From the NCBI GenBank assembly GCA_017936845.1, contig JAGBES010000018.1:92-64091 (forward strand): a stretch of 64,000 bases of DNA, read 5' to 3'. Source of the stretch: Bacilli bacterium. Its GTDB lineage: Bacteria; Bacillota_I; Bacilli_A; RF39; UBA660. This document shows positions 1 to 64,000 of the stretch, piece by piece. The stretch's first letter is position 1, and each line of letters starts with the position of its first letter. The notes under the pieces were generated by a model, which saw nothing but the letters and a program-made list of their open reading frames with translations, was not told the origin of the DNA and did not search any database. Both the position numbers and the translations under genes were made by a program.

Positions 1-149
1 TAGCATCATTTATTATTTTATATACTACTGGGGTTGCTATAAGGGCTATAATTGCTAGTATTACTATAACTGCTAGTAACTCTATTAACGTAAATCCTTT
101 CTTTAGGTTATTTAAATAACCCCCCCCCGATTTTACTATTTGCTAACAT
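1..149 (-). pseudogene. Type IV pilin-like protein (prepilin-type N-terminal domain). Only the 5' part is in the window, and the ATG at 149 is out of frame with the pilin frame across a G9 tract.
   Basis: Minus-strand translation of 103..2 gives KKGFTLIELLAVIVILAIIALIATPVVYKIINDA, a class III signal peptide with G|F cleavage site and hydrophobic helix. That frame has no ATG/GTG/TTG after the TAG at 145..143. The only ATG (149..147, MLANSKIGGG) reads through G9 and stops at 110..108. One G fewer would fuse the two frames. Confidence 0.6.
120..128. repeat. Homopolymeric C9 (G9 on the coding strand) inside the 5' end of the pilin-like gene
   Basis: Nine consecutive C counted at 120..128, in otherwise extremely AT-rich DNA. 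Confidence 0.9.
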
Positions 150-183
150 ATAAACTATCTACTTTCTATTTTTTTCTATACTA

Positions 184-212
184 ATTATATATTAAAAAAA
201 CTAGTTTTTCAA
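184..212 (-). promoter_or_regulatory. Sigma-A-type promoter upstream of the pilin-like gene
   Basis: Minus strand reads TTGAAA (212..207), a 17-nt spacer, then TATAAT (189..184). This is about 35 nt upstream of the ATG at 149. Confidence 0.45.
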
Positions 213-220
213 CTAGTTTT
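194..220. terminator. Bidirectional intrinsic terminator hairpin
   Basis: A7 tract, stem CTAGTT/AACTAG with a short T-rich loop, then a T tract. It lies downstream of the 360..788 gene. An identical 26-mer recurs at 10945..10970. Confidence 0.55.
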
Positions 221-359
221 ATATAATTTTTTTTGCATTTTCACTTTCTAACTCATCTGTTAAAAATTGATTATTATTATCTAATATTGTTTTTAAATCT
301 CCTTCTTTTGGTACATTATTATTTACATTTTTTTTATTTTAATTTACACTTATTTATTT

Positions 360-788
360 TTATAAATATTTCTTTAAAGCTTCTACATATTTTTCTTGTT
401 TACTTACATATTCTTCTAATATTTCGCTTACTTTTTTATCTACTGATTTTTTATTAATGATTCTTCTTCCTTCTATTATACCCATATTTGTTCCCTGTAA
501 TAATAATTCAGCTATCTTAGAATCACTATCATCCAGCATTGTTTTCATATTTATTCCTGTCCATGTCATTGCTTTTGTAAAACTTCCAGTTTCATGTGGT
601 TCAGAATCACTATATTCTACATATATTTTATCAATTTTTCTTTTAATATCTTCATAAAATTTATATTGTTCTTTTACTGTTTTTTTTAATTTTTCATCTT
701 TTATTTTACTAATTATATCTTTAGTTGCATCCATCCCCATACAAGCACCTTTACTTATTTCATCTAATGTATTTATATTTTCTTCCAT
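360..788 (-). CDS. Hypothetical helical protein (142 aa)
   Basis: ORF track. It has normal charged composition, unlike the Leu/Phe/Ile-rich ORFs on the opposite strand. No motif recognised. Confidence 0.55.
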   Translation of the reverse strand: MEENINTLDEISKGACMGMDATKDIISKIKDEKLKKTVKEQYKFYEDIKRKIDKIYVEYSDSEPHETGSFTKAMTWTGINMKTMLDDSDSKIAELLLQGTNMGIIEGRRIINKKSVDKKVSEILEEYVSKQEKYVEALKKYL

Positions 789-810
789 ATTTTATTCCTT
801 TCTAATTTAT

Positions 811-833
811 AAAAAGTCTCACAGAGACTTTTT
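811..833. terminator. Intrinsic terminator hairpin
   Basis: AAAAAGTCTC-aca-GAGACTTTTT is a perfect stem flanked by A and T tracts, directly after the stop of the small ORF 836..985. Confidence 0.6.
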
Positions 834-835
834 AA

Positions 836-985
836 TTACATCATATCTTCTAGCATATTATCTGCTTTTTTCATTGCTTTATTTGCAATTTTATCCATTT
901 GTTTTTTTACTGGTTTTTTATATTTTTGATATGCTAAAACAGCTCCTGCACCCATTAACATGTATGCTACATCCATCTTTTTCAT
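836..985 (-). CDS. Small protein (49 aa), not in the ORF track
   Basis: GAAGGTGA Shine-Dalgarno sequence about 7 nt before the ATG at 985. Product is MKKMDVAYMLMGAGAVLAYQKYKKPVKKQMDKIANKAMKKADNMLEDMM. A terminator follows. Confidence 0.4.
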   Translation of the reverse strand: MKKMDVAYMLMGAGAVLAYQKYKKPVKKQMDKIANKAMKKADNMLEDMM

Positions 986-1065
986 TATATCACCTTCTTG
1001 CTAAAAAATATGAAAATATTGTATGTTATATACATACAATATTAGTTTAACTAATTTTTATTTTT

Positions 1066-3273
1066 TTATACATTATTAATTAATTTTTCTTTTAATGATG
1101 TTTTTCTAACTATTTCATTATTATTACTTATTCCTATTTTAAAAGCATTAATCTCTCCTAATATAATTAATTTTCTTTTAGCTCTTGTAATAGCTGTATA
1201 AATAAGTTTTTTATATAACATTCTACTATAACTTGTACTAAGTAATAAAATAACTGTATCAAAATCACTTCCTTGTGATTTATGTATACTTATTATATAT
1301 CCATGTTTTATTTTATTAAAATCTTGTGGCAAATATTTTACTATATTTGAATCAAAATCAACATATATTTCATTTTTATGACTTTTTGATGTATCTGATT
1401 CTTTTATATATTTTATAATTCCTATATCACCATTATATACATTCTCATCAGGCATATTAGTTAATTGTAATATTTTATCATTTTCTCTAAAAACTACATC
1501 TCCTACTTTTATTTCTCTTTTAAATTCATCTTTAGGATTAAATATATTTTGTAATTCTTTATTAATATTATCTATTCCATTTATACCAGCATACATTGGT
1601 GCCATTAATTGTACTTTTTTATAATCATAACCTTTTTCTATTAACATTTTTGACAACTCTTTTAAATTAAAGATTATTTTATCTTTATTACAATTTAAAA
1701 ACATATAGTCATCTTTTTTTTCTAAAAAATCATCACTTATATTATTTTCTTTTATTTCTTTAGCAAGTATTGGAATATATGAATCATTACTTTGTCTATA
1801 TAATGTATTTAAATTTATAGTTTTAATTTTTTGACTTTCAATTAAGTCTTTTAATATTTGTCCCATACCTACACTAGGTAATTGATTATAATCTCCTACT
1901 AATACTAATTTAATATTATTTGTTATCCCTTTAAATAAACTATCTAATAATTTAGTATCTATCATACTTACTTCATCTATTATAATTAAATTACTATAAT
2001 CTTTATTATATTCATTAATAGCAAATGAATTGGTTTCTTTATTCCATTTTAAAAATCGATGAATTGTTGAAGCTTTGAAATTTGTTGATTCACTCATTCT
2101 TTTACTAGCTCTTCCGGTTGGTGCTAATAAAGCGATTTTATTTAATGCATCTTCTAATGTTAATTTATTTATTTTTATATATAAATCAACTATAGCTTTT
2201 ATTATAGTTGTCTTTCCTGTACCAGGTCCACCAGTTATAATAATTATATTATTTATTAAAGCTGATTTTATTGATTCTTTTTGTTCTTCATTATATTTTA
2301 TATTACTTTCTTTTTCTAATTTTTCTATTTCTAAATCTATATTTTTTATTTTATTTTGTTCTTTATTTATTAAATAGTTTATCTTTTTTACAATATTATT
2401 TTCACTATCATATATATCTTTTATATAGTATTTTTCTTCTTCTTTTACTATTTTTCCCTCATATCTAAGTTCATCTATATAATTATTAAAATCATTTTCT
2501 TCTATTTCAATTTTTAAATAATTTAAAACATTAATTTTTATTTCATCTAAGTATAAATAAGTATCTCCTGATTTAAATAATAAAGTATTCATTACATATA
2601 TAATACAGGCTTTTATTCTTTCTATAGTTGTATCATTTGTTATTTTTTTATTTATTTCATCTACTTTTAAAAATGATATTTCTAAATCTGTATCTAAAAT
2701 ACAATATATATTATGTTCTATTTCTCTAATTGTATTACTCTTGAATTTATTATATATATTTAAAGCATCTTTTAAGCTAAATCCTAATTCTGTTAAATAT
2801 ACTACTACTCTATGACTTTCTTCATATTTATTTAATGTTTCTATTATTATATTAGATTTTTTTAAAGTTAAAGTTGGTACTAAATTTAAACAATCTGGTT
2901 CTTCTAATATTCTATCTAAAGCATTATTACCCAATGTTTCTACTATTTTAGTTGCTAATTTCTTACCTATACCTCTAAATAAATCACTTGATAGAAAATC
3001 TATTATAGAATCTTTATCTTCTGGTTTTACTTTTTCATAGTTTTTTACATTATATTGGAATCCATATTTTATATGTTCTACTGCTTCTCCATAAAATATA
3101 TATTTATCTTCTTCATTTAATAAAGCAAAATTACCTGTAAAAGTAATTGTTTTATTTATATATGGAATAACTTCTAAATCATCAGTTTCTTCTACTTTAA
3201 ATATCCCAATTACAAATCCATTTTCACCATTAAATATACTTCTTTTATATATTCCTTTTATATATGTTTCCAT
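1066..3273 (-). CDS. recD2: RecD2-type SF1B ATP-dependent DNA helicase (RecD-like/YrrC family)
   Basis: Motifs seen: Walker A ITGGPGTGKTT, LAPTGRASKRM, Walker B IIDEVSM, VGDYNQLPSVGMG, and the C-terminal SIHKSQGSDFD. The likely start is METYIKG at 3273, preceded by GGTGA. The ORF track extends the ORF to 3300. Confidence 0.9.
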   Translation of the reverse strand: METYIKGIYKRSIFNGENGFVIGIFKVEETDDLEVIPYINKTITFTGNFALLNEEDKYIFYGEAVEHIKYGFQYNVKNYEKVKPEDKDSIIDFLSSDLFRGIGKKLATKIVETLGNNALDRILEEPDCLNLVPTLTLKKSNIIIETLNKYEESHRVVVYLTELGFSLKDALNIYNKFKSNTIREIEHNIYCILDTDLEISFLKVDEINKKITNDTTIERIKACIIYVMNTLLFKSGDTYLYLDEIKINVLNYLKIEIEENDFNNYIDELRYEGKIVKEEEKYYIKDIYDSENNIVKKINYLINKEQNKIKNIDLEIEKLEKESNIKYNEEQKESIKSALINNIIIITGGPGTGKTTIIKAIVDLYIKINKLTLEDALNKIALLAPTGRASKRMSESTNFKASTIHRFLKWNKETNSFAINEYNKDYSNLIIIDEVSMIDTKLLDSLFKGITNNIKLVLVGDYNQLPSVGMGQILKDLIESQKIKTINLNTLYRQSNDSYIPILAKEIKENNISDDFLEKKDDYMFLNCNKDKIIFNLKELSKMLIEKGYDYKKVQLMAPMYAGINGIDNINKELQNIFNPKDEFKREIKVGDVVFRENDKILQLTNMPDENVYNGDIGIIKYIKESDTSKSHKNEIYVDFDSNIVKYLPQDFNKIKHGYIISIHKSQGSDFDTVILLLSTSYSRMLYKKLIYTAITRAKRKLIILGEINAFKIGISNNNEIVRKTSLKEKLINNV

Positions 3274-3322
3274 ATAATCACCACTTTTAAAGTATAGCAT
3301 TTTTTAGAAGAAAAAAAAAGCT

Positions 3323-4102
3323 TTATTTAGCTTTTATTTGATTCATATCATATTCTCTAGCATCTTCTAATAATTTTCTTTGTTCTTCTTCATAATTAGT
3401 TTGTTGTTCATCCATATAATTAATCAATTCTTGTGCTTGTTGTTCTTCTTTTATTTGTTCTTGTCTTCTATCTAATTCTCTTTGTTCTACTGCTTCTTGA
3501 TGAAATTCATACATCTTTTGCTCATCATATAATTCTTGACTTATTTTTGTTTCCTCATCATAATTTTTATTATCCATATCTATTATTTTATCTATTACAC
3601 TACTTGTACTATAATTATTATTTTCTTCTATTGGACCAACATGTTCTATATACAATTCTTGACTTACTTTTGTCTCTTCATCAAAATTTTTATTATCTAT
3701 ATCTACAATTATGTTACCAATTGGAATAGTTGCTAAAGCTATTCCTCCACCTACTAAAATAGCTTTTAATGCTTTTTTATTTATAAAACTAAATTTTTTA
3801 TCTTTTTTTAAACTAACACTATTATCTAATGCACTAACAATATCTTTATTTAATTCTAAAGTATTTGAATAAATTATTATTGATAAAGGTATTCTATCAA
3901 CAAAAGTTGCTACATATTTAGTAGTATATTCACTTTCTATTTTTTCTACTTTTTTACAAGTATTTTTCTTAGAAAGTTGAACAAATTTAGCAGTTATTTC
4001 TTCTTTTAAATAATTATTTCTATTTTCATTACTACTATATGCATTCTCATTTTCACTAAATATATATCCTTCTACTCTATTTCTATTATCAAAAATATTC
4101 AT
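3323..4102 (-). CDS. Hypothetical single-pass membrane protein with an internal duplicated segment and a Glu/Gln-rich tail
   Basis: ORF track. A TM-like segment ILVGGGIALATIPIGNII is present. The segment D(I/M)DNKN(F/Y)DEETK(V/I)SQELY occurs twice. Confidence 0.55.
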   Translation of the reverse strand: MNIFDNRNRVEGYIFSENENAYSSNENRNNYLKEEITAKFVQLSKKNTCKKVEKIESEYTTKYVATFVDRIPLSIIIYSNTLELNKDIVSALDNSVSLKKDKKFSFINKKALKAILVGGGIALATIPIGNIIVDIDNKNFDEETKVSQELYIEHVGPIEENNNYSTSSVIDKIIDMDNKNYDEETKISQELYDEQKMYEFHQEAVEQRELDRRQEQIKEEQQAQELINYMDEQQTNYEEEQRKLLEDAREYDMNQIKAK

Positions 4103-4182
4103 ATTATCACCAATTATAATATATCATTTATTTATATCTAAAGTCAATTTATTAAACACTTTATTTACATATAAAAAAACAA

Positions 4183-4665
4183 TTAATTAATACTTTTAAC
4201 TAATTGTTTTACTTTTTCATCATAATTTTTCATTAAATCTATTGTAAATTTAAAATAATTGCTTTCATTTATTAAATATTTAAATTCTTCTTTTGTTAAA
4301 GGAAAGGTTGCAATTACTTTTTCTAAGCTACCTTTATATTTTATATCTTTTATCATTTCTATTATTTCTTCTCTTGGTATTATTCTTATTATCTTCATAT
4401 TAGAACAAGAATAAATATCATAATCATAATAACTATCATAAAAATTATATATTTCTCCACTACATTCTACTTCTGTTAATATTGCACCGTTACTAAAATC
4501 ATAAAATCTAAATGTTTCTTCAAAATTTTTTGAAAAATGATATCCTCTACCAAATCTACCTTCTATTTTTCCTGATACAAAATAATCTTTACCACACTCA
4601 AATTTTTCACCATATTGATTTTCTAATTCTTTATTGAATGCTTTATATCCTTTAACTTTATTCAT
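4183..4665 (-). CDS. Hypothetical protein (160 aa)
   Basis: ORF track. Ordinary composition and no recognisable motif. Confidence 0.5.
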   Translation of the reverse strand: MNKVKGYKAFNKELENQYGEKFECGKDYFVSGKIEGRFGRGYHFSKNFEETFRFYDFSNGAILTEVECSGEIYNFYDSYYDYDIYSCSNMKIIRIIPREEIIEMIKDIKYKGSLEKVIATFPLTKEEFKYLINESNYFKFTIDLMKNYDEKVKQLVKSIN

Positions 4666-4672
4666 AAATCAC

Positions 4673-7486
4673 CTATTTTAAATATTCTTTTAAAAATTTT
4701 CCTGTATAGCTTTCTTCTATTTTTACAACTTCTTCTGGAGTTCCTTTAGCAACTATAGTACCACCTAAATCTCCACCTTCTGGGCCTAAATCTATTATAT
4801 AATCTGCTACTTTTATAACATCTAAATTATGTTCAATAACTAATACTGTATCACCATTTGAAACAATTCTATTTAGAATAATAAGTAATTTTTTTATATC
4901 ATCAGTATGTAAACCTGTAGTAGGTTCATCTAATATAAATAAACTTTTGCCTGTAGGTTTTTTTTGTAATTCTTTAGCAAGTTTTACACGGGCTGCTTCT
5001 CCCCCTGATAATGTTGGAGCACTTTGTCCTAATTTTATATATGATAGTCCAACATCCATAAGCATCTGTAGTTTACTTTTAACTTTAGGAACATTTTGAA
5101 AAAAATCATATGCTTCTTCTACTTGCATTTCAAGCACATCATATATTGATTTTCCTTTATATTTTACTTGTAATGTTTCTTTATTATATCTTGTTCCATT
5201 ACATACTTCACATGGAACATATACATCTGGTAAAAAATGCATTTCTATTTTTTTCACACCATCTCCGTAACAAGCTTCACATCTTCCACCTTTTACATTA
5301 AAAGAAAATCTTCCCTTATCATATCCTCTTAATTTTGCTTCTTTTGTCTCTGTGAATACATCTCTTATATCATCAAATACTCCTGTATAAGTAGCTGGAT
5401 TACTTCTTGGAGTTCTTCCTATTGGATTTTGTGATATATCCACTACTTTATCTATGTTTTCAAGTCCTTTTATTTCTTTATATTTACCTGGTTTTTCTTT
5501 TGTTTTATATAAATTATTACGACATACTTTATATAATATTTCATTTATTAATGTTGATTTTCCACTTCCTGATACGCCTGTTATACAAGTAAATGTTCCA
5601 AGTGGTATTTTAACATTTATATTTTTTAAATTATTTTCTTGTGCACCTTTTATTTCTATATATTTCTTATTACCTTTTCGTCTTATAGTTGGTACTTCTA
5701 TTTTAAGTTTTCCTGTTAAATATTTTCCTGTTAAACTATTTTCATTTTGCATTACTTCTTTTGGTGTTCCACTAGCTACTACATAACCACCATGAATACC
5801 AGCACCCGGACCAATATCAACTAAATAATCAGCTGCTAACATTGTATCTGAATCATGTTCTACTACAACTAATGTATTTCCTAAATTTCTCATTTCAAGC
5901 AATGAATTAATTAATCTTTGATTATCCCTTTGATGTAGTCCAATTGATGGTTCATCTAATACATATAAAACACCTGTTAATCTTGATCCAATTTGCGTTG
6001 CTAATCTTATTCTTTGTGCTTCTCCTCCTGATAATGTTGCTGCACTTCTAGCTAATGTTAAATATTCAAGTCCAACATTTATTAAAAAGCTTAATCTTGA
6101 TTCTATTTCTTTTACAATTAAACTTGCTATTTCTGTTTTTTCTTTACTCAATTTTAAATTTGTAATAAATTTATATAATTCTTTTATACTCAATAATGTT
6201 ACTTCATATATATTTTTATTATTTACTTTAACTGATAAAATTGAATCGTCTAATCTTGAACCATGACACTTTGGACAAGGAAGTTCTGTCATATATCCTT
6301 CTATCCATTCTCTTATCCAACCACTCTTTGTTTCTACATATCTTCTTTCTAAATTAGTAATAATTCCTTCATAAAAATCTTTTTGTGTTCTTTTATTCCC
6401 ATTTTTAGAAACATATTTAAATTCTAACATATCTGGTGTTCCATATAATAATACATCTAATTTTTTTCTATCTATATCTTTTATTTTAGCATCCATATCT
6501 ATATCATAATAATTACATACTGTACTTATTTGTGTTGATATAATATTAGTATCATCTTTTAAATTTATTACTTTTATAGCACCCTCATTAATACTCAAAT
6601 TTCTATCCGGTATTACTAAATCTTCATCTATTTTATATTTAATACCAAGTCCCTTACATTCTTTACATGCTCCATATGGCGCATTAAATGAAAACATTCT
6701 TGGCTCTAGTTCTGGTAAGCTGAAATCACAATCTGGACATGCATATTTTTCACTCATTACTATTTCATCTTGTCCCACTACATCTATAACAGTTTTTCCT
6801 TTTGACAATTTAGTAGCAAGTTCTATTGCTTCATATAATCTACTTCTTACATCTTCTTTTATAACTATTCTATCTATAACTACTAATATATTATGTTTTT
6901 TATTTTTTTCTAATTTTATTTCTTCTGATAACTCATAATCTTTATTATCTATAACTACTCTAATAAAACCATCTTGTTTTAATTTTTCTAATATATCTAT
7001 ATGAGTCCCTTTTTCGCCATATACAATAGGACTTAATACTCTTATTTTAGTTCCTATATCTAATTTTAATATTTGGTTTGTCATTTCTTCTATACTTTGA
7101 CTTGATATTGGTCTATTATGTATAGGACAATATGGAACACCTACCCTTGCATACAAAAGTCTTAAATAATCATATATTTCTGTTACTGTTCCTACTGTAC
7201 TTCTTGGATTTTTACTTGTTGTTTTTTGATCTATACTTATAGCTGGAGAAAGTCCTTCTATAGAATCTACATCAGGTTTTTTTTCTCCACCCAAAAATTG
7301 TCTAGCATATGCTGATAAACTTTCAATATATCTTCTTTCTCCTTCAGCATATATAGTATCAAAAGCAAGTGATGATTTACCACTTCCTGATACTCCAGTC
7401 ATAACTATTAATTTATTTTTTGGTAATTCTATATCTATATTTTTTAAATTATTCTCACGAGCTCCTTTTATAATTATCTTGTCCAT
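4673..7486 (-). CDS. uvrA: Excinuclease ABC subunit A
   Basis: Two ABC ATPase modules (GVSGSGKSS and GVSGSGKST, each with LSGGE signatures), zinc-finger Cys clusters, and the typical length of 937 aa. Confidence 0.97.
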   Translation of the reverse strand: MDKIIIKGARENNLKNIDIELPKNKLIVMTGVSGSGKSSLAFDTIYAEGERRYIESLSAYARQFLGGEKKPDVDSIEGLSPAISIDQKTTSKNPRSTVGTVTEIYDYLRLLYARVGVPYCPIHNRPISSQSIEEMTNQILKLDIGTKIRVLSPIVYGEKGTHIDILEKLKQDGFIRVVIDNKDYELSEEIKLEKNKKHNILVVIDRIVIKEDVRSRLYEAIELATKLSKGKTVIDVVGQDEIVMSEKYACPDCDFSLPELEPRMFSFNAPYGACKECKGLGIKYKIDEDLVIPDRNLSINEGAIKVINLKDDTNIISTQISTVCNYYDIDMDAKIKDIDRKKLDVLLYGTPDMLEFKYVSKNGNKRTQKDFYEGIITNLERRYVETKSGWIREWIEGYMTELPCPKCHGSRLDDSILSVKVNNKNIYEVTLLSIKELYKFITNLKLSKEKTEIASLIVKEIESRLSFLINVGLEYLTLARSAATLSGGEAQRIRLATQIGSRLTGVLYVLDEPSIGLHQRDNQRLINSLLEMRNLGNTLVVVEHDSDTMLAADYLVDIGPGAGIHGGYVVASGTPKEVMQNENSLTGKYLTGKLKIEVPTIRRKGNKKYIEIKGAQENNLKNINVKIPLGTFTCITGVSGSGKSTLINEILYKVCRNNLYKTKEKPGKYKEIKGLENIDKVVDISQNPIGRTPRSNPATYTGVFDDIRDVFTETKEAKLRGYDKGRFSFNVKGGRCEACYGDGVKKIEMHFLPDVYVPCEVCNGTRYNKETLQVKYKGKSIYDVLEMQVEEAYDFFQNVPKVKSKLQMLMDVGLSYIKLGQSAPTLSGGEAARVKLAKELQKKPTGKSLFILDEPTTGLHTDDIKKLLIILNRIVSNGDTVLVIEHNLDVIKVADYIIDLGPEGGDLGGTIVAKGTPEEVVKIEESYTGKFLKEYLK

Positions 7487-7503
7487 AATAACACCTCCGT
7501 TAT

Positions 7504-7532
7504 ATTATAACATTGCGAACAAAAGTATGCAA
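7504..7532 (-). promoter_or_regulatory. uvrA promoter with a degenerate LexA (Cheo-box-like) site in the spacer
   Basis: Minus strand reads TTGCAT (7532..7527), a 17-nt spacer, then TATAAT (7509..7504). The spacer contains CGAACAAAAGTATG on the plus strand (7516..7529), compared with the Gram-positive consensus GAAC-N4-GTTC. Confidence 0.4.
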
Positions 7533-7569
7533 TAAAATAAAAAAACAAAATAACATTTTAATTTTGTGA

Positions 7570-7719
7570 TTATTTTATTTTTATATAATGTCTATCTATT
7601 TTTTCATATATTTTTGTGTATTTTCTATTTGGTAATTTATTTTCTATTTTTATACTATTTCCTAATCCCAATATTGTTATTGATGAGAAAATAACTAAAT
7701 TTTTAATTTTTCTTTTCAT
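7570..7719 (-). CDS. Small protein (49 aa) with a hydrophobic N-terminus, not in the ORF track
   Basis: AGGAGA Shine-Dalgarno sequence about 8 nt before the ATG at 7719. Product is MKRKIKNLVIFSSITILGLGNSIKIENKLPNRKYTKIYEKIDRHYIKIK. Confidence 0.3.
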   Translation of the reverse strand: MKRKIKNLVIFSSITILGLGNSIKIENKLPNRKYTKIYEKIDRHYIKIK

Positions 7720-7810
7720 AACATTATCTCCTTGATAAATAGATATTATATCATATTTTTTTATTTTGTAAATAAAAAGTGGAATATATTTTTATACATC
7801 CACTTTTATA

Positions 7811-8866
7811 TTAAAATACTCTTTTTCTTAAGAATGCTGGAATATCAGTATCTCCATCATCTTCTTCATCGTTAATTATATTATTTCTCTTTGGTTCTTC
7901 TTTTGTTTCTTCAGGTTTTTCTTGATCAAATCCAGTTGCAATAACTGTTACTATTATCTCGTCGTTTAGATTTTCATTAATAACAGCTCCAAATATAGTA
8001 TTAATATCTGTATCAGCACTTGATCTAATTACTTCTGCTGCTTCTTCTACTTCAAATAATGTTAAATTTGAACCTCCAGTTACATTTATAATTGCATCAG
8101 TAGCTCCACTTATACTTGCTTCTAAAAGTGGTGATGTAACAGCTTCTTTAGCAGCTTCTGTTGCTCTATTTTCTCCTACACCCATACCTATACCAATAAG
8201 AGCATTTCCTCTCTTTTCCATTACAGCCTTAACATCTGCAAAATCTAGATTTATAAGTCCAGCTACAGCTATTAAATCTGATATTGATTGAACTCCTCTT
8301 CTTAAAACATTATCAACTTCTTTAAATGAATCAACTAAAGATGTAGATTTGTCTATTATTTCTCTTAAACGATCATTAGGTATAACAATCAATGTATCAA
8401 CATGTTTTTTTAATTCTTCTAATCCTGCTAATGCATGAGACATTCTTTTTTTACCTTCAAAATAAAATGGTTTAGTTACTATTCCAACTGTAAGAGCTCC
8501 AAGTTCTTGGGCGATATCAGCAATTACTGGTGCAGCTCCTGTACCTGTTCCTCCACCCATTCCGCAAGTTATGAAAACCATATCTGCTCCATCTAATGCA
8601 GCTTTCAATTCATCTTTGCTTTCTAATGCAGCTTCTCTACCAATATCAGGATTTGCTCCTGCTCCAAGTCCATTTGTAAGTTTTTCACCTATTTGAATTT
8701 TTACTGGTGCATTTGAGTTGTTTAATACCTGTAAATCAGTGTTAGCAACTATAAAGTCTACACCTTTTACTCCTGATTCAATCATTCTATTTACAGCATT
8801 ATTTCCTGCTCCACCTACACCAATTACTTTTATTTTTGCTAATTGATCCATTTCTAATCCAAACAT
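7811..8866 (-). CDS. ftsZ: Cell division GTPase FtsZ
   Basis: Tubulin signature [10 protein letters not shown] and the N-terminal [23 protein letters not shown] Shine-Dalgarno sequence upstream. Confidence 0.97.
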
Positions 8867-8878
8867 TTTTAAGTCCTC

Positions 8879-10120
8879 CTAATCATTGAAAAAGTAACCA
8901 AATACTTTCCCTAACATTGTATCATTTATCACATTCATAATATTACTCTTATTATTTTTTTCTTCTAATTCATCTTCATCTATCATTGTATAATCAACAC
9001 TTTTTAATCTTAATTTATTTATAAAATAAACAATGTTTCCTATAACCGATGAGTATTTATTATTTCTAACCCCAAGTATTCTTATATTACCTATACTAGC
9101 AATATTTCCTAGAACTTCCTCGCATATTATATTAAAATTATCCATGCTACTAGTTCCACCAGTTATTATTATATAATCAACTTCACGTTTTGTCAAAAGA
9201 TTTATTTCTTTTCTTGCTAAAATAAGTATTTCTTCTATTCTTGACATAACAACTTCTGACAATTCAAATTGATTTATTTTTATTTTTTCTCCTAATTTAT
9301 TATTAACTTCATAATAATCACTTTTACTAGCATATCTTTTATGTGCTAAAGCAAATTTTTCTTTTATTCTTATAGAATCTGCATTATTAATTTTATAAAT
9401 ATATGATATATCATTATCTATATTTTGACTACCTAAATCAATTACTGAATTTTTAACCATTATTGATTTATTATATAAAGATACCTCTGTTTTATCATAT
9501 CCTATATTAATAACAGCTCCTATTCCTGATACGGTATCTTGATTTTTAAAAATATTAATATCTCCTATTCCATTTAATGAAATATCTACAACTTCAAGAC
9601 CCATACTTTCAAGAAGTGTAACAACTGAATAAACATTTTTTTTAGGTGTCGTAACAATAATTGTTCTAGCTGTTAATATTTTTCCTGTTTTCCCTTTTGG
9701 ATCCGTTACTATTTGTTCATCTACTCCAAAATCTATTGGCAAAATATTTACTACTTCATTATCATTTAAATCTGCATTTCGAACAGAATTTTCTAATACA
9801 CGAGCTATATCTTTTCCTAAAACACCAATGTCTTCATTTATATTAGTCTTACCAGTTGACATTTTAAATTCAGCATTAATACTTGGTATATTTGCTATAA
9901 CTTTTTTTACCCTTATACCTATCATTTCTTCTATTTCATTTAATGCTTTTTCTATGCTTTCTTTAGCAAGTTCAACATTATTTATTAAACCTTTTTTTAT
10001 TCCATTTGACTTAACTGATGAAGCAGCCAATAAATTAAGTTTATTATTAAATAGTTGACAAACTGCTATTTTTACCGAATCTGAACCTATATCAATACTA
10101 GTATAAATATGCTTCATCAA
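8879..10120 (-). CDS. ftsA: Cell division protein FtsA
   Basis: Actin-like ATPase N-terminus SIDIGSDSVKIAV and the ITGGTS motif. Positioned immediately upstream of ftsZ. Confidence 0.92.
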   Translation of the reverse strand: MMKHIYTSIDIGSDSVKIAVCQLFNNKLNLLAASSVKSNGIKKGLINNVELAKESIEKALNEIEEMIGIRVKKVIANIPSINAEFKMSTGKTNINEDIGVLGKDIARVLENSVRNADLNDNEVVNILPIDFGVDEQIVTDPKGKTGKILTARTIIVTTPKKNVYSVVTLLESMGLEVVDISLNGIGDINIFKNQDTVSGIGAVINIGYDKTEVSLYNKSIMVKNSVIDLGSQNIDNDISYIYKINNADSIRIKEKFALAHKRYASKSDYYEVNNKLGEKIKINQFELSEVVMSRIEEILILARKEINLLTKREVDYIIITGGTSSMDNFNIICEEVLGNIASIGNIRILGVRNNKYSSVIGNIVYFINKLRLKSVDYTMIDEDELEEKNNKSNIMNVINDTMLGKVFGYFFND

Positions 10121-10176
10121 ATCATCTCCTATAATCTAAATTCATTATACTATATTTTTTTTAAATTGCCAATAAT

Positions 10177-10908
10177 TTAGTCTTTAAATATTTCAAAGTA
10201 TTCACCAGCATCCAAATTTAAAATACCTTTTTTATTTCCAAATTTATTTATTATTTCTAAATTTATTTTTACATAATTATTTATATCTTCTAATTTTTCT
10301 AATGTTATATATACATAATTCCCATCATTCATTGTAAATAAGAATCTTTCTTCATCTACATTACTTGGTTCATATTTTATTTCAGATATTCTATCAATAA
10401 TACTTTTATCCACTAATTTTATTTTTTCTATTAGTTTATCATATACTTTATTTGGTACATAATTTATTAAAATTGGTCCATTTAATTCTTTATCTAACTC
10501 TCTTCCATCTAAAAGAATTGTTTTTTTTGTTTTTGAATTATAAAAAAGCACCGTATTTTCTTCTATTTTAATATATATTTCTTTAAATTTTCTTTTTTTT
10601 ACTGTTGCATTTTTTATATAATCATTTTTTTCAAGTTTTTTTTCTATTTCTTTACTTGAATATTTAAAAATTGAAGGATAATTTTCTATTTTAGCCATAT
10701 CTATTATTTCTTGATCACTTATATATGTATTTCCTTCAATAAAAATATTTTTAATAGGAAAATAACATATAAATTTTAACAAATAAAAGATAAGTATTAA
10801 TACAAGTAAAAATAAAAATATTCTTCCTAGTTTTAATTTTCTTTTCTTTTTTGTATTTTTTGAATATTTAATTTGTTTATTACTTTTTTTCTTTATTTTT
10901 TTTTTCAT
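10177..10908 (-). CDS. divIB: Cell division protein DivIB/FtsQ (POTRA domain)
   Basis: Lys-rich cytoplasmic tail, a single TM segment, and the POTRA-like IKNIFIEGNTYISDQEI. Conserved position between murB and ftsA. Confidence 0.75.
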   Translation of the reverse strand: MKKKIKKKSNKQIKYSKNTKKKRKLKLGRIFLFLLVLILIFYLLKFICYFPIKNIFIEGNTYISDQEIIDMAKIENYPSIFKYSSKEIEKKLEKNDYIKNATVKKRKFKEIYIKIEENTVLFYNSKTKKTILLDGRELDKELNGPILINYVPNKVYDKLIEKIKLVDKSIIDRISEIKYEPSNVDEERFLFTMNDGNYVYITLEKLEDINNYVKINLEIINKFGNKKGILNLDAGEYFEIFKD

Positions 10909-10944
10909 ATTATCCCTCTATATTATATAAATAAAGTATACAAT

Positions 10945-10970
10945 AAAAAAACTAGTTTTTCAACTAGTTT
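10945..10970. terminator. Bidirectional hairpin between murB and divIB, identical to 194..219
   Basis: The 26-mer AAAAAAACTAGTTTTTCAACTAGTTT matches 194..219 exactly. Confidence 0.5.
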
Positions 10971-10974
10971 GCTA

Positions 10975-11859
10975 TTACTTTACTATTTCTTGCTCTAATA
11001 ATAAATCAATATCATATTTTTCTTTTACAGCTTTTTTTATTTCATTTATTAATTTTACTATATCTTCTCCAGTTGCATTTTTCTCATTTACTATAAAATT
11101 AGCATGTTTTTCACTTACTTTAGCACCACCTATTTTTTTACCCTTATATCCTACTTCTTCTATTAATTTTCCTGCATAATTATTTTCTGGATTTCTAAAT
11201 ACACTTCCTGCACTTGGAAAATCTAAAGGTTGTGACATCAATCTTCGCATTTTTCTATCTTCTATTACATTCATTATTTCTTCTTTATTACCATGTTTTA
11301 ATATGATAGTAGCATCTAAACATATATAATCTTTACTTTCTTTTAAAAATGAAGTTCGATAATGAAAATTTAATTCTTTATTATATAATTTTTTTATTTC
11401 TAATTCAGGTGTCAATACAGTTATAGATTCAACTATATATCCCATATCACTTTTATAAGCTCCAGCATTATTAAAAATTGCTCCTCCAACTGTTCCTGGA
11501 ATTCCTGTAGCAAATTCCATTCCTGTAAGACCTAATTTGCTAACTTTTAGAGCTAATTTTATTAAATTATATCCTGCTCCTACTTTTATTTTAGTATCTT
11601 TTATTTCTAATTTATCAAAACTATCTAATTTTATTAATACACCTTTGTAATCTTCTTTGAAGATTAAATTAGCTCCTCCACCTATTATTTTATATTTTAT
11701 ATTTTTTTCTTTTAAATAACTTAGCATTTTTATTAATTCTTCTATATCATTTGGATAAACTACATAATCAGCTTTATAGTTTATTTTATATGTTGTATAT
11801 TTAACCAAATTAGCATTTTCAATTACTTTTCCACATTTCAATTTTTTTAACTTATCCAT
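10975..11859 (-). CDS. murB: UDP-N-acetylenolpyruvoylglucosamine reductase
   Basis: FAD-binding GGGANLIF, the PSAGSVFRNP motif, and dcw-cluster context. Confidence 0.92.
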   Translation of the reverse strand: MDKLKKLKCGKVIENANLVKYTTYKINYKADYVVYPNDIEELIKMLSYLKEKNIKYKIIGGGANLIFKEDYKGVLIKLDSFDKLEIKDTKIKVGAGYNLIKLALKVSKLGLTGMEFATGIPGTVGGAIFNNAGAYKSDMGYIVESITVLTPELEIKKLYNKELNFHYRTSFLKESKDYICLDATIILKHGNKEEIMNVIEDRKMRRLMSQPLDFPSAGSVFRNPENNYAGKLIEEVGYKGKKIGGAKVSEKHANFIVNEKNATGEDIVKLINEIKKAVKEKYDIDLLLEQEIVK

Positions 11860-11860
11860 A

Positions 11861-12943
11861 TTACTTCCTATCTACAAGACATTTAAGCTCGTTATATATT
11901 TTTGTAGCACTATTAAGTGTACTAAGTGATTCTAAATTTTTTTTCATATCTTTTAACTCATCTTCATTATCTATTAAATTATCAATAGTTCTAATTAAAA
12001 TATCACCTTTTAAATCTTTTTCTTCTATCATTAATGCAGCATTCTTATTTATTAAATCCATAGCATTTTTATATTGATGATTCTCTGCTACATAAGGACT
12101 TGGTATTAATATACTTGGTACTTTTAAAGCTATTATTTCACTTAATGTTGAAGCTCCTGCTCTTGATACAATAACATCTGTTTTTTTCATTATTCTTGTC
12201 ATATTTTCTATATAAGGTACAACATGTACATTACTAGGAAATTTATTTTTAATTACATCATCATATGAAGCTCTTCCTGTTACAAATAGTATTTCATATT
12301 TTTTATTGTTAAACAAAGTCATAGTTTTTATTAAAAAATCATTTATTTTTGATGATCCTAAAGATCCCATTACGAATAAAACTAGTTTTTTATCTTCACT
12401 TAAATTAAATTCTGACTTCTTAGCTGGTTCTACTTTTAAAGCATTTTCACTGCATGGATTTCCTGTAAATACTGTTTTATATTCTGGAAAATATTTGATT
12501 GATGATTTAAAAGATACGGCTATTTTATCAGCAAATTTACTTAAAAAATTATTGGCTTTTCCAGGAAAACTATTTTGTTCATGTATAAATGTTTTATATC
12601 CTAACTTATGTGCTGAATATAAAACTGGTCCTGTCACATATCCACCAACACCTATTACAACATCAGGATTAAAATCTCTAATTAATTTTTTACACTTTTT
12701 TATACTTTTAAAAAAACACTTTATCGTTTTAATATTTTTAGTTATTTTCTTTCTATCAAATCCATATATTTCAATTGTTTCAAATGGAATATTATAATTT
12801 GGAATTATATCTTTTTCCATTCTATTATGTGTACCAATATACAAAAATTCACTATTTGGTTCTTTTTCTTCTATTTTATTTATAATACTTAAAGCTGGAT
12901 ATATATGTCCACCTGATCCACCAGCACTTATAACAACTCTCAT
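11861..12943 (-). CDS. murG: Undecaprenyl-PP-MurNAc-pentapeptide UDP-GlcNAc transferase
   Basis: N-terminal ISAGGSGGHIYPAL and C-terminal SRAGASTLSEI. The likely start is MRVVISAGG at 12943, preceded by AAGGTGA. The ORF track extends to 13024. Confidence 0.92.
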   Translation of the reverse strand: MRVVISAGGSGGHIYPALSIINKIEEKEPNSEFLYIGTHNRMEKDIIPNYNIPFETIEIYGFDRKKITKNIKTIKCFFKSIKKCKKLIRDFNPDVVIGVGGYVTGPVLYSAHKLGYKTFIHEQNSFPGKANNFLSKFADKIAVSFKSSIKYFPEYKTVFTGNPCSENALKVEPAKKSEFNLSEDKKLVLFVMGSLGSSKINDFLIKTMTLFNNKKYEILFVTGRASYDDVIKNKFPSNVHVVPYIENMTRIMKKTDVIVSRAGASTLSEIIALKVPSILIPSPYVAENHQYKNAMDLINKNAALMIEEKDLKGDILIRTIDNLIDNEDELKDMKKNLESLSTLNSATKIYNELKCLVDRK

Positions 12944-13135
12944 ATCTATCACCTTTACTATTATACCATAATCATATTCAAATTCAATCTTTAAAAGAAC
13001 AACAAAAAAGGAAAACCATAACACTATAGTTTTCCATGTATTATAAAATAATACATTATATTATATGTTATTAACTATAAATTATTGATTATTTTTAATA
13101 ATCATGCTAATATATTTATTATAGGAGATGGTAAG

Positions 13136-13807
13136 ATGAATCCAAAATATAAAGTTATGATACCTAATATTCTTACTTTATCTAGACTAGTTTTTACACC
13201 AATAATTATTATATTAGGATTAACTAAAAATTATAAAGCTGCTTTAATTCTAGTTATAATTGCCTCTATAACTGATTTATTTGATGGCAAATTAGCAAGA
13301 AAATGGAATACTACTACTAATTATGGTGCTAGGTTAGATGCTTTATGTGATAAGATTTTTGCAATTGGTTTAATAGCTTGTTTATTAAGTAAATTTAAAA
13401 TTTTTATTCCTTTATTAATATTAGAATGTATTATTGGTTTATTTAATTTATACGCATATTCTAAAACAAAAAAAGCTGAATCATTAATGATAGGAAAAAT
13501 TAAAACAACATTTTTATTTATAACTGTTTCAATAGGTTTTTCTTCTTTATTTTTAAACTGGTTTAATTCCATCATAAATGGATTTATATTGGTGACATTA
13601 AATATCCAAGTTTTAACTTTTATAAGTTATATTATTAAATTCTATGATAATTATAAAAATAAAGAAGTTGAACAAGCCATTATTCAAGATAGAGATGATA
13701 CAAGAACTAAAATATATGATATAGAAGAAAAAAAAGAACCAAAAGAATTTAGTTCTGATACAAAGGTATTGAATCATATTAAAGATATTTTTTTAGATGA
13801 GGATTAA
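13136..13807 (+). CDS. pgsA: CDP-alcohol phosphatidyltransferase (PgsA-like)
   Basis: Family motif D-x2-DG-x2-AR-x8-G-x3-D-x3-D, seen as DLFDGKLARKWNTTTNYGARLDALCDK. Multiple TM segments. AGGAGA precedes the ATG at 13136. Confidence 0.8.
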   Translation: MNPKYKVMIPNILTLSRLVFTPIIIILGLTKNYKAALILVIIASITDLFDGKLARKWNTTTNYGARLDALCDKIFAIGLIACLLSKFKIFIPLLILECIIGLFNLYAYSKTKKAESLMIGKIKTTFLFITVSIGFSSLFLNWFNSIINGFILVTLNIQVLTFISYIIKFYDNYKNKEVEQAIIQDRDDTRTKIYDIEEKKEPKEFSSDTKVLNHIKDIFLDED

Positions 13808-14496
13808 TCTTCATCTTTTATTTTTTCTATCAATTCTTCTAAAGTATTAATCTCTTTTTTTATTTTTTTCTTTATTTCTTCTTTTGAACATGACATACAA
13901 TATCCATCATACTTTAATAACATTGATAAATCATTTATAGAATCTCCTACTGTTATTACATTCTTTCTATCTATTTTTAAATTATTTATTAAATATTTTA
14001 TAGCTTGATCTTTAGTAGCTTTTACAGATTTAATATTAACCCAATTATCACTTAAATATCCTGTTACATTAGGATATTTTTCTAATATTTTAATTAATAA
14101 TTTATAAGCTTTATTATAATCATTATAAGTTCCTATTATACCATTAGCTTGACTATTTAAATCATCTGTAAAATAAGTACTCGTATCTATATAACAATTA
14201 TTTATTGACCTATCTTCCTTTAATAAATAGTATATATCTTTAACAACATCTTCTTCTATATTAACTTTATATATTTCTTTTTTATTTTTATTATAAATAG
14301 TACCACCATCATTACATATTAAGTAATCATATTTAATGTTATAATCTTTAATATCTGGTAATAATTGTTTTAAACTTCTACCTGTTATAATAACAAATTT
14401 ATTACCTAATTCTACAAATTTATTTATAGCTTTTATATTATTTAAATAATTTAAATCATATAGTGTTTTATCAAAATCACTGAATATTATTTTCAT
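13804..14496 (-). CDS. Cof-type HAD-IIB family phosphatase
   Basis: Motif I FSDFDKTLY, motif IV GDSINDLSM, and the size of the cap region. Confidence 0.8.
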   Translation of the reverse strand: MKIIFSDFDKTLYDLNYLNNIKAINKFVELGNKFVIITGRSLKQLLPDIKDYNIKYDYLICNDGGTIYNKNKKEIYKVNIEEDVVKDIYYLLKEDRSINNCYIDTSTYFTDDLNSQANGIIGTYNDYNKAYKLLIKILEKYPNVTGYLSDNWVNIKSVKATKDQAIKYLINNLKIDRKNVITVGDSINDLSMLLKYDGYCMSCSKEEIKKKIKKEINTLEELIEKIKDED

Positions 14497-14504
14497 AATT
14501 ACCT

Positions 14505-15215
14505 CTAAAAAATGTTTGTTTGATTTCGTCCATTTTTCTTTCCTTTATATAATGCCTCATCTGCTTTAGCAATCAATTCTTCTATATTTTCTTTATTATA
14601 TTCTGTTATTCCAAATGTCATTGTAACATAAAATTCTTTTATACAATCATTATACTTTACTCTTATTTTTGTTTTTTCTATTCTTTTTCTAACTTTTTCT
14701 ATTATATTAAAACATTCTTTAGAATCTACATTAGGAATAATTATAATGAATTCTTCTCCACCATATCTTCCTACTATACCATCGATATTATTTTTAAGAA
14801 TACTGCTTATTCCTTTTAAAACATAATCTCCTACTAAATGACCATATTGATCATTTATTTTTTTAAAAAAGTCTATATCACACATTACAATTGAATATTT
14901 TTTATCTTTTAGTTCATCTATCTTTTCAAAAATAGCATATCTATTATATAAATCTGTTAAACAATCTTTTTTTAATTTTTCTATTTCTTTTTCATATATA
15001 CTTATATCTTCATATACTTCTAAATCATAGTTATTAATTTTTCTATAAGTTACTTTATATACTTTATTTTTATAAATTACTTTATTATCCTTATTATTAT
15101 TTATATTATTTAATTCTAAAGATAATAAATCATTATTATAAATAACTTTATTGCCATCTTTTATAATTATAGATGAATTAATATTTTCTAAAATCAATTT
15201 ATATAAATTATCCAT
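14505..15215 (-). CDS. GGDEF-domain diguanylate cyclase
   Basis: Active site GGEEF, MCDIDFFKKINDQYGH, and the C-terminal ADEALYKGKKNGRN. Confidence 0.85.
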   Translation of the reverse strand: MDNLYKLILENINSSIIIKDGNKVIYNNDLLSLELNNINNNKDNKVIYKNKVYKVTYRKINNYDLEVYEDISIYEKEIEKLKKDCLTDLYNRYAIFEKIDELKDKKYSIVMCDIDFFKKINDQYGHLVGDYVLKGISSILKNNIDGIVGRYGGEEFIIIIPNVDSKECFNIIEKVRKRIEKTKIRVKYNDCIKEFYVTMTFGITEYNKENIEELIAKADEALYKGKKNGRNQTNIF

Positions 15216-15337
15216 TTTATATACCTCTCTACTATAATTTTAGTATATGTTTTTACATTAAATTTGTCAACATAAAGTGTCATAATTGAAATATATTTTT
15301 TTGTATGATATAATTACATTACAATATGGAGGTATTT

Positions 15338-16516
15338 ATGAAAAAAAGTATTATATCATTTTTTATTGCTATTTTTATAACAACATTTTTATTTATTCCA
15401 AATATTAATGCAAAAACACTAAAGACATTAAGAGAAGAACTTGCTAAAGAAAAAGAGGAATTAAATAATAAACAAAATGAACAAAAATTAACAGAATCAC
15501 AAATGACAAATATCAGTAGTAATATTCAAAATATTCAAAATACTATTACAGAAAATTATAAAAAAATTGATGCTTTGAATAATGAAATAGATGAATTAAA
15601 TAAAGAAATTGAATTAAAAAAAGAAGAAATAAAAAAAATAATTAATTTTGCTCAAATTTCTGATGGTGATTCTGCTTATCTTGAATATATGTTTGGAGCA
15701 GCTGATTTTACTGATTTTATTTATAGAACAGCAATTTCAGAACAATTATCTTCGTATAATGATCAATTAATAAAAGAATATGATCAAAAAATAACTGATA
15801 ATAAAAAGAAAACTGAAGAACTTGCTAAAGAAAAAATTGAGCTTGATAAAAAACAAAAAAGTTTAGAAAGTCAATATAATGATTTAGGTAGTAATTTAAT
15901 GAAAATTGCTGATACACAAGTAGATTTAAAAGATGCAATTAAACAGCAAGAACAATTAATTAAAGATTATGAAAAAATGGGTTGTTATGAAAATGAAGAA
16001 TTAGAAACATGTTTAAATAGATTAAACAGTTTACCTCCTGATACTAAATTTTGGAGACCTCTAAATTCAGCAAAAATTACAAGTAGATATGGTTGGAGAC
16101 CTTCAATTGGTGATAATCATCAAGGAATAGATATGTCTGCTTCGATTGGAACACCAGTTTATTCTATTGCTAATGGTGTTGTAATTAGTACATATGCTGT
16201 TGGTGGAACTGGTAAGGCTATATATATAAATCATACTGTTAATGGAAAAAAATATACAAGTATTTATATGCATCTTAGTAGATATAATGTTAAAGTTGGA
16301 GATGTTGTAACCAAAGATACAATAATCGGATATTCTGGTAATACAGGATATAGTACTGGACCTCATTTACATTTAGGTGTATTAACAGGACATGCTGGTA
16401 AAGATTACGGTTTATGGAGTTTAACTTTTTATTCAAAATTTATAGATCCTGCTTCAGTAATTAATTTCCCTAGTGGATATAAATCTTTTAGTAATAGAAC
16501 AAGTTACTATAAATAA
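15338..16516 (+). CDS. Secreted coiled-coil M23 family metallopeptidase
   Basis: Signal peptide, a long coiled coil, and the M23 motifs HQGIDM and GPHLHLGV. Confidence 0.85.
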   Translation: MKKSIISFFIAIFITTFLFIPNINAKTLKTLREELAKEKEELNNKQNEQKLTESQMTNISSNIQNIQNTITENYKKIDALNNEIDELNKEIELKKEEIKKIINFAQISDGDSAYLEYMFGAADFTDFIYRTAISEQLSSYNDQLIKEYDQKITDNKKKTEELAKEKIELDKKQKSLESQYNDLGSNLMKIADTQVDLKDAIKQQEQLIKDYEKMGCYENEELETCLNRLNSLPPDTKFWRPLNSAKITSRYGWRPSIGDNHQGIDMSASIGTPVYSIANGVVISTYAVGGTGKAIYINHTVNGKKYTSIYMHLSRYNVKVGDVVTKDTIIGYSGNTGYSTGPHLHLGVLTGHAGKDYGLWSLTFYSKFIDPASVINFPSGYKSFSNRTSYYK

Positions 16517-16542
16517 AAAAATGTATTAATTGATACATTTTT

Positions 16543-17619
16543 TTATTTTACTACATAAGGTTCTGACTCAGTTCCTTTTCCATCAATTTGAGTATTTAAA
16601 TTTAAATATAGAACAGGATAAACATTATATAAATCTGTAGTAGAAGCTTCCTTATTTAACAATTTTCCATTGTTGATATACCATTGTTTATTATCATTTG
16701 TTTTATTTAATAACCAATATACTTTACTATTATTTAAATATGAAGTACATTCATTTTCTTTATAACAATCTTTATTTAATGAAGCATCAATATATTCACC
16801 TACTGTTAACAATCCTATTGTTTTATAATCATTACTTTGTTTTTCAAGAGAAATAATAGATAATGATGAATCTAATGAATCAATATTTCCTTTATTCCAT
16901 TTTGAATTTGTATTAATATAATCTTTTACATCTTTATATGTAGTACCTTCTAAAAAATCATTATTTAAATAATCAATTATTCCTTTTTCTGGCCAATTAA
17001 TTTGTGATCCATCTAAATTAATTATTTTAGCTCTTTTAGTTTCTTTATCAATACTTACTATACGCCATATTTTATTATTAAATTTTATATAATTCTTTGG
17101 ATTAGAACCTTTATATACATAACTATCCGTTGTTTCATATAATCCATCATCTTTATTTATCACTTTTAATTCTTCATTATCTAAAACTGTTTTATAAATT
17201 GGTGTTACTATGTTACTAGAACATAAATCGGTATAAACATATTCATATTGATTGTTTTCAAAATTAAATTTTACTCTTACTACACCTTTACTATTTCCAT
17301 TACTTCCAATAGCTGCCATATCTTCTTTTGTTTTAGGATTAATTATTTTACCAGAATCCAAAAAACCTTTTGATTGAAGTGTAGAAATATAAACACATAT
17401 AGTATTAATATGATCACTATCTATTTTTCCATTGTTTTCAAGCATGTATTTTTTTGCAGCATCTATTATATTGTTTTTTTGAGTTTCATATAATTTTTCT
17501 TCTGAATTCTTTATTCTATTATTTACTGCTTGAAATGAAATAGTTGCAATTATAGCTATAATAACTATAACAGCAATTAATTCTACTAATGTAAATCCTT
17601 TTTTATTCATCTTTATCAC
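16543..17619 (-). CDS. Prepilin-type N-terminal cleavage/methylation domain protein (358 aa pilin-like protein)
   Basis: N-terminus M(IKM)NKKG|FTLVELIAVIVIIAIIATISF. The start codons at 17619/17610 overlap the stop of the upstream PBP gene (17603). Confidence 0.75.
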   Translation of the reverse strand: MIKMNKKGFTLVELIAVIVIIAIIATISFQAVNNRIKNSEEKLYETQKNNIIDAAKKYMLENNGKIDSDHINTICVYISTLQSKGFLDSGKIINPKTKEDMAAIGSNGNSKGVVRVKFNFENNQYEYVYTDLCSSNIVTPIYKTVLDNEELKVINKDDGLYETTDSYVYKGSNPKNYIKFNNKIWRIVSIDKETKRAKIINLDGSQINWPEKGIIDYLNNDFLEGTTYKDVKDYINTNSKWNKGNIDSLDSSLSIISLEKQSNDYKTIGLLTVGEYIDASLNKDCYKENECTSYLNNSKVYWLLNKTNDNKQWYINNGKLLNKEASTTDLYNVYPVLYLNLNTQIDGKGTESEPYVVK

Positions 17620-19792
17620 TATCCTTATCTTCAGTATATCTTGATTCTAATTTTAATATAATTTCTTTTTCTTTATCTATTTTTGAACCACTTTCTATAT
17701 TTTGTTCAACTACATAACCATATCCTTCAAATTTATATTTTAATCCTAATAAATCTAAAACTATTTTGGCTTCTGATCTTCCAAAACCTTCTAAATTAGG
17801 CATTTTTATATCATTATCATTTGTAACAATTACTACTCTATCGTTACTTGTTATTTCTGTATTAACACTAGGATATTGTTTTATTATTTTTTCTCCATCT
17901 CCTAATTTTAATACTTTTATTTCTTTTTCTTCTAATTCTTTTATTACATCATCTGTATTTTTATTTAGATATGAAGGTATCTTATATTCTTTTTTTTCTT
18001 CTTTTATTTCTACTTCTACATTTTTATATTTAGATATACTTATTATAATATCTTTTATAGCATTAGATAGTCCTTTTGAAGTATTATAATTTGGTTTTTT
18101 AGTAATACCATATATTATATATTCAGGATTATCTTTTGGATACATACCAGCAAATGAATATATATATTTATCCTTTAAATATCTTCCATTTTCTGATATT
18201 TCAGCAGTTCCTGTTTTACCAATAATTTCAAATCCATCTATTTTATATGATTTTCCGGTTGTCCAACTATCAGTACCATTTACAACATTATACATTAAAT
18301 CTTTCATTTTTTCTATTGTTTTTTCTTTTACTAATTGTTCTGACTCTTCTTTTTGACTTTCATAATATATTTTATTAGTATTAGGATCTACAATTTTATC
18401 AACTATATGTGGCTTTAACATTTTTCCATTATTAGCAATAATAGTTAATGCTTGTAATTGTTGCATAGCTGTTGAAGATATACCTTGTCCAAAACCAGCA
18501 GTTGCTACTTCAATAGGATAATTAAAATTAATATTACCAGCTTGTTCTCTTGTAAGTTCTATACCAGTAACTTTACCAAATCCATATTTTTTATAGCACT
18601 CTCTTAATTGATTTTTATTTAAATTTTTATTTAAAATATTAGCAATTCCAACATTACTTGAATATTCAAATCCCTTATCGAAACTTATTGTTCCCCATCC
18701 AGTTGTATTCCAGTCTTTTATTATATCATTACCTATTTTATAACTTCCTGATTTAAATGTTACATCTCCATCATATACACCATTTTCTATAGCACACATA
18801 TATGTATATATTTTCATTGTTGATCCAGGCTCGTACGTATATGTAACTAATGGATTCTCATAGTTTTTTATATCTCTTATATTAGGATCAAATGATGGTG
18901 TAGATGAAGTTGCTAATATATCTCCTGTTTTAGCATCCATAACAGTTATCATCATCATTTCAGAATTATATTCTTTAATTGCATCTGTTATAGCACTTTC
19001 TACAAATCTTTGAATATTAGAATCCAATGTTAAATAAATATCATATCCATCTTCTGCTTTTTTATTTATTTCTTTTGTACCTGTTATTTTATATCCATAA
19101 CGATCTTGTTGATATTCTAAATACCCATCTTTTCCCTTTAATAAATCATTATATTCAGATTCTATTCCAAGTTCCCCCGTTATTTCTATTTTAGTTACTT
19201 TATCTCCATTATCATCTTTATAAGTTACTTCTTTATCTTTAGCATACCCAATTATATAAGAAGCAAAATTACCATTTGGATAATATCTTTTTTTAGTTTC
19301 TATAAAGCTTATTCCAGGAAGTTCTAATGCTTCTATTTGTTCTTTTACTAATTCTGTTATACCCTTTCCTACTGTACCAAATTCAATTTGTTTTTTATTA
19401 TTTTCTTTTCCTCTTTCTATTATTTTAACAAAATATTCTTTGTCTTTTCCTAAAACACTAGATAGTTTTTCAGCAGTTAAATCTATATCTTTTACATGAA
19501 GTGGTATACTTGAATTTTTACTTCTATTCTCATCTAAATAAGCTATTAATGTGTATGAACTTACATTAAGAGCTAAAGCTTCTCCATCTTTATCATAAAT
19601 TGTTCCACGATTTGCTTTTAAAGTTTGTTTTACTGTATTTCTACTTGCAGCAAATGATGTCATATTTTTTCCATATATTTTTTTAGAAAGTGATAAATAT
19701 ACAAGTTGAATATAAAGTAATATAAGAAAAAAAGAAAAGACTTTGAAAACAACTTTTGGTATGTTCCATTTATTTATCTTTTCTTTTTTCAT
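17603..19792 (-). CDS. Class B penicillin-binding protein (PBP2B/SpoVD-type transpeptidase with C-terminal PASTA domains)
   Basis: Transpeptidase motifs STMK (in EPGSTMKIY), SSN and KTGTA. Two PASTA-like repeats at the C-terminus. Follows ftsL. Confidence 0.92.
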   Translation of the reverse strand: MKKEKINKWNIPKVVFKVFSFFLILLYIQLVYLSLSKKIYGKNMTSFAASRNTVKQTLKANRGTIYDKDGEALALNVSSYTLIAYLDENRSKNSSIPLHVKDIDLTAEKLSSVLGKDKEYFVKIIERGKENNKKQIEFGTVGKGITELVKEQIEALELPGISFIETKKRYYPNGNFASYIIGYAKDKEVTYKDDNGDKVTKIEITGELGIESEYNDLLKGKDGYLEYQQDRYGYKITGTKEINKKAEDGYDIYLTLDSNIQRFVESAITDAIKEYNSEMMMITVMDAKTGDILATSSTPSFDPNIRDIKNYENPLVTYTYEPGSTMKIYTYMCAIENGVYDGDVTFKSGSYKIGNDIIKDWNTTGWGTISFDKGFEYSSNVGIANILNKNLNKNQLRECYKKYGFGKVTGIELTREQAGNINFNYPIEVATAGFGQGISSTAMQQLQALTIIANNGKMLKPHIVDKIVDPNTNKIYYESQKEESEQLVKEKTIEKMKDLMYNVVNGTDSWTTGKSYKIDGFEIIGKTGTAEISENGRYLKDKYIYSFAGMYPKDNPEYIIYGITKKPNYNTSKGLSNAIKDIIISISKYKNVEVEIKEEKKEYKIPSYLNKNTDDVIKELEEKEIKVLKLGDGEKIIKQYPSVNTEITSNDRVVIVTNDNDIKMPNLEGFGRSEAKIVLDLLGLKYKFEGYGYVVEQNIESGSKIDKEKEIILKLESRYTEDKDSDKDE

Positions 19793-19807
19793 TTTTACAC
19801 TTCCTAT

Positions 19808-20104
19808 CTATTTATTTACGACGATAATATTTTCATTATTATAAGCAAGTCCCATATCTGTTGCTACTTCTCTTACTTTATCAAATGATGTTAATTCATT
19901 TACTTTCATAGTTAGGCTTTCATTCTTTTTACTTTGACTATTTATATCATAATTAATTTTTTCAATACTCATATTTAAGTGTGATACTCCAGCACCACAA
20001 AATACTTTAATAATCAAAGTAAATGCTATACATAATGTTGCTGTTATATATAATAATTTTTCACCTTTTGTAATTCTCATTTTTCTTGTTTTTTTCTTAC
20101 TCAT
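19808..20104 (-). CDS. ftsL: Cell division protein FtsL
   Basis: Small bitopic protein with a coiled-coil ectodomain, in the conserved slot between rsmH and the PBP gene. Confidence 0.7.
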   Translation of the reverse strand: MSKKKTRKMRITKGEKLLYITATLCIAFTLIIKVFCGAGVSHLNMSIEKINYDINSQSKKNESLTMKVNELTSFDKVREVATDMGLAYNNENIIVVNK

Positions 20105-20105
20105 A

Positions 20106-21029
20106 TTATCCCTCTTTTACTCTTTCGATAACTCTTAATTTAGCACTTCTTGATCTGTTATTTTCTTCTAGTTCTTCTTTACTAGGTTTATATGTTCCTA
20201 CTATTTTAAACGATTTCTGATATTCTTTTGGTATTATTGGTAACTTTTCTATATTCTTATCCATTTTTGATACTTCATTAAATATTTCTTTGCATATTTT
20301 ATCTTCTAGTGAGTGAAATGTTATAACACATATTCTTCCACCTACATTAAGTAATTCCAAACTTTGTCTTAACGATGAAGAAAACACATCTAATTCATGG
20401 TTTACTTCTATTCTGATAGCTTGGAACACTTTACGAGCAGGATGTTTATCTCTTTTGTATTTTTCTGGCACATTATTTTTTATTATTTCTACTAATTCTA
20501 ATGTTGTTTCAATTTTTTTATTTTGTCTATATTTTTCTATACCTTGTGCTATACTTTTTGAATATTTTTCTTCTCCATATTTATAAAATATATTTGTAAG
20601 TTCTTCTACACTATATTCATTTACTACTTCATATGCTGATAAAGGATTATTTATATCCATACGCATATCTAGTTTAGCATCTTTATGGAAACTAAATCCT
20701 CTATAATCTTCATCTAGTTGTGGAGAGGAAACCCCTAAATCATATAATATTCCATCTACTTTTTTGATATTTCTTTTATTTAATTCTTCTTTAATATTTT
20801 TAAAATTGCTTTTAATTATTTCGTAGTTTTTTCCTATTTTTTCTAATTTCTTATTACTATAATCAATTGCTTCATTATCTTGATCAAATGCGTACAAATA
20901 TCCACATTTTATCCTCTTTAATATTTCACTACTATGTCCTGCATAACCTAATGTACAATCTACTATTATGCTTGATTCTTTTAAATTAAGTTTTGAAACA
21001 CTTTCATTTAGTAATACACTTTTATGCAT
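20106..21029 (-). CDS. rsmH: 16S rRNA (cytosine1402-N4)-methyltransferase
   Basis: N-terminal HKSVLLNE, DCTLGYAGHS, DLGVSSPQLD, and FHSLEDK. Confidence 0.95.
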   Translation of the reverse strand: MHKSVLLNESVSKLNLKESSIIVDCTLGYAGHSSEILKRIKCGYLYAFDQDNEAIDYSNKKLEKIGKNYEIIKSNFKNIKEELNKRNIKKVDGILYDLGVSSPQLDEDYRGFSFHKDAKLDMRMDINNPLSAYEVVNEYSVEELTNIFYKYGEEKYSKSIAQGIEKYRQNKKIETTLELVEIIKNNVPEKYKRDKHPARKVFQAIRIEVNHELDVFSSSLRQSLELLNVGGRICVITFHSLEDKICKEIFNEVSKMDKNIEKLPIIPKEYQKSFKIVGTYKPSKEELEENNRSRSAKLRVIERVKEG

Positions 21030-21456
21030 TCAAATCACCCATAAATAATTTATCAGCTATATCAGATAAATCATCTTCATTTTCTTTAATAAAATTATCC
21101 CAATTAGTTTTACTCCAAACTTCTAAATGGTCATTAACACCTATTATCACACAGTCTTTTTCTAATGATGCATAATTAATTAGTGGAGTGGCAATATTAA
21201 TTCTTCCTTGTTTATCAAAATCACTTATAGTTGCTCCTGATAAGAAAAAGCGCATAAATTTACGGGCATCTTTTGTATTAGGTAGTTCTTTATATTTATC
21301 TATTACTTTTGACCATTCTATACTAGGATAAATAAATAAACAATTATCTAGTCCTCTTGTTACTACAAAATTAGAACCTAATTCATATCTTATCTTAGCT
21401 GGTATAGTTAGTCTTCCTTTTTCATCAATTGTATGATGATATTCACCCATAAACAT
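21022..21456 (-). CDS. mraZ: Transcriptional regulator MraZ
   Basis: F(M)GEYHHTIDEKGRLTIPAKIR and a second DKQGRI repeat. The likely start is at 21456/21450. The ORF track extends to 21498. Confidence 0.93.
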   Translation of the reverse strand: MFMGEYHHTIDEKGRLTIPAKIRYELGSNFVVTRGLDNCLFIYPSIEWSKVIDKYKELPNTKDARKFMRFFLSGATISDFDKQGRINIATPLINYASLEKDCVIIGVNDHLEVWSKTNWDNFIKENEDDLSDIADKLFMGDLNA

Positions 21457-21575
21457 ATTATCACCCACTTTTCTCCACTTAAAACCACTACGTACCATTA
21501 TTTTATCATTATATTATTATAATGTAAATAGTTTTTACATAATTTTTCAAACAAAAAAGGAAGTTTTTTCTTCCT

Positions 21576-22112
21576 TTAAGTAGCAAGTATATCACCTATA
21601 ATATCTGATAAATTATATAATGTATCAATAATGTAATATATTTTATCTTTAAAAAAATTATTTTTTGTATTTTCTGTATCTATTCTTATAATATAACCAT
21701 CATCACATTCTAATACTTCTATTTTTTTTGTATATCTTTGATATCTTTTTATTATTACATCTTTTTCATATTCTTTTGTTACAAAGTAACATATTTCTTT
21801 AGTTGTTAAATATATACTATCTTTTATAAATGTTTTTAAATATTTTTTCATTTCATCTATATTTATTATCATATAATCAATTGATTTTTTTCTATATAAT
21901 TTTTTTATTTTTTTTATTGATATTTTTTTTGATTTTCCATTATCACTACCATCATTTTTACTTATAGAATTTAATAAATCACATTCTACAATAGCATCAT
22001 TTTTTTCTATTATATCTATTAAATTTATCTCTTTAATACCTATTCCAATTATTTTACCATTTATTTTTTTTAAATATTTTTTTAAGTTACTATTTATTTT
22101 CAATTTTATCAC
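21576..22112 (-). CDS. Hypothetical protein (178 aa)
   Basis: ORF track. Overlaps the 3' end of the ThiF-family gene by 23 nt. Confidence 0.45.
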   Translation of the reverse strand: MIKLKINSNLKKYLKKINGKIIGIGIKEINLIDIIEKNDAIVECDLLNSISKNDGSDNGKSKKISIKKIKKLYRKKSIDYMIINIDEMKKYLKTFIKDSIYLTTKEICYFVTKEYEKDVIIKRYQRYTKKIEVLECDDGYIIRIDTENTKNNFFKDKIYYIIDTLYNLSDIIGDILAT

Positions 22113-22782
22113 CTACTATATTATTTATGACATAGCTTGTACATAATAATCCTGCTGTTGCTGGTACAAAGGAATTTGATGCTATTACTTTACTATTTAT
22201 TTTAATATTTTCTTCTTTACTACAAACGACCATTACTTTTCCTTTTATTTTTTCTTCTTTTACCATTTTTCTTATTATTTTTGCTATTGGATCATAACTT
22301 GTTTTTCTTATATCTATTATTTCTAATTTAGATGGATCTAATTTATATCCAGTCCCCATTGATGAAATGAATTTGATTTTATTTTTTATGCATCTTCTTA
22401 TTATTTCTTTTTTTACTTCTATACTATCACATGCATCTATTACATAATCATAGTTTTCTATATTTAATATATCAAAGTTTTCTTTTGTTATTTTTTCTTT
22501 TATTATCTTTATATTACAATTAGGATTTATATCTTTTACTCTTTTTTTACAAACATCAACTTTATATTCACCTATATTAGAATTTAAAGATATTATTTGT
22601 CTATTTAAATTTGTTTTATCTATTTTATCAAAATCAACTATTGTTATATTTTCTATTCCGCTTCTTACTAAACTTTCTAAGGCATATCCTCCTACACCAC
22701 CAACTCCAATTAATAAGACTTTTGTTTTTTTTATGGTTTCTATATTATCTTTTCCAATTAATAATTCTAGTCTATCTAACAT
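22090..22782 (-). CDS. tcdA: ThiF/MoeB-family protein, TcdA-like tRNA threonylcarbamoyladenosine dehydratase
   Basis: Rossmann motif LLIGVGGVGGYALESLVRSGI, the DFDKIDKTNLNRQ motif, and about 230 aa in length. Confidence 0.75.
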   Translation of the reverse strand: MLDRLELLIGKDNIETIKKTKVLLIGVGGVGGYALESLVRSGIENITIVDFDKIDKTNLNRQIISLNSNIGEYKVDVCKKRVKDINPNCNIKIIKEKITKENFDILNIENYDYVIDACDSIEVKKEIIRRCIKNKIKFISSMGTGYKLDPSKLEIIDIRKTSYDPIAKIIRKMVKEEKIKGKVMVVCSKEENIKINSKVIASNSFVPATAGLLCTSYVINNIVGDKIENK

Positions 22783-22827
22783 TATACCACCTATTTAATT
22801 ATAACCTTTTTTCTTATTAAAAAAAAG

Positions 22828-24066
22828 TTATTTTAAATAACTTTTAAATGTTTCTAATGAATCATTTGCAAATATTGTTTTTCTTCTTAGCATATATCTA
22901 TTTGTACTATAATCACTATATCCTTCTGTATTTAATTGACCTAAGAAAGCCAAATGGAATCCACTTTGTTTTAAAAGCTTTATTGCTCTATCATTATAAT
23001 CAAAAAATGGATATGAAAAGTATTTAGATCCTCCTAATTTTTGTTTTGATAATTCTAAGTCTTTTAATATTATTTCTTCTTTTTCACATAGTAATTGTCC
23101 ACCTTGTTCTCCTTTAGGACATCGGTAATTATTATGAAGATTATCTGTATGTGATTCAAAATTTACATATTCTGATTTTATTTTGTATGCATCATATCTT
23201 CCCGTTATAACAAAATATGTAGCATTTAATTTATATTTTTCTAATATTTCAATAGCATTTTTAGCAAGATTACCATCATCTAATGTTATTACTACTGTTT
23301 TTATAGGAATATTTATTTTTTTATCTAGAAACATTTCTAATTCTTCCATTGTAAGAGTTAAATAGTTATTATCAGCTAAATATTTCATATGACTGTCAAA
23401 TTGATTATAAGGATGACATATAACTTTATTCTTGCATGTTTCTCCTTCTTTATATACGGCATGATATGTAAATGTTCTTATATTATTTCTTGTTTTTTCT
23501 TTTCTATTATTATTTTTAAGTTTTACTTCTTCTTTTTTAACATATAGTAATTCATCATTATAATCAACATAATATTTATCTTTCTCTTTTATTATTATAG
23601 GTAAATTTATTCCTTTATTTATTTCATATACATAACCATTTTTATTATAAAATGTAGTTTTTTCTTCTGTTAAAACATTTTGATTAAATGGAACATATTT
23701 TTTATAACGATCATTTCTATCTATTTTATTTCTTTTTTCTACATTATTATAATATATATAACAATTTAAATTCTTTATTTTTAAGTATCTTTTATCTTCA
23801 CTTATACTTTCTAATTCTAAAACAATATTTTTATTTACTTTACCTATTATTTTATATTTATTATTTTCCATTTCATAAAGTATAGCTTCTTTATTTGTTA
23901 CAACATAAGTATTATAATGTTTTTCTATTTCTTTATTGTTATTAATTACTTCTTTTATTATTATTGACTCTTTTACTTCTTTTTTTGGAAAAGATAATTT
24001 TACATAAATAAACATTAATACACTTATCAATATTAACACTGTTATACCTATTATGATTTTTTTCAT
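22828..24066 (-). CDS. Membrane-anchored polysaccharide deacetylase (NodB/CE4 family)
   Basis: N-terminal TM anchor. NodB motif VVITLDDGN, and the later ESHT and FLG regions. Confidence 0.8.
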   Translation of the reverse strand: MKKIIIGITVLILISVLMFIYVKLSFPKKEVKESIIIKEVINNNKEIEKHYNTYVVTNKEAILYEMENNKYKIIGKVNKNIVLELESISEDKRYLKIKNLNCYIYYNNVEKRNKIDRNDRYKKYVPFNQNVLTEEKTTFYNKNGYVYEINKGINLPIIIKEKDKYYVDYNDELLYVKKEEVKLKNNNRKEKTRNNIRTFTYHAVYKEGETCKNKVICHPYNQFDSHMKYLADNNYLTLTMEELEMFLDKKINIPIKTVVITLDDGNLAKNAIEILEKYKLNATYFVITGRYDAYKIKSEYVNFESHTDNLHNNYRCPKGEQGGQLLCEKEEIILKDLELSKQKLGGSKYFSYPFFDYNDRAIKLLKQSGFHLAFLGQLNTEGYSDYSTNRYMLRRKTIFANDSLETFKSYLK

Positions 24067-24307
24067 ATTTACACCTAGCTTAATTTTAACAAGTTAATTT
24101 TTTCTTGTCAATTTTAAATATATTTTTTTTAATTTATTTTTCATTTTTATTGTTAATGGTTCTTTTAAAATTTCTTTTATTTCTTTTTCATTCCAAAATT
24201 CATTATTATTATTAAATAATATATTCATATTGTCACCTCAATATTAAAATACAACATGAAGTAATTTAAATCCTTAAAAAAAAAAGAATGAAACCATTCT
24301 TTTTAAA

Positions 24308-25765
24308 GGGTGTATTATAAATAGTGTTGGTGGAAATATTTCACTACACTATTTTATTTAATAAAAAGTACATAGATTTGATACAATGTAATTGACGAAA
24401 AAAACATTGAAAGGATCAAAACTATGTACAATAATGATTATATACTAAATTTATTAAATATTAAAGATAAAAACATTTATATTTACACAAGTCAACTAAA
24501 TGAAAGAAAGATTAAAGGTGTTAATTATCAAATTATTGAAGGTATATTAACTTATATTCCTGAATATTGTTTAGTTTGTGGTGTTATGAATTATTCTCAC
24601 AAAGATATTATTAAATGGGGTTTTAAAAGAAATTGCAAAATTAAAATTCCTAATATTTCTAATAAAAAATCTTTACTTATTCTTCATAAACAAAGATTTT
24701 ATTGTAAACATTGTCACAATACTTTTATTGCTGAAACTAATTTAGTTGATAAATATAAAAATATTTCTAACAATACTGAACTTCAAATTAGAATGGAACT
24801 TATGAAAAAACAATCTGAAAAAGATATTGCTGAAAGAACTGGTGTTTCTGTTTCTAAAATTGATAGAGTTTTAAATCAAATATCTTCTAACACTGTTTTA
24901 AGGCATCCCACTTTACCTCCTTCAATGAATTGGGATGAATTTAAAGCTACTAAAGATACTAAAGGTAAAATGGCTTTTATGATTGTTAATAATAATTCTG
25001 GTAATATTTTTGATATTCAAGATTCTAGAAAATCTAGAGACCTAGAAAAATATTTTAGAAGATATTCTAGAAATGAAAGAAACAAAGTTAAATTAATTTC
25101 TACGGATTTTTATTCTGGATATATTTTTTTAGCTAAAAAGTTGTTTAAGAATGCTGATATCGTTATTGATAGATTTCATATTGTTGTACAAGCTTATGTT
25201 GCTTTAAATAGTACTAGAGTTATTTTATGTAAAAAGAATAATCCTAATTATAATAAACTAAAATATTTTTGGAAATTAATTGTTAAAAATGAAAATGATT
25301 TATCTGAAGAGAAAAATTATTCTAAACATTTTCATAAAGAAGTATCTCAAAAAGATATTGTTACATATTTAATAAATACTAATCCCACTTTAAAAGCTAC
25401 TTATGAATGTTATCAAGGTATTATTAATTCTATTAAAGAAAAAGATTTTAAAAAATTTAACCTTATAGTTAAACATCAAAATAATAATTTATCTTTTAAA
25501 ATGAAACAAGTATTAAAATTATATAATGAAAATATTAAATATATTGAGAATTCATTTAAATATGATATAAATAATGGAATTATTGAAGGAACTAATAATT
25601 TAATTAAATCTATTAAAAGAATTGCTTTTGGTTATAGAAAATATGATCATTTTATAGCTAGAGTATTTTTAATTAAAGGCATTATAAAAGGATGATTTTC
25701 ATCATCCTATATATTCAATTCATTTATCAAATTTATTGTTCACCAACACTATTTGACAAAGAACC
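24308..25765 (+). mobile_element. ISL3-family insertion sequence, complete, with imperfect terminal inverted repeats and an 8-bp target site duplication
   Basis: Left end is GGGTGTATTATAAATAGTGTTGGTGG. The reverse complement of the right end is GGTTCTTTGTCAAATAGTGTTGGTGA, with a 14-nt perfect core AAATAGTGTTGGTG. TTTTTAAA flanks the element at 24300..24307 and 25766..25773. Confidence 0.85.
24424..25695 (+). CDS. ISL3 family transposase
   Basis: N-terminal zinc-finger region (CLVCG ... CKHCHNTF), DRFHIV, and the C-terminal NGIIEGTNNLIKSIKRIAFGYRKYDHF that is typical of ISL3 DDE transposases. Confidence 0.9.
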   Translation: MYNNDYILNLLNIKDKNIYIYTSQLNERKIKGVNYQIIEGILTYIPEYCLVCGVMNYSHKDIIKWGFKRNCKIKIPNISNKKSLLILHKQRFYCKHCHNTFIAETNLVDKYKNISNNTELQIRMELMKKQSEKDIAERTGVSVSKIDRVLNQISSNTVLRHPTLPPSMNWDEFKATKDTKGKMAFMIVNNNSGNIFDIQDSRKSRDLEKYFRRYSRNERNKVKLISTDFYSGYIFLAKKLFKNADIVIDRFHIVVQAYVALNSTRVILCKKNNPNYNKLKYFWKLIVKNENDLSEEKNYSKHFHKEVSQKDIVTYLINTNPTLKATYECYQGIINSIKEKDFKKFNLIVKHQNNNLSFKMKQVLKLYNENIKYIENSFKYDINNGIIEGTNNLIKSIKRIAFGYRKYDHFIARVFLIKGIIKG

Positions 25766-25768
25766 TTT

Positions 25769-27007
25769 TTAAAAATTCATCATAATCCATTCTGGTTTTA
25801 AGATCATAAGTAAACCTATTACAAGCATTATAATTCCACCTATTAAGTGAGAATATTTATTATATTTATTTGTCATACCTGTTATTTTTAATGTAATCAT
25901 TGCCACTACAAAGACAATTATATCATCCAATAAGTAAGCAATTATATATAGTATCATATATAAAGCATATAGTGGTGTTGTTAAATTATTTAAGGCAAGT
26001 ATTTGCGTAAATAAAAGTGGTAATCCTGCAGAGCAAGCTAATTCTACAAAATTAATAGAAACAGCAAGAAGAATAGTTCCTACTAGTGCTGGAATTAAAT
26101 TTTTTTCTTTAGTAAATTTTTGTATTCTATTTATTATACTTTTTCTTTTTTCTTTATCAACTACTTGACATCCTGCATCTTTTTTTCTTTCTTTTCTAAA
26201 ACTATTAAGATTCACAAACGCTCCTATAAGAGCAACTAGTGCTATTAAAATTTGAACAAACCTTATTTGACTTAATTTTAATGTTACTTGTAACCATGAT
26301 GCCATAAATAATAAATATATTAAAGCTGATGTTAGTAAAAATGTTAACCCTATTATCCACATTCTTTTTCTATTTTTCATTCCTATTAGCATACTTATTA
26401 AAAAGATTAAAACCCACATAGAACATGGATTAAATCCATCTACTAATCCAATTGAAATAGCTATTAATGGTAAAGAAAATTTCTTTACATCTATACTACC
26501 TAATAATGGTACTTTCATTTTAGATGTTTCTTCTTTATTTTCTTCATTATCTATTTTTTTGTGTTCTTCTATTTTTTTATTTGCCTCTTTTACTTCTTCT
26601 ATTAATGGTTTATTTGTTTGTTTTAATTCTCCTACTAAATCCATACATTCATATTTAGTACATTCTTTTATGTATTTTTCTATTTGTTCTTTTGTATAAT
26701 CATTAAATCCTACTAAACTATTTGTTCCTATTATAGTATAAGGGACATATTTATTATTATCATTTAATGATGTATTTACTAATTCAAATAATTCACTATT
26801 TTCTTCTTCACTTACTTCATACTTATAGATTTTTAAATTTTTATATTTTTTTTCTATTGTTTTTAAATATTCTTTTTCTTTAGCACAATGTGGACATGTA
26901 GAACTATAAAACAAATGTAGTTTTACTTCATTATCTTTTGCTTTTACATTTGGTATAAATAATAAAGTTATAACAAATAATAATAATATTTTTTTAATAT
27001 TTCTCAT
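25769..27007 (-). CDS. Secreted thioredoxin-fold domain fused to a DsbD/CcdA-like thiol-disulfide transmembrane domain
   Basis: Signal peptide, a CPHC redox motif, then a polytopic region with conserved Cys in GFNPCSMW and ELACSAGLP. Confidence 0.7.
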   Translation of the reverse strand: MRNIKKILLLFVITLLFIPNVKAKDNEVKLHLFYSSTCPHCAKEKEYLKTIEKKYKNLKIYKYEVSEEENSELFELVNTSLNDNNKYVPYTIIGTNSLVGFNDYTKEQIEKYIKECTKYECMDLVGELKQTNKPLIEEVKEANKKIEEHKKIDNEENKEETSKMKVPLLGSIDVKKFSLPLIAISIGLVDGFNPCSMWVLIFLISMLIGMKNRKRMWIIGLTFLLTSALIYLLFMASWLQVTLKLSQIRFVQILIALVALIGAFVNLNSFRKERKKDAGCQVVDKEKRKSIINRIQKFTKEKNLIPALVGTILLAVSINFVELACSAGLPLLFTQILALNNLTTPLYALYMILYIIAYLLDDIIVFVVAMITLKITGMTNKYNKYSHLIGGIIMLVIGLLMILKPEWIMMNF

Positions 27008-27011
27008 TTTA

Positions 27012-27281
27012 TCAACATCCTAAACTTCTAATTATTTTTTCTATTTCTTTTTTTCTTTTTTCTCCTGTTATTCTTTCTATTTCTTTTCCATCTTTTAAAA
27101 TTATAATTACTGGTAATATATCCTTTGGATCATATTTCTCTATATCATCTGTATCATAATCTAATTCTTCATATTCTAAATCAGGAAATTCTTCTTTTAT
27201 TTGCTTCCAATCATTATATGTTAATATACAGCTTGTACACCATATAGCACTTATTCTTATTAATTTCACGATATCACCCAA
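27012..27281 (-). CDS. Small thioredoxin-like protein
   Basis: WCTSC (CxxC) motif in a roughly 85-aa thioredoxin-sized protein. Adjacent to the DsbD-like gene. A GTG at 27269 preceded by GGGTGA is a plausible true start. Confidence 0.6.
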   Translation of the reverse strand: MGDIVKLIRISAIWCTSCILTYNDWKQIKEEFPDLEYEELDYDTDDIEKYDPKDILPVIIILKDGKEIERITGEKRKKEIEKIIRSLGC

Positions 27282-27323
27282 CTAATTATATCAAATTTCA
27301 TTATGATAGACAATAAAAAAGTA

Positions 27324-27677
27324 TTAACCTACTAATACTTTTTCATATCCCTTTTTATTTTCATATATTTTAAATTCTTCACCATGATATCTAATATTTA
27401 AATTATGAAAATATGGTTCAAATATTATATTATCTATATAACACATATTTTTTTCCATATATTTTTTTATTATATTAGATACTTCACCTTCATTAATTGT
27501 TTCTATTAATGATATATTTTTTCCATTTAATTTTGTTTGTTTTCTTACTATCATAATTAAATCATTATTTTCTAGTTTTTGTTTTACTCTTATATTTACA
27601 ATATTATCATAATATTCTTCATAATATTTTTTTACTATTTTTGCTGCACTATATCTTGATATATTTACCTCTTTCAT
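27324..27677 (-). CDS. Hypothetical protein (117 aa)
   Basis: ORF track. A G6-containing Shine-Dalgarno sequence (AAAGGGGGGAAAAT) precedes the ATG. Confidence 0.5.
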   Translation of the reverse strand: MKEVNISRYSAAKIVKKYYEEYYDNIVNIRVKQKLENNDLIMIVRKQTKLNGKNISLIETINEGEVSNIIKKYMEKNMCYIDNIIFEPYFHNLNIRYHGEEFKIYENKKGYEKVLVG

Positions 27678-27763
27678 ATTTTCCCCCCTTTATTGGCACT
27701 TATTATACATATTATTTTTATTTTGTCAAATTTTTGTTTATACAAAAAAAGACTATAAAAGTC

Positions 27764-30589
27764 TTATATATATTCTTTAGTAATACTTATTATTTTATTT
27801 ATAGAATTTATTAAATTATCAAAATCATTATTTACATATTCTATATCATTTTCTTTACTTTTCATTTCATGTTCTAATGCCTTACCTGATAGTTCTTTAA
27901 AACCTAAATATCTTGAATCACTTTTTAAAGCATGTGCTTCTATAGCATAATTATTCATATCTTTTTGTTCTTTAAATGTTTTTAATTTATTAATTCTTTC
28001 ATTTATATTGTTTAAGAATTCCTTTAAAGTATCATTATACATATCTATATCGCCTAGAAGTTCTAAACCATTATCAATATCTATTCCATTTTGTTTTAAA
28101 TAATCTATATTATTTTTATTATTTTCTTTTGTTATATAAACTGAAGAAAACTGTTTTGGTGTTTCTATTTTTTCTTTATAAGCTTCACTTTTATTATCAT
28201 TTATTTCAAATAAATATTCTGGTAATTCTCCAAATTTAGATTTATTATTTTCTTTACTATCTTCTATTATTTTATCTATCTTTGCATCTTCTATTTTTAT
28301 TTCTTTTGTGTTTGAATCTTTTAAAAACAGAAATTTTAATATTCTATTTAATTCATTTTTATTTATTGGTTTTGATAAATATTCATCAAATCCTTCTGTT
28401 AAATATTGTTCTTTCATACCATCTATAGCATTTGCAGTTAAAGCTACTACTGGTATATTAAATCCTGATATTTTTTCCAATTCATGAAATGTTTCTACAC
28501 CACTTTTATTAGGCATCATATCATCCATAAATATTAAATCATACTTATTACCATTCTTTATTTTTTCTATACATTCATCACCACTTAATGCTTCATCTAT
28601 ATCTGGATTGTATTGTTTTAAGAATGTAGTTGCTACTTTTATATTTAACTTATTATCATCAACTATTAATACTCTTTTTCCTGTTAAATCAAATACATTA
28701 ATATCATTTACAGAATTATCTTCTTTTTTTTCTATAACAGGTTCTTCTACATGTTTTTCTTCTACATTTATACTACTTTCGTTTTTTAAATATTTAATTA
28801 AAATAGTATGAAGTTTATCTTTATCTATTGGTTTTGCTAAATAATCATTAAATCCTTCTTTTTTATATTTTTCTTCCATACCTGATATAGCATTTGCTGT
28901 TAATACCACTACTGGTGTGTTAAAGTTTTCTATTTGTTTTAATCTAAGTAATGTTTCGCCACCACTCATTCTAGGCATCATATCATCCATTAAAATTAAA
29001 TCATATTTATTTCCACTATTAATTTTATCTAGACATTCCATACCACTTTCTACTGTTTCAATAGTTGGTTTATATTTTTCAAGGATTTTAGTTGCTACTT
29101 TTAAATTTAATTTATTATCATCTACTACTAATATTTTTTTATTTGTTAAATCTAAATCATTAAATTCTTTTATTTCTGCTTTTTCTACCTTTGTTTCACT
29201 TATTTTTTGATCTAAGGCAATTGTAAATTTAGAACCTTCTCCAAATGTACTATTTACAACTATTTTTCCTCCCATTAAATCAACTAGTTGTTTTGTAATA
29301 GCAAGTCCAAGTCCTGTTCCTTCTATTGTTGTATTTCTATCTTCTTCTAATCTTTGGAATTTTGTAAATAATTTATCTATATCTTTTTCTTTTATTCCAC
29401 GTCCACTATCTTCTACACTTATAATTAATCTACATATATCATTTGTATTTACACATTTAACACTTAAATCAACAAATCCTTTATCTGTATATTTTATAGC
29501 ATTTGTTAAAATATTTATTATTACTTTTTTTACATTAGCATGATCACCATATAAAGTTTCTGGTATATCAGGAGCTATATTTACTCTAAATTCTAGAGGT
29601 TTTTCTCCTAATCTTCCTCTTCCTAATTTTACTATACTATCAAATAATTCTTTAGAATTATAGCTTGAATTATGTATTTCTATTTTTCCTGCTTCTATTT
29701 TACTTATATCTAATATTCCATTGACTATTTCAAGTAAAGTATTTGAAGCACTAATTATATCATCAGCATTATCTTGTGCTTCATCTAATGTTTTAGATTG
29801 TTTTATACATTCTGAGAATCCTACTATTGCATTTAATGGAGTTCTAATTTCATGACTCATACTTGATAAGAAATCTGTTTTTGCTCTATTTGCTTTATCT
29901 GCTTGATCTTTAGCAATATTTAATTGTTCTATCATTTTAACATCTGGATTTTCTATAGTATGATACATAATTAAAACCACGTAGCCCATTACAAATGGTT
30001 CAAAAATAACAGATGGTATTTGACTTCTTAAAATTAGACCTACAATGGCAAGCAAAATTAATGCATATAATGGATAATATTTTCTATTTTTAATATTATC
30101 TTTATCTCTTATAATTGCAGATATTACACATAAAATTATTCCTATAGCGAATAATGCAACCGTTATATAAGCACAATCTGGAGATAAACCTATTGAGTTT
30201 ATTGATTCTCCTTCTATTATAGGTGTACATGGTAAACACAACGTTAAAATTGAAGCAATCCATGCTGTTGCAAAACCTATTTTTTTTAATATATTATACT
30301 TTTTATTATTGAATCCTGATACATTATAAACATAGAAAAACATTAAACATGCCCACATTATTATCATAACCATATCTATTTTTTGTAGTACACTAAATAC
30401 AGTTAAATTTCCGTGTAAAATAACATAAGTTATTCCAATTACATTAAAAGCACATTCAATAAAATTAACTATCAAAAGGTATGAATATATTTTTGTTTCT
30501 TTATTAGATATATTTTTTTTAGAAAAAAATATAATTATTATTAAAATATCAACTAATAATGCAGCTAATGGAAAAAAAATTGCTGTCAC
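27764..30589 (-). CDS. Hybrid sensor histidine kinase: polytopic N-terminal sensor, HisKA/HATPase core, two receiver domains and a C-terminal Hpt domain
   Basis: H-box SHEIRTPLNAI, and N and G boxes (GTGLGLAI). Two REC domains (LILMDDMMPRMSG and LIFMDDMMPNKSG, each followed by LTANA). Hpt-like HALKSDSRYLG. Confidence 0.9.
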   Translation of the reverse strand: MTAIFFPLAALLVDILIIIIFFSKKNISNKETKIYSYLLIVNFIECAFNVIGITYVILHGNLTVFSVLQKIDMVMIIMWACLMFFYVYNVSGFNNKKYNILKKIGFATAWIASILTLCLPCTPIIEGESINSIGLSPDCAYITVALFAIGIILCVISAIIRDKDNIKNRKYYPLYALILLAIVGLILRSQIPSVIFEPFVMGYVVLIMYHTIENPDVKMIEQLNIAKDQADKANRAKTDFLSSMSHEIRTPLNAIVGFSECIKQSKTLDEAQDNADDIISASNTLLEIVNGILDISKIEAGKIEIHNSSYNSKELFDSIVKLGRGRLGEKPLEFRVNIAPDIPETLYGDHANVKKVIINILTNAIKYTDKGFVDLSVKCVNTNDICRLIISVEDSGRGIKEKDIDKLFTKFQRLEEDRNTTIEGTGLGLAITKQLVDLMGGKIVVNSTFGEGSKFTIALDQKISETKVEKAEIKEFNDLDLTNKKILVVDDNKLNLKVATKILEKYKPTIETVESGMECLDKINSGNKYDLILMDDMMPRMSGGETLLRLKQIENFNTPVVVLTANAISGMEEKYKKEGFNDYLAKPIDKDKLHTILIKYLKNESSINVEEKHVEEPVIEKKEDNSVNDINVFDLTGKRVLIVDDNKLNIKVATTFLKQYNPDIDEALSGDECIEKIKNGNKYDLIFMDDMMPNKSGVETFHELEKISGFNIPVVALTANAIDGMKEQYLTEGFDEYLSKPINKNELNRILKFLFLKDSNTKEIKIEDAKIDKIIEDSKENNKSKFGELPEYLFEINDNKSEAYKEKIETPKQFSSVYITKENNKNNIDYLKQNGIDIDNGLELLGDIDMYNDTLKEFLNNINERINKLKTFKEQKDMNNYAIEAHALKSDSRYLGFKELSGKALEHEMKSKENDIEYVNNDFDNLINSINKIISITKEYI

Positions 30590-30593
30590 ACTA

Positions 30594-31640
30594 TCACCTA
30601 CTCTTTAATTTTTCTTTTATTTCTTTTTGAATTATAATTGGTAAACTATCATCTTTTTTAAATATAAAAGCATTATCTTTAGAAAGTTTTATATTCTTTA
30701 TATATGAATAAACATCTTCTGGGAAACAAATATTTTTTTCTTTAAATCTTCTTTCTTTTAATATTTTTTCATTATAATATGGCTTTTTTGTTTTAGGATT
30801 TATCCATTCATTTAATCTAGTATCAACAAATTTTTTTAATTCATCTTCATACGATCCTAAATTTTTTCTCTCCTCTATACTTCTTGATTCATAAATTTCC
30901 CATTTTAAACTAGCCAATATATTTCTTAAATTTTCTCTTTGATTATCAATATAGTTTTTTTTGTTTTCTTCTGTAACTTCAGAACCATTGATTTTAAAAT
31001 TTTCTCCTATATTTACATAAAAATCTTTGTCATATTGTTCTACAGCAACTGGGATAATATCACATCCCGTTTCTAAGGCCATATTTATAATTCCAGGAAA
31101 TAGTGGTAATGATAATAAATTTGATGTTAAATTCCAAATACCTTCTGGATATATTAATAAATTTTCATTATTTTTTAATAATTGTTTTGATGTTTCTAAC
31201 GCTATATGTCTGTCTTCTTTTGAATTTGTATCACAATATATAAGACCGTTTAATGACAAAAGTAATCCATCTCCAGAACGATACATTGTTTCAGGATCTC
31301 CAGCAAATGGATATTGGTGATCTTTTATAGCTTCACATACAATTTGATAATCATACATTCCCATATGCGTTATAGCATATATTACAGGTTTATCTGATTT
31401 GATTCTTTTATCATTTATCACTGTTAAGTTTTGTTTGGCAATAAATTTTCTATTTAATCTAATTAAAGATAATAGAACTGGATGTAATTTATCTCGCCAT
31501 CCAAGTCCTTTTAAAATTTTTCCATTTTCAAATTCATACTTTCTCTTTTGTAAATAATATTCACATAATTCATCATCTTTTAATAATAATTCTCTCCAAA
31601 ATGAAAGTGGTTTAAATTCTTTATTCATTGTTATCACCAT
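30594..31640 (-). CDS. PlsC-family acyltransferase (1-acyl-sn-glycerol-3-phosphate acyltransferase-like)
   Basis: HX4D motif HMGMYD and the YPEG motif. The start may be MNKEF at 31628. Confidence 0.7.
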   Translation of the reverse strand: MVITMNKEFKPLSFWRELLLKDDELCEYYLQKRKYEFENGKILKGLGWRDKLHPVLLSLIRLNRKFIAKQNLTVINDKRIKSDKPVIYAITHMGMYDYQIVCEAIKDHQYPFAGDPETMYRSGDGLLLSLNGLIYCDTNSKEDRHIALETSKQLLKNNENLLIYPEGIWNLTSNLLSLPLFPGIINMALETGCDIIPVAVEQYDKDFYVNIGENFKINGSEVTEENKKNYIDNQRENLRNILASLKWEIYESRSIEERKNLGSYEDELKKFVDTRLNEWINPKTKKPYYNEKILKERRFKEKNICFPEDVYSYIKNIKLSKDNAFIFKKDDSLPIIIQKEIKEKLKSR

Positions 31641-32535
31641 TATTTATTATATTTGCTATATCTTCTATAACCATATTACCTTCTTTTGTTGGATAAGCAC
31701 CAAAATCATGACCTTGACCTTTATATTCAATATAATTATGTTCAATTTTATTATCTTCTAATATTTTACTAAGCTTTATACAATCTGGTTTTAAAATATC
31801 TTTTTCTCCAGTAATTATAGTTATTTTTCCTAAATCATTAAACTCTCCATATATTGGACTTACTAAGAAATTCTTAACATCTAAATCATCAGCCCATAAT
31901 TTTCCTGCATATTGATTTCCTGCTATACCGCTCATTGGATCTTTTTTTTCTGATTTTTTTAATTCTGGATTAGACATTGATATGTCAACCCATGGTGACA
32001 TCATTATAATATTTGTAGGTTGAAAATTATTTTTATTTCTCAAATACATTGCATACGATAATATAAATCCACCACCTGCTGAATCCCCTAAAAAATTTAT
32101 ATTATTAGTTTTTGATAACATTTTTTCATATAACTCATCAATTAGTTTATACATAGTTTTATAATTACCTTTGGGAGCTAAAGGATATATTGGCATTATT
32201 AATGTAGAATTAGTTTTTTTTGCTATTTTCATTGCAAATTTAATTTGATAATCTATGGCTTCTTCTATATATGATCCACCATGTATATATAATAATAACT
32301 TATTTTTAGGTTTATCAAAAGTTCCATTATAAGTATATACTTTCATATAACTGTAATTTTCTAACTTCATCCCCATTTTTTTAGGTAAATTATATTTATT
32401 ATTTAATTTAGAAAGACTTTCTATATATTTCTTTGTTTCATTTTCATCTGAGAATATCTTTTTACTACTTGTAAAATTAAATAAAAAATTAATTAATCTA
32501 CTTCGTAAAGAAATTTTATTATAAAATTTTTTCAT
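31621..32535 (-). CDS. Alpha/beta hydrolase (esterase/lipase, HGG type)
   Basis: Oxyanion HGGSY, nucleophile elbow GDSAGG, and a C-terminal HDF. The likely start is MKKFYNK at 32535, preceded by AAGGTGA. The ORF track extends to 32592. Confidence 0.8.
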   Translation of the reverse strand: MKKFYNKISLRSRLINFLFNFTSSKKIFSDENETKKYIESLSKLNNKYNLPKKMGMKLENYSYMKVYTYNGTFDKPKNKLLLYIHGGSYIEEAIDYQIKFAMKIAKKTNSTLIMPIYPLAPKGNYKTMYKLIDELYEKMLSKTNNINFLGDSAGGGFILSYAMYLRNKNNFQPTNIIMMSPWVDISMSNPELKKSEKKDPMSGIAGNQYAGKLWADDLDVKNFLVSPIYGEFNDLGKITIITGEKDILKPDCIKLSKILEDNKIEHNYIEYKGQGHDFGAYPTKEGNMVIEDIANIINNGDNNE

Positions 32536-32695
32536 TAAGGTCACCTTACATCTATCCTTACAAATTATATCATATATTGACAAAAACAACAATAAATATT
32601 TATATTTTGAGGTCGATTTAGGTTTCTTTAATTTTTGATTGTTATTTCAATTTATTAATTTTTAATAAAAAAAGAAGATTTATTATCTTCCTAAG

Positions 32696-33490
32696 CTATT
32701 TATTTTTCTTTACTTCAGCATATACTTCTTTATGATCTGTTACATATGGTATATCCTTAACACCACTATTTATAACTTTCCAATCATTTGGTATAAAAAT
32801 ATGATCTATGGCTGTTTTATTTTCAAATTTATCAGCATTTGTTTTTTCATTAACTTCTACTCTTTTTAATCCCATATTTTTTAATTCATCATTAAAACTA
32901 TCAAAGTATTCAGTTCCAAGTTCCATATTGAAATCACCAGTTAAAATTACAGGATATTCTTTTGAATACTTTTTTATAAGTTGTTTTAAAAACTTTAATT
33001 GTCTTTTTTGTATACTTGGTATTTGATAATCTAAATGAGTATTTATAGAACATATAACTCCCATTGTTTCATTTTTTGTTATAGTAATTGTTACAATTCT
33101 AGGCATTATAGATGCTTTAGATATAGAAATTACTAAATCTTTTGGATTATTAGGAATCCATGGTAACATTTCAGTTTTTTCTTCTATTACTTCATCTTTT
33201 GTAATAATATTATTATTTTCATTAAAATCATTTATAAATGGTATTTTCTTTGCTAGTAATGAACTACCATATCTATAATTACCATATAATTTATATTTTA
33301 CTAAATTACTAGTTATATTATTTACAAAATTTCTTGTTAATTCTTGTGTACCTAATATATCATATTGTTCTTCTTCAATATGTTGTGCAACTAATTTAGA
33401 TGTATCAATACCATCTTCTCTTAATCCACCATTTCTATTAACTTTATTATTTTGTAAATTAACTGTTCCTATTTTTATTGAATCTTTCAT
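32696..33490 (-). CDS. Endonuclease/exonuclease/phosphatase (EEP) family protein, paralog A
   Basis: GT(V/L)NL, GTQE, LTGDFN and the C-terminal TDH motifs. Clear paralog of 40049..40831. Confidence 0.8.
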   Translation of the reverse strand: MKDSIKIGTVNLQNNKVNRNGGLREDGIDTSKLVAQHIEEEQYDILGTQELTRNFVNNITSNLVKYKLYGNYRYGSSLLAKKIPFINDFNENNNIITKDEVIEEKTEMLPWIPNNPKDLVISISKASIMPRIVTITITKNETMGVICSINTHLDYQIPSIQKRQLKFLKQLIKKYSKEYPVILTGDFNMELGTEYFDSFNDELKNMGLKRVEVNEKTNADKFENKTAIDHIFIPNDWKVINSGVKDIPYVTDHKEVYAEVKKNK

Positions 33491-33561
33491 ATATTCTCTT
33501 CTTTCATATTTATTATTATATAAATAAGTAACTATTTCATATAAGCCTTTAATAATTGTTT

Positions 33562-34323
33562 TTAATATAATTTTTTAATAATTTTTTTGTTTTTTGTCAA
33601 AATCGTTTCATTGCTTGTAATAAATATTGTAGATAATGAATTTATTTTTTCATAATCAAATTTTTCTAAATTAGTTATAATTATTTCTTGATTACTATAA
33701 CCCATATTATTTACAATTCCAATAATGGTTTCAACAGGTCTATATTTGAAAATAACTTCTATAGCTATTTTTAAATTATCAAAATTTTTATTACAAGGAC
33801 TATAAAATACTATACCTAAATCCGTTTTTGCTATATTATTTAATTTTATAATTAGTTCATCTCTTGTTGTAAAATTTTCACTTAAAGATATAATTGCAAA
33901 ATCCTTTACAAGTGGAGCACCCAACATTGCTGCTCCAGACAAAGCAGAAGTAATTCCAGGAATTATTTCAACTTCAACTTCTTTTTTACAATTCTCTACT
34001 TCCTTTAAAACAATCCCGGCTATACCATATATTCCAGTATCTCCACTTCCAAGTATGGAAACAATATTATGGTTAGAAGCAGCATCTATTGCATTACAAC
34101 ATCTTCTAAAAGTAGCATTATAATCATTAAAAATTAATTTTTCACTGCTATAATATATCTTAATCTTTTCATATAATTTTTCATCACAAAAAACCAACTC
34201 CGAATTTTTTATTATTCTATCTGCTTTTATTGTTAAATTTTCATACAATCCATTACCAGTTCCAATAACATACAATTTTCCCATAACAACTTTCCCAACT
34301 ATTATTTTATTAATATTCGCCAA
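33562..34323 (-). CDS. Tetrapyrrole-methylase family protein resembling CbiH/CobJ (precorrin-3B C17-methyltransferase-like)
   Basis: LYVIGTGNG, GSGDTGIYGIAGIVLKE, and IPGITSALSGAAMLGAPLVKDFAIISLS closely resemble the CbiH/CobJ motifs. An alternative ATG start lies at 34284. Last gene of the radical SAM operon. Confidence 0.8.
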   Translation of the reverse strand: MANINKIIVGKVVMGKLYVIGTGNGLYENLTIKADRIIKNSELVFCDEKLYEKIKIYYSSEKLIFNDYNATFRRCCNAIDAASNHNIVSILGSGDTGIYGIAGIVLKEVENCKKEVEVEIIPGITSALSGAAMLGAPLVKDFAIISLSENFTTRDELIIKLNNIAKTDLGIVFYSPCNKNFDNLKIAIEVIFKYRPVETIIGIVNNMGYSNQEIIITNLEKFDYEKINSLSTIFITSNETILTKNKKIIKKLY

Positions 34324-34814
34324 GCACCGAAGTTTTTTGAAAAATTTACTAAATCATCTAACTTCATTTTTATATGTATATAATCATTTTTACTTGGAAT
34401 AACTACTCTAGCAACATTATTATTTACATTGGTAATTATTATATAATGGCCACCACTTTTGGTAGGATCATTATATAATAATCTTGATTCAACATTAATA
34501 ATAATGTATCTACTTGACATAATCTCTTTTTTTAAAATTTTTTCATTAAGTTTTCTTTTATATATTTTATAACCTAAATTATAATACTTTTTAATCACTT
34601 CAAATCCATCAAATGCAATATTATTATATTTTTTATAATCATGTAATAATTTACTTTTATAGCATTTTATAATAACTTCTGATTCTAAAATACTATTTAA
34701 ATTTATTCCCATTTCAACTATCCAAAATAATTTTGAATTCAAATTATAATTTAAATAATTCATCTCATCTAATATATATTTTATACATGAACTACCACAA
34801 TTTAATTCTTCCAT
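34302..34814 (-). CDS. Stand-alone C39-like (papain-fold bacteriocin-processing type) cysteine peptidase domain protein
   Basis: N-terminal NCGSSCIKYIL resembles the C39 catalytic Cys context. The later GGHYIIITNV resembles the catalytic His context. There is no fused ABC transporter. Confidence 0.5.
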   Translation of the reverse strand: MEELNCGSSCIKYILDEMNYLNYNLNSKLFWIVEMGINLNSILESEVIIKCYKSKLLHDYKKYNNIAFDGFEVIKKYYNLGYKIYKRKLNEKILKKEIMSSRYIIINVESRLLYNDPTKSGGHYIIITNVNNNVARVVIPSKNDYIHIKMKLDDLVNFSKNFGAWRILIK

Positions 34815-36850
34815 TTTTTTTCAATCTTCTTTTGATTATAAACAGTTAAACTATGTTGTGCTCTAGTACAGACAACATAAAATAAGTTTTTATCTTTTTC
34901 TTGATACAAGTTATTTTTTTCAACAAAAGCTATTACTCCATCAAACTCTAATCCTTTGGATATATATGATGGTAATATAACTAAATCACCTAATTCCCCA
35001 TGGGCCATACCATCAATTAATGAAATTTCATCTATACTATTCTTTAATTTTTCATAAATCTTTTTTGTTTCTAATAAATTTTTAGTTATAATAGCTATTC
35101 GTTTTATTCCAATACTTTTCATATGTTCTATATCATATTTTAATTCATCTATAATGTTGTTTTTTTCAACATCTTTCAAAACAACTGGTAATGAATTACT
35201 TCTTCTAATAGAACAAGCATGTTTTAAATCTAGTATTTTATTTGTATATTCAATTATTTCTTCACTAGAACGATAAGTTTTATTTAATTCTATATAATTT
35301 CCTTTATTATTAAATATATGATTAATATTTGATAAATCATTATATTTATAAAATGGATTTATTGTTTGATTTACATCCCCTAATATTGTAAAAGATGATC
35401 TTGGAAATATATTTTTTAATAACTCGAATTGTAATAAAGAATAATCTTGAGCCTCATCTATTACAACATGTTTAATTGTACTACTAATCGGATAACCATT
35501 CATTTCAAAAAATATATACATTATCGGAATTAAATCTTCATATTTTAAAACTTTTAAACTATTTTTATCAAAATCATAAATATTAAGTGAATTTAATAGA
35601 CCATTGTATATTGAATTAACATTTAAATCTATATTTAAATTAGCTTTTAATTTTTCTTTAATTAATTTTCCATTTTTTTTGTATGATAAATTAAAACAAT
35701 CACATATATATTCTGATAAATATTCTAATCTCGAAAAAACTGGAATCCTAATATATTTTTCATTAAATAAATGTGTCAATTCTTCTTTTGAAATTATCAA
35801 TTCATTAAATTTAATATCACTAGTAAAACAAATCGTTTTTTTCATTTGATTTAAATAATTATCAATTGCAGATTTAAAATCATCAGATAATTTAAATTTT
35901 ATTTCTTCATATATTTTTTGCTCAATATTTTTTTGTTTATAGTATCTATCAATAAATTCACTATAACTTTCTATTTTTTTGTATTCTTTGATATAAGAAC
36001 TAGCAAAATCACTAAAGGTTGTTTGTAATACATTATTTTCTCCTAATTCTGGTAATACATCAGAAATATAATCAGAAAAAACATCATTTGGAGAAAAAAT
36101 TAAAATATTATTTGAATTTAAATTTTTTTCTTTATATAGTAAATAAGCAATTCTATGTAATGCAACAGAAGTTTTTCCACTTCCAGCAACACCTTGTACA
36201 ATTAGATATTTATCAATAATATTTCTTATAATCTGATTTTGTTCTCTTTGAATTGTATTTACAATATTTGTCATTTTTTCAGATGAAGAATTAGCAAGTA
36301 TCTCCTGCAAATATTCGTCATCAATATTTATATTACTATCAAAACAACGTTCAATTATATCATTATTGATTTTGTATTGACGTTTTAACTTTATTTCACC
36401 GTTTACTTGACCACATGGAGCTTCATATTCTGCTGTTCCTGTTTCATAATTATAAAACAAACTTGAAATTGGTGCTCTCCAATCATATACATAAAAACAA
36501 AGATCTTCAATAATACCTGTTATACCTATATAAATTTTTTCAACTTCATCATCACACTCAAAATCAACTCTTCCAAAATATGGACTTTTAAGAGATTTTT
36601 TTAATTTTTGTAACATATCAATACTTACATTAGTAACACTAACATTATTATTAATATCAGATAAATTATGCATTACTTCAATATCGTCTAAATCACCTAC
36701 ATTTTCCCAAACATATTTTTTCATTTCAACTATTAAATCTGCACTACTTTTAATATTTTCATCACTTTTATCAATTTGTTTTTGTATAATATTTCTAGTA
36801 AGCTTCAAATATTCTTCTTCTTCTTTTAGTAAATTCTCATTTATATTCAT
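34802..36850 (-). CDS. HelD-like (helicase IV-like) UvrD/Rep superfamily 1 helicase
   Basis: HelD-type N-terminal motif SPYFGRVDF...IYIG. Walker A GVAGSGKTSVALHRIAYLLY, Walker B VIDEAQDYS, and the C-terminal LFYVVCTRAQHSL. Confidence 0.85.
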   Translation of the reverse strand: MNINENLLKEEEEYLKLTRNIIQKQIDKSDENIKSSADLIVEMKKYVWENVGDLDDIEVMHNLSDINNNVSVTNVSIDMLQKLKKSLKSPYFGRVDFECDDEVEKIYIGITGIIEDLCFYVYDWRAPISSLFYNYETGTAEYEAPCGQVNGEIKLKRQYKINNDIIERCFDSNINIDDEYLQEILANSSSEKMTNIVNTIQREQNQIIRNIIDKYLIVQGVAGSGKTSVALHRIAYLLYKEKNLNSNNILIFSPNDVFSDYISDVLPELGENNVLQTTFSDFASSYIKEYKKIESYSEFIDRYYKQKNIEQKIYEEIKFKLSDDFKSAIDNYLNQMKKTICFTSDIKFNELIISKEELTHLFNEKYIRIPVFSRLEYLSEYICDCFNLSYKKNGKLIKEKLKANLNIDLNVNSIYNGLLNSLNIYDFDKNSLKVLKYEDLIPIMYIFFEMNGYPISSTIKHVVIDEAQDYSLLQFELLKNIFPRSSFTILGDVNQTINPFYKYNDLSNINHIFNNKGNYIELNKTYRSSEEIIEYTNKILDLKHACSIRRSNSLPVVLKDVEKNNIIDELKYDIEHMKSIGIKRIAIITKNLLETKKIYEKLKNSIDEISLIDGMAHGELGDLVILPSYISKGLEFDGVIAFVEKNNLYQEKDKNLFYVVCTRAQHSLTVYNQKKIEKKWKN

Positions 36851-37482
36851 ATATTCTTTGCCTTTCTAATATATTTTTTAAAATCAATTTTCTCAAAACT
36901 ATTATAAAATGTTCCAAATGAATTTTCTGGATGAACAGAAGCTAAAAACATAATATTATCTTGTAATTTATCCATTTCATAATTTACAATTGGTAATTCA
37001 ATTTCATCCATTACAACAACAACATCTTTTATGATTTTATTATGTTCTAACAATATAGCCATTAACACAATTTGTTGTGATAAATCATTATATATTTTTC
37101 TATAATATTTATAACAATCAATTGATTTTGTCTTATCATAAACTTCATGACCTTTTTCTAAAAAATATGAAACATCAAAGCATATTATATTACTTTTACA
37201 ACTTGATAACTCAAAATATGGAAAATTGTTTTTATAATTTTTAATATAATCTCCTATTAAATATTCATTTATATTTATTTTTTGTTTGTCAATAACATTA
37301 ATATACTCAGAATCAGGATATTTTTTTATTACTTTTTTCAATAATGATTTTTCTTCATGTTCTGTTGCAGAATCTAATACAATTATAAATTTATTTTGTA
37401 ATATATACTTGTCTATTTCATTCATTAAATATGTAGTTTTGCCAACATTTCTATCTTCAACAATTAACTGATTGTTTGTCAT
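36847..37482 (-). CDS. Small P-loop NTPase-like protein (211 aa)
   Basis: Walker A-like DRNVGKTTYL near the N-terminus and Walker B-like VVVVMDEIE. A GAGGA Shine-Dalgarno sequence lies inside the end of the radical SAM gene. Its stop overlaps the helicase start (ATGA). Confidence 0.5.
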   Translation of the reverse strand: MTNNQLIVEDRNVGKTTYLMNEIDKYILQNKFIIVLDSATEHEEKSLLKKVIKKYPDSEYINVIDKQKININEYLIGDYIKNYKNNFPYFELSSCKSNIICFDVSYFLEKGHEVYDKTKSIDCYKYYRKIYNDLSQQIVLMAILLEHNKIIKDVVVVMDEIELPIVNYEMDKLQDNIMFLASVHPENSFGTFYNSFEKIDFKKYIRKAKNI

Positions 37483-39058
37483 ATTTTTTTTCCTCGCTTA
37501 AAATATTCTTTTCTATCCAATCTTGCATTAAATATAAATATATTTGCCTTTTATCTACACAATGTGGGTCTTCTTTATACACAGTACCAAATTTTCCATA
37601 TGCTGAATAACAACATGAACAGCACATTCCTCTGAATAAACATTTACTACATTTCTTTATTTGCTTATAAGTTCTATTTTTTAATTTAATTACAGCTGGC
37701 TTATTTAACATTTGTTCAATTGTTTCATTTAAAACATTACCCATAATAAAGTCTTTTTCACCTTTAAAACCATCACATGGTATAACATCTCCATTTGGAT
37801 TTACTGAAACTAATTCTCTTGCTGCCCCACATGGGTACCTTAAACAAATATAATCTCTAATTGGTGTATAAACATTTTCCTCAAAAATATGAACAGAAAA
37901 ATTTTCTATATCATATTTATCTTTTATAGAATGCATTCCTTTAAAACAACTTGCCCACTCACCAGGTTTTGTAGTTAAATTACTTTCTTTTTCTCTTCCT
38001 AAAATATTTACTGGTCGTGGTTTAAAACTTATTTTCATTTTATCAAAATAATCCATTAATTGTTTAGGATAATGAACATTATGTTGCCCAATTGTACAAA
38101 CAGCACCATCAATAGTAAGTCCAGATTCTTTCAATTTTTTTATACCTTGTTCTATTTTTTCGGTAACACCTTTTCCATTGATATCCACTCTAGATTTATC
38201 AGTCATTTCTTTTGGCCCATCACTACTTATACCAATACTGACGTTATATTTTTTTAACAGTGAAATTAATTCATCATTTACTATAATACAGTTTATTTCA
38301 ATTCTATATTTAATTATTTTATTATATTTATCTTTTACATTTTCTACTTTTTCAATAAATTTTTTCATACCCAAAATATTTGTAGAAGCTTCCCCACCTT
38401 GAAATTCAAATGTAATCATTTCAACTTGTGGCATTGATAACATGCTATGAATAACTGCATCCATTACTTCTTCAGACATATTTTCACCTTTAAATGGGCC
38501 ACAATCAGCAAAACAATATTTACATCTTAAATTACATCCTGTTGTTATATTTACAACAATAACACTAGGATATTCAGCAGGAAGTGGAAAATCTAGCTCT
38601 AATTCTTTTTCATCAGATGATACAGCTAATCCCCTGATGAATAAAGAGATCCACTCATCATTTGTTAGTTTATCACATTGATATCTTTCAAATTCTTCAT
38701 CAGTTAACACAATCCAAGATCCAATATCTGGATTAATTAAAATATTAAATTTTTTCCCCTTTACATTTAATGAAAAAAATTTAACTTTATCTGATTTAGC
38801 ATATTTACAATTATCATCAACAAAAGATTCTTCTATAGTTATTTCACCAATATTTTTATCAATAGCTAATCCTCTAAGAAAAAGTCGCTCCCATTCAATT
38901 TCATTAAATTTTTCTTCTTCATATCTATTAAATTCATCTTTACTTAAAAATATTGATGTATTTAATTCTTTATTTTCTAGAATATAACCCTTATTTTCTT
39001 TTTTTACAACTACTTTCTGTGATTTAGTGTATTCTCTACTTAACCATGGCGTTCTCAT
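37457..39058 (-). CDS. Radical SAM enzyme with a C-terminal SPASM domain and a duplicated N-terminal domain (putative peptide maturase)
   Basis: CNLRCKYC (CX3CX2C) cluster motif and the FEFQGGEAS glycine-rich motif. C-terminal Cys cluster CSKCLFRGMCCSCCY...HC. Two roughly 75-aa N-terminal repeats end in LFLRGLAIDK and LFIRGLAVSS. Confidence 0.9.
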   Translation of the reverse strand: MRTPWLSREYTKSQKVVVKKENKGYILENKELNTSIFLSKDEFNRYEEEKFNEIEWERLFLRGLAIDKNIGEITIEESFVDDNCKYAKSDKVKFFSLNVKGKKFNILINPDIGSWIVLTDEEFERYQCDKLTNDEWISLFIRGLAVSSDEKELELDFPLPAEYPSVIVVNITTGCNLRCKYCFADCGPFKGENMSEEVMDAVIHSMLSMPQVEMITFEFQGGEASTNILGMKKFIEKVENVKDKYNKIIKYRIEINCIIVNDELISLLKKYNVSIGISSDGPKEMTDKSRVDINGKGVTEKIEQGIKKLKESGLTIDGAVCTIGQHNVHYPKQLMDYFDKMKISFKPRPVNILGREKESNLTTKPGEWASCFKGMHSIKDKYDIENFSVHIFEENVYTPIRDYICLRYPCGAARELVSVNPNGDVIPCDGFKGEKDFIMGNVLNETIEQMLNKPAVIKLKNRTYKQIKKCSKCLFRGMCCSCCYSAYGKFGTVYKEDPHCVDKRQIYLYLMQDWIEKNILSEEKKYDKQSVNC

Positions 39059-39100
39059 ACTTTACCTCCATAAAAATATACACAACATAGAGAGTAAAGA

Positions 39101-39271
39101 TTAATCTTTTTTTGCTTTTAAGTTACTTTGAACTCCGTAACCATGAGTATGTGTTCCACATCCATCATACCCTAGACCTATTTTTTCACCAAAACTTATT
39201 TTTATTTTATTTTTTGATATTTTTGTTTTTAAATTTCTAACAATATCATTTTTACATTCTAATTTTTTCAT
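39101..39271 (-). CDS. Putative precursor peptide (56 aa), below the ORF-track length cutoff
   Basis: GGAGGA Shine-Dalgarno sequence 7 nt before the ATG at 39271. Product is MKKLECKNDIVRNLKTKISKNKIKISFGEKIGLGYDGCGTHTHGYGVQSNLKAKKD. It ends 42 nt upstream of the radical SAM start, which has its own GGAGG. Confidence 0.65.
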   Translation of the reverse strand: MKKLECKNDIVRNLKTKISKNKIKISFGEKIGLGYDGCGTHTHGYGVQSNLKAKKD

Positions 39272-39367
39272 ATTAATCCTCCATTAAAATTATAATTATA
39301 TATAAACATAAGTTAAACCCCTATGTTGTGTTCAAAAATAGCTGATACCTTCCCTAAATTATTTACT

Positions 39368-39396
39368 ATAATAACAATTAAAAATAATTTTGTCAA
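39368..39396 (-). promoter_or_regulatory. Near-consensus sigma-A promoter of the peptide/radical SAM operon
   Basis: Minus strand reads TTGACA (39396..39391), a 17-nt spacer, then TATTAT (39373..39368). This is about 95 nt upstream of the peptide ATG. Confidence 0.5.
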
Positions 39397-39412
39397 TATT
39401 ATTTATAAAACA

Positions 39413-39967
39413 TTAAACTAACTTATTTATAACTTTTTCATAAACAGAATCATGCCTATCAATTTTAATTGCTTTCATTCCTGATGAAAGAGCTCCATTT
39501 ACATTATCAATATTATCATCTACAAATAGTATTTCTTCTATATTAGTTTTTGTTATATTTGATACTTCTTTATAGAAATCAATATTAGGTTTTATTTTGT
39601 TAATCTCTGCAGATATAATTATATTATCTACATTAAAATTATTTATTAAATACTCTCTAATATATGATACATGGTTAGTAGCAATTACTATTTTTATGTT
39701 TGGATATTTTTCTCTTAACTTATTAATCAATTTATCATCCTTAATTGTATATAACTTATTTATTATGTTTTTAGTAATATCAATTATTTCCTTATCAGTA
39801 AGATTTGAAATTTTTTTTGCTTGTTTAAGATATTCTAAATCACTTAAATTAGGACCAAAAAGTCTTTCTAATTTTTCTTCTATAGTTTCTAATTTTATAT
39901 TTTTTTCTCCTATTAATACTCCTACTAAATCAAATGCAATAACTTTTATCATATTTATCATCTCCAT
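39413..39967 (-). CDS. HAD superfamily hydrolase (subfamily IA-like)
   Basis: Motif I IAFDLVGVL, and motif III/IV ...KP...VDDNIDNV. Confidence 0.75.
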   Translation of the reverse strand: MEMINMIKVIAFDLVGVLIGEKNIKLETIEEKLERLFGPNLSDLEYLKQAKKISNLTDKEIIDITKNIINKLYTIKDDKLINKLREKYPNIKIVIATNHVSYIREYLINNFNVDNIIISAEINKIKPNIDFYKEVSNITKTNIEEILFVDDNIDNVNGALSSGMKAIKIDRHDSVYEKVINKLV

Positions 39968-40048
39968 TTTCTAAATATTATTTTCTTTTATTAATATAGC
40001 GTGTTAATAAAGATATTTTATAAATTTAACTTCATATTAATTATACTA

Positions 40049-40831
40049 TTAATCTTCTACTTCCACAAATACTTCTTTATGATCTGTTATATTATCTAAT
40101 ACTCTAATACCTTTATTAATTATCTTCCAAGTACTAGGTATAAATATATGATCTATTGCTGTTTTTGTTTTATATTTAGTATCATTTGTTTTATCATTTA
40201 CTTCTACTCTAGTAAGACCTAATAACTTTAATTCTTCTATAAAACTATTAAATATTTCTTTATTTACTTCCATATTAAAGTCTCCTGTTAAAATAGTGGG
40301 ATATTTTTTTATATTTTTATCTATTATTTTTTTTAATTTATTTAATTGTCTTTTTTGAAGACTTGGTATTTTAAAATCTAAATGTGTATTTATAGCACAT
40401 ATTCTATTTTTTTCTTTATCTTCTAATACTATTATTGTTACTATTCTTGGAAATATTTTTTTTAGTTTTATACCTTTAATTAATTCTTTTATATTAAATG
40501 GTATAAATGGTAATAATTTTGTTTTTTTATATTTTACTTTGTATTTTGTTACTATATTATTATTCTCATTATAATCTCTTATTATTTTTACATTATTGGA
40601 TATTATATTATTACCATATCTATATCCACCATAGAATTTATATTTTGTTAAATACTTTGTTATCTCTTTTTTAAATTTTCTTGTTAATTCTTGTGTACCT
40701 AATATATCAAATTTTTCTTTTTCTATATGATCAGCAATTATTTTTGCATTATTTTCTCCATCACCTCTTAATCCACCTTCTCTATTTGTTTTATTATTTC
40801 TAAGATTAAGTGTTCCTATTTTTATTTTCAT
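40049..40831 (-). CDS. Endonuclease/exonuclease/phosphatase (EEP) family protein, paralog B
   Basis: Same motifs as 32696..33490, and collinear with it along the full length. Roughly half the residues are identical by eye. Confidence 0.8.
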   Translation of the reverse strand: MKIKIGTLNLRNNKTNREGGLRGDGENNAKIIADHIEKEKFDILGTQELTRKFKKEITKYLTKYKFYGGYRYGNNIISNNVKIIRDYNENNNIVTKYKVKYKKTKLLPFIPFNIKELIKGIKLKKIFPRIVTIIVLEDKEKNRICAINTHLDFKIPSLQKRQLNKLKKIIDKNIKKYPTILTGDFNMEVNKEIFNSFIEELKLLGLTRVEVNDKTNDTKYKTKTAIDHIFIPSTWKIINKGIRVLDNITDHKEVFVEVED

Positions 40832-41075
40832 TATATCAGTCCTATCTTATGAAATACTCTTAACATTTCATTTGTTATTACTTTAGCTACTTCATGTTTT
40901 TTTATTATCTAATATTTTTCTATATCTTCTATCTTTATATATTTTAAACTAAATTTACCTATTAATTCTTTTGTATAACTAGCATTTTCTAAATTTATTT
41001 TTTGGGTACCTAATATAATTTTATCACACTTTTTATTTTAGTAATAAATAATATTTTGATAATTTTTAATTTCAT

Positions 41076-41099
41076 AAAAAAAGGAATATCATTATTCCC
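41076..41099 (-). terminator. Intrinsic terminator after the acidic Ig-like protein gene
   Basis: Minus strand reads GGAATA-atga-TATTCC followed by T7, immediately after the TAA at 41100..41102. Confidence 0.55.
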
Positions 41100-41648
41100 T
41101 TAAACAGTTTCACTTAATGTTATTTCTCCATCAGATACTGGTAGATTTTCATAATAAGCATCTGTAATACTTATTTCTCTTGCTGCTGCCATGTTATTTG
41201 CAATCTCTATAGTTAATGTATCACTACTTAATGATGTGTTTTGTAATGTATCATCAAATATGTGTTCTCCATCTGATGATGTTTGTTTATAGTATATTAG
41301 TGGTGCATTTTCTTCAGCATATGGAACATTATTAAATACAGCATTTCCATCTATATCTGAAGTTATAGCTTCTCCATAAGTAGTACCTTCAGCATCACAT
41401 CTATAAAATGTAGCTCCTTCTATTGGTATACCAATATCTGTTCCATCATCTGTTACATGTAATGTAAGTGTACCTGTAGCTGATACCACAAAACTATAAC
41501 TATCTACTCCTTCTGTAATTTCAACAGTGTCTGGTGTAATAGTTGAATTATCATATCCAGTTATATTAGCCACAACACTATAATTACCATCAGATAATTC
41601 TTTACTTCCTTTACCATTTGTAATAGGAATTATATGCTCTTTTGCCAT
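41100..41648 (-). CDS. Highly acidic Thr/Asp/Gly-rich protein with probable prealbumin/Cna-B-like beta-sandwich segments and no signal peptide
   Basis: ORF track. GATFYRCDAEGTTYGEAITSDIDGNAVFNNVPY resembles Cna-B/carboxypeptidase-regulatory-like folds. Its composition is very different from neighbouring proteins. Confidence 0.55.
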   Translation of the reverse strand: MAKEHIIPITNGKGSKELSDGNYSVVANITGYDNSTITPDTVEITEGVDSYSFVVSATGTLTLHVTDDGTDIGIPIEGATFYRCDAEGTTYGEAITSDIDGNAVFNNVPYAEENAPLIYYKQTSSDGEHIFDDTLQNTSLSSDTLTIEIANNMAAAREISITDAYYENLPVSDGEITLSETV

Positions 41649-41986
41649 AAAATTATTTCCCCTTTCTCTATTTTTAAACCTTTATAATTCTTATCAGTTA
41701 AAAATAAATTAATATATGGTCTTTTTATTATATTTTTCTCTAATTGAAATGATATTTTACAAGAACATAACGGATGAATTAAAATTTTCCTTTTTAAAAT
41801 ATTACAGTTTCTACTATTATTAGCTTTAATAATTATTTTATATAATTTGTAATTACATAATTTTATATTTATTTTATCTTTAGTTCTATTTTTATATATT
41901 AAGTTATTATTCATATCATAAATAACAATAGTATAATCACATTTATCAATACTATCTAAAAAAGTACAACATATACTTACATCCAT
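41630..41986 (-). CDS. Cys-containing hypothetical protein (118 aa) overlapping the downstream acidic protein gene
   Basis: ORF track. 19-nt overlap with 41100..41648. Eight Cys residues. Confidence 0.4.
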   Translation of the reverse strand: MDVSICCTFLDSIDKCDYTIVIYDMNNNLIYKNRTKDKINIKLCNYKLYKIIIKANNSRNCNILKRKILIHPLCSCKISFQLEKNIIKRPYINLFLTDKNYKGLKIEKGEIILWQKSI

Positions 41987-42151
41987 TTTATCACCTCAAT
42001 AATTCTAAATTATTATATGAAATTTATTTTTTTATGAATATGTAAATAAACTAAATATCTTTCTACAATATATATAAAAAAATTCAAGATTAAACTTTTT
42101 ATCTTGAACTTTAAAATTTGTTAAATTGTTAGAAAAAACTCATCTGTTCGC

Positions 42152-42180
42152 TTGTTTTTATATTATACTAATAGTATAAT
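42152..42180 (+). promoter_or_regulatory. Sigma-A-type promoter of the small hydrophobic peptide gene
   Basis: TTGTTT (42152..42157), a 17-nt spacer, then TATAAT (42175..42180). The predicted transcription start falls at the beginning of the left inverted-repeat arm. Confidence 0.45.
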
Positions 42181-42188
42181 TAAATAGA

Positions 42189-42413
42189 GGGAATACTAAC
42201 TGTTGAGTACTTGCCAACTTCTACAGGAAGGAGGCTTGATAATATGAAGAAAAAAGATTTATTAATCTCATTTCTAATATTAATTATCATTTTATTAATA
42301 GTCTCTTTAATGATTCTATGCGTAAAAAAATAGTACTCAATCTAGCAAAAGATTAAGTACTTAAACAATTAACTTTGGGTAAGTACTCAACGTGTGAAAG
42401 TTAAGTATTTCCC
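42189..42413. repeat. Imperfect inverted repeat enclosing the small peptide gene, plus internal AGTACT-containing repeats
   Basis: Left arm GGGAATACTAACTGTTGAGTACTTGCC (42189..42215). Right arm GGGTAAGTACTCAACGTGTGAAAGTTAAGTATTTCCC (42377..42413). The arms are mutually complementary with one internal bulge, and a T-run follows. Confidence 0.6.
42244..42333 (+). CDS. 29-aa hydrophobic membrane peptide (candidate type I toxin-like or regulatory peptide), not in the ORF track
   Basis: AGGAAGGAGG Shine-Dalgarno sequence about 9 nt upstream of the ATG. Product is MKKKDLLISFLILIIILLIVSLMILCVKK. Confidence 0.45.
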   Translation: MKKKDLLISFLILIIILLIVSLMILCVKK

Positions 42414-42513
42414 TTTTTTATTTTATGCAAGTTTATTTCCTTACATACTAATAATAACATAATAAAGAAATTTTGACAAGTTCTTTATACAAATATATTT
42501 AAAATTAAAAGAA

Positions 42514-43218
42514 CTATCCCCAAGGAATATCTTTAGGTTTAGTTCTTTTTTCATTTTTTATTTCTTCTACTATTTTTCCACTATTCATTTTTATTATTCT
42601 ATCACCTATTAAAGCAATACCTGGATTATGTGTAACGATAATCATTGTAGTTTTTAATTTATTATTTGCTTCTACTAGGGACTCTAATACTATTTTACCT
42701 GTTTTTTCATCTAAAGCTCCTGTTGGTTCATCACAGAACATTACAGATGGTTTTTTAGCAAGAGCTCTTGCGATTGATACTCTTTGTTGTTCTCCACCAG
42801 ATAATTCATGCATATATTTTTTCTTATGTTTAGAAAGACCAACTGTTTTTATTATTTCGTCTATATCTACTCTAGCTTTTCCTAAGGACGATCCTACTAA
42901 AACATTTTCATATACATTTAAGTGTTCTAGTAAATTATATGTTTGAAAAATAAATCCTAAATTTTTCTTTCTAAATCTTGTCATTTTCATATCACTATAT
43001 TTTGAAATATTCTTACCCTTATAGCATATTTTTCCTTTTGTTATTTTATCAAGTCCTGATACAACATTTAAAAGAGTCGTTTTTCCACTTCCACTAGGTC
43101 CTAATATTACAAGTATTTCTCCTTCTTTAATAGAAAGATTAATATTATTTAAAACAGTTGTTTTAATTTTACCAGTTTTATATACTTTATATACATTTTT
43201 TATTTCTATCAAATTCAT
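42514..43218 (-). CDS. ABC transporter ATP-binding protein (MacB/LolD-like)
   Basis: Walker A GPSGSGKTT, signature LSGGEQQR, and Walker B MFCDEPTGALD. Confidence 0.93.
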   Translation of the reverse strand: MNLIEIKNVYKVYKTGKIKTTVLNNINLSIKEGEILVILGPSGSGKTTLLNVVSGLDKITKGKICYKGKNISKYSDMKMTRFRKKNLGFIFQTYNLLEHLNVYENVLVGSSLGKARVDIDEIIKTVGLSKHKKKYMHELSGGEQQRVSIARALAKKPSVMFCDEPTGALDEKTGKIVLESLVEANNKLKTTMIIVTHNPGIALIGDRIIKMNSGKIVEEIKNEKRTKPKDIPWG

Positions 43219-43225
43219 ATTATAC

Positions 43226-45781
43226 CTACTCTCTTTTAAGGGCTATTGCTAGTGGAATTTTATTTAGTACTCTTTTAGAAATATTAATTGCTATATAATA
43301 AGCTATTAAAAGTCCTAAAAGTCCTATAAATGATATTAGTGGATCTGCTTCTATTGGAATAGTAATTCCAATATCACCAACTAAAGCCTCTACTATTAAT
43401 TTTAATATTTTTATCATGACTGGTATTGAAAGTAAATAAGCTACTATAATAAATGGAGTATAAATATTAAGTACAATTTTACTTATTCTTTTATTATCAT
43501 ATCCTAATACTTTCATTAAAGATATTGTCTTTTTATTTTCTTCTACTACGATATTTGCTATTACAGCTATTATAATTAAAGCCATTACTGATGCGAATAA
43601 TATTACAATATAAACACTTCCATTAAATCTATCCATTTGTGTTTTTATATTATCTTTTAAATCTTCAACACTTAATAAATATGTAATTGCTTTAGCTTCT
43701 TCTTCGTCTAATTCTTCCATATTACTATATTTATCATTATTAGAATAAATAGTCGAATAAGAGTTTTCTTTTATATTAATTTTCTTAGCTAAAGAACTTC
43801 TACTTACATAAGCTGTAATTCCCATATATTCTTCATTAAAATCTACTATTTCATATTCAAATTCTAAATCTTGATATTTTAGTTTTATTTTATCTCCTAC
43901 TTCAAGATTTAATGTTTCTTTAGCATTTTCACTTAATATTGCCTTATTATCATCTTCTAATTTATCAATAATATTTTTTTTATCTTTATTTAAAACTTTT
44001 GTATATTTAGAATCTAAATCTATACCATTTATACTTAAATTTGTATCTTCATCAACTTTTTTAGTTTTTGAATCTTTACTTTCTATTTTATCAATTGGAA
44101 CTATTACATTTAAGATATAATCAGAATACTCATCTTTTTCTTCATATTCATATATTCCATTAAAATAAGCTATATATTTAAAATCCATTCCTTCAAAAGA
44201 TTTATCTATCATATTATTAAATAAATTCATTCCTATAAGAATTAATGTTATTAAAAGTCCTGTACAGAATGATGTAATTGTTACTATAAATAATTTACCT
44301 AAAGAACGGAATGCTAATGAATATTTAAATCTACTATTAAATGGTAATAATCTTGTTATTTTATTTACTAATTTACTAAAAACATTAACTTTTAAATTAC
44401 TTCCTTCTTTTAATAGTGAAAGTGGTTTTTTTCTTAGCATTATAATAGCAATCAAGTAACTTAATAATGACAATACTATCATTGGAACAAAGATTGATGT
44501 TTTTAAGTATTCAAAACTTATACTATAATTAGAAAGTGGAACAGAATAATAACTTCTTAAGATTCCAGCAATTGGTGAATGAACAAGTATTCCTATTACA
44601 TATCCTAATACTCCACCTATTAAAGATCCTAAAATTGGATAAACTAAATAACTAGTTGCAATACTAAAACGATTATATCCTAAAGATTTTAAAACTCCTA
44701 TTTGAAGGCGCTCATCTTCTATTCTCTTTTTAGTTATTACTATTATTATAACTACTGATATAGCAAGTAATAAATATAAAAAGTATTCTGCAAATAATCT
44801 ATCAGATGCAAATTCAAGTTGTAAAGCTCCAATTCGCATTATTCTAACAACAGTATTCATATCCATCATAACAGTTTCTTTTTCATTAAATATTTTTAAG
44901 ATTGGATCTGTTATTTCTTTTTTATCATCTTTTTTATCTTCTTCAGTGGATACTGTAATTTCAAATTTTCTATTTGTTTTAAAATTATATTTTATAGCAT
45001 AACTATTATCATTTATTCCTGTTATTTTATCATAATCTTCTTTATACATATAAACAATATTATTGTTTTTTTCATCAAATATAGGCATACTCATTGAAAT
45101 AATAGGATATACATAATCTGGTGCATATGTAAAACCTACTATTTTATATTGTTTATCTGCTATAGTATATTTATCACCTATTTTTAAATTATTTTTTTTA
45201 GCATATCCTTCTAATATAGTTACTTCATTAGCACGTTCTGGTAACTTACCTTCTAATAAATATACTTTATTTATTTTTTTATCTTTATTATAAGGCAATA
45301 CCTTTAACAATTTATTTTTATCTTGAACTATTTTTGAATATTCTTTTTCATAATAAAAATCATATTTTTCTTTAATACTATCTAATTTTTTTCTTTCAAT
45401 TATATCAAGTGCATCATATTTATCAAATATAGCTTTTGTACTATAAATTATATTAACATCAAAACTAGGATTTTTTAAAAAATTTCTATAAACTTCAATT
45501 ATTTTTCTTTCTTCTTCTGTTATATCTTTTAAGCTAGTTTTTAACATATCATCTAGATCACTACTTGTAATATCTTTTGTATAATCAATATTAATTCCTG
45601 CTGATATATCTTCAACATTTTGTTCATCTAAATATGTATAATATTTATCTTCTAATCTATCTATAGCACTATTCATTCCTGTATATACAGCTGTTGAAAG
45701 CATTACCATAAATATTATTCCAAGCATTTGAACTTTTTTCTTTTTAAGTCCTTTTAAGGCATTTAAAAATAGTAGTTTCAT
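43226..45781 (-). CDS. ABC transporter permease with two FtsX-like domains (851 aa)
   Basis: Two 4-TM FtsX/MacB-type modules separated by large extracytoplasmic regions. Flanked by the ATPase genes. Confidence 0.88.
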   Translation of the reverse strand: MKLLFLNALKGLKKKKVQMLGIIFMVMLSTAVYTGMNSAIDRLEDKYYTYLDEQNVEDISAGINIDYTKDITSSDLDDMLKTSLKDITEEERKIIEVYRNFLKNPSFDVNIIYSTKAIFDKYDALDIIERKKLDSIKEKYDFYYEKEYSKIVQDKNKLLKVLPYNKDKKINKVYLLEGKLPERANEVTILEGYAKKNNLKIGDKYTIADKQYKIVGFTYAPDYVYPIISMSMPIFDEKNNNIVYMYKEDYDKITGINDNSYAIKYNFKTNRKFEITVSTEEDKKDDKKEITDPILKIFNEKETVMMDMNTVVRIMRIGALQLEFASDRLFAEYFLYLLLAISVVIIIVITKKRIEDERLQIGVLKSLGYNRFSIATSYLVYPILGSLIGGVLGYVIGILVHSPIAGILRSYYSVPLSNYSISFEYLKTSIFVPMIVLSLLSYLIAIIMLRKKPLSLLKEGSNLKVNVFSKLVNKITRLLPFNSRFKYSLAFRSLGKLFIVTITSFCTGLLITLILIGMNLFNNMIDKSFEGMDFKYIAYFNGIYEYEEKDEYSDYILNVIVPIDKIESKDSKTKKVDEDTNLSINGIDLDSKYTKVLNKDKKNIIDKLEDDNKAILSENAKETLNLEVGDKIKLKYQDLEFEYEIVDFNEEYMGITAYVSRSSLAKKINIKENSYSTIYSNNDKYSNMEELDEEEAKAITYLLSVEDLKDNIKTQMDRFNGSVYIVILFASVMALIIIAVIANIVVEENKKTISLMKVLGYDNKRISKIVLNIYTPFIIVAYLLSIPVMIKILKLIVEALVGDIGITIPIEADPLISFIGLLGLLIAYYIAINISKRVLNKIPLAIALKRE

Positions 45782-46483
45782 TTAAGCCCACCTCAAATCT
45801 TCTGCATCCATTATTGTTTTATTTTTAATAATTTCTTTTATTTCTCCACTATTCATTTTTATAACTGTATTTGCCATATTAGCAATTGATGGATTATGTG
45901 TAACAATAATCATAGTTGTATTATATTTTTTATTTATATCTTGAAGTAGTTTTAAAACATTTTTTCCTGTTTTTTCATCTAAAGCTCCTGTTGGTTCATC
46001 ACAAAATAATACTTTAGGATTTTTAACTAAAGCTCTAGCTATAGCTACTCTTTGCATTTGTCCACCACTTAATCCATATGGATATTTGTTCATATGGGAT
46101 ATTAGACCTACTTCTTTTACAATTTCTTTTAGATCTAGAGGATTTTTTGATAATTCACGTCCTAATTCTATATTTTCTTTTATAGTTAAATTAGGTACTA
46201 AATTATAACTTTGAAAAATAAATCCTAAATTATCTTTTCTATAATTAGTAAGTTCTTTTTCTTTTAATTTATCTATTCTCTCATTATTAAAATAAACTTT
46301 CCCTTTTGTTGGATTATCTATACCTGATAAAATATTTAACATAGTACTTTTACCACTACCACTTGGTCCTAATATAACTACTATCTCACCTTCATTAATC
46401 TCTAAATCTATTTTATTTAAAGCATGATTTTCTGTATCAAAGTTTTTATATATTTTTGATACTTTTTCTAATTTATATAGCAT
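45782..46483 (-). CDS. ABC transporter ATP-binding protein (second copy)
   Basis: Walker A GPSGSGKST, LSGGQMQR, and LFCDEPTGALD. The likely start is MLYKLEK at 46483, after AGGAGAG. The ORF track extends to 46501. Confidence 0.93.
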   Translation of the reverse strand: MLYKLEKVSKIYKNFDTENHALNKIDLEINEGEIVVILGPSGSGKSTMLNILSGIDNPTKGKVYFNNERIDKLKEKELTNYRKDNLGFIFQSYNLVPNLTIKENIELGRELSKNPLDLKEIVKEVGLISHMNKYPYGLSGGQMQRVAIARALVKNPKVLFCDEPTGALDEKTGKNVLKLLQDINKKYNTTMIIVTHNPSIANMANTVIKMNSGEIKEIIKNKTIMDAEDLRWA

Positions 46484-46537
46484 ACTTATCTCTCCTAACA
46501 ATTATATATTATACCATAGTTAATTTATAAATAAATA

Positions 46538-46602
46538 GAGTTTCGAAAATTAAAAAATAATTAGTTGGAGTGCATATTATAATATAAGAAATTTCGAAAC
46601 TC
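46538..46602. promoter_or_regulatory. Inverted repeat with TTCGAA cores in a divergent intergenic region (candidate operator pair or hairpin)
   Basis: GAGTTTCGAAA (46538..46548) and TTTCGAAACTC (46592..46602) are exact reverse complements, separated by about 43 nt. Confidence 0.35.
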
Positions 46603-46762
46603 AAATTAATTTTATAATATCTTTTTTTTTAATTCAAATTAATGTTTTGTTTTTTTTGAATATTATCTTTTTCAAATTTAACTTAATTTTATACAGATTT
46701 AAAATATTTTATAGACTTTACTTTACCAAAATATAATATTATAATAAACTTTAGGTGGGTTT

Positions 46763-47500
46763 ATGGAATTATTTACTAATAAAGATTATATTGAATTAAT
46801 TGTTATTTCTGATTTACATTTATGTAATAAACTTGATAGAATCGATTTAGTTTATAAGACATATGAATATGCCTATAATAATAATATTCATTATATTATT
46901 AATTTAGGTGATTTAATTGACTCTTTTATGCCTCATAATAAAGATAACCTAAAAATTAAAAATATTTATAAACAAATAGATTATGTTATTGATAATTATC
47001 CTTTAAATAATGACATTAAAACATATATTTTATATGGTAATCATGATTATTATCAAATGTATAAACATAATATTGATGTATCTAAACTAATTAGTAATGA
47101 AAGAAATGATTTAATTAATCTAGGATATGGAGAAGCATATTTAAATATATTTGATAATTATATAAAATTATCTCATGATATTCCTTATTTTAAAAACTAC
47201 AAAGAAAATATTGAAACTATAATTAATTTAATTGGACACTATCATAATTTTAAAATTAATAATTATGATAACACTTTATTTATATATGCACCATCACTTT
47301 CTAATTTAAGTCCAAATAATAATTTAATTATTCCTTCTATATTGGATATCAAAATTAGCTTTAATAATCAAATAATATCTAAAGTTAATATTAAAAATAT
47401 TGATTTAGAAAAAAATATAATTAATAGTGAATTTGATATTTGTTTAAACATAAGTAATAAAAGACATATGAAAATAAAAGACCATTTTAAAAGCAATTAA
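46763..47500 (+). CDS. Calcineurin-like metallophosphoesterase
   Basis: Motifs ISDLH, GDLID, GNHD and GHYH in the canonical order. Confidence 0.8.
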   Translation: MELFTNKDYIELIVISDLHLCNKLDRIDLVYKTYEYAYNNNIHYIINLGDLIDSFMPHNKDNLKIKNIYKQIDYVIDNYPLNNDIKTYILYGNHDYYQMYKHNIDVSKLISNERNDLINLGYGEAYLNIFDNYIKLSHDIPYFKNYKENIETIINLIGHYHNFKINNYDNTLFIYAPSLSNLSPNNNLIIPSILDIKISFNNQIISKVNIKNIDLEKNIINSEFDICLNISNKRHMKIKDHFKSN

Positions 47501-47569
47501 TTTTTAATTGCTTCAGAATGTTGACAAATAAATTTTGTTAATAGTCTAAAGTAAGCTTTATGCTTACTT

Positions 47570-48442
47570 TTAAAATTTATCATTTAACTTATCAAGTATT
47601 TTATTTAAAATATCTTCTTCTTCAATTTTAGATATTTCAAAACATTTATTTCCTAAATCTTTAAATGATGCTCCACAGTGATATAATATTTTTTTATCTA
47701 GAATAATAAATCTATCATGAAACATATTTGTAACTTTTAAATCTATATTTATATATTGACTTTTATATTTTATATAATCGTTATTATTATATTTATTTGT
47801 ATATATAATTATATTCTTATTTATTTTAGATAAAATATCTAAAATATTTTTATCTATATAATTGTCTATTATTATAATTTCATTTTTGACTTTATTAAAT
47901 ATATCAATCATTAATGAATACGAATCATATATTTGTCCTTCGAAGAATAAATGATTATTCTTTTCTTTAAAACTATTAAATGTTTCTTCTAGCTTATTTA
48001 TTCTTTCTCTATCTTCTAGTACTAAAGTATTAATATATTTTTGTTCAATAAGATTACTTGATATATATTTTTTCATATTTACAAAGGCATCTATTATATT
48101 CATACTAATTATATCTGCAACAGGTGTTTTAAGAATTGTTGCAAGCATTGCAACTCCTTGCTCAGTAAAAACATTTGGGAGTTTTCTAACACCACCATAA
48201 TTGTTTATATTTGAAGTCCCAATTTGGGACTTCAAGTTTAAATATTCTTCTTTTGTTAGTTGAAACATATATCTTTTCGGGAATTTATTAATATGTCTAT
48301 TTACCGCTTGATTAATTGTTTTTGTACCATTTTTACATTCATATAGAAAAGCCAAATCAGAATCTAACATTACTTGTTTCCCTCTAATTTCATATATCAT
48401 ATTTTCTATTTTTATTTCTTCTTTCAAAAATAATTTATTCAT
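47570..48442 (-). CDS. ORF6N (KilA-N-related) DNA-binding domain protein with an uncharacterised C-terminal domain
   Basis: N-terminal IYEIRGKQVMLDSDLAFLYECKNGTKTINQAVNRHINKFPKRYMFQLTKEEY is typical of ORF6N. The C-terminus has an HDRFIILD...GASFKDLG motif. Confidence 0.65.
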   Translation of the reverse strand: MNKLFLKEEIKIENMIYEIRGKQVMLDSDLAFLYECKNGTKTINQAVNRHINKFPKRYMFQLTKEEYLNLKSQIGTSNINNYGGVRKLPNVFTEQGVAMLATILKTPVADIISMNIIDAFVNMKKYISSNLIEQKYINTLVLEDRERINKLEETFNSFKEKNNHLFFEGQIYDSYSLMIDIFNKVKNEIIIIDNYIDKNILDILSKINKNIIIYTNKYNNNDYIKYKSQYINIDLKVTNMFHDRFIILDKKILYHCGASFKDLGNKCFEISKIEEEDILNKILDKLNDKF

Positions 48443-48558
48443 TTTTACCTTCTTTCGTTATACTAGATTATTAAAGTCTTCTTTCTTAATTATTATATTG
48501 AACAATTGTTTGTTTAACAAGTTTTTTATAGTGAAAAAAGTAGGTATCTTACCTACTT

Positions 48559-51500
48559 TTAAAATAAACTTAATTGACTTGATTCATCCATTCCATCTAG
48601 TATTCCCATTAATCGCATTTTTTCTATTAAAGTCCCAGAAATTTTACAACGTTTTTGTAAATCTTCAATACTTAAGAATGGTTTTTTATTTCTTTCTTCA
48701 ACTATGTTTTTAGCAACTGTATCTCCAAGCCCATCAATAGCATTAAATGGTGGATATATTTCTGTATCATTTTTTGTATTCCAAACAGTTGCTTCACTTT
48801 TATATAAGTCAATATTTATAAATTTAATATTACGTGCTGTAGCTTCAAGTGCTATTTTTAAACTTTCTAGTTGACCTAATTCCTTATTAGTTGCTTCATA
48901 GCCTTTGTTTTGAATTTCAATTATTCTATTTTTTATTGTTGTATAACCTTTTATCATTGCTTCTACATCAACATCTGTTGCTTTACTTGAATACCATGAT
49001 GCATAAAAGTATACTGGCATATGTACTTTATACCAGGCTATTCTAAAAGCACTTATAACGTATGCAGCAGCATGGGCTTTAGGGAACATGTATTTTATTT
49101 TTTGACATGAATCTATATACCACTGTGGTATATTTGCTTCTTCCATGGTTTTAACATGTTCTTTCCATGTTTCTGGATCTTTACTTGCTCTACCTTTACG
49201 AACAAATTCCATTATTTTAAATGCTTTAATGGGTTTTACACCTTTATACATTAAATAAACCATGATATCATCACGACATCCGATAGTTTCACTAAATGGA
49301 ACAATGTTATTACGAATTAATTCTTGGGCATTACCTAACCATACATCTGTACCATGTGAAAGACCTGCTATTTTAACTAGTTCTGCGAAGGTTGTTGGTT
49401 TTGTATCTTCTACTAATTTTATTGTAAATGGAGTTCCAAATTCTGGAATTCCTAATGCTCCTGTATTACACATTATTTGTTCTTTTGTTACTCCTAATTT
49501 TTCTGTTGATGTAAATATACTCATAGTATCTTTATCATCTAAAGGTACTTTCATAATGTCCGTATTTGATTGAAGCTGAATAAGTCTTAGTTGTGTAGGA
49601 TCTGAGTGGCCTAAAATATCTAGTTTTAAAACACATTCTTCTATTGAGTGATAATCAAAATGTGTTGTACGCCAAGCACTTGTTGGATCTTCAGCAGGGA
49701 ATTGAAATGGTGTAAAATCAAAACAATTCATATAATCTGGTATAACAACTATTCCACCTGGATGTTGTCCTGTTGTTCTTTTAACTCCTGTACAACCAGT
49801 TGCTAATCTTTCTACTTCAGCATTACGCATTACAATATTATTATCTTCACAGTATCCTTTTACAAATCCAAATGCTGTTTTTTCAGCTACTGTACCAATT
49901 GTTCCCGCTCTATATACGTTATCAGGTCCAAACAATACTTTTGTATATGCATGTGTACTTGCTTGATTTAAATCTGAAAAGTTAAGGTCAATATCGGGTA
50001 CTTTATCAGCATTAAATCCTAAAAATGTTGCAAATGGCATATCTTGTCCATCTTTAATCATTACTTCACCACAATTTGGACATTTTTTATCTGGTAAATC
50101 AAATCCTGATGAATATTTAGCTCCTAAAGGATTTCCTTCTTCATCATCAAATAAACTTGTTTTACATTTTGGACATCTATAGTGAGCAGCAAGAGGATTT
50201 ACTTCAGTTATTCCCATCATGGTTGCAACAAAGCTTGATCCTACAGATCCACGCGATCCTACTAAGAAACCTTCATCATTAGAGTGTTTAACAAGTCTTT
50301 GGGCAATTAAGTAAATTGGATCAAATCCTGCTCCTATTACTCCACCTAATGATTTTTTTAATTTTTCTTCTAAAGCTTCATCAGTTAATTCTTCTTCACT
50401 TGTTCTTTTTAAATAATTTCTTACTTGATTTAATACAGCATCTTTTCCACTAACAATTACTTCATGTAACTTTTTAAATGATTCTTTTATTAATTCTTCA
50501 TCTTTTAATTCTTTTAAATCATCTTTAATTGAAGTTAAAACAATATCACCATAAAGTTCTGTTCCTAGTCTTTCTTCAATTAAATATGGTAGTTCATCTC
50601 CATACCAATCTCTTGCTTTATCATATACTAAATCTGTTACAACTCTTGGACAATCTAGATAAGATAATCCATCATCACTTTTTACTCGTGGAGAAAATGG
50701 TGTTCCACCAGTATCTGGTATTACTTCTATTTCTTCTACCATATCAAGTACTTTATTTGTATTTTCTACAACTATTTCATAAGCTAAATCATCACTTAAA
50801 AAACTAAAATCATCTAACATTTCTCTTGTTGTTCTAAAGTGTTGGGATGGGATTTCTGTTATTCCTTTTTTAGCTAAAGGATGTCTTCCTCCACCTGGTA
50901 CTTTTTGATTAACAATTATTTTTCTAAATATTTTATCTTCTCTTTTAAAATGATGTACATCTCCAGTTGCTACTATAATTTTTCCTGATTCTTTAGTAGC
51001 ATTTATTATTTTCTTTAAATGTTCTTCTAATTCTTTGTCATCTTTAAAATCACCTAATTGTATTAAATGGTCATATACCTCTTTAGGTTGAACTTCTACA
51101 TAATCATAAAAATTAATTATATTTGTAAGTTCTTCTCCTTCTTTGCTTCTTGCTTCTAGAAATACTTCTGATTCATAACATCCACTACCTATTAATAATC
51201 CTTCTCTAAGTTCATTTAATTTACTTCTAAGTATTCTAGGTGTTTTATAAATATAAACAGTATTAGCAAGAGATATTATTTCAAATAGATTTTTTAATCC
51301 TTTTTTATTTAAAGCAATAGCATTAAAATGATATGTTCTACCAAATTTATGTATTTCATCTTTTGAAATTAATTTATCTAATGATTCTATTGTTTCATAA
51401 TTTAAAGAATCTAGTTTTTTTAACATTTTACTGAATACTAAAGCTGTTCCTTCAGCATCATAATCTGCTCTATGATGTGCATCTTCTTCAAATGGAACAT

Positions 51501-53331
51501 TGTATCTTTTTACTAAAGCTGACAAGCTATGTCTAGCAAAACCTTGATCAAGTGCTCTTGATAGTTCTAATGTATCTATAACGGTATTTTTAAATTCACC
51601 TAAATTATATTTTTTCATAGCCATTTCTATAAATGAAATATCAAATTTAGCATTATGAGCAACCATTGGTAAGTTACCTGTCCACTCTAAGAATTTTTTA
51701 GTTACAGTTTCTTCATCATCACAACCTTTTACCATTTCATCTGTAATACATGTAAGTTCTGTTATTTTATCTGGTATATGTCTTTTAGGATCGATTAACT
51801 GATCAAATCTATCTGTTATAGTTCCGTCTTTTATTTTAACTGCACCAATTTCTATCATTTGATCTGCTCCACCAGCATTAAAACCAGTTGTTTCTGTATC
51901 AAATACAACATATTCTGTTTCTAAAAGTGGAAGATTAGTTGGTCTTACTACAATATTTACAGTATCGTCTACAAGTGTAAGTTCAGTTCCATATAATCCT
52001 TTAAATATTGGTGGATTTTTTTGTTCTTCTTGCTTTTTATTTAATTCTTGTTCTAATTGTTTTTTAATACTTGTATCAGTTTCTTCAGTTATTTTAAGTT
52101 TTAATTCTTCTATTTCTTCTTTTATTTTTTTTCTAATCCCTTTATTATGAGATTTTATTATTCCAAATGATATAGGAAATGCTTGACATCCACTATGATC
52201 GGTTATAGCAACTCCCTTATATCCCATTTTAATTGTTTTTTCTACTAATTCACATGTATGTTTTCCTAAATCTAAATTAGTTATTCCATCCATACCACTC
52301 ATCATTGTATGTGCATGTAATTCTACTCTTTTAATCGGAGCATCATCTATTATTTCTTGTTCTTTAAAACTACTTGTATTTATATCTTTTATTTGTAATG
52401 TTAATTCTTTAGAATATTTATCATCTTTTGTATTACCTTTTATCTTATACCAATTACCTTTTTTTAATTTTTTAATTATTTCGTTAAATTCCTCTTCACT
52501 ATTTATAAATATCTTCCCATATATACTATCTGTTAAATCTGTTAATTTAAGAGTTAAAATTCTAAGACCAGTTTTTGTTTCTAATACATCTACATCTTGA
52601 AACAATTTTGCTTCTATAGTTACTAATTTATTTTCTTCAAATACTGAATCAAGTCTTATAATTTCACTATCTATTATTCTCCCCATAATAACATCAGGAT
52701 TATCTTTTTCTATTATTAATGGAGGTCTTTCATAATCTTTTTTTATATATTTTCTTTTAGTATCTTCTTGTTTTACTACTTCTTGATTTTTATTAAAATC
52801 AATACTTTTTATATTATCTTCTAAATCATGTTTTATTTCTTCCATGATTTTTTCATCATTATTTTTATCTATATCTATTTTTAATTTAAAATTAAAACCA
52901 GCATTTATAAAATCTTCTTCTAATTTTTCTTTTATACTGTTTATTTTCATTTCTTCTGCTTTATTATTTACATTTATTATTAAATCATTATCATATTCTA
53001 TTTTACAATCTTTAAAAGTAGAAATTAATGGTGAATTCAAACTATATTTATCAATAAAATTTAAATAATATTCTTTTATTTTTTCTTCATCTATTTTTTC
53101 TACATTAATTATTACACTTATTTCTTTAAATTCACTATATGTTTTTTTTAAATTATTTGTTAATGTAATATATAAATCATATGGTAAATTAGTAATTAAA
53201 TCTATATAAAACTTATAACTTGTTTTTTCTTTATTTCCAACTATTTTAATTAATTTACCACCATTAAAATATATATATTTATCAGAATCTATATTAATTC
53301 TTTTTAACAATAATTCTAATTTACTATCCAT
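48559..53331 (-). CDS. polC: DNA polymerase III PolC-type alpha subunit
   Basis: PHP motif HAHTMMS. Internal DnaQ-like exonuclease (VVFDTETTG, HNAKFDISF, HRADYDA). Zinc-finger CPKC...CPNC and the polymerase core. Length is 1590 aa. Confidence 0.97.
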   Translation of the reverse strand: MDSKLELLLKRINIDSDKYIYFNGGKLIKIVGNKEKTSYKFYIDLITNLPYDLYITLTNNLKKTYSEFKEISVIINVEKIDEEKIKEYYLNFIDKYSLNSPLISTFKDCKIEYDNDLIINVNNKAEEMKINSIKEKLEEDFINAGFNFKLKIDIDKNNDEKIMEEIKHDLEDNIKSIDFNKNQEVVKQEDTKRKYIKKDYERPPLIIEKDNPDVIMGRIIDSEIIRLDSVFEENKLVTIEAKLFQDVDVLETKTGLRILTLKLTDLTDSIYGKIFINSEEEFNEIIKKLKKGNWYKIKGNTKDDKYSKELTLQIKDINTSSFKEQEIIDDAPIKRVELHAHTMMSGMDGITNLDLGKHTCELVEKTIKMGYKGVAITDHSGCQAFPISFGIIKSHNKGIRKKIKEEIEELKLKITEETDTSIKKQLEQELNKKQEEQKNPPIFKGLYGTELTLVDDTVNIVVRPTNLPLLETEYVVFDTETTGFNAGGADQMIEIGAVKIKDGTITDRFDQLIDPKRHIPDKITELTCITDEMVKGCDDEETVTKKFLEWTGNLPMVAHNAKFDISFIEMAMKKYNLGEFKNTVIDTLELSRALDQGFARHSLSALVKRYNVPFEEDAHHRADYDAEGTALVFSKMLKKLDSLNYETIESLDKLISKDEIHKFGRTYHFNAIALNKKGLKNLFEIISLANTVYIYKTPRILRSKLNELREGLLIGSGCYESEVFLEARSKEGEELTNIINFYDYVEVQPKEVYDHLIQLGDFKDDKELEEHLKKIINATKESGKIIVATGDVHHFKREDKIFRKIIVNQKVPGGGRHPLAKKGITEIPSQHFRTTREMLDDFSFLSDDLAYEIVVENTNKVLDMVEEIEVIPDTGGTPFSPRVKSDDGLSYLDCPRVVTDLVYDKARDWYGDELPYLIEERLGTELYGDIVLTSIKDDLKELKDEELIKESFKKLHEVIVSGKDAVLNQVRNYLKRTSEEELTDEALEEKLKKSLGGVIGAGFDPIYLIAQRLVKHSNDEGFLVGSRGSVGSSFVATMMGITEVNPLAAHYRCPKCKTSLFDDEEGNPLGAKYSSGFDLPDKKCPNCGEVMIKDGQDMPFATFLGFNADKVPDIDLNFSDLNQASTHAYTKVLFGPDNVYRAGTIGTVAEKTAFGFVKGYCEDNNIVMRNAEVERLATGCTGVKRTTGQHPGGIVVIPDYMNCFDFTPFQFPAEDPTSAWRTTHFDYHSIEECVLKLDILGHSDPTQLRLIQLQSNTDIMKVPLDDKDTMSIFTSTEKLGVTKEQIMCNTGALGIPEFGTPFTIKLVEDTKPTTFAELVKIAGLSHGTDVWLGNAQELIRNNIVPFSETIGCRDDIMVYLMYKGVKPIKAFKIMEFVRKGRASKDPETWKEHVKTMEEANIPQWYIDSCQKIKYMFPKAHAAAYVISAFRIAWYKVHMPVYFYASWYSSKATDVDVEAMIKGYTTIKNRIIEIQNKGYEATNKELGQLESLKIALEATARNIKFINIDLYKSEATVWNTKNDTEIYPPFNAIDGLGDTVAKNIVEERNKKPFLSIEDLQKRCKISGTLIEKMRLMGILDGMDESSQLSLF

Positions 53332-53386
53332 ACAACCACCTTATACAATTTTATCAAATTTAGAATAAAAAAAAAAGAAATTAACA

Positions 53387-54061
53387 CTATTTCTTTATTT
53401 TTTTTAATTTACTATAACTATTAATATTTTCTTCTACTTTTTTTAAACAATCTGTATCTTTTATTTTAATTAATTGATTTCTTATATTTTTTAATAATTC
53501 ACATCTTTGATTATATTTCTTTTCATCATATTTTTTTTCTAATTTCTTATCAATTTTATTATTTTTTAAATAATTAGATAATATTTTCAAATCATCAATT
53601 GAAAAATTATGAATTAATTTCTCATTATCATTTATAATTTGGTTAATTCTTATTATTTCATTTTCTGTTATTATATTTGATTTTTCTTTTTCTTCTAATA
53701 TTTTACGTATTTCAAGTTCATCTGATAAATCATTAAGATATCTTTTAGAAAAATCTATATCGCGTTTATGATCATCTTCAATTTTTTTAATTCTTTGATT
53801 ATTTTTATATTCACTATATAGTGTAAAAAATATCATATAATCAGAAACAAGTGAAAATAAAATAAATGGGAGTACTAATTCAGGTATTGTTGATAATCCT
53901 AACATGGTTAATAAACTTATTATTGTTAATAAAACATTTTTTTTATATTCTTTTCTAAATACTTTTTTTCTTTGCTCTTTATTTTTTGTTTTTTCTCTAA
54001 TTATTTCATATGTTTTTTCTTTAGTTTTTTCTAATTCTTCCATTCTTTCTACATTAGTCAT
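53387..54061 (-). CDS. Hypothetical membrane/coiled-coil protein (224 aa)
   Basis: ORF track. Lys/Glu-rich N-terminus, a hydrophobic hairpin, and a coiled-coil C-terminus. Same architecture as the neighbour 54099..54761. Confidence 0.5.
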   Translation of the reverse strand: MTNVERMEELEKTKEKTYEIIREKTKNKEQRKKVFRKEYKKNVLLTIISLLTMLGLSTIPELVLPFILFSLVSDYMIFFTLYSEYKNNQRIKKIEDDHKRDIDFSKRYLNDLSDELEIRKILEEKEKSNIITENEIIRINQIINDNEKLIHNFSIDDLKILSNYLKNNKIDKKLEKKYDEKKYNQRCELLKNIRNQLIKIKDTDCLKKVEENINSYSKLKKIKK

Positions 54062-54098
54062 TAATATTCCTACTTTCTTTTAACTTTTCAAAGTAAAT

Positions 54099-54761
54099 TT
54101 ATTTCTTTTTTAAAAATTTTTTATATTTATTATATCCTGTAATTTCATTTTGTATAATACTATTTTTTATTTCTTTCAATTCTTCAATCGTAATATTTTT
54201 TTTATTATCTAATAATTTTATTTCATCGTCTTTTGGCTTTATATAAAATATAGTCATTTCTAAATTTGTAAATTCGTCTGATAAATCATTCATAAGTATT
54301 TTTTGTTTAATTTTTTTTTGATCTTCAATTTTAATAAAATTAGACTCTATACAATCTTTTAAAATATTTCTTATCTCAATTTTTTCTTCCGTTTTTTCTA
54401 TTTCTTTTCTATACTTATTCATACTAAGTTCAAATTCTTCTTTTTCTTTATTTATATTTTTTCTTTTTTCTATAGCATCTTTATGTATATCTAAACTTAA
54501 AAATATTAATACAACTGTTGTTATTAAAACAGGAGCATTAACTGTTCCCAAAGACATTATTATTAATGATACTGTAAAGGTAATAAATGATATTGACAAA
54601 AGTACATTAGAAATATTTTTTAATAGTCTATTTTTTTTATCTTTTATTGAAATTTTTTTATAAAAATCTAAACTACTTGTTTTTACTTCTTTTAAAATAT
54701 TTTCTATTTTATCTTCTAATATATTAATTCTATTTTGATTATATATTAATTCTTTATCCAT
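54099..54761 (-). CDS. Hypothetical membrane/coiled-coil protein (220 aa)
   Basis: ORF track. Same architecture as 53387..54061. Confidence 0.5.
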   Translation of the reverse strand: MDKELIYNQNRINILEDKIENILKEVKTSSLDFYKKISIKDKKNRLLKNISNVLLSISFITFTVSLIIMSLGTVNAPVLITTVVLIFLSLDIHKDAIEKRKNINKEKEEFELSMNKYRKEIEKTEEKIEIRNILKDCIESNFIKIEDQKKIKQKILMNDLSDEFTNLEMTIFYIKPKDDEIKLLDNKKNITIEELKEIKNSIIQNEITGYNKYKKFLKKK

Positions 54762-54810
54762 ATTTTCCTCCCAAAAGTGTAGATATATTATACTATTTTA
54801 AAATACAATG

Positions 54811-55536
54811 TCAATTATTTATTATGAAAAGAAATCTATCTTTATTACTTAAATCTTTTTCTATCTTAATAATAGCTTTAGGAAAATACTTTCTAGCATA
54901 TTCTTCTAAATAATGACCTTGTTCATAACCTATTTCAAAAGCTAAAATATTTTTTTCTTTTAAATAATTTTTACTGTTTTTAATTATTTCTTTATAAAAA
55001 AACATTCCTTCATCACTAGCAAATAAAGCTAGATGTGGTTCATTATTTTTTACAATATCCATTATTTCTTCATCATATCTAATATATGGCGGATTACTTA
55101 TTATTACATCATACTTTTTTATTAAAGGTTTTAATATATCTCCTTTGATAAAGTTAACTAATACATTATTTTTGATAGCATTTATTTTTGCTACTTCTAA
55201 GGCTTTTTCTGATATATCAACAGCATCCATATTACAATTCAATTCTTTTTTTAAAGTGATTGCTATGCAACCACTTCCTGTACCAATATCTACAATATCT
55301 ATATTATTATTCAAATATTTTTTTATATATTTAATTGTTTTTTCTACTAATTCTTCTGTTTCAAATCTTGGGATTAAAACATTTTTATTTACATTAAAAT
55401 TAAGACCATAAAAATCAACATTGCCAACTATATATTGAACTGGTTCTCCATTTTTAAGTCTTCTTATTCCATCTTCTAGTTTTTCTTTTTCTAAATATTT
55501 ATTTAAATACTCTAGTTCTTTTTTTATGTTATTCAT
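54811..55536 (-). CDS. prmC: Release factor glutamine N5-methyltransferase (PrmC/HemK), short form
   Basis: SAM motif VDIGTGSGCIA, catalytic NPPY, and a position downstream of prfA. Confidence 0.85.
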   Translation of the reverse strand: MNNIKKELEYLNKYLEKEKLEDGIRRLKNGEPVQYIVGNVDFYGLNFNVNKNVLIPRFETEELVEKTIKYIKKYLNNNIDIVDIGTGSGCIAITLKKELNCNMDAVDISEKALEVAKINAIKNNVLVNFIKGDILKPLIKKYDVIISNPPYIRYDEEIMDIVKNNEPHLALFASDEGMFFYKEIIKNSKNYLKEKNILAFEIGYEQGHYLEEYARKYFPKAIIKIEKDLSNKDRFLFIINN

Positions 55537-55540
55537 AAAA

Positions 55541-55819
55541 TCACCTAGTTTTTTCTTTTGTTTCTATCATTATATCTAATATTCTTTGATCCATTTCATT
55601 TAATTTAGGTTGAAATAATAATTTTGATTTTAATAAAGATAAACTTTTACATTTAATATGTGTTGTTTTTTTTAAACAATTTATACATTCTTCTTCATAT
55701 ATTTGATAATCGTCATGCCCAATTAATTTAGAACTCGTAAAACTATTTTTTCCACATTCTAAACAGATTGATTCAAAATTTACTATTTTATTTTTATTAT
55801 CAATTCTTGATTTTCCCAT
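55541..55819 (-). CDS. Small zinc-ribbon-like protein (92 aa)
   Basis: Two CxxC pairs (CLECG and CINCL). Tightly packed between prfA (1-nt gap) and prmC (4-nt gap). Confidence 0.45.
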   Translation of the reverse strand: MGKSRIDNKNKIVNFESICLECGKNSFTSSKLIGHDDYQIYEEECINCLKKTTHIKCKSLSLLKSKLLFQPKLNEMDQRILDIMIETKEKTR

Positions 55820-55820
55820 G

Positions 55821-56876
55821 TTATTCTCCTCTTAGTTTTCTATTTTGATCTTCTGTTATTAATGCATCTATAACTTTATCAATATCTCCTTGCATAATTC
55901 TATCTAATGTATTTAAAGTAAATCCTATTCTATGATCTGTTACTCTATTTTGAGGATAATTATAAGTTCTTATTTTTTCACTTCTATCTCCTGTACCTAT
56001 TTTACTTCTTCTTTCTGCTCCTAATTCTTTTTCTTGTTGTTGTAATTTATAATCATATAATCTTGCTTGAAGTATTTTAATTGCTTTTTCTTTATTTTTA
56101 ATTTGACTTCTTTCTGTTTGTGAATAAACTACTATTCCTGTTGGTATATGTGTAAGTCTAACAGCTGAATCTGTTGTATTAACTCCTTGACCTCCACATC
56201 CTGAAGCTCTTGTTATATCTATTCTTACTTCACTCATATCAAGATCAGCATCTACTTCTTCTACTTCTGGCATTACAAGTACAGTTGCTGTTGAAGTATG
56301 AACTCTTCCTTGTGTTTCTGTAGATGGAACTCTTTGTACTCTATGAGCACCTGATTCATATTTTAATTTTGAATAAACATTTTCACCTTTTACCATAAAA
56401 CTTATTAATGTATAGCCACCAGCTTCCGATTTTTCTTCTTCTACTATTTCTATTTTCCATCCTTCTTTTTCGGCTAATCTTTTGTACATTTCAAACAAAT
56501 CACCAGCAAATATATTTCCTTCATCACCACCTGCTGCTCCTCTTATTTCAACTATAACATCTTTCCCATCATTAGGATCTTTAGGTAATAATAGTATTTC
56601 TATTTTTTTAGTTAATTCTTCTAAATTTTTAGTATTTTCTTCTAATTCTTCATGAGCCATTTCACCTAGTTCTGGATCTTTTAACATTTCTTTTGCATCT
56701 ACTATATTATTCTCTATTTTTTTATATTCTTGATATGCTTCATATGCATCTTTTATTGATGCTTGTTCACGAGTTAATTTTAATGCTTCTTTTACATTTG
56801 AAATTACTTCTGGCTTCATCATTTCTTCTGTTAATTCATTATATCTTTTCTCTATAGTTTGTAATCTTTCTATCAT
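55821..56876 (-). CDS. prfA: Peptide chain release factor 1
   Basis: PST tripeptide anticodon (RVPSTETQGR) and the GGQ motif (SGCGGQGVNTTDSAVRLTH). The likely start is MIERLQ at 56876. The ORF track extends to 56933. Confidence 0.96.
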   Translation of the reverse strand: MIERLQTIEKRYNELTEEMMKPEVISNVKEALKLTREQASIKDAYEAYQEYKKIENNIVDAKEMLKDPELGEMAHEELEENTKNLEELTKKIEILLLPKDPNDGKDVIVEIRGAAGGDEGNIFAGDLFEMYKRLAEKEGWKIEIVEEEKSEAGGYTLISFMVKGENVYSKLKYESGAHRVQRVPSTETQGRVHTSTATVLVMPEVEEVDADLDMSEVRIDITRASGCGGQGVNTTDSAVRLTHIPTGIVVYSQTERSQIKNKEKAIKILQARLYDYKLQQQEKELGAERRSKIGTGDRSEKIRTYNYPQNRVTDHRIGFTLNTLDRIMQGDIDKVIDALITEDQNRKLRGE

Positions 56877-56947
56877 AAGAACACCCTTTCTTAAAACTTT
56901 ATTAATTATACTATAATATGAAAAAATAAGCAATATTTTGCCTATTT

Positions 56948-57868
56948 CTATATTTTTAAATATTTTCGAACAGCTCTTAAACTTCCAAACATTCCTACTA
57001 CCATACCTATTATTAATAATATTAATGATACATAGAATACAAATGGAGTTGGTTGTATTAACTCTATAAAATTTGTAAATAGTCTTCCACCAAATTTATC
57101 ATAAAGTGCTGTATAACCATATATTGTTAAAATTATTGGTATAATTGAACCTAATATACCTAATATTAAACCTTCTATTACAAATGGTATTTTTATATTT
57201 ATATTAGAAGCTCCAACTAATCGCATTATTTCTATTTCTCTTCTTCTTGAAAATATTGTTATTTTAATTGTATTAATTATTAAGAAAGCTGTTACTATTA
57301 TTAATGCTACTACAGCAAGTAAAGATACTTTTCTTATAATATCAAAAACAGAAACTAATTGTTCAACCATTCCTTCTCCATATTTTACAATATCAACATG
57401 TTCTATTTTACCTATTTTTTTAGCTGTTGAACCTATTTTATTTATATCTTTTACCTTTATTTGATAAGTATCTTGAATTGGACTTTCTCCTTCTGACCAA
57501 TTTGACATAATATTTTTAAATTTTTCACTAGATGCCATCATATCTTCAGCTATTTTAGTTTTTGATTCAAATTCTATTTTTTCTATATTATCTAATTTAT
57601 TTAATTCTTCTAATATTAATTGTCTATCTTCATCTGTTACTTTTAAATCTAAAAAAGCAATTATTGTTACATCTTTTTCTACTAATTCTGTAAATCTATT
57701 AACATTAAGTGTTAATATAATTGAAATAGCAACTACTATTAATGTTATTGTTATACAAGAAATACTAGCAAGTGATAGTGAAAAGTTTCTAAATACACTT
57801 TTAAATGAATCTCTTATATTTCTACTTAGTATTCTTAATGCTTTCATTACTATATGTTCCTTTCTCAT
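56948..57868 (-). CDS. ftsX: Cell division ABC permease-like protein FtsX
   Basis: Four TM segments with a large first extracytoplasmic loop. Follows ftsE. The start may be at 57847. Confidence 0.88.
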   Translation of the reverse strand: MRKEHIVMKALRILSRNIRDSFKSVFRNFSLSLASISCITITLIVVAISIILTLNVNRFTELVEKDVTIIAFLDLKVTDEDRQLILEELNKLDNIEKIEFESKTKIAEDMMASSEKFKNIMSNWSEGESPIQDTYQIKVKDINKIGSTAKKIGKIEHVDIVKYGEGMVEQLVSVFDIIRKVSLLAVVALIIVTAFLIINTIKITIFSRRREIEIMRLVGASNINIKIPFVIEGLILGILGSIIPIILTIYGYTALYDKFGGRLFTNFIELIQPTPFVFYVSLILLIIGMVVGMFGSLRAVRKYLKI

Positions 57869-58529
57869 AATCTTTTAAAATTCTTCCACTATCTAAAAGA
57901 ATTGTTCTTTTCTTTAATGTATCAACAATAAATGTATCATGAGTAACCATTATAATTGTTGTTCCTAATTTATTAATTGCTTCAAGCACATCCATTATTT
58001 CCATACTTGTATTTTCATCCAAATTTCCTGTTGGTTCATCACAAATAAGTAATTTTGGTCCATTTACAATGGCACGAGCAATTGCTACTCTTTGCTGTTC
58101 TCCACCGGATAATTGATTAGGATAATTTTTTGCTTTATGCTTAAGACCAACCAAATCTAAGGCTTTTATTACCTTATCATGTATTTCATCTTTAGGTAAT
58201 CCAAGTACTTCTAAAGCAAAAGCAACATTTTCATAAACTGTTGATTTATTTAATAATTTAAAATCTTGAAATACAACGCCTATCTTTCTTCTAAGTTTAT
58301 AAACTTTACTATTTCTTAATTTAGCAACATCTAATCCACCAACAATAATTTTACCTTTTGTTGGTTTTTCTTCACGATATAACATTTTTATTAAAGTTGA
58401 TTTTCCACATCCAGTTGATCCTATTACAAAAACAAAATCACCTTTTTTTATATTTAAACTCAAGTCATGAATAGCAACCACACCAGTTTTATATTGTTTT
58501 TTAACATTTTTTAAAACAATTAAATCCAT
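57822..58529 (-). CDS. ftsE: Cell division ATP-binding protein FtsE
   Basis: Walker A GSTGCGKST, LSGGEQQR, LICDEPTGNLD, and pairing with ftsX. Confidence 0.93.
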   Translation of the reverse strand: MDLIVLKNVKKQYKTGVVAIHDLSLNIKKGDFVFVIGSTGCGKSTLIKMLYREEKPTKGKIIVGGLDVAKLRNSKVYKLRRKIGVVFQDFKLLNKSTVYENVAFALEVLGLPKDEIHDKVIKALDLVGLKHKAKNYPNQLSGGEQQRVAIARAIVNGPKLLICDEPTGNLDENTSMEIMDVLEAINKLGTTIIMVTHDTFIVDTLKKRTILLDSGRILKDYEKGTYSNESIKNTK

Positions 58530-58541
58530 ACTATCACCTTC

Positions 58542-59417
58542 CTATTTATTCCCGTAAACTTCATATGCATCTGCCACTACAAAGAATGCATTTGGATCTA
58601 TTTCATGTATACCTTCTTTAGCAATAAAGTATTCTCTAGTTGGTATTACACACATCAATACTTTTTGACGATTTCCAGTAAAAGCACCATTACCTTCTAA
58701 TAATGTAACACCATGTCCAAGCTCTCTCATTATAAATTTTTTTATTTCTGACTCATGTGATGTAATTATAAAGAATGATTTTGTACTTGAAATACCAATC
58801 ATTACTTTATCTGTCATCATACTAACAATATAAAGATTTATTATTGAATACATTATTTTGGAAACACCAAATGTAAATACACCACATAATATAATCAATC
58901 CATCTGTAAATAACATAGCATTTCCAAGTGTCATTTTTCCATATTTAGAAACTATTTGATTTAATATATCAGTACCACCTGTTGTATATCCTGATTTAAA
59001 TATAAGACCAAATCCAAATCCTGATATAACAGCTCCAAATAAAGCTAATAATATTGGTTCTACATCACCTACATTAATATATTTTGTTAAATATGTTGTA
59101 AGTTCTACAAAAATAGGATATAAAATTGATCCTATTATAGAATTTTTTGTCTTATTTACTCCTAATACTATAAAGCTTAAAAGTAACAAAGATATTTCTC
59201 CTACTAAAATAGTAACTGAAGGATTTATTCCATATTTGTTTAAAATAACACCTATACCACTTACTCCATAAACTATATTACTCGGTAATATAAATAAATT
59301 AAAAGAAAATGCGACTACAAATACACCAAATATAAATTGGGCATATCTTGTTAATTTATCTTTTTCATATATACTTTTTACTATATCTTTTACTTCTTCT
59401 TTTTTCTTAAAAAACAT
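58542..59417 (-). CDS. YitT family membrane protein (with a DUF2179-type C-terminal domain)
   Basis: Polytopic N-terminus with TTGGTDIL. Soluble C-terminal domain VTLLEGNGAFTG...VVADAYEVYG. Confidence 0.8.
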   Translation of the reverse strand: MFFKKKEEVKDIVKSIYEKDKLTRYAQFIFGVFVVAFSFNLFILPSNIVYGVSGIGVILNKYGINPSVTILVGEISLLLLSFIVLGVNKTKNSIIGSILYPIFVELTTYLTKYINVGDVEPILLALFGAVISGFGFGLIFKSGYTTGGTDILNQIVSKYGKMTLGNAMLFTDGLIILCGVFTFGVSKIMYSIINLYIVSMMTDKVMIGISSTKSFFIITSHESEIKKFIMRELGHGVTLLEGNGAFTGNRQKVLMCVIPTREYFIAKEGIHEIDPNAFFVVADAYEVYGNK

Positions 59418-59419
59418 AC

Positions 59420-60518
59420 TTACCTCCTACTTAAATTATCATTAATAAATATATCTATATCTCCATCTAAAACACTTTTTACATCTGTTACTTCTGTATT
59501 TGTTCTATTATCTTTTACTAAAGAATATGGATGCATTACATAACTTCTTATTTGTGATCCAAAATCTATTTTAGATAATTCTCCTTTTATATCTTTTAAT
59601 TGTTTTTCTTTTTTTTCTAATTCTAAATTATATAATTTATTCTTTAATACATTTAAAGCTATTTCTTTATTTTTAATTTGACTTCTTTCATTTTGACAAG
59701 TAACAACTATTTTTGTTGGTATATGTGTTATTCTAACAGCACTATCTGTTGTATTAACTCCTTGTCCACCTTTTCCACTACTTCTATAGACATCTATTTT
59801 TAAATCAGATTCATTAATATCTATATTTATATCGTTGTCTACAAATAGTGGTGAAACATCTACTGATGCGAATGAAGTATGTCTCCTTTTGTTAGAATCA
59901 AATGGTGATATTCTAACTAATCTATGTACACCTTTTTCACATTTTAAGTAACCATAAACATTTATTCCATGAATTAAAATTGTAACATTTTTAATACCAG
60001 CTTCTTCTCCATTTTGATATTCTATTACTTCATATTTATAATTCTTTTTTTCAAAATACCTTGTATACATTCTATAAAGCATTAAAGCCCAATCTTGCGA
60101 TTCTGTTCCTCCTGCTCCAGGATGTATTTCCATAATTGCCCCTAATTTATCATAAGGTCCATCTAATAAAAGTAATATTTCTAATTCTTTTAATTTAATG
60201 TTTATTTCATCTATTTCTTGTTCTACTAGTTCTTTTATTTCAACATCATTTTCTTCTTTTAATGATTTTATAATATCAATGTTATCTTTAATTTTTGTTC
60301 TTAAGTTTTTTACATTATTTAAATTATTTTTTATAGTATTTAATTCATCAATAATTTTTTCACTATTTTTTTTATCATTCCAAAAATTTGGTTCATTTAC
60401 TTTTTTTTCTAATTCTTCTAATCTTTTTTCTTTACTTTCAGAGTCAAAGAGACCTCCATAAATCTTCTATTTTTTTATTTAAGTCATTATATATATTTAA
60501 CAATTCATATATTTCCAT
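59420..60518 (-). CDS. prfB: Peptide chain release factor 2, requiring a programmed +1 ribosomal frameshift
   Basis: Frame 0 is ATG (60518) ...MEIYELLNIYNDLNKKIEDLWRSL, then TGA (60446..60444) in the context GGAGGTCTCTTTGAC. The +1 frame continues DSESKEKRLEELEKK... to 59420. It contains SPF and GGQ (SGKGGQGVNTTDSAVRITH). Confidence 0.93.
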
Positions 60519-60615
60519 TGTATCCTCCTACTTTTTTATTATAACATGTATTAATATATTTTTCCATTATTTTTTTATAAGTTTACATAATAAAAACAAT
60601 AGATAATATCTATTG

Positions 60616-61269
60616 TTAAAGTATTAATTTTTCTTTTATTTTTCTTTTTATTTTTTGCTCCTCTCTAGAGACTTTTACTTGAGATAATCCCATTATACTT
60701 GCTACTTCACTTTGACTTAAATCATCCATATATCTTTTATTTATTAATTCTCTTTCAAAAGGTGTTAGTTTATTTAGTTCTTCCTTAAAAGCTATTAGTG
60801 TATTTAAATCTATACTATTATCACTAATTTTATCATGTAAAGTCATTTCTTTTCCATCACAATTTATTGGTTCATCTATACTTTGAACAATATTTACTGT
60901 TTTAAGTGAATCTACTATATCTTCTTCTTCTACTTCTAAAAATTGTGATAAATCTTTAATACTAGGTTCTCTACATAATTTTTGACTTAAAATACTTTTT
61001 GCTTTTTCTATTTTATAATTTAATTTTGTAATATCACGACTTATTTTTATACCTTTATCTTCTCTTATTAATTTTTTCATTTCTCCTAATATATATGAAT
61101 AAGCATATGTAGAAAATTTTACACCAATATTAGGATCAAATTTTTTATATGCGTTTATAAGTCCAATAATTCCTACTTGATATAAGTCTTCTTTATTCTT
61201 ATAACCTTCAAAATAATGTGTTATTGAATAAATTAAATTATTGTATTTTTGTATTTCTTCTATTGGCAT
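60616..61269 (-). CDS. Group 3 sigma-70 family factor of the SigF/SigG/SigB type
   Basis: Region 2 is DLYQVGIIGLINAYKKFDPNIGVKFSTYAYSYILGEMKKLIRED. Region 4 is LSQSEVASIMGLSQVKVSREEQKI. Confidence 0.85.
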   Translation of the reverse strand: MPIEEIQKYNNLIYSITHYFEGYKNKEDLYQVGIIGLINAYKKFDPNIGVKFSTYAYSYILGEMKKLIREDKGIKISRDITKLNYKIEKAKSILSQKLCREPSIKDLSQFLEVEEEDIVDSLKTVNIVQSIDEPINCDGKEMTLHDKISDNSIDLNTLIAFKEELNKLTPFERELINKRYMDDLSQSEVASIMGLSQVKVSREEQKIKRKIKEKLIL

Positions 61270-61277
61270 TTATCCTC

Positions 61278-61619
61278 CTATACTATTACTTTAAAAGATT
61301 CTATTTCATGATCAATTGTATCTACATATTTAAATAAATGACTTTTATTTAGTTTTTTATGAATTAATTCATTTATATCTGAAAGAATTAAACGACCTTT
61401 ATTATCCCTAACTAACTCATAAGTATAAAAAAGTAAATTTATTCCTTTTAAATCTATTTTTGAAATATTTCTAAGATTTAAAACAACATTCTTTATACCA
61501 TTTTCTTTAATCATAAATAAAACCTCTTCTTTATATTTTAAATATGTTTTTTTATCAAGTACTCCATTCATTCTGACAAAAAGTATTCCCCTTCTAAATT
61601 CAAATATAATGTTTAACAT
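61278..61619 (-). CDS. STAS-domain protein (SpoIIAA/RsbV-like anti-sigma-factor antagonist fold)
   Basis: Length and pattern match: VVLNLRNISKIDLKGINLL aligns by eye with SpoIIAA IVLNLEDLSFMDSSGLGVIL. It lies 8 nt upstream of the sigma gene. Confidence 0.65.
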   Translation of the reverse strand: MLNIIFEFRRGILFVRMNGVLDKKTYLKYKEEVLFMIKENGIKNVVLNLRNISKIDLKGINLLFYTYELVRDNKGRLILSDINELIHKKLNKSHLFKYVDTIDHEIESFKVIV

Positions 61620-61709
61620 ATCTCACCTCGTATTTAATTTAACACTTCTTATTTAGAAATTATATAAATACGACAAAACTAGAACTTATTTTCAATCGAC
61701 TTATTTTTT

Positions 61710-61738
61710 AAAAAAAATAGATATACTTAAATATCTAT
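61710..61738 (-). terminator. Intrinsic terminator after the sigK-like gene
   Basis: Minus strand reads ATAGATAT-ttaagt-ATATCTAT followed by T8. Confidence 0.55.
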
Positions 61739-61745
61739 AAAATTA

Positions 61746-62444
61746 TTATGAATCATTTTTATTTTTTATAAATTCTCTAAGCATTTTAGTTAAAGCTCTT
61801 TTTTCTATTCTTGATACATAACTTCGTGATATACCAAGTTCTTTTGCTATTTCTTTTTGTGTTAATTCATCTGTATCATTTAGACCATATCTTTTAATTA
61901 TTATTTCTTTTTCTCTTTCATTTAAAACATTAAAATATTTTTTTATTAATTCCATATTATTTTTATTATGGATATCTAATGCATAATCTGGTTTTGGTGT
62001 TTTTAAAATATCCATAAATGTTATTTCATTTCCATCTTTATCAAAACCAACTTGTTCATTTAAACTTATATTTTTATTATTTTTTTTATCTCCCCTAAAA
62101 TACATTAATATTTCATTTTCAATACATCTTGCACAATAAGTAGTTATTCTAGTTCCATGTTTATTTGAAAAACTATCTACACCTTTTATTAAACCGATTG
62201 TTCCTATACTTATTAAATCATCTACCTCTTCTTTTTTATGATCATATTTTTTTACAATATGTGCGACCAATCTTAAATTATGTTCAATAAGTTTATTTCT
62301 TGCATCCTTATTGCCTAGATTTGCTAATTTGACACATTCTTCTTCTTCCTCTTTTGTTAAAGGATCAGGAAATATATTATTTGAATAAGCTGCTGTAAAA
62401 ATATAAAAATCTTTAAATAAATAATCAATTATTTTTTTAAACAT
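61746..62444 (-). CDS. sigK: Sporulation pro-sigma factor of the SigK/SigE type (closest to SigK by motif)
   Basis: Pro-sequence junction NNIFPDPLTKEEE. LIEHNLRLVAHIVKKY, DLISIGTIGLIKGVDSF, CIENEILMYFR and ELGISRSYVSRIEKRAL all closely resemble B. subtilis SigK. Confidence 0.7.
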   Translation of the reverse strand: MFKKIIDYLFKDFYIFTAAYSNNIFPDPLTKEEEEECVKLANLGNKDARNKLIEHNLRLVAHIVKKYDHKKEEVDDLISIGTIGLIKGVDSFSNKHGTRITTYCARCIENEILMYFRGDKKNNKNISLNEQVGFDKDGNEITFMDILKTPKPDYALDIHNKNNMELIKKYFNVLNEREKEIIIKRYGLNDTDELTQKEIAKELGISRSYVSRIEKRALTKMLREFIKNKNDS

Positions 62445-62517
62445 ACTACCACCAATTAATTATATGTTTTTTATACTAATATTTATTTTGTCCAAAAAAA
62501 AAGAAGAAAAATTCTTC

Positions 62518-62763
62518 CTAAATTGAATTAAAATTAACCTTAATTGTCTTATGGTTTTCTTGTGTACAAGCTGAAGCTATTACAAGAGTTCTAATTGCTT
62601 TGGCTATTACACCTTGTTTACCTATTAAAGATGGCATATCATCTTTAGATGCTAATACCTCTATTGTTATTAATTCATCTTCTTCGTATTGTTTTACAGA
62701 AACCATGTCTTTTTCTTTAACAACACTCTTAACTAAAAATTCAGTAATTAAATCTAAATTCAT
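62518..62763 (-). CDS. KH-domain RNA-binding protein (YlqC family)
   Basis: GKQG-type KH motif (LIGKQGVIAKAIRTLV). Conserved position just after rpsP. Confidence 0.8.
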   Translation of the reverse strand: MNLDLITEFLVKSVVKEKDMVSVKQYEEDELITIEVLASKDDMPSLIGKQGVIAKAIRTLVIASACTQENHKTIKVNFNSI

Positions 62764-62765
62764 AA

Positions 62766-63050
62766 TTATTTACCTTCTTTTGATACCATTTTTTGTTCAT
62801 GATATTTTTTCATAATACCTTGTTTACTAAGTAAATTTCTTACAGTATCTGTTGGTTGTGCTCCATTTTTTAACCATTTAATTGCTAATTCTTCATTAAC
62901 TTTAATTTCTGCTGGTTCACTTATTGGATTATATGTTCCAACAACTTCTATAAAACTTCCATCTCTTGGGCTTCTTGAATCAGCTGCTACTATACGATAA
63001 AATGGTCTTTTTTTAGCACCCATTCTTTTAAGTCTTAATTTAACTGCCAT
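62766..63050 (-). CDS. rpsP: 30S ribosomal protein S16
   Basis: [31 protein letters not shown] is the canonical S16 N-terminus. Confidence 0.96.
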
Positions 63051-63184
63051 ATTATCCCTCCATTCACTTAATAAATAATATCATAAATATAACCAGGTGT
63101 CAACCTTTTTATATTAACACTTAATTATATTTTAAATTTTTTTATTTAGTACAATTATCTTTAATAAATGATAACAAAAAAAGA

Positions 63185-63727
63185 CTATTTGTCTTCTTTT
63201 ATATAATCTTCATTTACCTTCTCATCGATTTCATTTAAAACTAAATCATCTACGTCATCTTCTATTAAATCCCATGGTTCTTCATCTTCTTCAACAGCTA
63301 TTTTCATTTTCTTTTCACCTACTATTTCAACACCCATTTCTTTTTCTATATCAAAATTAATATTATTATTATCATCTATATTTACTTTAACACAATTTGG
63401 TTGACTAAGTGTTCTAACTATAATTTCTGTATCATCAGATAAATCAGCACTTTCTTTTACTTTTAAATTAAATAAATCATTGTATTCTATTTTTTTATTA
63501 ACAACTGTTGTTTTACTATCACCTTCATATGAATACCATATATTTACATCATATGAACCATCTACACCTATTTTATCTCCCGATTTATAACCTTTAAATT
63601 TATGGTTTATAACCCAACATCCAAGTACAGTTGTAGGTGTTGTTTCTGTTGTTATAGTATAATTATTTTTAAAATATTTTTTACCTTTACCAATAACAGC
63701 TTTAGTAACTATTTCCTTATATGCCAT
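63185..63727 (-). CDS. cotE: Outer spore coat morphogenetic protein CotE
   Basis: MAYKEIVTKAVIGKGKK...LGCWVINHKF...YDVNIWYSY...QPNCVKV, plus an acidic C-terminal tail. It parallels B. subtilis CotE throughout. The ATG at 63727 follows GAGGGGTGA. Confidence 0.88.
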   Translation of the reverse strand: MAYKEIVTKAVIGKGKKYFKNNYTITTETTPTTVLGCWVINHKFKGYKSGDKIGVDGSYDVNIWYSYEGDSKTTVVNKKIEYNDLFNLKVKESADLSDDTEIIVRTLSQPNCVKVNIDDNNNINFDIEKEMGVEIVGEKKMKIAVEEDEEPWDLIEDDVDDLVLNEIDEKVNEDYIKEDK

Positions 63728-63781
63728 ATCATTCACCCCTCACTTTAAGATATGCGAATATAACATAAAAGTTCACATATT

Positions 63782-64000
63782 TTAATTTATTTTTATTTGA
63801 ATACCATCTATTTCTTTACCATATATTCCTGCATATTCATCATCTTTATTTATTCCATATTTTGTTACCCATGGTAACCACTTATTTTTAATATGTACTC
63901 TATATGTTAATGTTCCTTTTTCGCTAAATATTGTAACAGCATCTATATTTTTTCCTTTTATTCCTATGTATCCTTCGTCTGTCTCATCCCATTTTTTTAC
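63782..64000 (-). CDS. C-terminal 72 codons of a gene truncated by the window edge, possibly a cell-wall-associated repeat domain
   Basis: Open minus-strand frame from 64000 to the TAA at 63784..63782: ...TYRVHIKNKWLPWVTKYGINKDDEYAGIYGKEIDGIQIKIN. Confidence 0.45.
   Translation of the reverse strand, partial: VKKWDETDEGYIGIKGKNIDAVTIFSEKGTLTYRVHIKNKWLPWVTKYGINKDDEYAGIYGKEIDGIQIKIN

Follow-up and report, generated by a model that had tools for sequence, protein, structure and literature searches.

Long runs of G are rare in very AT-rich DNA, and one such run, nine residues in length, lies near the edge of the window (the whole 64,000-nt stretch of DNA that was analysed, C4:92-64091 of an assembly of 34 contigs and 1.12 Mb with 23% GC), between the start codon of a pilin-like gene and the frame that encodes the pilin. 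The question that this locus raises is whether the tract switches the gene on and off, tunes its expression, or is the trace of a sequencing error or of a dying gene. The original prediction proposed a candidate phase-variation switch and named a homopolymer sequencing error as the alternative. We assign a probability of about 0.82 to the reading that an adhesin gene of the type IV prepilin-like kind carries, in its disposable leader, a slipped-strand contingency switch in the form of the G9 run, a reading strongly supported by tract lengths of G9, G11 and G12 between identical flanks, by paralogous leaders and by relatives.

The gene order at the locus is RecD2, a 49-aa gene, DUF2383 and then the pilin, and all features described here lie on the minus strand of the window. 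A hairpin with a T-run (AAAACTAGTT-GAAA-AACTAGTTTTTTT, 220..194), read from the sequence, likely terminates transcription of DUF2383, the gene upstream; the -35 element of the pilin promoter falls within the loop and 3′ arm of this hairpin, and the same module is found ahead of many pilin paralogues. The terminator scan left this hairpin unscored because the G-C pairs in its stem are too few. The sigma-70-type promoter (212..184) consists of TTGAAA (212..207), a 17-nt spacer and TATAAT (189..184), is conserved before the paralogues and, with 11/12 matches, is the top promoter-like site returned by the promoter scan within 1..1100. The purine-rich stretch AGAAAGTAGA (167..158; AGAAAGTAGG in paralogues), located about 9 nt 5′ of the ATG, is by its position and conservation a putative ribosome-binding region.

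The prepilin leader opens with an ATG (149..147), and its codons ATG TTA GCA AAT AGT AAA ATC run into the G9 tract (128..120), which begins 21 nt past the ATG. That this ATG is the true start is supported by a paralogue at C21:19928, which shares this 5′ UTR and in which the leader reads ATG ATA GCA AAT ATT AAA AAG AAA GGT (MIANIKKKG/FT, the slash marking here and below the predicted cleavage site), the tract-bearing insert being absent from it. With nine G residues, the ATG frame reads MLANSKIGGGLFK and continues after the tract through TTA TTT AAA to a TAA (110..108), which ends a 13-codon out-of-frame peptide. The pilin frame is closed upstream by a TAG (145..143) and then reads QIVKSGGGYLNNLKKG/FTLIELLAVIV, with no ATG, GTG or TTG from that TAG to the cleavage site. 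The original prediction had described the promoter, ATG 149, the tract, the stop and the pilin frame with its upstream TAG and without a start codon in the same manner, and all of its coordinates hold on the minus strand. It had further held that one G fewer or two more would restore the prepilin frame, which by frame is the case for G8 and G11, the latter being seen in frame in assembly ERZ28654748. Extended to other lengths, the frames place G8, G11 and G14 in the ON state, whereas G9 and G12 give MLANSKIGGG(G)LFK and G7 and G10 give MLANSKIGGVI, each followed by a stop, translation at non-ON lengths ending after 11-14 codons. Two further ideas were discarded: a reassigned TAG or other genetic code, given that the frame has more in-frame TAGs upstream and no start and that large genes are normal under table 11; and a G-quadruplex or attenuator role, since a single G run cannot give an intramolecular quadruplex.

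The pilin frame contains an ATA (139..137), and it is conceivable that out-of-frame lengths are expressed at a low level through this codon, through RNA-polymerase slippage or through ribosomal frameshifting, the tract then tuning the level of the product. NCBI annotated the G9 allele of a paralogue on contig C29 from the equivalent, non-canonical ATA (P0003, MVKSGGGYLNN...), and second start codons abut the tract in another frame in three relatives (ATG in L050, TTG in L054 and L065), both in keeping with such tuning. However, ATA is a very poor bacterial initiator and lies about 19 nt from the putative ribosome-binding region, start codons of any kind are absent from the G7/G10 frame, which also contains stops, and the lone leader substitution (AAT to AAC, in the C27 copy) leaves the amino acid unchanged when read from the ATG but alters it when read from the ATA. 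Transcriptional slippage, for its part, is reportedly established for A/T runs and not for G runs. Taken as a whole, tuning in place of switching appears unlikely. We regard the NCBI ATA start at C29 as an annotation rescue, although weak initiation there is possible, and the G9 state might be 'low' rather than 'off', given the in-frame ATA.

The window holds only the 5′ part of the modular pilin ORF (142..1 in the pilin frame). The gene leaves the window edge, continues via C4:1-91 to the end of contig C4, 91 nt further on, and has its 3′ part on contig C1 (7370-6462), where aa 122-424 are 99.3% identical to the complete copy; the split is an assembly effect and no degradation of the gene. 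Gp10_C denotes a domain from the C-terminal end of a phage baseplate protein. In the complete product, P0001 (424 aa), a match to N_methyl (PF07963; residues 16-39, 32.9 bits against a Pfam cut-off of 21.2) is followed by a linker and a Gp10_C-like tip (PF21939; residues 217-422, 47.1 bits against a Pfam cut-off of 27) with HxH motifs resembling metal sites (SHSHS and three AGAHTH), and the window's gene is accordingly annotated as a predicted prepilin with a phage tail-fibre/baseplate Gp10_C-like tip. The predicted cleavage site GGA/TTT (97..92; G-1, F+1), read from the sequence and the Pfam N_methyl match, precedes TLIE (Glu+5). As expected of a type IV prepilin, the leader and mature N-terminus (...NLKKG/FTLIELLAVIVILAIIALIATP) combine a short basic leader ending in Gly with F+1, Glu+5 and a hydrophobic helix of about 20 aa, and the N-terminus is similar to those of the type IV pilins MshA and geopilin in the PDB. 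The genome encodes a prepilin peptidase (PF01478, C5:27821-28147, 66.6 bits) and a PilB-type ATPase (T2SSE, C5:3977-5116, 417 bits), with a second copy of the latter on C29. Sporulation genes (SpoIID, SpoIIID and SpoIIP) are present.

Orthologous loci were retrieved from public assemblies via exact matches of the flanking proteins. The tract is G9 and off in the window and in ERZ28654807 (SAMN15830134, scaffold_485), G11 and on in ERZ28654748 (SAMN15830109, scaffold_485), and G12 and off in both ERZ28655052 (SAMN15830104, scaffold_674) and ERZ28018929 (k141_203347), a comparison made among assembled contigs from the same or a near-identical strain, which may stem from related animals or sites and not from one clone, and some of which are perhaps re-assemblies of the same reads. 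Comparison of tract length among strains, suggested as a check at the outset, therefore yields no fixed length. Across the window's first 3500 nt, there are 0 mismatches to the G11 and G12 copies, the sole difference being at the tract, where 2 or 3 nt are gapped in the alignment. The G11 allele is in frame and was called, from the equivalent of ATG 149, as the 424-aa P0001 (MLANSKIGGGGYLNNLKKG/FTLIELL...). In the OFF alleles, no stop interrupts the downstream frame over at least 261 codons, and gene calling still recognises their C-terminal 278 aa as a Gp10_C gene. In single runs (Logan contigs), leader variants with G6, G7, G10 and G11 occur, which cannot be assigned to the window's locus because the leader occurs in several copies that do not differ over about 30 nt on either side of the tract.

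Could the true tract be fixed in frame, with G9, G11 and G12 representing consensus errors of sequencing or assembly? Illumina sequencing is error-prone on long G runs, the Logan contigs of SRR12529200 terminate within the tract at two loci, and all of the data are assemblies rather than reads. Yet the differences amount to 2-3 nt at depths of about 46-100x, and independent assemblies concur on the lengths: G12 at the window's locus is accompanied by G11 at the C29 locus in both ERZ28655052 and ERZ28018929, G9 is paired with G9 in the window's genome and in ERZ28654807, and a further leader copy, on C2, has G10 in three assemblies. Moreover, the five A/T runs of 8-9 nt within the same 3.5 kb are identical between copies, stop-free frames of at least 150 codons cover 89% of the window even though it contains 59 A/T runs of at least 8 nt, and the tract is kept at the same codon in other genera. 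The sequencing error that had been offered as the alternative thus fares poorly, and we consider an artefact very improbable.

The tract of the window is one of several. Composition predicts about 0.6 G/C runs of at least 7 nt in this genome and about 0.008 of at least 9 nt, against 5 and 3 observed, respectively, which bears out the view that a 9-nt G/C run is highly unusual in DNA this AT-rich. Four of the five runs of at least 7 nt sit in a pilin leader with the common context ATG/GTG TTA GCA AAY AGT AAA ATC, G run, (T)TATTT. In all, this leader heads seven genes: G9 copies at C4:211 (the window) and C29:90855 and a G7 copy at C27:224 are out of frame, a G11 copy at C2:53465 is in frame, and interrupted tracts occur at C9:111075 (G3AG6) and, on near-duplicate contigs, at C21:210 and C32:8058 (G5AG twice), the latter two being probably too short for frequent switching. 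Apart from the window's gene, the leader precedes a plain pilin of 165 aa (after which a glycine-rich ALK_LTK_GRD protein is encoded separately), a pilin of the Ig-like/HL_N-beta type, and an 847-aa product that matches no Pfam family and has the non-canonical N-terminus NNNG/FVSSA. The idea that the C29 gene contains a second frameshift was discarded, because separate genes encode the 165-aa pilin and the ALK_LTK_GRD protein of 586 aa. The wider prepilin-like family defined by G/FTL(I/V)E comprises about 27 genes, many at contig ends, with products of up to 1169 aa; most members have the short leader MKNKKG/F after the same hairpin-promoter-5′ UTR module.

Tract length varies at further copies. 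At the C29 locus (the 165-aa pilin linked to L28), G9 is present in the window's genome, SAMN15830134 and SAMN15830109, and G11 in SAMN15830104 and ERZ28018929, the G11 allele being ON and called as 165 aa. At the C2 gene, the tract is G11 in the window's genome, whereas ERZ28654807 and two Logan assemblies have G10; when the Logan runs were examined at this locus specifically, each showed a single length, G10. No record was returned for the 182-aa protein encoded next to the C2 gene, and look-up with a 306-aa neighbour returned a short contig only, without the leader. The pure-tract loci vary independently of each other: in SAMN15830109 the window's locus is ON and C29 is OFF, and in SAMN15830104 the window's locus is OFF and C29 is ON. 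G7, G3AG6 and G5AG are unchanged between the two assemblies compared per locus, and this stability of short and interrupted tracts fits slippage that depends on tract length. The ON share at the variable loci (1/5, 2/5 and 1/4) is about one third, as unselected length drift would yield.

Genes whose bodies share only 45-60% protein identity have leaders at least 95% identical in nucleotide sequence, which makes exchange between the copies, or their homogenisation, plausible, and tract length might be changed by gene conversion between paralogous leaders rather than by local slippage. The G12 and G10 lengths, however, are found in no other copy of the window's genome. Copy-specific SNPs exist (for instance, A/G at 158 and AAT/AAC in the leader), and flanking markers remain unchanged alongside the length changes. 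Conversion as the source of the length changes therefore appears highly doubtful, although it may keep the leader copies alike. Least credible of all is a simple pseudogene, that is, a dying paralogue with a fixed frameshift and no switching: all six canonical-pilin leader copies in the genome are out of frame, in L023, a divergent strain, the leader is degenerate (AGGGGA, 1 nt deleted) and seems locked in the off state, and the paralogue C21:19928 is frameshifted elsewhere, but the window's gene has an in-frame G11 allele with identical flanks, the OFF alleles retain more than 260 open codons and an intact Gp10_C domain in place of the further decay expected of a fixed frameshift, and the tract is maintained at seven loci and across genera.

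The exact leader, sought in 60 relatives, was present in the window's own genome only, and a scan of JGI metagenome contigs for the leader pattern gave 0 matches. A 68%-identical orthologue with the same leader and G7 is encoded by an uncultured Bacilli genome from the Hadza human gut. We also ran a degenerate scan of 201 genomes of the family for runs of at least G8 located no more than 45 nt upstream of the cleavage-site codons GG-TTY-ACN-YTN-RTN-GAR. Nine of the 201 genomes, from 8 genera, match, against 0 for a reversed control pattern; G8-G12 tracts thus stand ahead of the cleavage site in eight other species from seven further genera of the family. The leaders of these relatives differ (MITNSKF-, MEKKQV-, MKEKIRL-, MKTNVRF-, MLTICKN-), and in most of the matching relatives the tract starts 18-21 nt past the ATG; two tracts are in frame and the rest out of frame. 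In genus G012, a G11-12 run is located in the promoter spacer instead. The relatives are uncultured Bacilli of human, rabbit and ruminant guts.

By the criteria applied to contingency loci, the window's gene has a 5′ run within the ORF above expectation, a run length that differs among near-identical genomes, and toggling between a full-length and an early-stopped product with the rest of the gene intact. The slipped-strand switch would operate as follows. Transcription would proceed from TTGAAA-17-TATAAT and translation from ATG 149..147, through seven leader codons (MLANSKI) into the G tract. With 3n+2 G residues (8, 11 or 14), the ribosome would read three or four Gly codons and then YLNNLKKG/FTLIELL..., to yield the full prepilin; at any other length, it would meet a stop after 11-14 codons. 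We infer that replication slippage is the cause of the length changes, adding or removing one or a few G residues, such that each cell lineage would inherit an ON or OFF state of the gene that could in principle be reversed, the reversibility and the rate of switching being part of the same inference. The tract would code for Gly alone, within the leader that is presumably cut off by the prepilin peptidase, and the mature protein would for this reason be unaffected by tract length, G8 and G11 giving the same pilin. Once expressed and processed, the protein would be displayed on the cell surface, where it may act as an adhesin. Seven leader copies with tract lengths of their own would then allow a combinatorial choice of pilus tip modules.

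Phase variation by homopolymer slippage is textbook knowledge in a few cultured pathogens such as Neisseria, Campylobacter, Helicobacter, Haemophilus and mycoplasmas. In the opa genes of Neisseria, CTTCT repeats are located in the region coding for the leader peptide. Like the leader copies described here, the opa genes would represent a scattered adhesin multigene family in which each copy has a repeat in a removable leader and is switched ON and OFF independently and combinatorially, the mature protein remaining unchanged; unlike them, they carry a pentamer repeat, not a homopolymer, and encode outer-membrane beta-barrels, not pilins. The family has about 11 copies, each of them phase-variable (PMC3745409). 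Closest in mechanism appear to be pilC1 and pilC2 of Neisseria gonorrhoeae and N. meningitidis, as the opa family appears closest in logic; these genes have an in-frame G tract of 9-20 (PMC5953494, citing Jonsson et al. 1991). Common to both systems are a poly-G run near the 5′ end of the coding sequence of an adhesin gene linked to pili, frameshift ON/OFF switching and at least two copies that switch independently, whereas PilC is not a pilin and has a Sec signal peptide, in a Gram-negative pathogen with about 50% GC. Here, by contrast, it is the pilin-like genes themselves that carry the tract, within their class III prepilin leader, in seven genes of an uncultured Gram-positive-type commensal with 23% GC.

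Campylobacter jejuni, with poly-G/C contingency genes such as Cj1295 (PMC3068675), and Helicobacter pylori resemble the present case in having small AT-rich genomes with rare long G/C runs that are concentrated in genes for surface structures and are variable among strains as well as inside a strain, but there the genes mostly concern glycan modification, flagella and restriction-modification, and do not form a paralogous pilin family with a common leader. Modular type IV pilins are known from Streptococcus sanguinis, in which PilB carries a vWA module and PilC a lectin module (PMC8179133). These pilins share with the window's gene an N-terminal pilin module, a bulky functional C-terminal module and the setting of a Gram-positive (Bacilli) type IV pilus, whereas a phase-variable tract is unreported for them and the module here is Gp10_C/phage-fibre-like, within a family of about 27 members. 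Full-text literature searches brought up no account of a homopolymer switch in the prepilin leader of any member of the Firmicutes or Bacilli. The mechanism is of a known kind; the lineage and the gene family are new to it, within an unusually large repertoire of modular pilins.

The proposed switch would bring this type of control to type IV pilin-like adhesin genes of an uncultured, very AT-rich commensal lineage of ruminant and pig guts with a genome of about 1.1 Mb. Its position in a cleaved prepilin leader would make changes of length free of cost to the mature protein. Annotation pipelines mis-handle such genes, with starts placed at ATA, internal ATGs giving truncated calls and contigs breaking within them, suggesting that the pilin repertoires of metagenome-assembled genomes of this kind are systematically under-reported. 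With about 27 pilin-like genes, reduced-genome gut Bacilli appear heavily invested in variable surface filaments that would be stochastically diversified. At even odds, we further propose that these small-genome gut Bacilli possess a pilin 'phasome': about 27 modular pilins with phage-fibre-like, LRR, Ig-like or glycine-rich tips, served by a portable promoter-leader unit with poly-G that exchange or selection would keep near-identical, that would set independent, heritable ON/OFF states and thereby tip combinations, and that would recur across genera with differing leaders and sometimes in the promoter spacer. If this is the case, the phasome may serve host or glycan tropism, or the evasion of immunity or phages.

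On the minus strand of the window, a hairpin followed by a T-run, AAAACTAGTT-GAAA-AACTAGTTTTTTT, lies at 194..220, and the -35 element of the pilin promoter, TTGAAA, is made by the loop and 3' arm of this hairpin. The same hairpin/-35 unit is found upstream of many pilin paralogues on other contigs of the genome (C2:40747, C7:7568, C7:17280, C16:59448, C21:19928, C27:1608 and C33:42143), and works there as a portable unit combining a probable terminator with a promoter. The only G/C run of at least 7 nt in the genome that is not in a pilin leader is a stretch of seven C residues at C20:3333-3339, within ...GGTATACATAAATACCCCCCCTTAAAATTTTATG....

In G012, a genome from another genus of the family, pilin genes with a normal MKKG leader have a G11-G12 run between TTGACA and the -10 element, which reads TATGAT or TAAAAT. 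All three such tracts (L051, L060 and L064, from G012 contigs C56, C67 and C104, respectively) are located at contig ends. This run is apparently a promoter-spacer version of the poly-G switch.

In the NCBI annotation, the out-of-frame G9 allele of the paralogue on contig C29 (C29:90837-91329, L012) is represented by a 161-aa pilin (P0003, MVKSGGGYLNN...) with a non-canonical ATA start, and other pipelines choose internal ATG starts, yielding truncated protein calls of 120, 278 or 796 aa; tract-bearing pilin genes are thus systematically mis-annotated. Directly 3' of the phase-variable 165-aa pilin on C29 is a gene whose 586-aa product carries a glycine-rich domain of the ALK/LTK type (PF12810, 110 bits; L019:1219-2979, equivalent to C29:91415-93175); this gene may be co-transcribed with the pilin and, if so, would therefore be co-switched. 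At the corresponding, L28-linked locus of a divergent strain (L023; ERZ27302875 k141_1555786), the leader upstream of the gene at 89-880 (minus strand) is degenerate, ATGTTAG-TAATAGTAAAATAGGGGATTATTTAAATAACC, with the G tract reduced to G4 and one nucleotide deleted 3' of the ATG; this copy seems to be locked off or in decay.

Near-identical copies of ~6 kb are present at C21:1-6000 and C32:7850-13920 (L016 and L017), encompassing a G5AG pilin, lepA, a sporulation protease and sigma factor, and hrcA. A Cys-rich ECxC protein has a different number of repeats in each of the two copies, and an IS30-like transposase lies just 5' of the C32 copy. Either the region is truly duplicated, or the assembled genome is heterogeneous at the strain level. 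Elsewhere on C21, a Gp10_C-type paralogue (C21:19928-21210; leader MIANIKKKG|FT) is frameshifted ~22 codons past the cleavage site (…LIAIP*), and the remaining ~380 codons align to residues 42-422 of P0001, the complete orthologue of the window's pilin, with 56% identity. This paralogue is a pseudogene or, alternatively, an indel switch of a second kind.

In a related strain (L032; ERZ27233169 k141_398977, 2274-3150), the site of the window's pilin gene, after the DUF2383 gene, is occupied by another pilin-like gene, which lacks a G tract and encodes a 597-aa protein with N_methyl and LRR_5 domains and the N-terminus MNKKNMNKKG|FTLIELL. Upstream of lepA, strains from the GAIO21-1 assemblies (L041/L042) have no pilin gene, and the window's genome has one. 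Pilin genes are swapped or inserted at fixed chromosomal sites.

Follow-up and report, generated by a model that had tools for sequence, protein, structure and literature searches.

An intergenic gap of the window, by which we mean the whole 64,000-nucleotide stretch of a Bacilli bacterium genome analysed here (GCA_017936845.1, JAGBES010000018.1:92-64091), contains a real, unannotated gene for a 29-residue membrane peptide, which faces a predicted gene for a small antisense RNA. The element is probably one copy of a chromosomal, multi-copy module of the type I toxin-antitoxin-like class. The family is new in sequence and its kind is a known one: judged by architecture, it is a type I toxin-antitoxin-like system with a 3'-overlapping antisense RNA. 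A type I toxin-like module had been proposed in the initial annotation of this DNA, and the family-wide comparison supports that reading, as the element is multi-copy, the two arms of its transcript co-vary, the ORF is under purifying selection and some of the toxin ORFs have decayed.

Sense gene and peptide

The initial annotation described a promoter, a strong ribosome-binding site and a 29-residue ORF encoding a single helix with Lys-rich ends, and all elements named there are found within a few bases. The features of the sense strand of the window copy are listed below; positions are counted from the first nucleotide of the window.

42152..42180, plus strand: sense promoter, TTGTTT (42152-42157), a 17-nt spacer and TATAAT (42175-42180), from reading of the sequence
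42189..42419, plus strand: predicted 231-nt mRNA of the toxin-like peptide, beginning at GGG and ending with the T-run, with ends placed by promoter and terminator
42189..42215, plus strand: 5' arm of the long-range helix, GGGAATACTAACTGTTGAGTACTTGCC, paired with 42377-42413 in the MFE and centroid structures
42225..42234, plus strand: Shine-Dalgarno (SD) sequence AGGAAGGAGG, GGAGG core at 42230-42234, with the ATG 9 nt downstream, from reading of the sequence
42244..42333, plus strand: ORF of 29 codons, MKKKDLLISFLILIIILLIVSLMILCVKK, from ATG at 42244 to TAG at 42331-42333, by translation
42377..42419, plus strand: 3' arm (42377-42413) plus T6 (42414-42419), forming a local terminator hairpin or the long-range helix

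The -35 hexamer of the sense promoter is weak, with 3/6 consensus positions, which explains why the promoter is not listed by a consensus scan. The same hexamers recur at this position in other modules: of the 74 full-length modules, 46 have TATAAT and 23 have TTGTTT, and the 74 share a comparable sense unit of 205-249 nt. The GGAGG core is likewise found in most family members. The peptide reads as one hydrophobic helix with Lys-rich ends. With a hydrophobic ORF of fewer than 60 residues that has its own promoter and ribosome-binding site, the gene has one of the attributes that mark the type I class.

The peptides of the family fall into a few types of 24-31 aa, in which a basic N-terminus is followed by ~20 hydrophobic residues; the C-terminus is mostly K or KK. 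Within length classes, the pN/pS of the ORF lies between 0.12 and 0.49, and the changes are concentrated at third codon positions and fewest at second positions. For the 29-aa class of the window peptide, the changes by codon position are 19/6/47 and pN/pS is 0.12. By this pattern of substitution, the module ORFs are under purifying selection and hence coding.

Fold of the sense RNA

The RNA spanning 42186-42425 folds with an MFE of -67.4 kcal/mol, compared with -39.2 +/- 3.6 kcal/mol for 200 dinucleotide shuffles (z = -7.8), none of which folds as well. The complementarity between the transcript ends that was noticed initially is borne out by this prediction: 42189-42215 pairs with 42377-42413, which T6 follows, in both the MFE and the centroid structure, and the energy of the duplex between the two arms is -34.6 kcal/mol. 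Extra AGTACT repeats had also been reported between the arms; these are present, but they are the two arms of one hairpin, 42332-42361, rather than separate repeats. This hairpin begins within the stop codon and is referred to as the post-stop hairpin.

Taken by itself, the 3' arm forms a hairpin immediately before T6, with an energy of -12.9 kcal/mol in the window and a family mean of -9.7 kcal/mol. Since this hairpin forms directly before the T-run, the 3' arm can first serve as an ordinary terminator. The two local hairpins summed (family mean -14.0 kcal/mol) are far weaker than the end-to-end helix. The latter is general in the family; in the MFE structures, 71 of the 74 full-length modules pair at least 11 of their first 14 nt with the last 32 nt before the T-run.

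The 5' and 3' arms of the module co-vary across the family. For this comparison, the 5' and 3' ends of 72 distinct modules were joined and aligned with MAFFT, blind to structure, and scored against a 27-pair structure; the pair counts are conservative because slips of the alignment register between subtypes count as non-pairs. Of the cells of this alignment, 75% are paired with the observed partners, as against 35-52% with slid partners, and double-sided changes number 198 as against 45-74. The covariation score of 0.334 exceeds that of slid partners (at most 0.144) and of shuffles (0.218), 0/500 of which reached the observed value. An alignment-free duplex test gives the same ranking, with mean energies of -33.0 kcal/mol for cognate 5'/3' arms, -18.8 kcal/mol for dissimilar non-cognate arms and -11.2 kcal/mol for shuffled arms. 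Many of the helix pairs are G-U, and the mRNA strand is stabler than its reverse complement in 63/74 modules; the structure therefore belongs to the sense RNA.

The 5' arm could also pair with the post-stop hairpin, but here the cognate energy of -16.5 kcal/mol is only modestly better than the non-cognate energy of -12.8 kcal/mol, a difference of about one standard deviation. This weak complementarity is a hint of an intermediate fold.

Antisense RNA gene

The initial annotation could not identify an antisense partner by eye. A candidate is now located on the minus strand, convergent with the peptide gene, in which an extended -10 promoter (42479..42451) and a terminator (42361..42324) bound the predicted RNA.

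42479..42451, minus strand: antisense promoter, TTGTCA, a 17-nt spacer and TGtTATTAT (extended -10), from a promoter scan, 10/12 matches with TG present
42444..42324, minus strand: predicted antisense RNA, ~121 nt, from promoter and terminator signals
42427..42444, minus strand: antisense 5' stem-loop, beyond the mRNA 3' end, from the RNA fold
42332..42361, both strands: post-stop hairpin, which on the minus strand is the antisense terminator stem, 12 pairs and then ATTTTTTT, from terminator scan and fold

The hairpin 42361..42332 with ATTTTTTT is the sole terminator-like site that the consensus scan found in the region. The predicted antisense RNA covers the 3'-terminal 96 nt of the mRNA, a stretch to which the final three codons of the ORF and the stop codon belong. 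It folds into three hairpins with an energy of -32.5 kcal/mol (z = -5.3), namely the 5' stem-loop past the mRNA end, a central hairpin complementary to the mRNA 3' arm and the terminator. The U-run of the terminator (42330..42324) comes from the two C-terminal Lys codons of the peptide (AAAAAA, within 42322-42333), and the C-terminus of the peptide is thereby coupled to antisense termination. Peptide types that do not end in KK have an A-rich stretch right after the stop codon instead.

In all 74 modules, the opposite strand bears TTGnnn, a 16-18-nt spacer and TGnTAnnnT, at a fixed distance of 28-31 nt from the end of the mRNA. The -10 and TG formed part of the search pattern by which most of the loci were fetched, and the -35 did not; the six copies of this genome and the copies derived from BLAST were chosen independently of that pattern. 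With the qualification that the -10 and TG are thus partly selected by the search, the predicted antisense gene is the best-conserved part of the module. The segment of its 5' stem-loop, which often has a GAAA loop, is stabler on the antisense than on the mRNA strand in 62/74 modules. The commonest form is CAAG-GAAA-CUUG, and the stem varies by compensation (CAAG/CUUG, AUGAAG/CUUCAU, GUAAG/CUUGC).

We also note that in many relatives (e.g. L031:528-847 and L014:578-932) the antisense -35 is embedded in a hairpin, either in its stem or in its loop (e.g. AAAACGACTTGTCCAAAAGTCGTTTT), and T-runs follow this hairpin on both strands. By its sequence, this hairpin looks like a bidirectional terminator that insulates the module. 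The window has a weaker version, TAAAGAA..TTCTTTA, at about 42466-42490, and it is absent in three other copies of this genome (C13a, C13b and C2b).

Accessibility of the ribosome-binding site

The initial annotation held that the fold-back masks translation. This part of the claim is not supported, and masking of the SD sequence by the fold-back was dropped as an explanation: the SD sequence lies outside the end-to-end helix and is predicted to be paired by local or ORF-internal sequences with or without the fold-back. The mean P(unpaired) of the GGAGG core is 0.13 in the full-length RNA, 0.12 when the 3' region is treated as if bound by the antisense RNA and 0.14 in the nascent RNA. With the 3' region held, SD accessibility is lower in 17 modules and higher in 13, with no consistent trend in the family; given this inconsistency, a translational effect of the antisense RNA is unsupported family-wide. 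Individual copies do respond in the prediction. With the 3' region held, P(unpaired) of the SD sequence in the window copy falls from 0.13 to 0.03, and in modules of the C2b type occupation of this region is predicted to extend the SD hairpin from 4 to 10 bp.

Copies in this genome and decay of the ORF

The genome assembly comprises 1.12 Mb in 34 contigs, with 88% completeness and 23.3% G+C. The search for further copies that the initial annotation had suggested was carried out with a module profile and found six full copies, that of the window included, and nothing else significant.

Window copy, contig C4: peptide MKKKDLLISFLILIIILLIVSLMILCVKK, intact
Copy C2b: peptide MNKRVYNIKLCRYICIILSLITLLVFVIKK, intact
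Copy C13a: peptide MIKRELTQFIIIILLFFIVITLLYR, intact
Copy C13b: peptide MTKRENSQFIIIILLFILVFVIIFK, intact
Copy C2a: MTK*EISQFIV..., in-frame TGA at codon 4
Copy C29: MNKKDILIFS*VITIL..., in-frame TAA at codon 11

Folded singly, the six mRNAs share one architecture, which consists of a terminal helix between the 5' end and the segment before the T-run, a post-stop hairpin and a paired ribosome-binding site. The modules are situated in intergenic gaps among ordinary chromosomal genes, e.g. between efp and an SDR gene or between an EamA-type transporter gene and gltX. RNase III is encoded in the genome. Two pairs of copies lie ~1.1-1.2 kb apart with one gene between them, C2a/C2b at an EamA-like gene and C13a/C13b at a sirtuin-like gene.

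Loss of the peptide is frequent. An intact ORF is missing in 10/74 full-length modules through nonsense, frameshift or loss of the start codon. In this genome, 2/6 copies (C2a and C29) have in-frame stops. In at least 8 further copies, two of them at the efp-SDR site, the toxin promoter and the 5' part of the ORF are gone and the antisense half is kept. No copy that lacks only the antisense half was seen away from locus or contig ends; as the loci were retrieved with a motif on the antisense side, this asymmetry and the apparent surplus of remnants without the toxin half are biased. The recurrent losses of the toxin ORF would be indirect evidence that the peptide is toxic. At the efp-SDR site, this genome has a full-length nonsense copy (C29:61083-61433, equivalent to L003:1471-1817), and two congeneric species retain no more than the 3' (antisense) half (L033:1451-1646 and L035:1461-1645); by sequence comparison, the site looks like one locus at successive stages of decay. 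Peptides that are C-terminally extended or frameshifted, 37-38 aa long and reading into the post-stop hairpin, occur at L011:1508-1846, L071:2729-3075 and L057:3450-3784, and these versions may be further decay states or sequencing errors.

Distribution in other genomes

By BLAST, 16 of 24 further genomes of the family carry the module. Elsewhere BLAST gave only short hits, which were dismissed as chance because the module model finds nothing there. A strict IUPAC motif that spans the mRNA T-run and the antisense -10 was used for wider searches; both BLAST and the motif undercount. Among 185,579 species representatives, the motif is present on at least 120 contigs, almost all of them from gut MAGs labelled as uncultured Bacilli, Tenericutes or Firmicutes bacterium, Mycoplasma sp. 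CAG:611 or Candidatus Ventrenecus, with hosts that include rabbit, human, mouse, ruminants and chicken. All 80 of the 80 loci fetched carry modules, 97 in total. In evenly drawn samples, the motif was found in 121/401 genomes of the order, 120/399 of the family and 63/146 genera, and the reversed pattern, used as a control, gave zero matches. It was found in 0/137 genomes from 25 other families of the class, and a search of phage and plasmid collections for the module returned no match. Tandem arrays occur in relatives, one of five modules (genome G383, contig C11:6244-7970) and one of four (genome G315, contig C3:43836-45022), with a spacing of ~350-520 nt.

The window peptide is absent from a collection of 15 billion proteins, in which one 30-aa relative is listed as 'hypothetical protein' on 921 contigs. 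Peptides near-identical to that of the window are found in four other genomes, and near-identical peptides in other genera occupy unrelated gene contexts. Three genomes of the same genus have the orthologue of the ABC ATPase gene that neighbours the window copy and lack the adjoining module. Together with the unrelated contexts of near-identical peptides, this absence indicates that copies are gained and lost. The homology with genomes of the same genus ends at window position 42487 and the other flank is not syntenic, so that no clean insertion boundary can be defined. At window 41100-41986, on the minus strand and directly downstream of the antisense terminator, the gene of a strongly acidic 182-aa protein overlaps by 19 nt a 118-aa ORF containing Cys. 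This gene pair has no counterpart beside the ABC transporter genes of the three same-genus genomes, which places the module at a synteny break among other variable genes.

Alternative explanations

It is unlikely, in our judgement, that the gene encodes a small membrane protein without toxicity, such as a modulator of a transporter or of the envelope, which would be controlled by a cis-antisense RNA and by mRNA structure with no poison-antidote behaviour. What the sequence shows is an architecture, the modules lie among ordinary chromosomal genes rather than in prophages or plasmids, and the weak, sub-threshold resemblances of the peptides are solely to transmembrane segments of small membrane proteins. 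Multiplicity in one genome, with up to five copies in tandem in one relative and diverged peptide types, speaks against this account, as do the near-identical peptides at different locations between genera and the repeated inactivation of ORFs with the antisense half kept; such traits are typical of toxin-antitoxin modules and would be odd for a housekeeping membrane subunit. We give quite a low probability to a real peptide gene that has no RNA antitoxin, in which the conserved downstream block would serve either for termination on both strands or for protein binding, and mRNA folding alone would provide the control. The hairpin that surrounds the -35 in many relatives does resemble a terminator on both strands, and for most of the copies collected the search pattern had itself specified the -10 and TG. 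The -35, on the other hand, was outside the pattern and yet occurs at a spacing of 16-18 nt in every one of the 74 modules, and neither the six copies of this genome nor the BLAST-derived copies were pattern-selected. A dedicated minus-strand terminator ~120 nt downstream, a 5' stem-loop that favours the antisense strand in most modules and remnants that retain the antisense half after losing the toxin half also argue for an antisense gene.

The initial annotation raised the prospect that the arms are the ends of a MITE present in many non-coding copies. An element that is multi-copy, ~350 bp long, intergenic and bounded by inverted-repeat arms would fit a non-coding repeat of this or another palindromic kind with a fortuitous ORF, but the arms vary from copy to copy with compensatory changes, in contrast to near-identical terminal repeats, and the copies carry the ORF. 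Further, the SD sequence and the ORF sit at the same place in every copy, with the low pN/pS given above, and the G-U pairs make the structure strand-specific. We therefore regard a non-coding repeat as highly improbable.

Proposed mechanism

For the type I toxin-antitoxin-like reading, we infer both transcripts, their interaction, the cleavage by RNase III and the toxicity, and propose the following course of events. The plus strand would give the mRNA of ~231 nt for the 29-residue, single-helix membrane peptide. During transcription, the 3' arm would fold locally as the terminator hairpin, and in the finished RNA it would swap its partner to form the long helix with the 5' end, closing the molecule in a manner comparable with helix P1 of bsrG. 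This end helix probably shields both ends from exonucleases, which would yield a stable, poorly translated mRNA with its ribosome-binding site paired elsewhere. From the minus strand, a strong extended -10 promoter would give the antisense RNA of ~121 nt. Since it matches the 3'-terminal 96 nt of the mRNA (final codons, post-stop hairpin and 3' arm) with perfect complementarity, the antisense RNA would displace the 5' arm of the mRNA and form a long duplex, and the resulting 96-bp sense/antisense duplex would be a substrate for cleavage by RNase III. In some copies only, the freed 5' arm could lengthen the hairpin at the ribosome-binding site and thereby exert a translational effect. If the antisense RNA were lost, the peptide would be made and membrane damage would be expected. 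This order, in which end protection, displacement and RNase III come before an effect on translation that is confined to some copies, is favoured because SD accessibility has no family-wide trend.

A more far-reaching proposal, which we consider possible but doubtful, is that the module acts as a partner-swapping RNA device made of three related quasi-palindromic hairpins (5', post-stop and terminator), and that the genome holds six mutually orthogonal pairs of this design. The terminator hairpin would end transcription and would then exchange strands with the 5' hairpin, locking the mRNA. The central hairpin of the antisense RNA is a perfected copy of the mRNA 5' arm and would thus act as a mimic that out-competes that arm. 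If this were true, the diverged arms of co-resident copies would constitute six mutually orthogonal toxin/antitoxin pairs in a 1.1-Mb genome.

Comparison with known systems

The module family is invisible to Rfam, Pfam and NCBIfam. Rfam gave no match at E <= 10 over 41500-43000, and among Pfam and NCBIfam models searched with seven peptides at E <= 10 there was no type I toxin family and no family that reached threshold. No relative was found in the PDB. No published link of type I systems to this lineage was found in a literature whose coverage is incomplete.

The type I toxin-antitoxin-like reading can be placed beside several known systems. An analogy to the hok and fst families was drawn initially; the closure of the 5' and 3' ends is indeed shared with hok, but the closest architecture is that of bsrG/SR4 rather than that of hok or fst. 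We regard bsrG/SR4 of Bacillus subtilis, of the BsrE-G-H group, as the closest known system, the resemblance being one of architecture only. In the bsrG mRNA, nt 1-35 pair with nt 232-262 to form the long helix P1 around the ORF, and the SD sequence is part of a short helix, which binding of the antitoxin SR4 extends from 4 to 8 bp (PMC3834814). Like bsrG/SR4, the module has a small hydrophobic peptide and a compact, highly structured mRNA with a long helix around the ORF, in which its 5' ~30 nt are paired with a 3' segment. Its SD sequence is predicted to lie in a short helix, a predicted convergent antisense RNA covers the 3' end and the end of the ORF, and complementary hairpin loops are available for first contact. 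The predicted growth of the SD hairpin of the C2b type from 4 to 10 bp resembles that of bsrG from 4 to 8 bp (PMC3834814). In contrast to bsrG/SR4, there is no sequence similarity in the peptide and the RNAs, the mRNA has 231 rather than 296 nt and the antisense RNA ~121 rather than 183 nt. The 3' strand of the module's helix is the terminator hairpin itself, whereas bsrG has a separate terminator, SL4. The module is also chromosomal and multi-copy in small-genome uncultured gut Bacilli rather than prophage-borne.

To our knowledge, an end-to-end helix formed from two copies of a similar quasi-palindromic hairpin has not been described for txpA/RatA, bsrE/SR5, yonT/SR6 or SprG/SprF. The module shares with these systems an antisense RNA on the 3' side that partly overlaps the mRNA and the end of the ORF (PMC8594479), as is the case for Gram-positive type I systems with 3'-overlapping antisense RNAs (PMC8594479). 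As for these systems, RNase III-dependent decay would be expected, and the RNase III gene is present here. There is no homology with them, and the module peptides are shorter, with 24-31 aa.

In hok/Sok and aapA/IsoA, as in the module, the full-length mRNA is closed by a long-range 5'-3' helix that has covariation support (PMC6733600). In these Gram-negative systems, the 3' end carries an anti-SD sequence and trimming of the 3' end activates translation (PMC6733600), whereas the helix of the module excludes the SD sequence. Their antisense RNAs target the 5' part of the toxin mRNA (PMC8594479), in contrast to the predicted antisense RNA of the module, which would act at the 3' end. Again there is no sequence homology.

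The fst/RNAII system (par of pAD1) is similar to the module in that a small mRNA for a hydrophobic peptide and an antisense RNA converge in a Gram-positive setting. The fst mRNA is protected by a 5' structure. No match to the Fst family was found for the module peptides in Pfam and NCBIfam. In par, one bidirectional terminator serves both RNAs, which pair also by means of 5' direct repeats, and RNAII has no overlap with the ORF (PMC8594479). In contrast, the predicted antisense RNA of the module would end at a separate terminator within the mRNA and reach into the final codons.

Type I systems are reportedly known from a small number of phyla, in part because they are sought by similarity to known loci (PMC12390103). 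The present family occurs in about a third, and probably more, of the species sampled from a large lineage of uncultured gut Bacilli with small genomes. Some of these genomes have multiple copies, and such reduced genomes retain several of the modules. The compact, naturally diversified mRNA/antisense pairs with co-varying arms would suit tests of the action of 3'-overlapping antitoxins and the construction of orthogonal RNA regulators.
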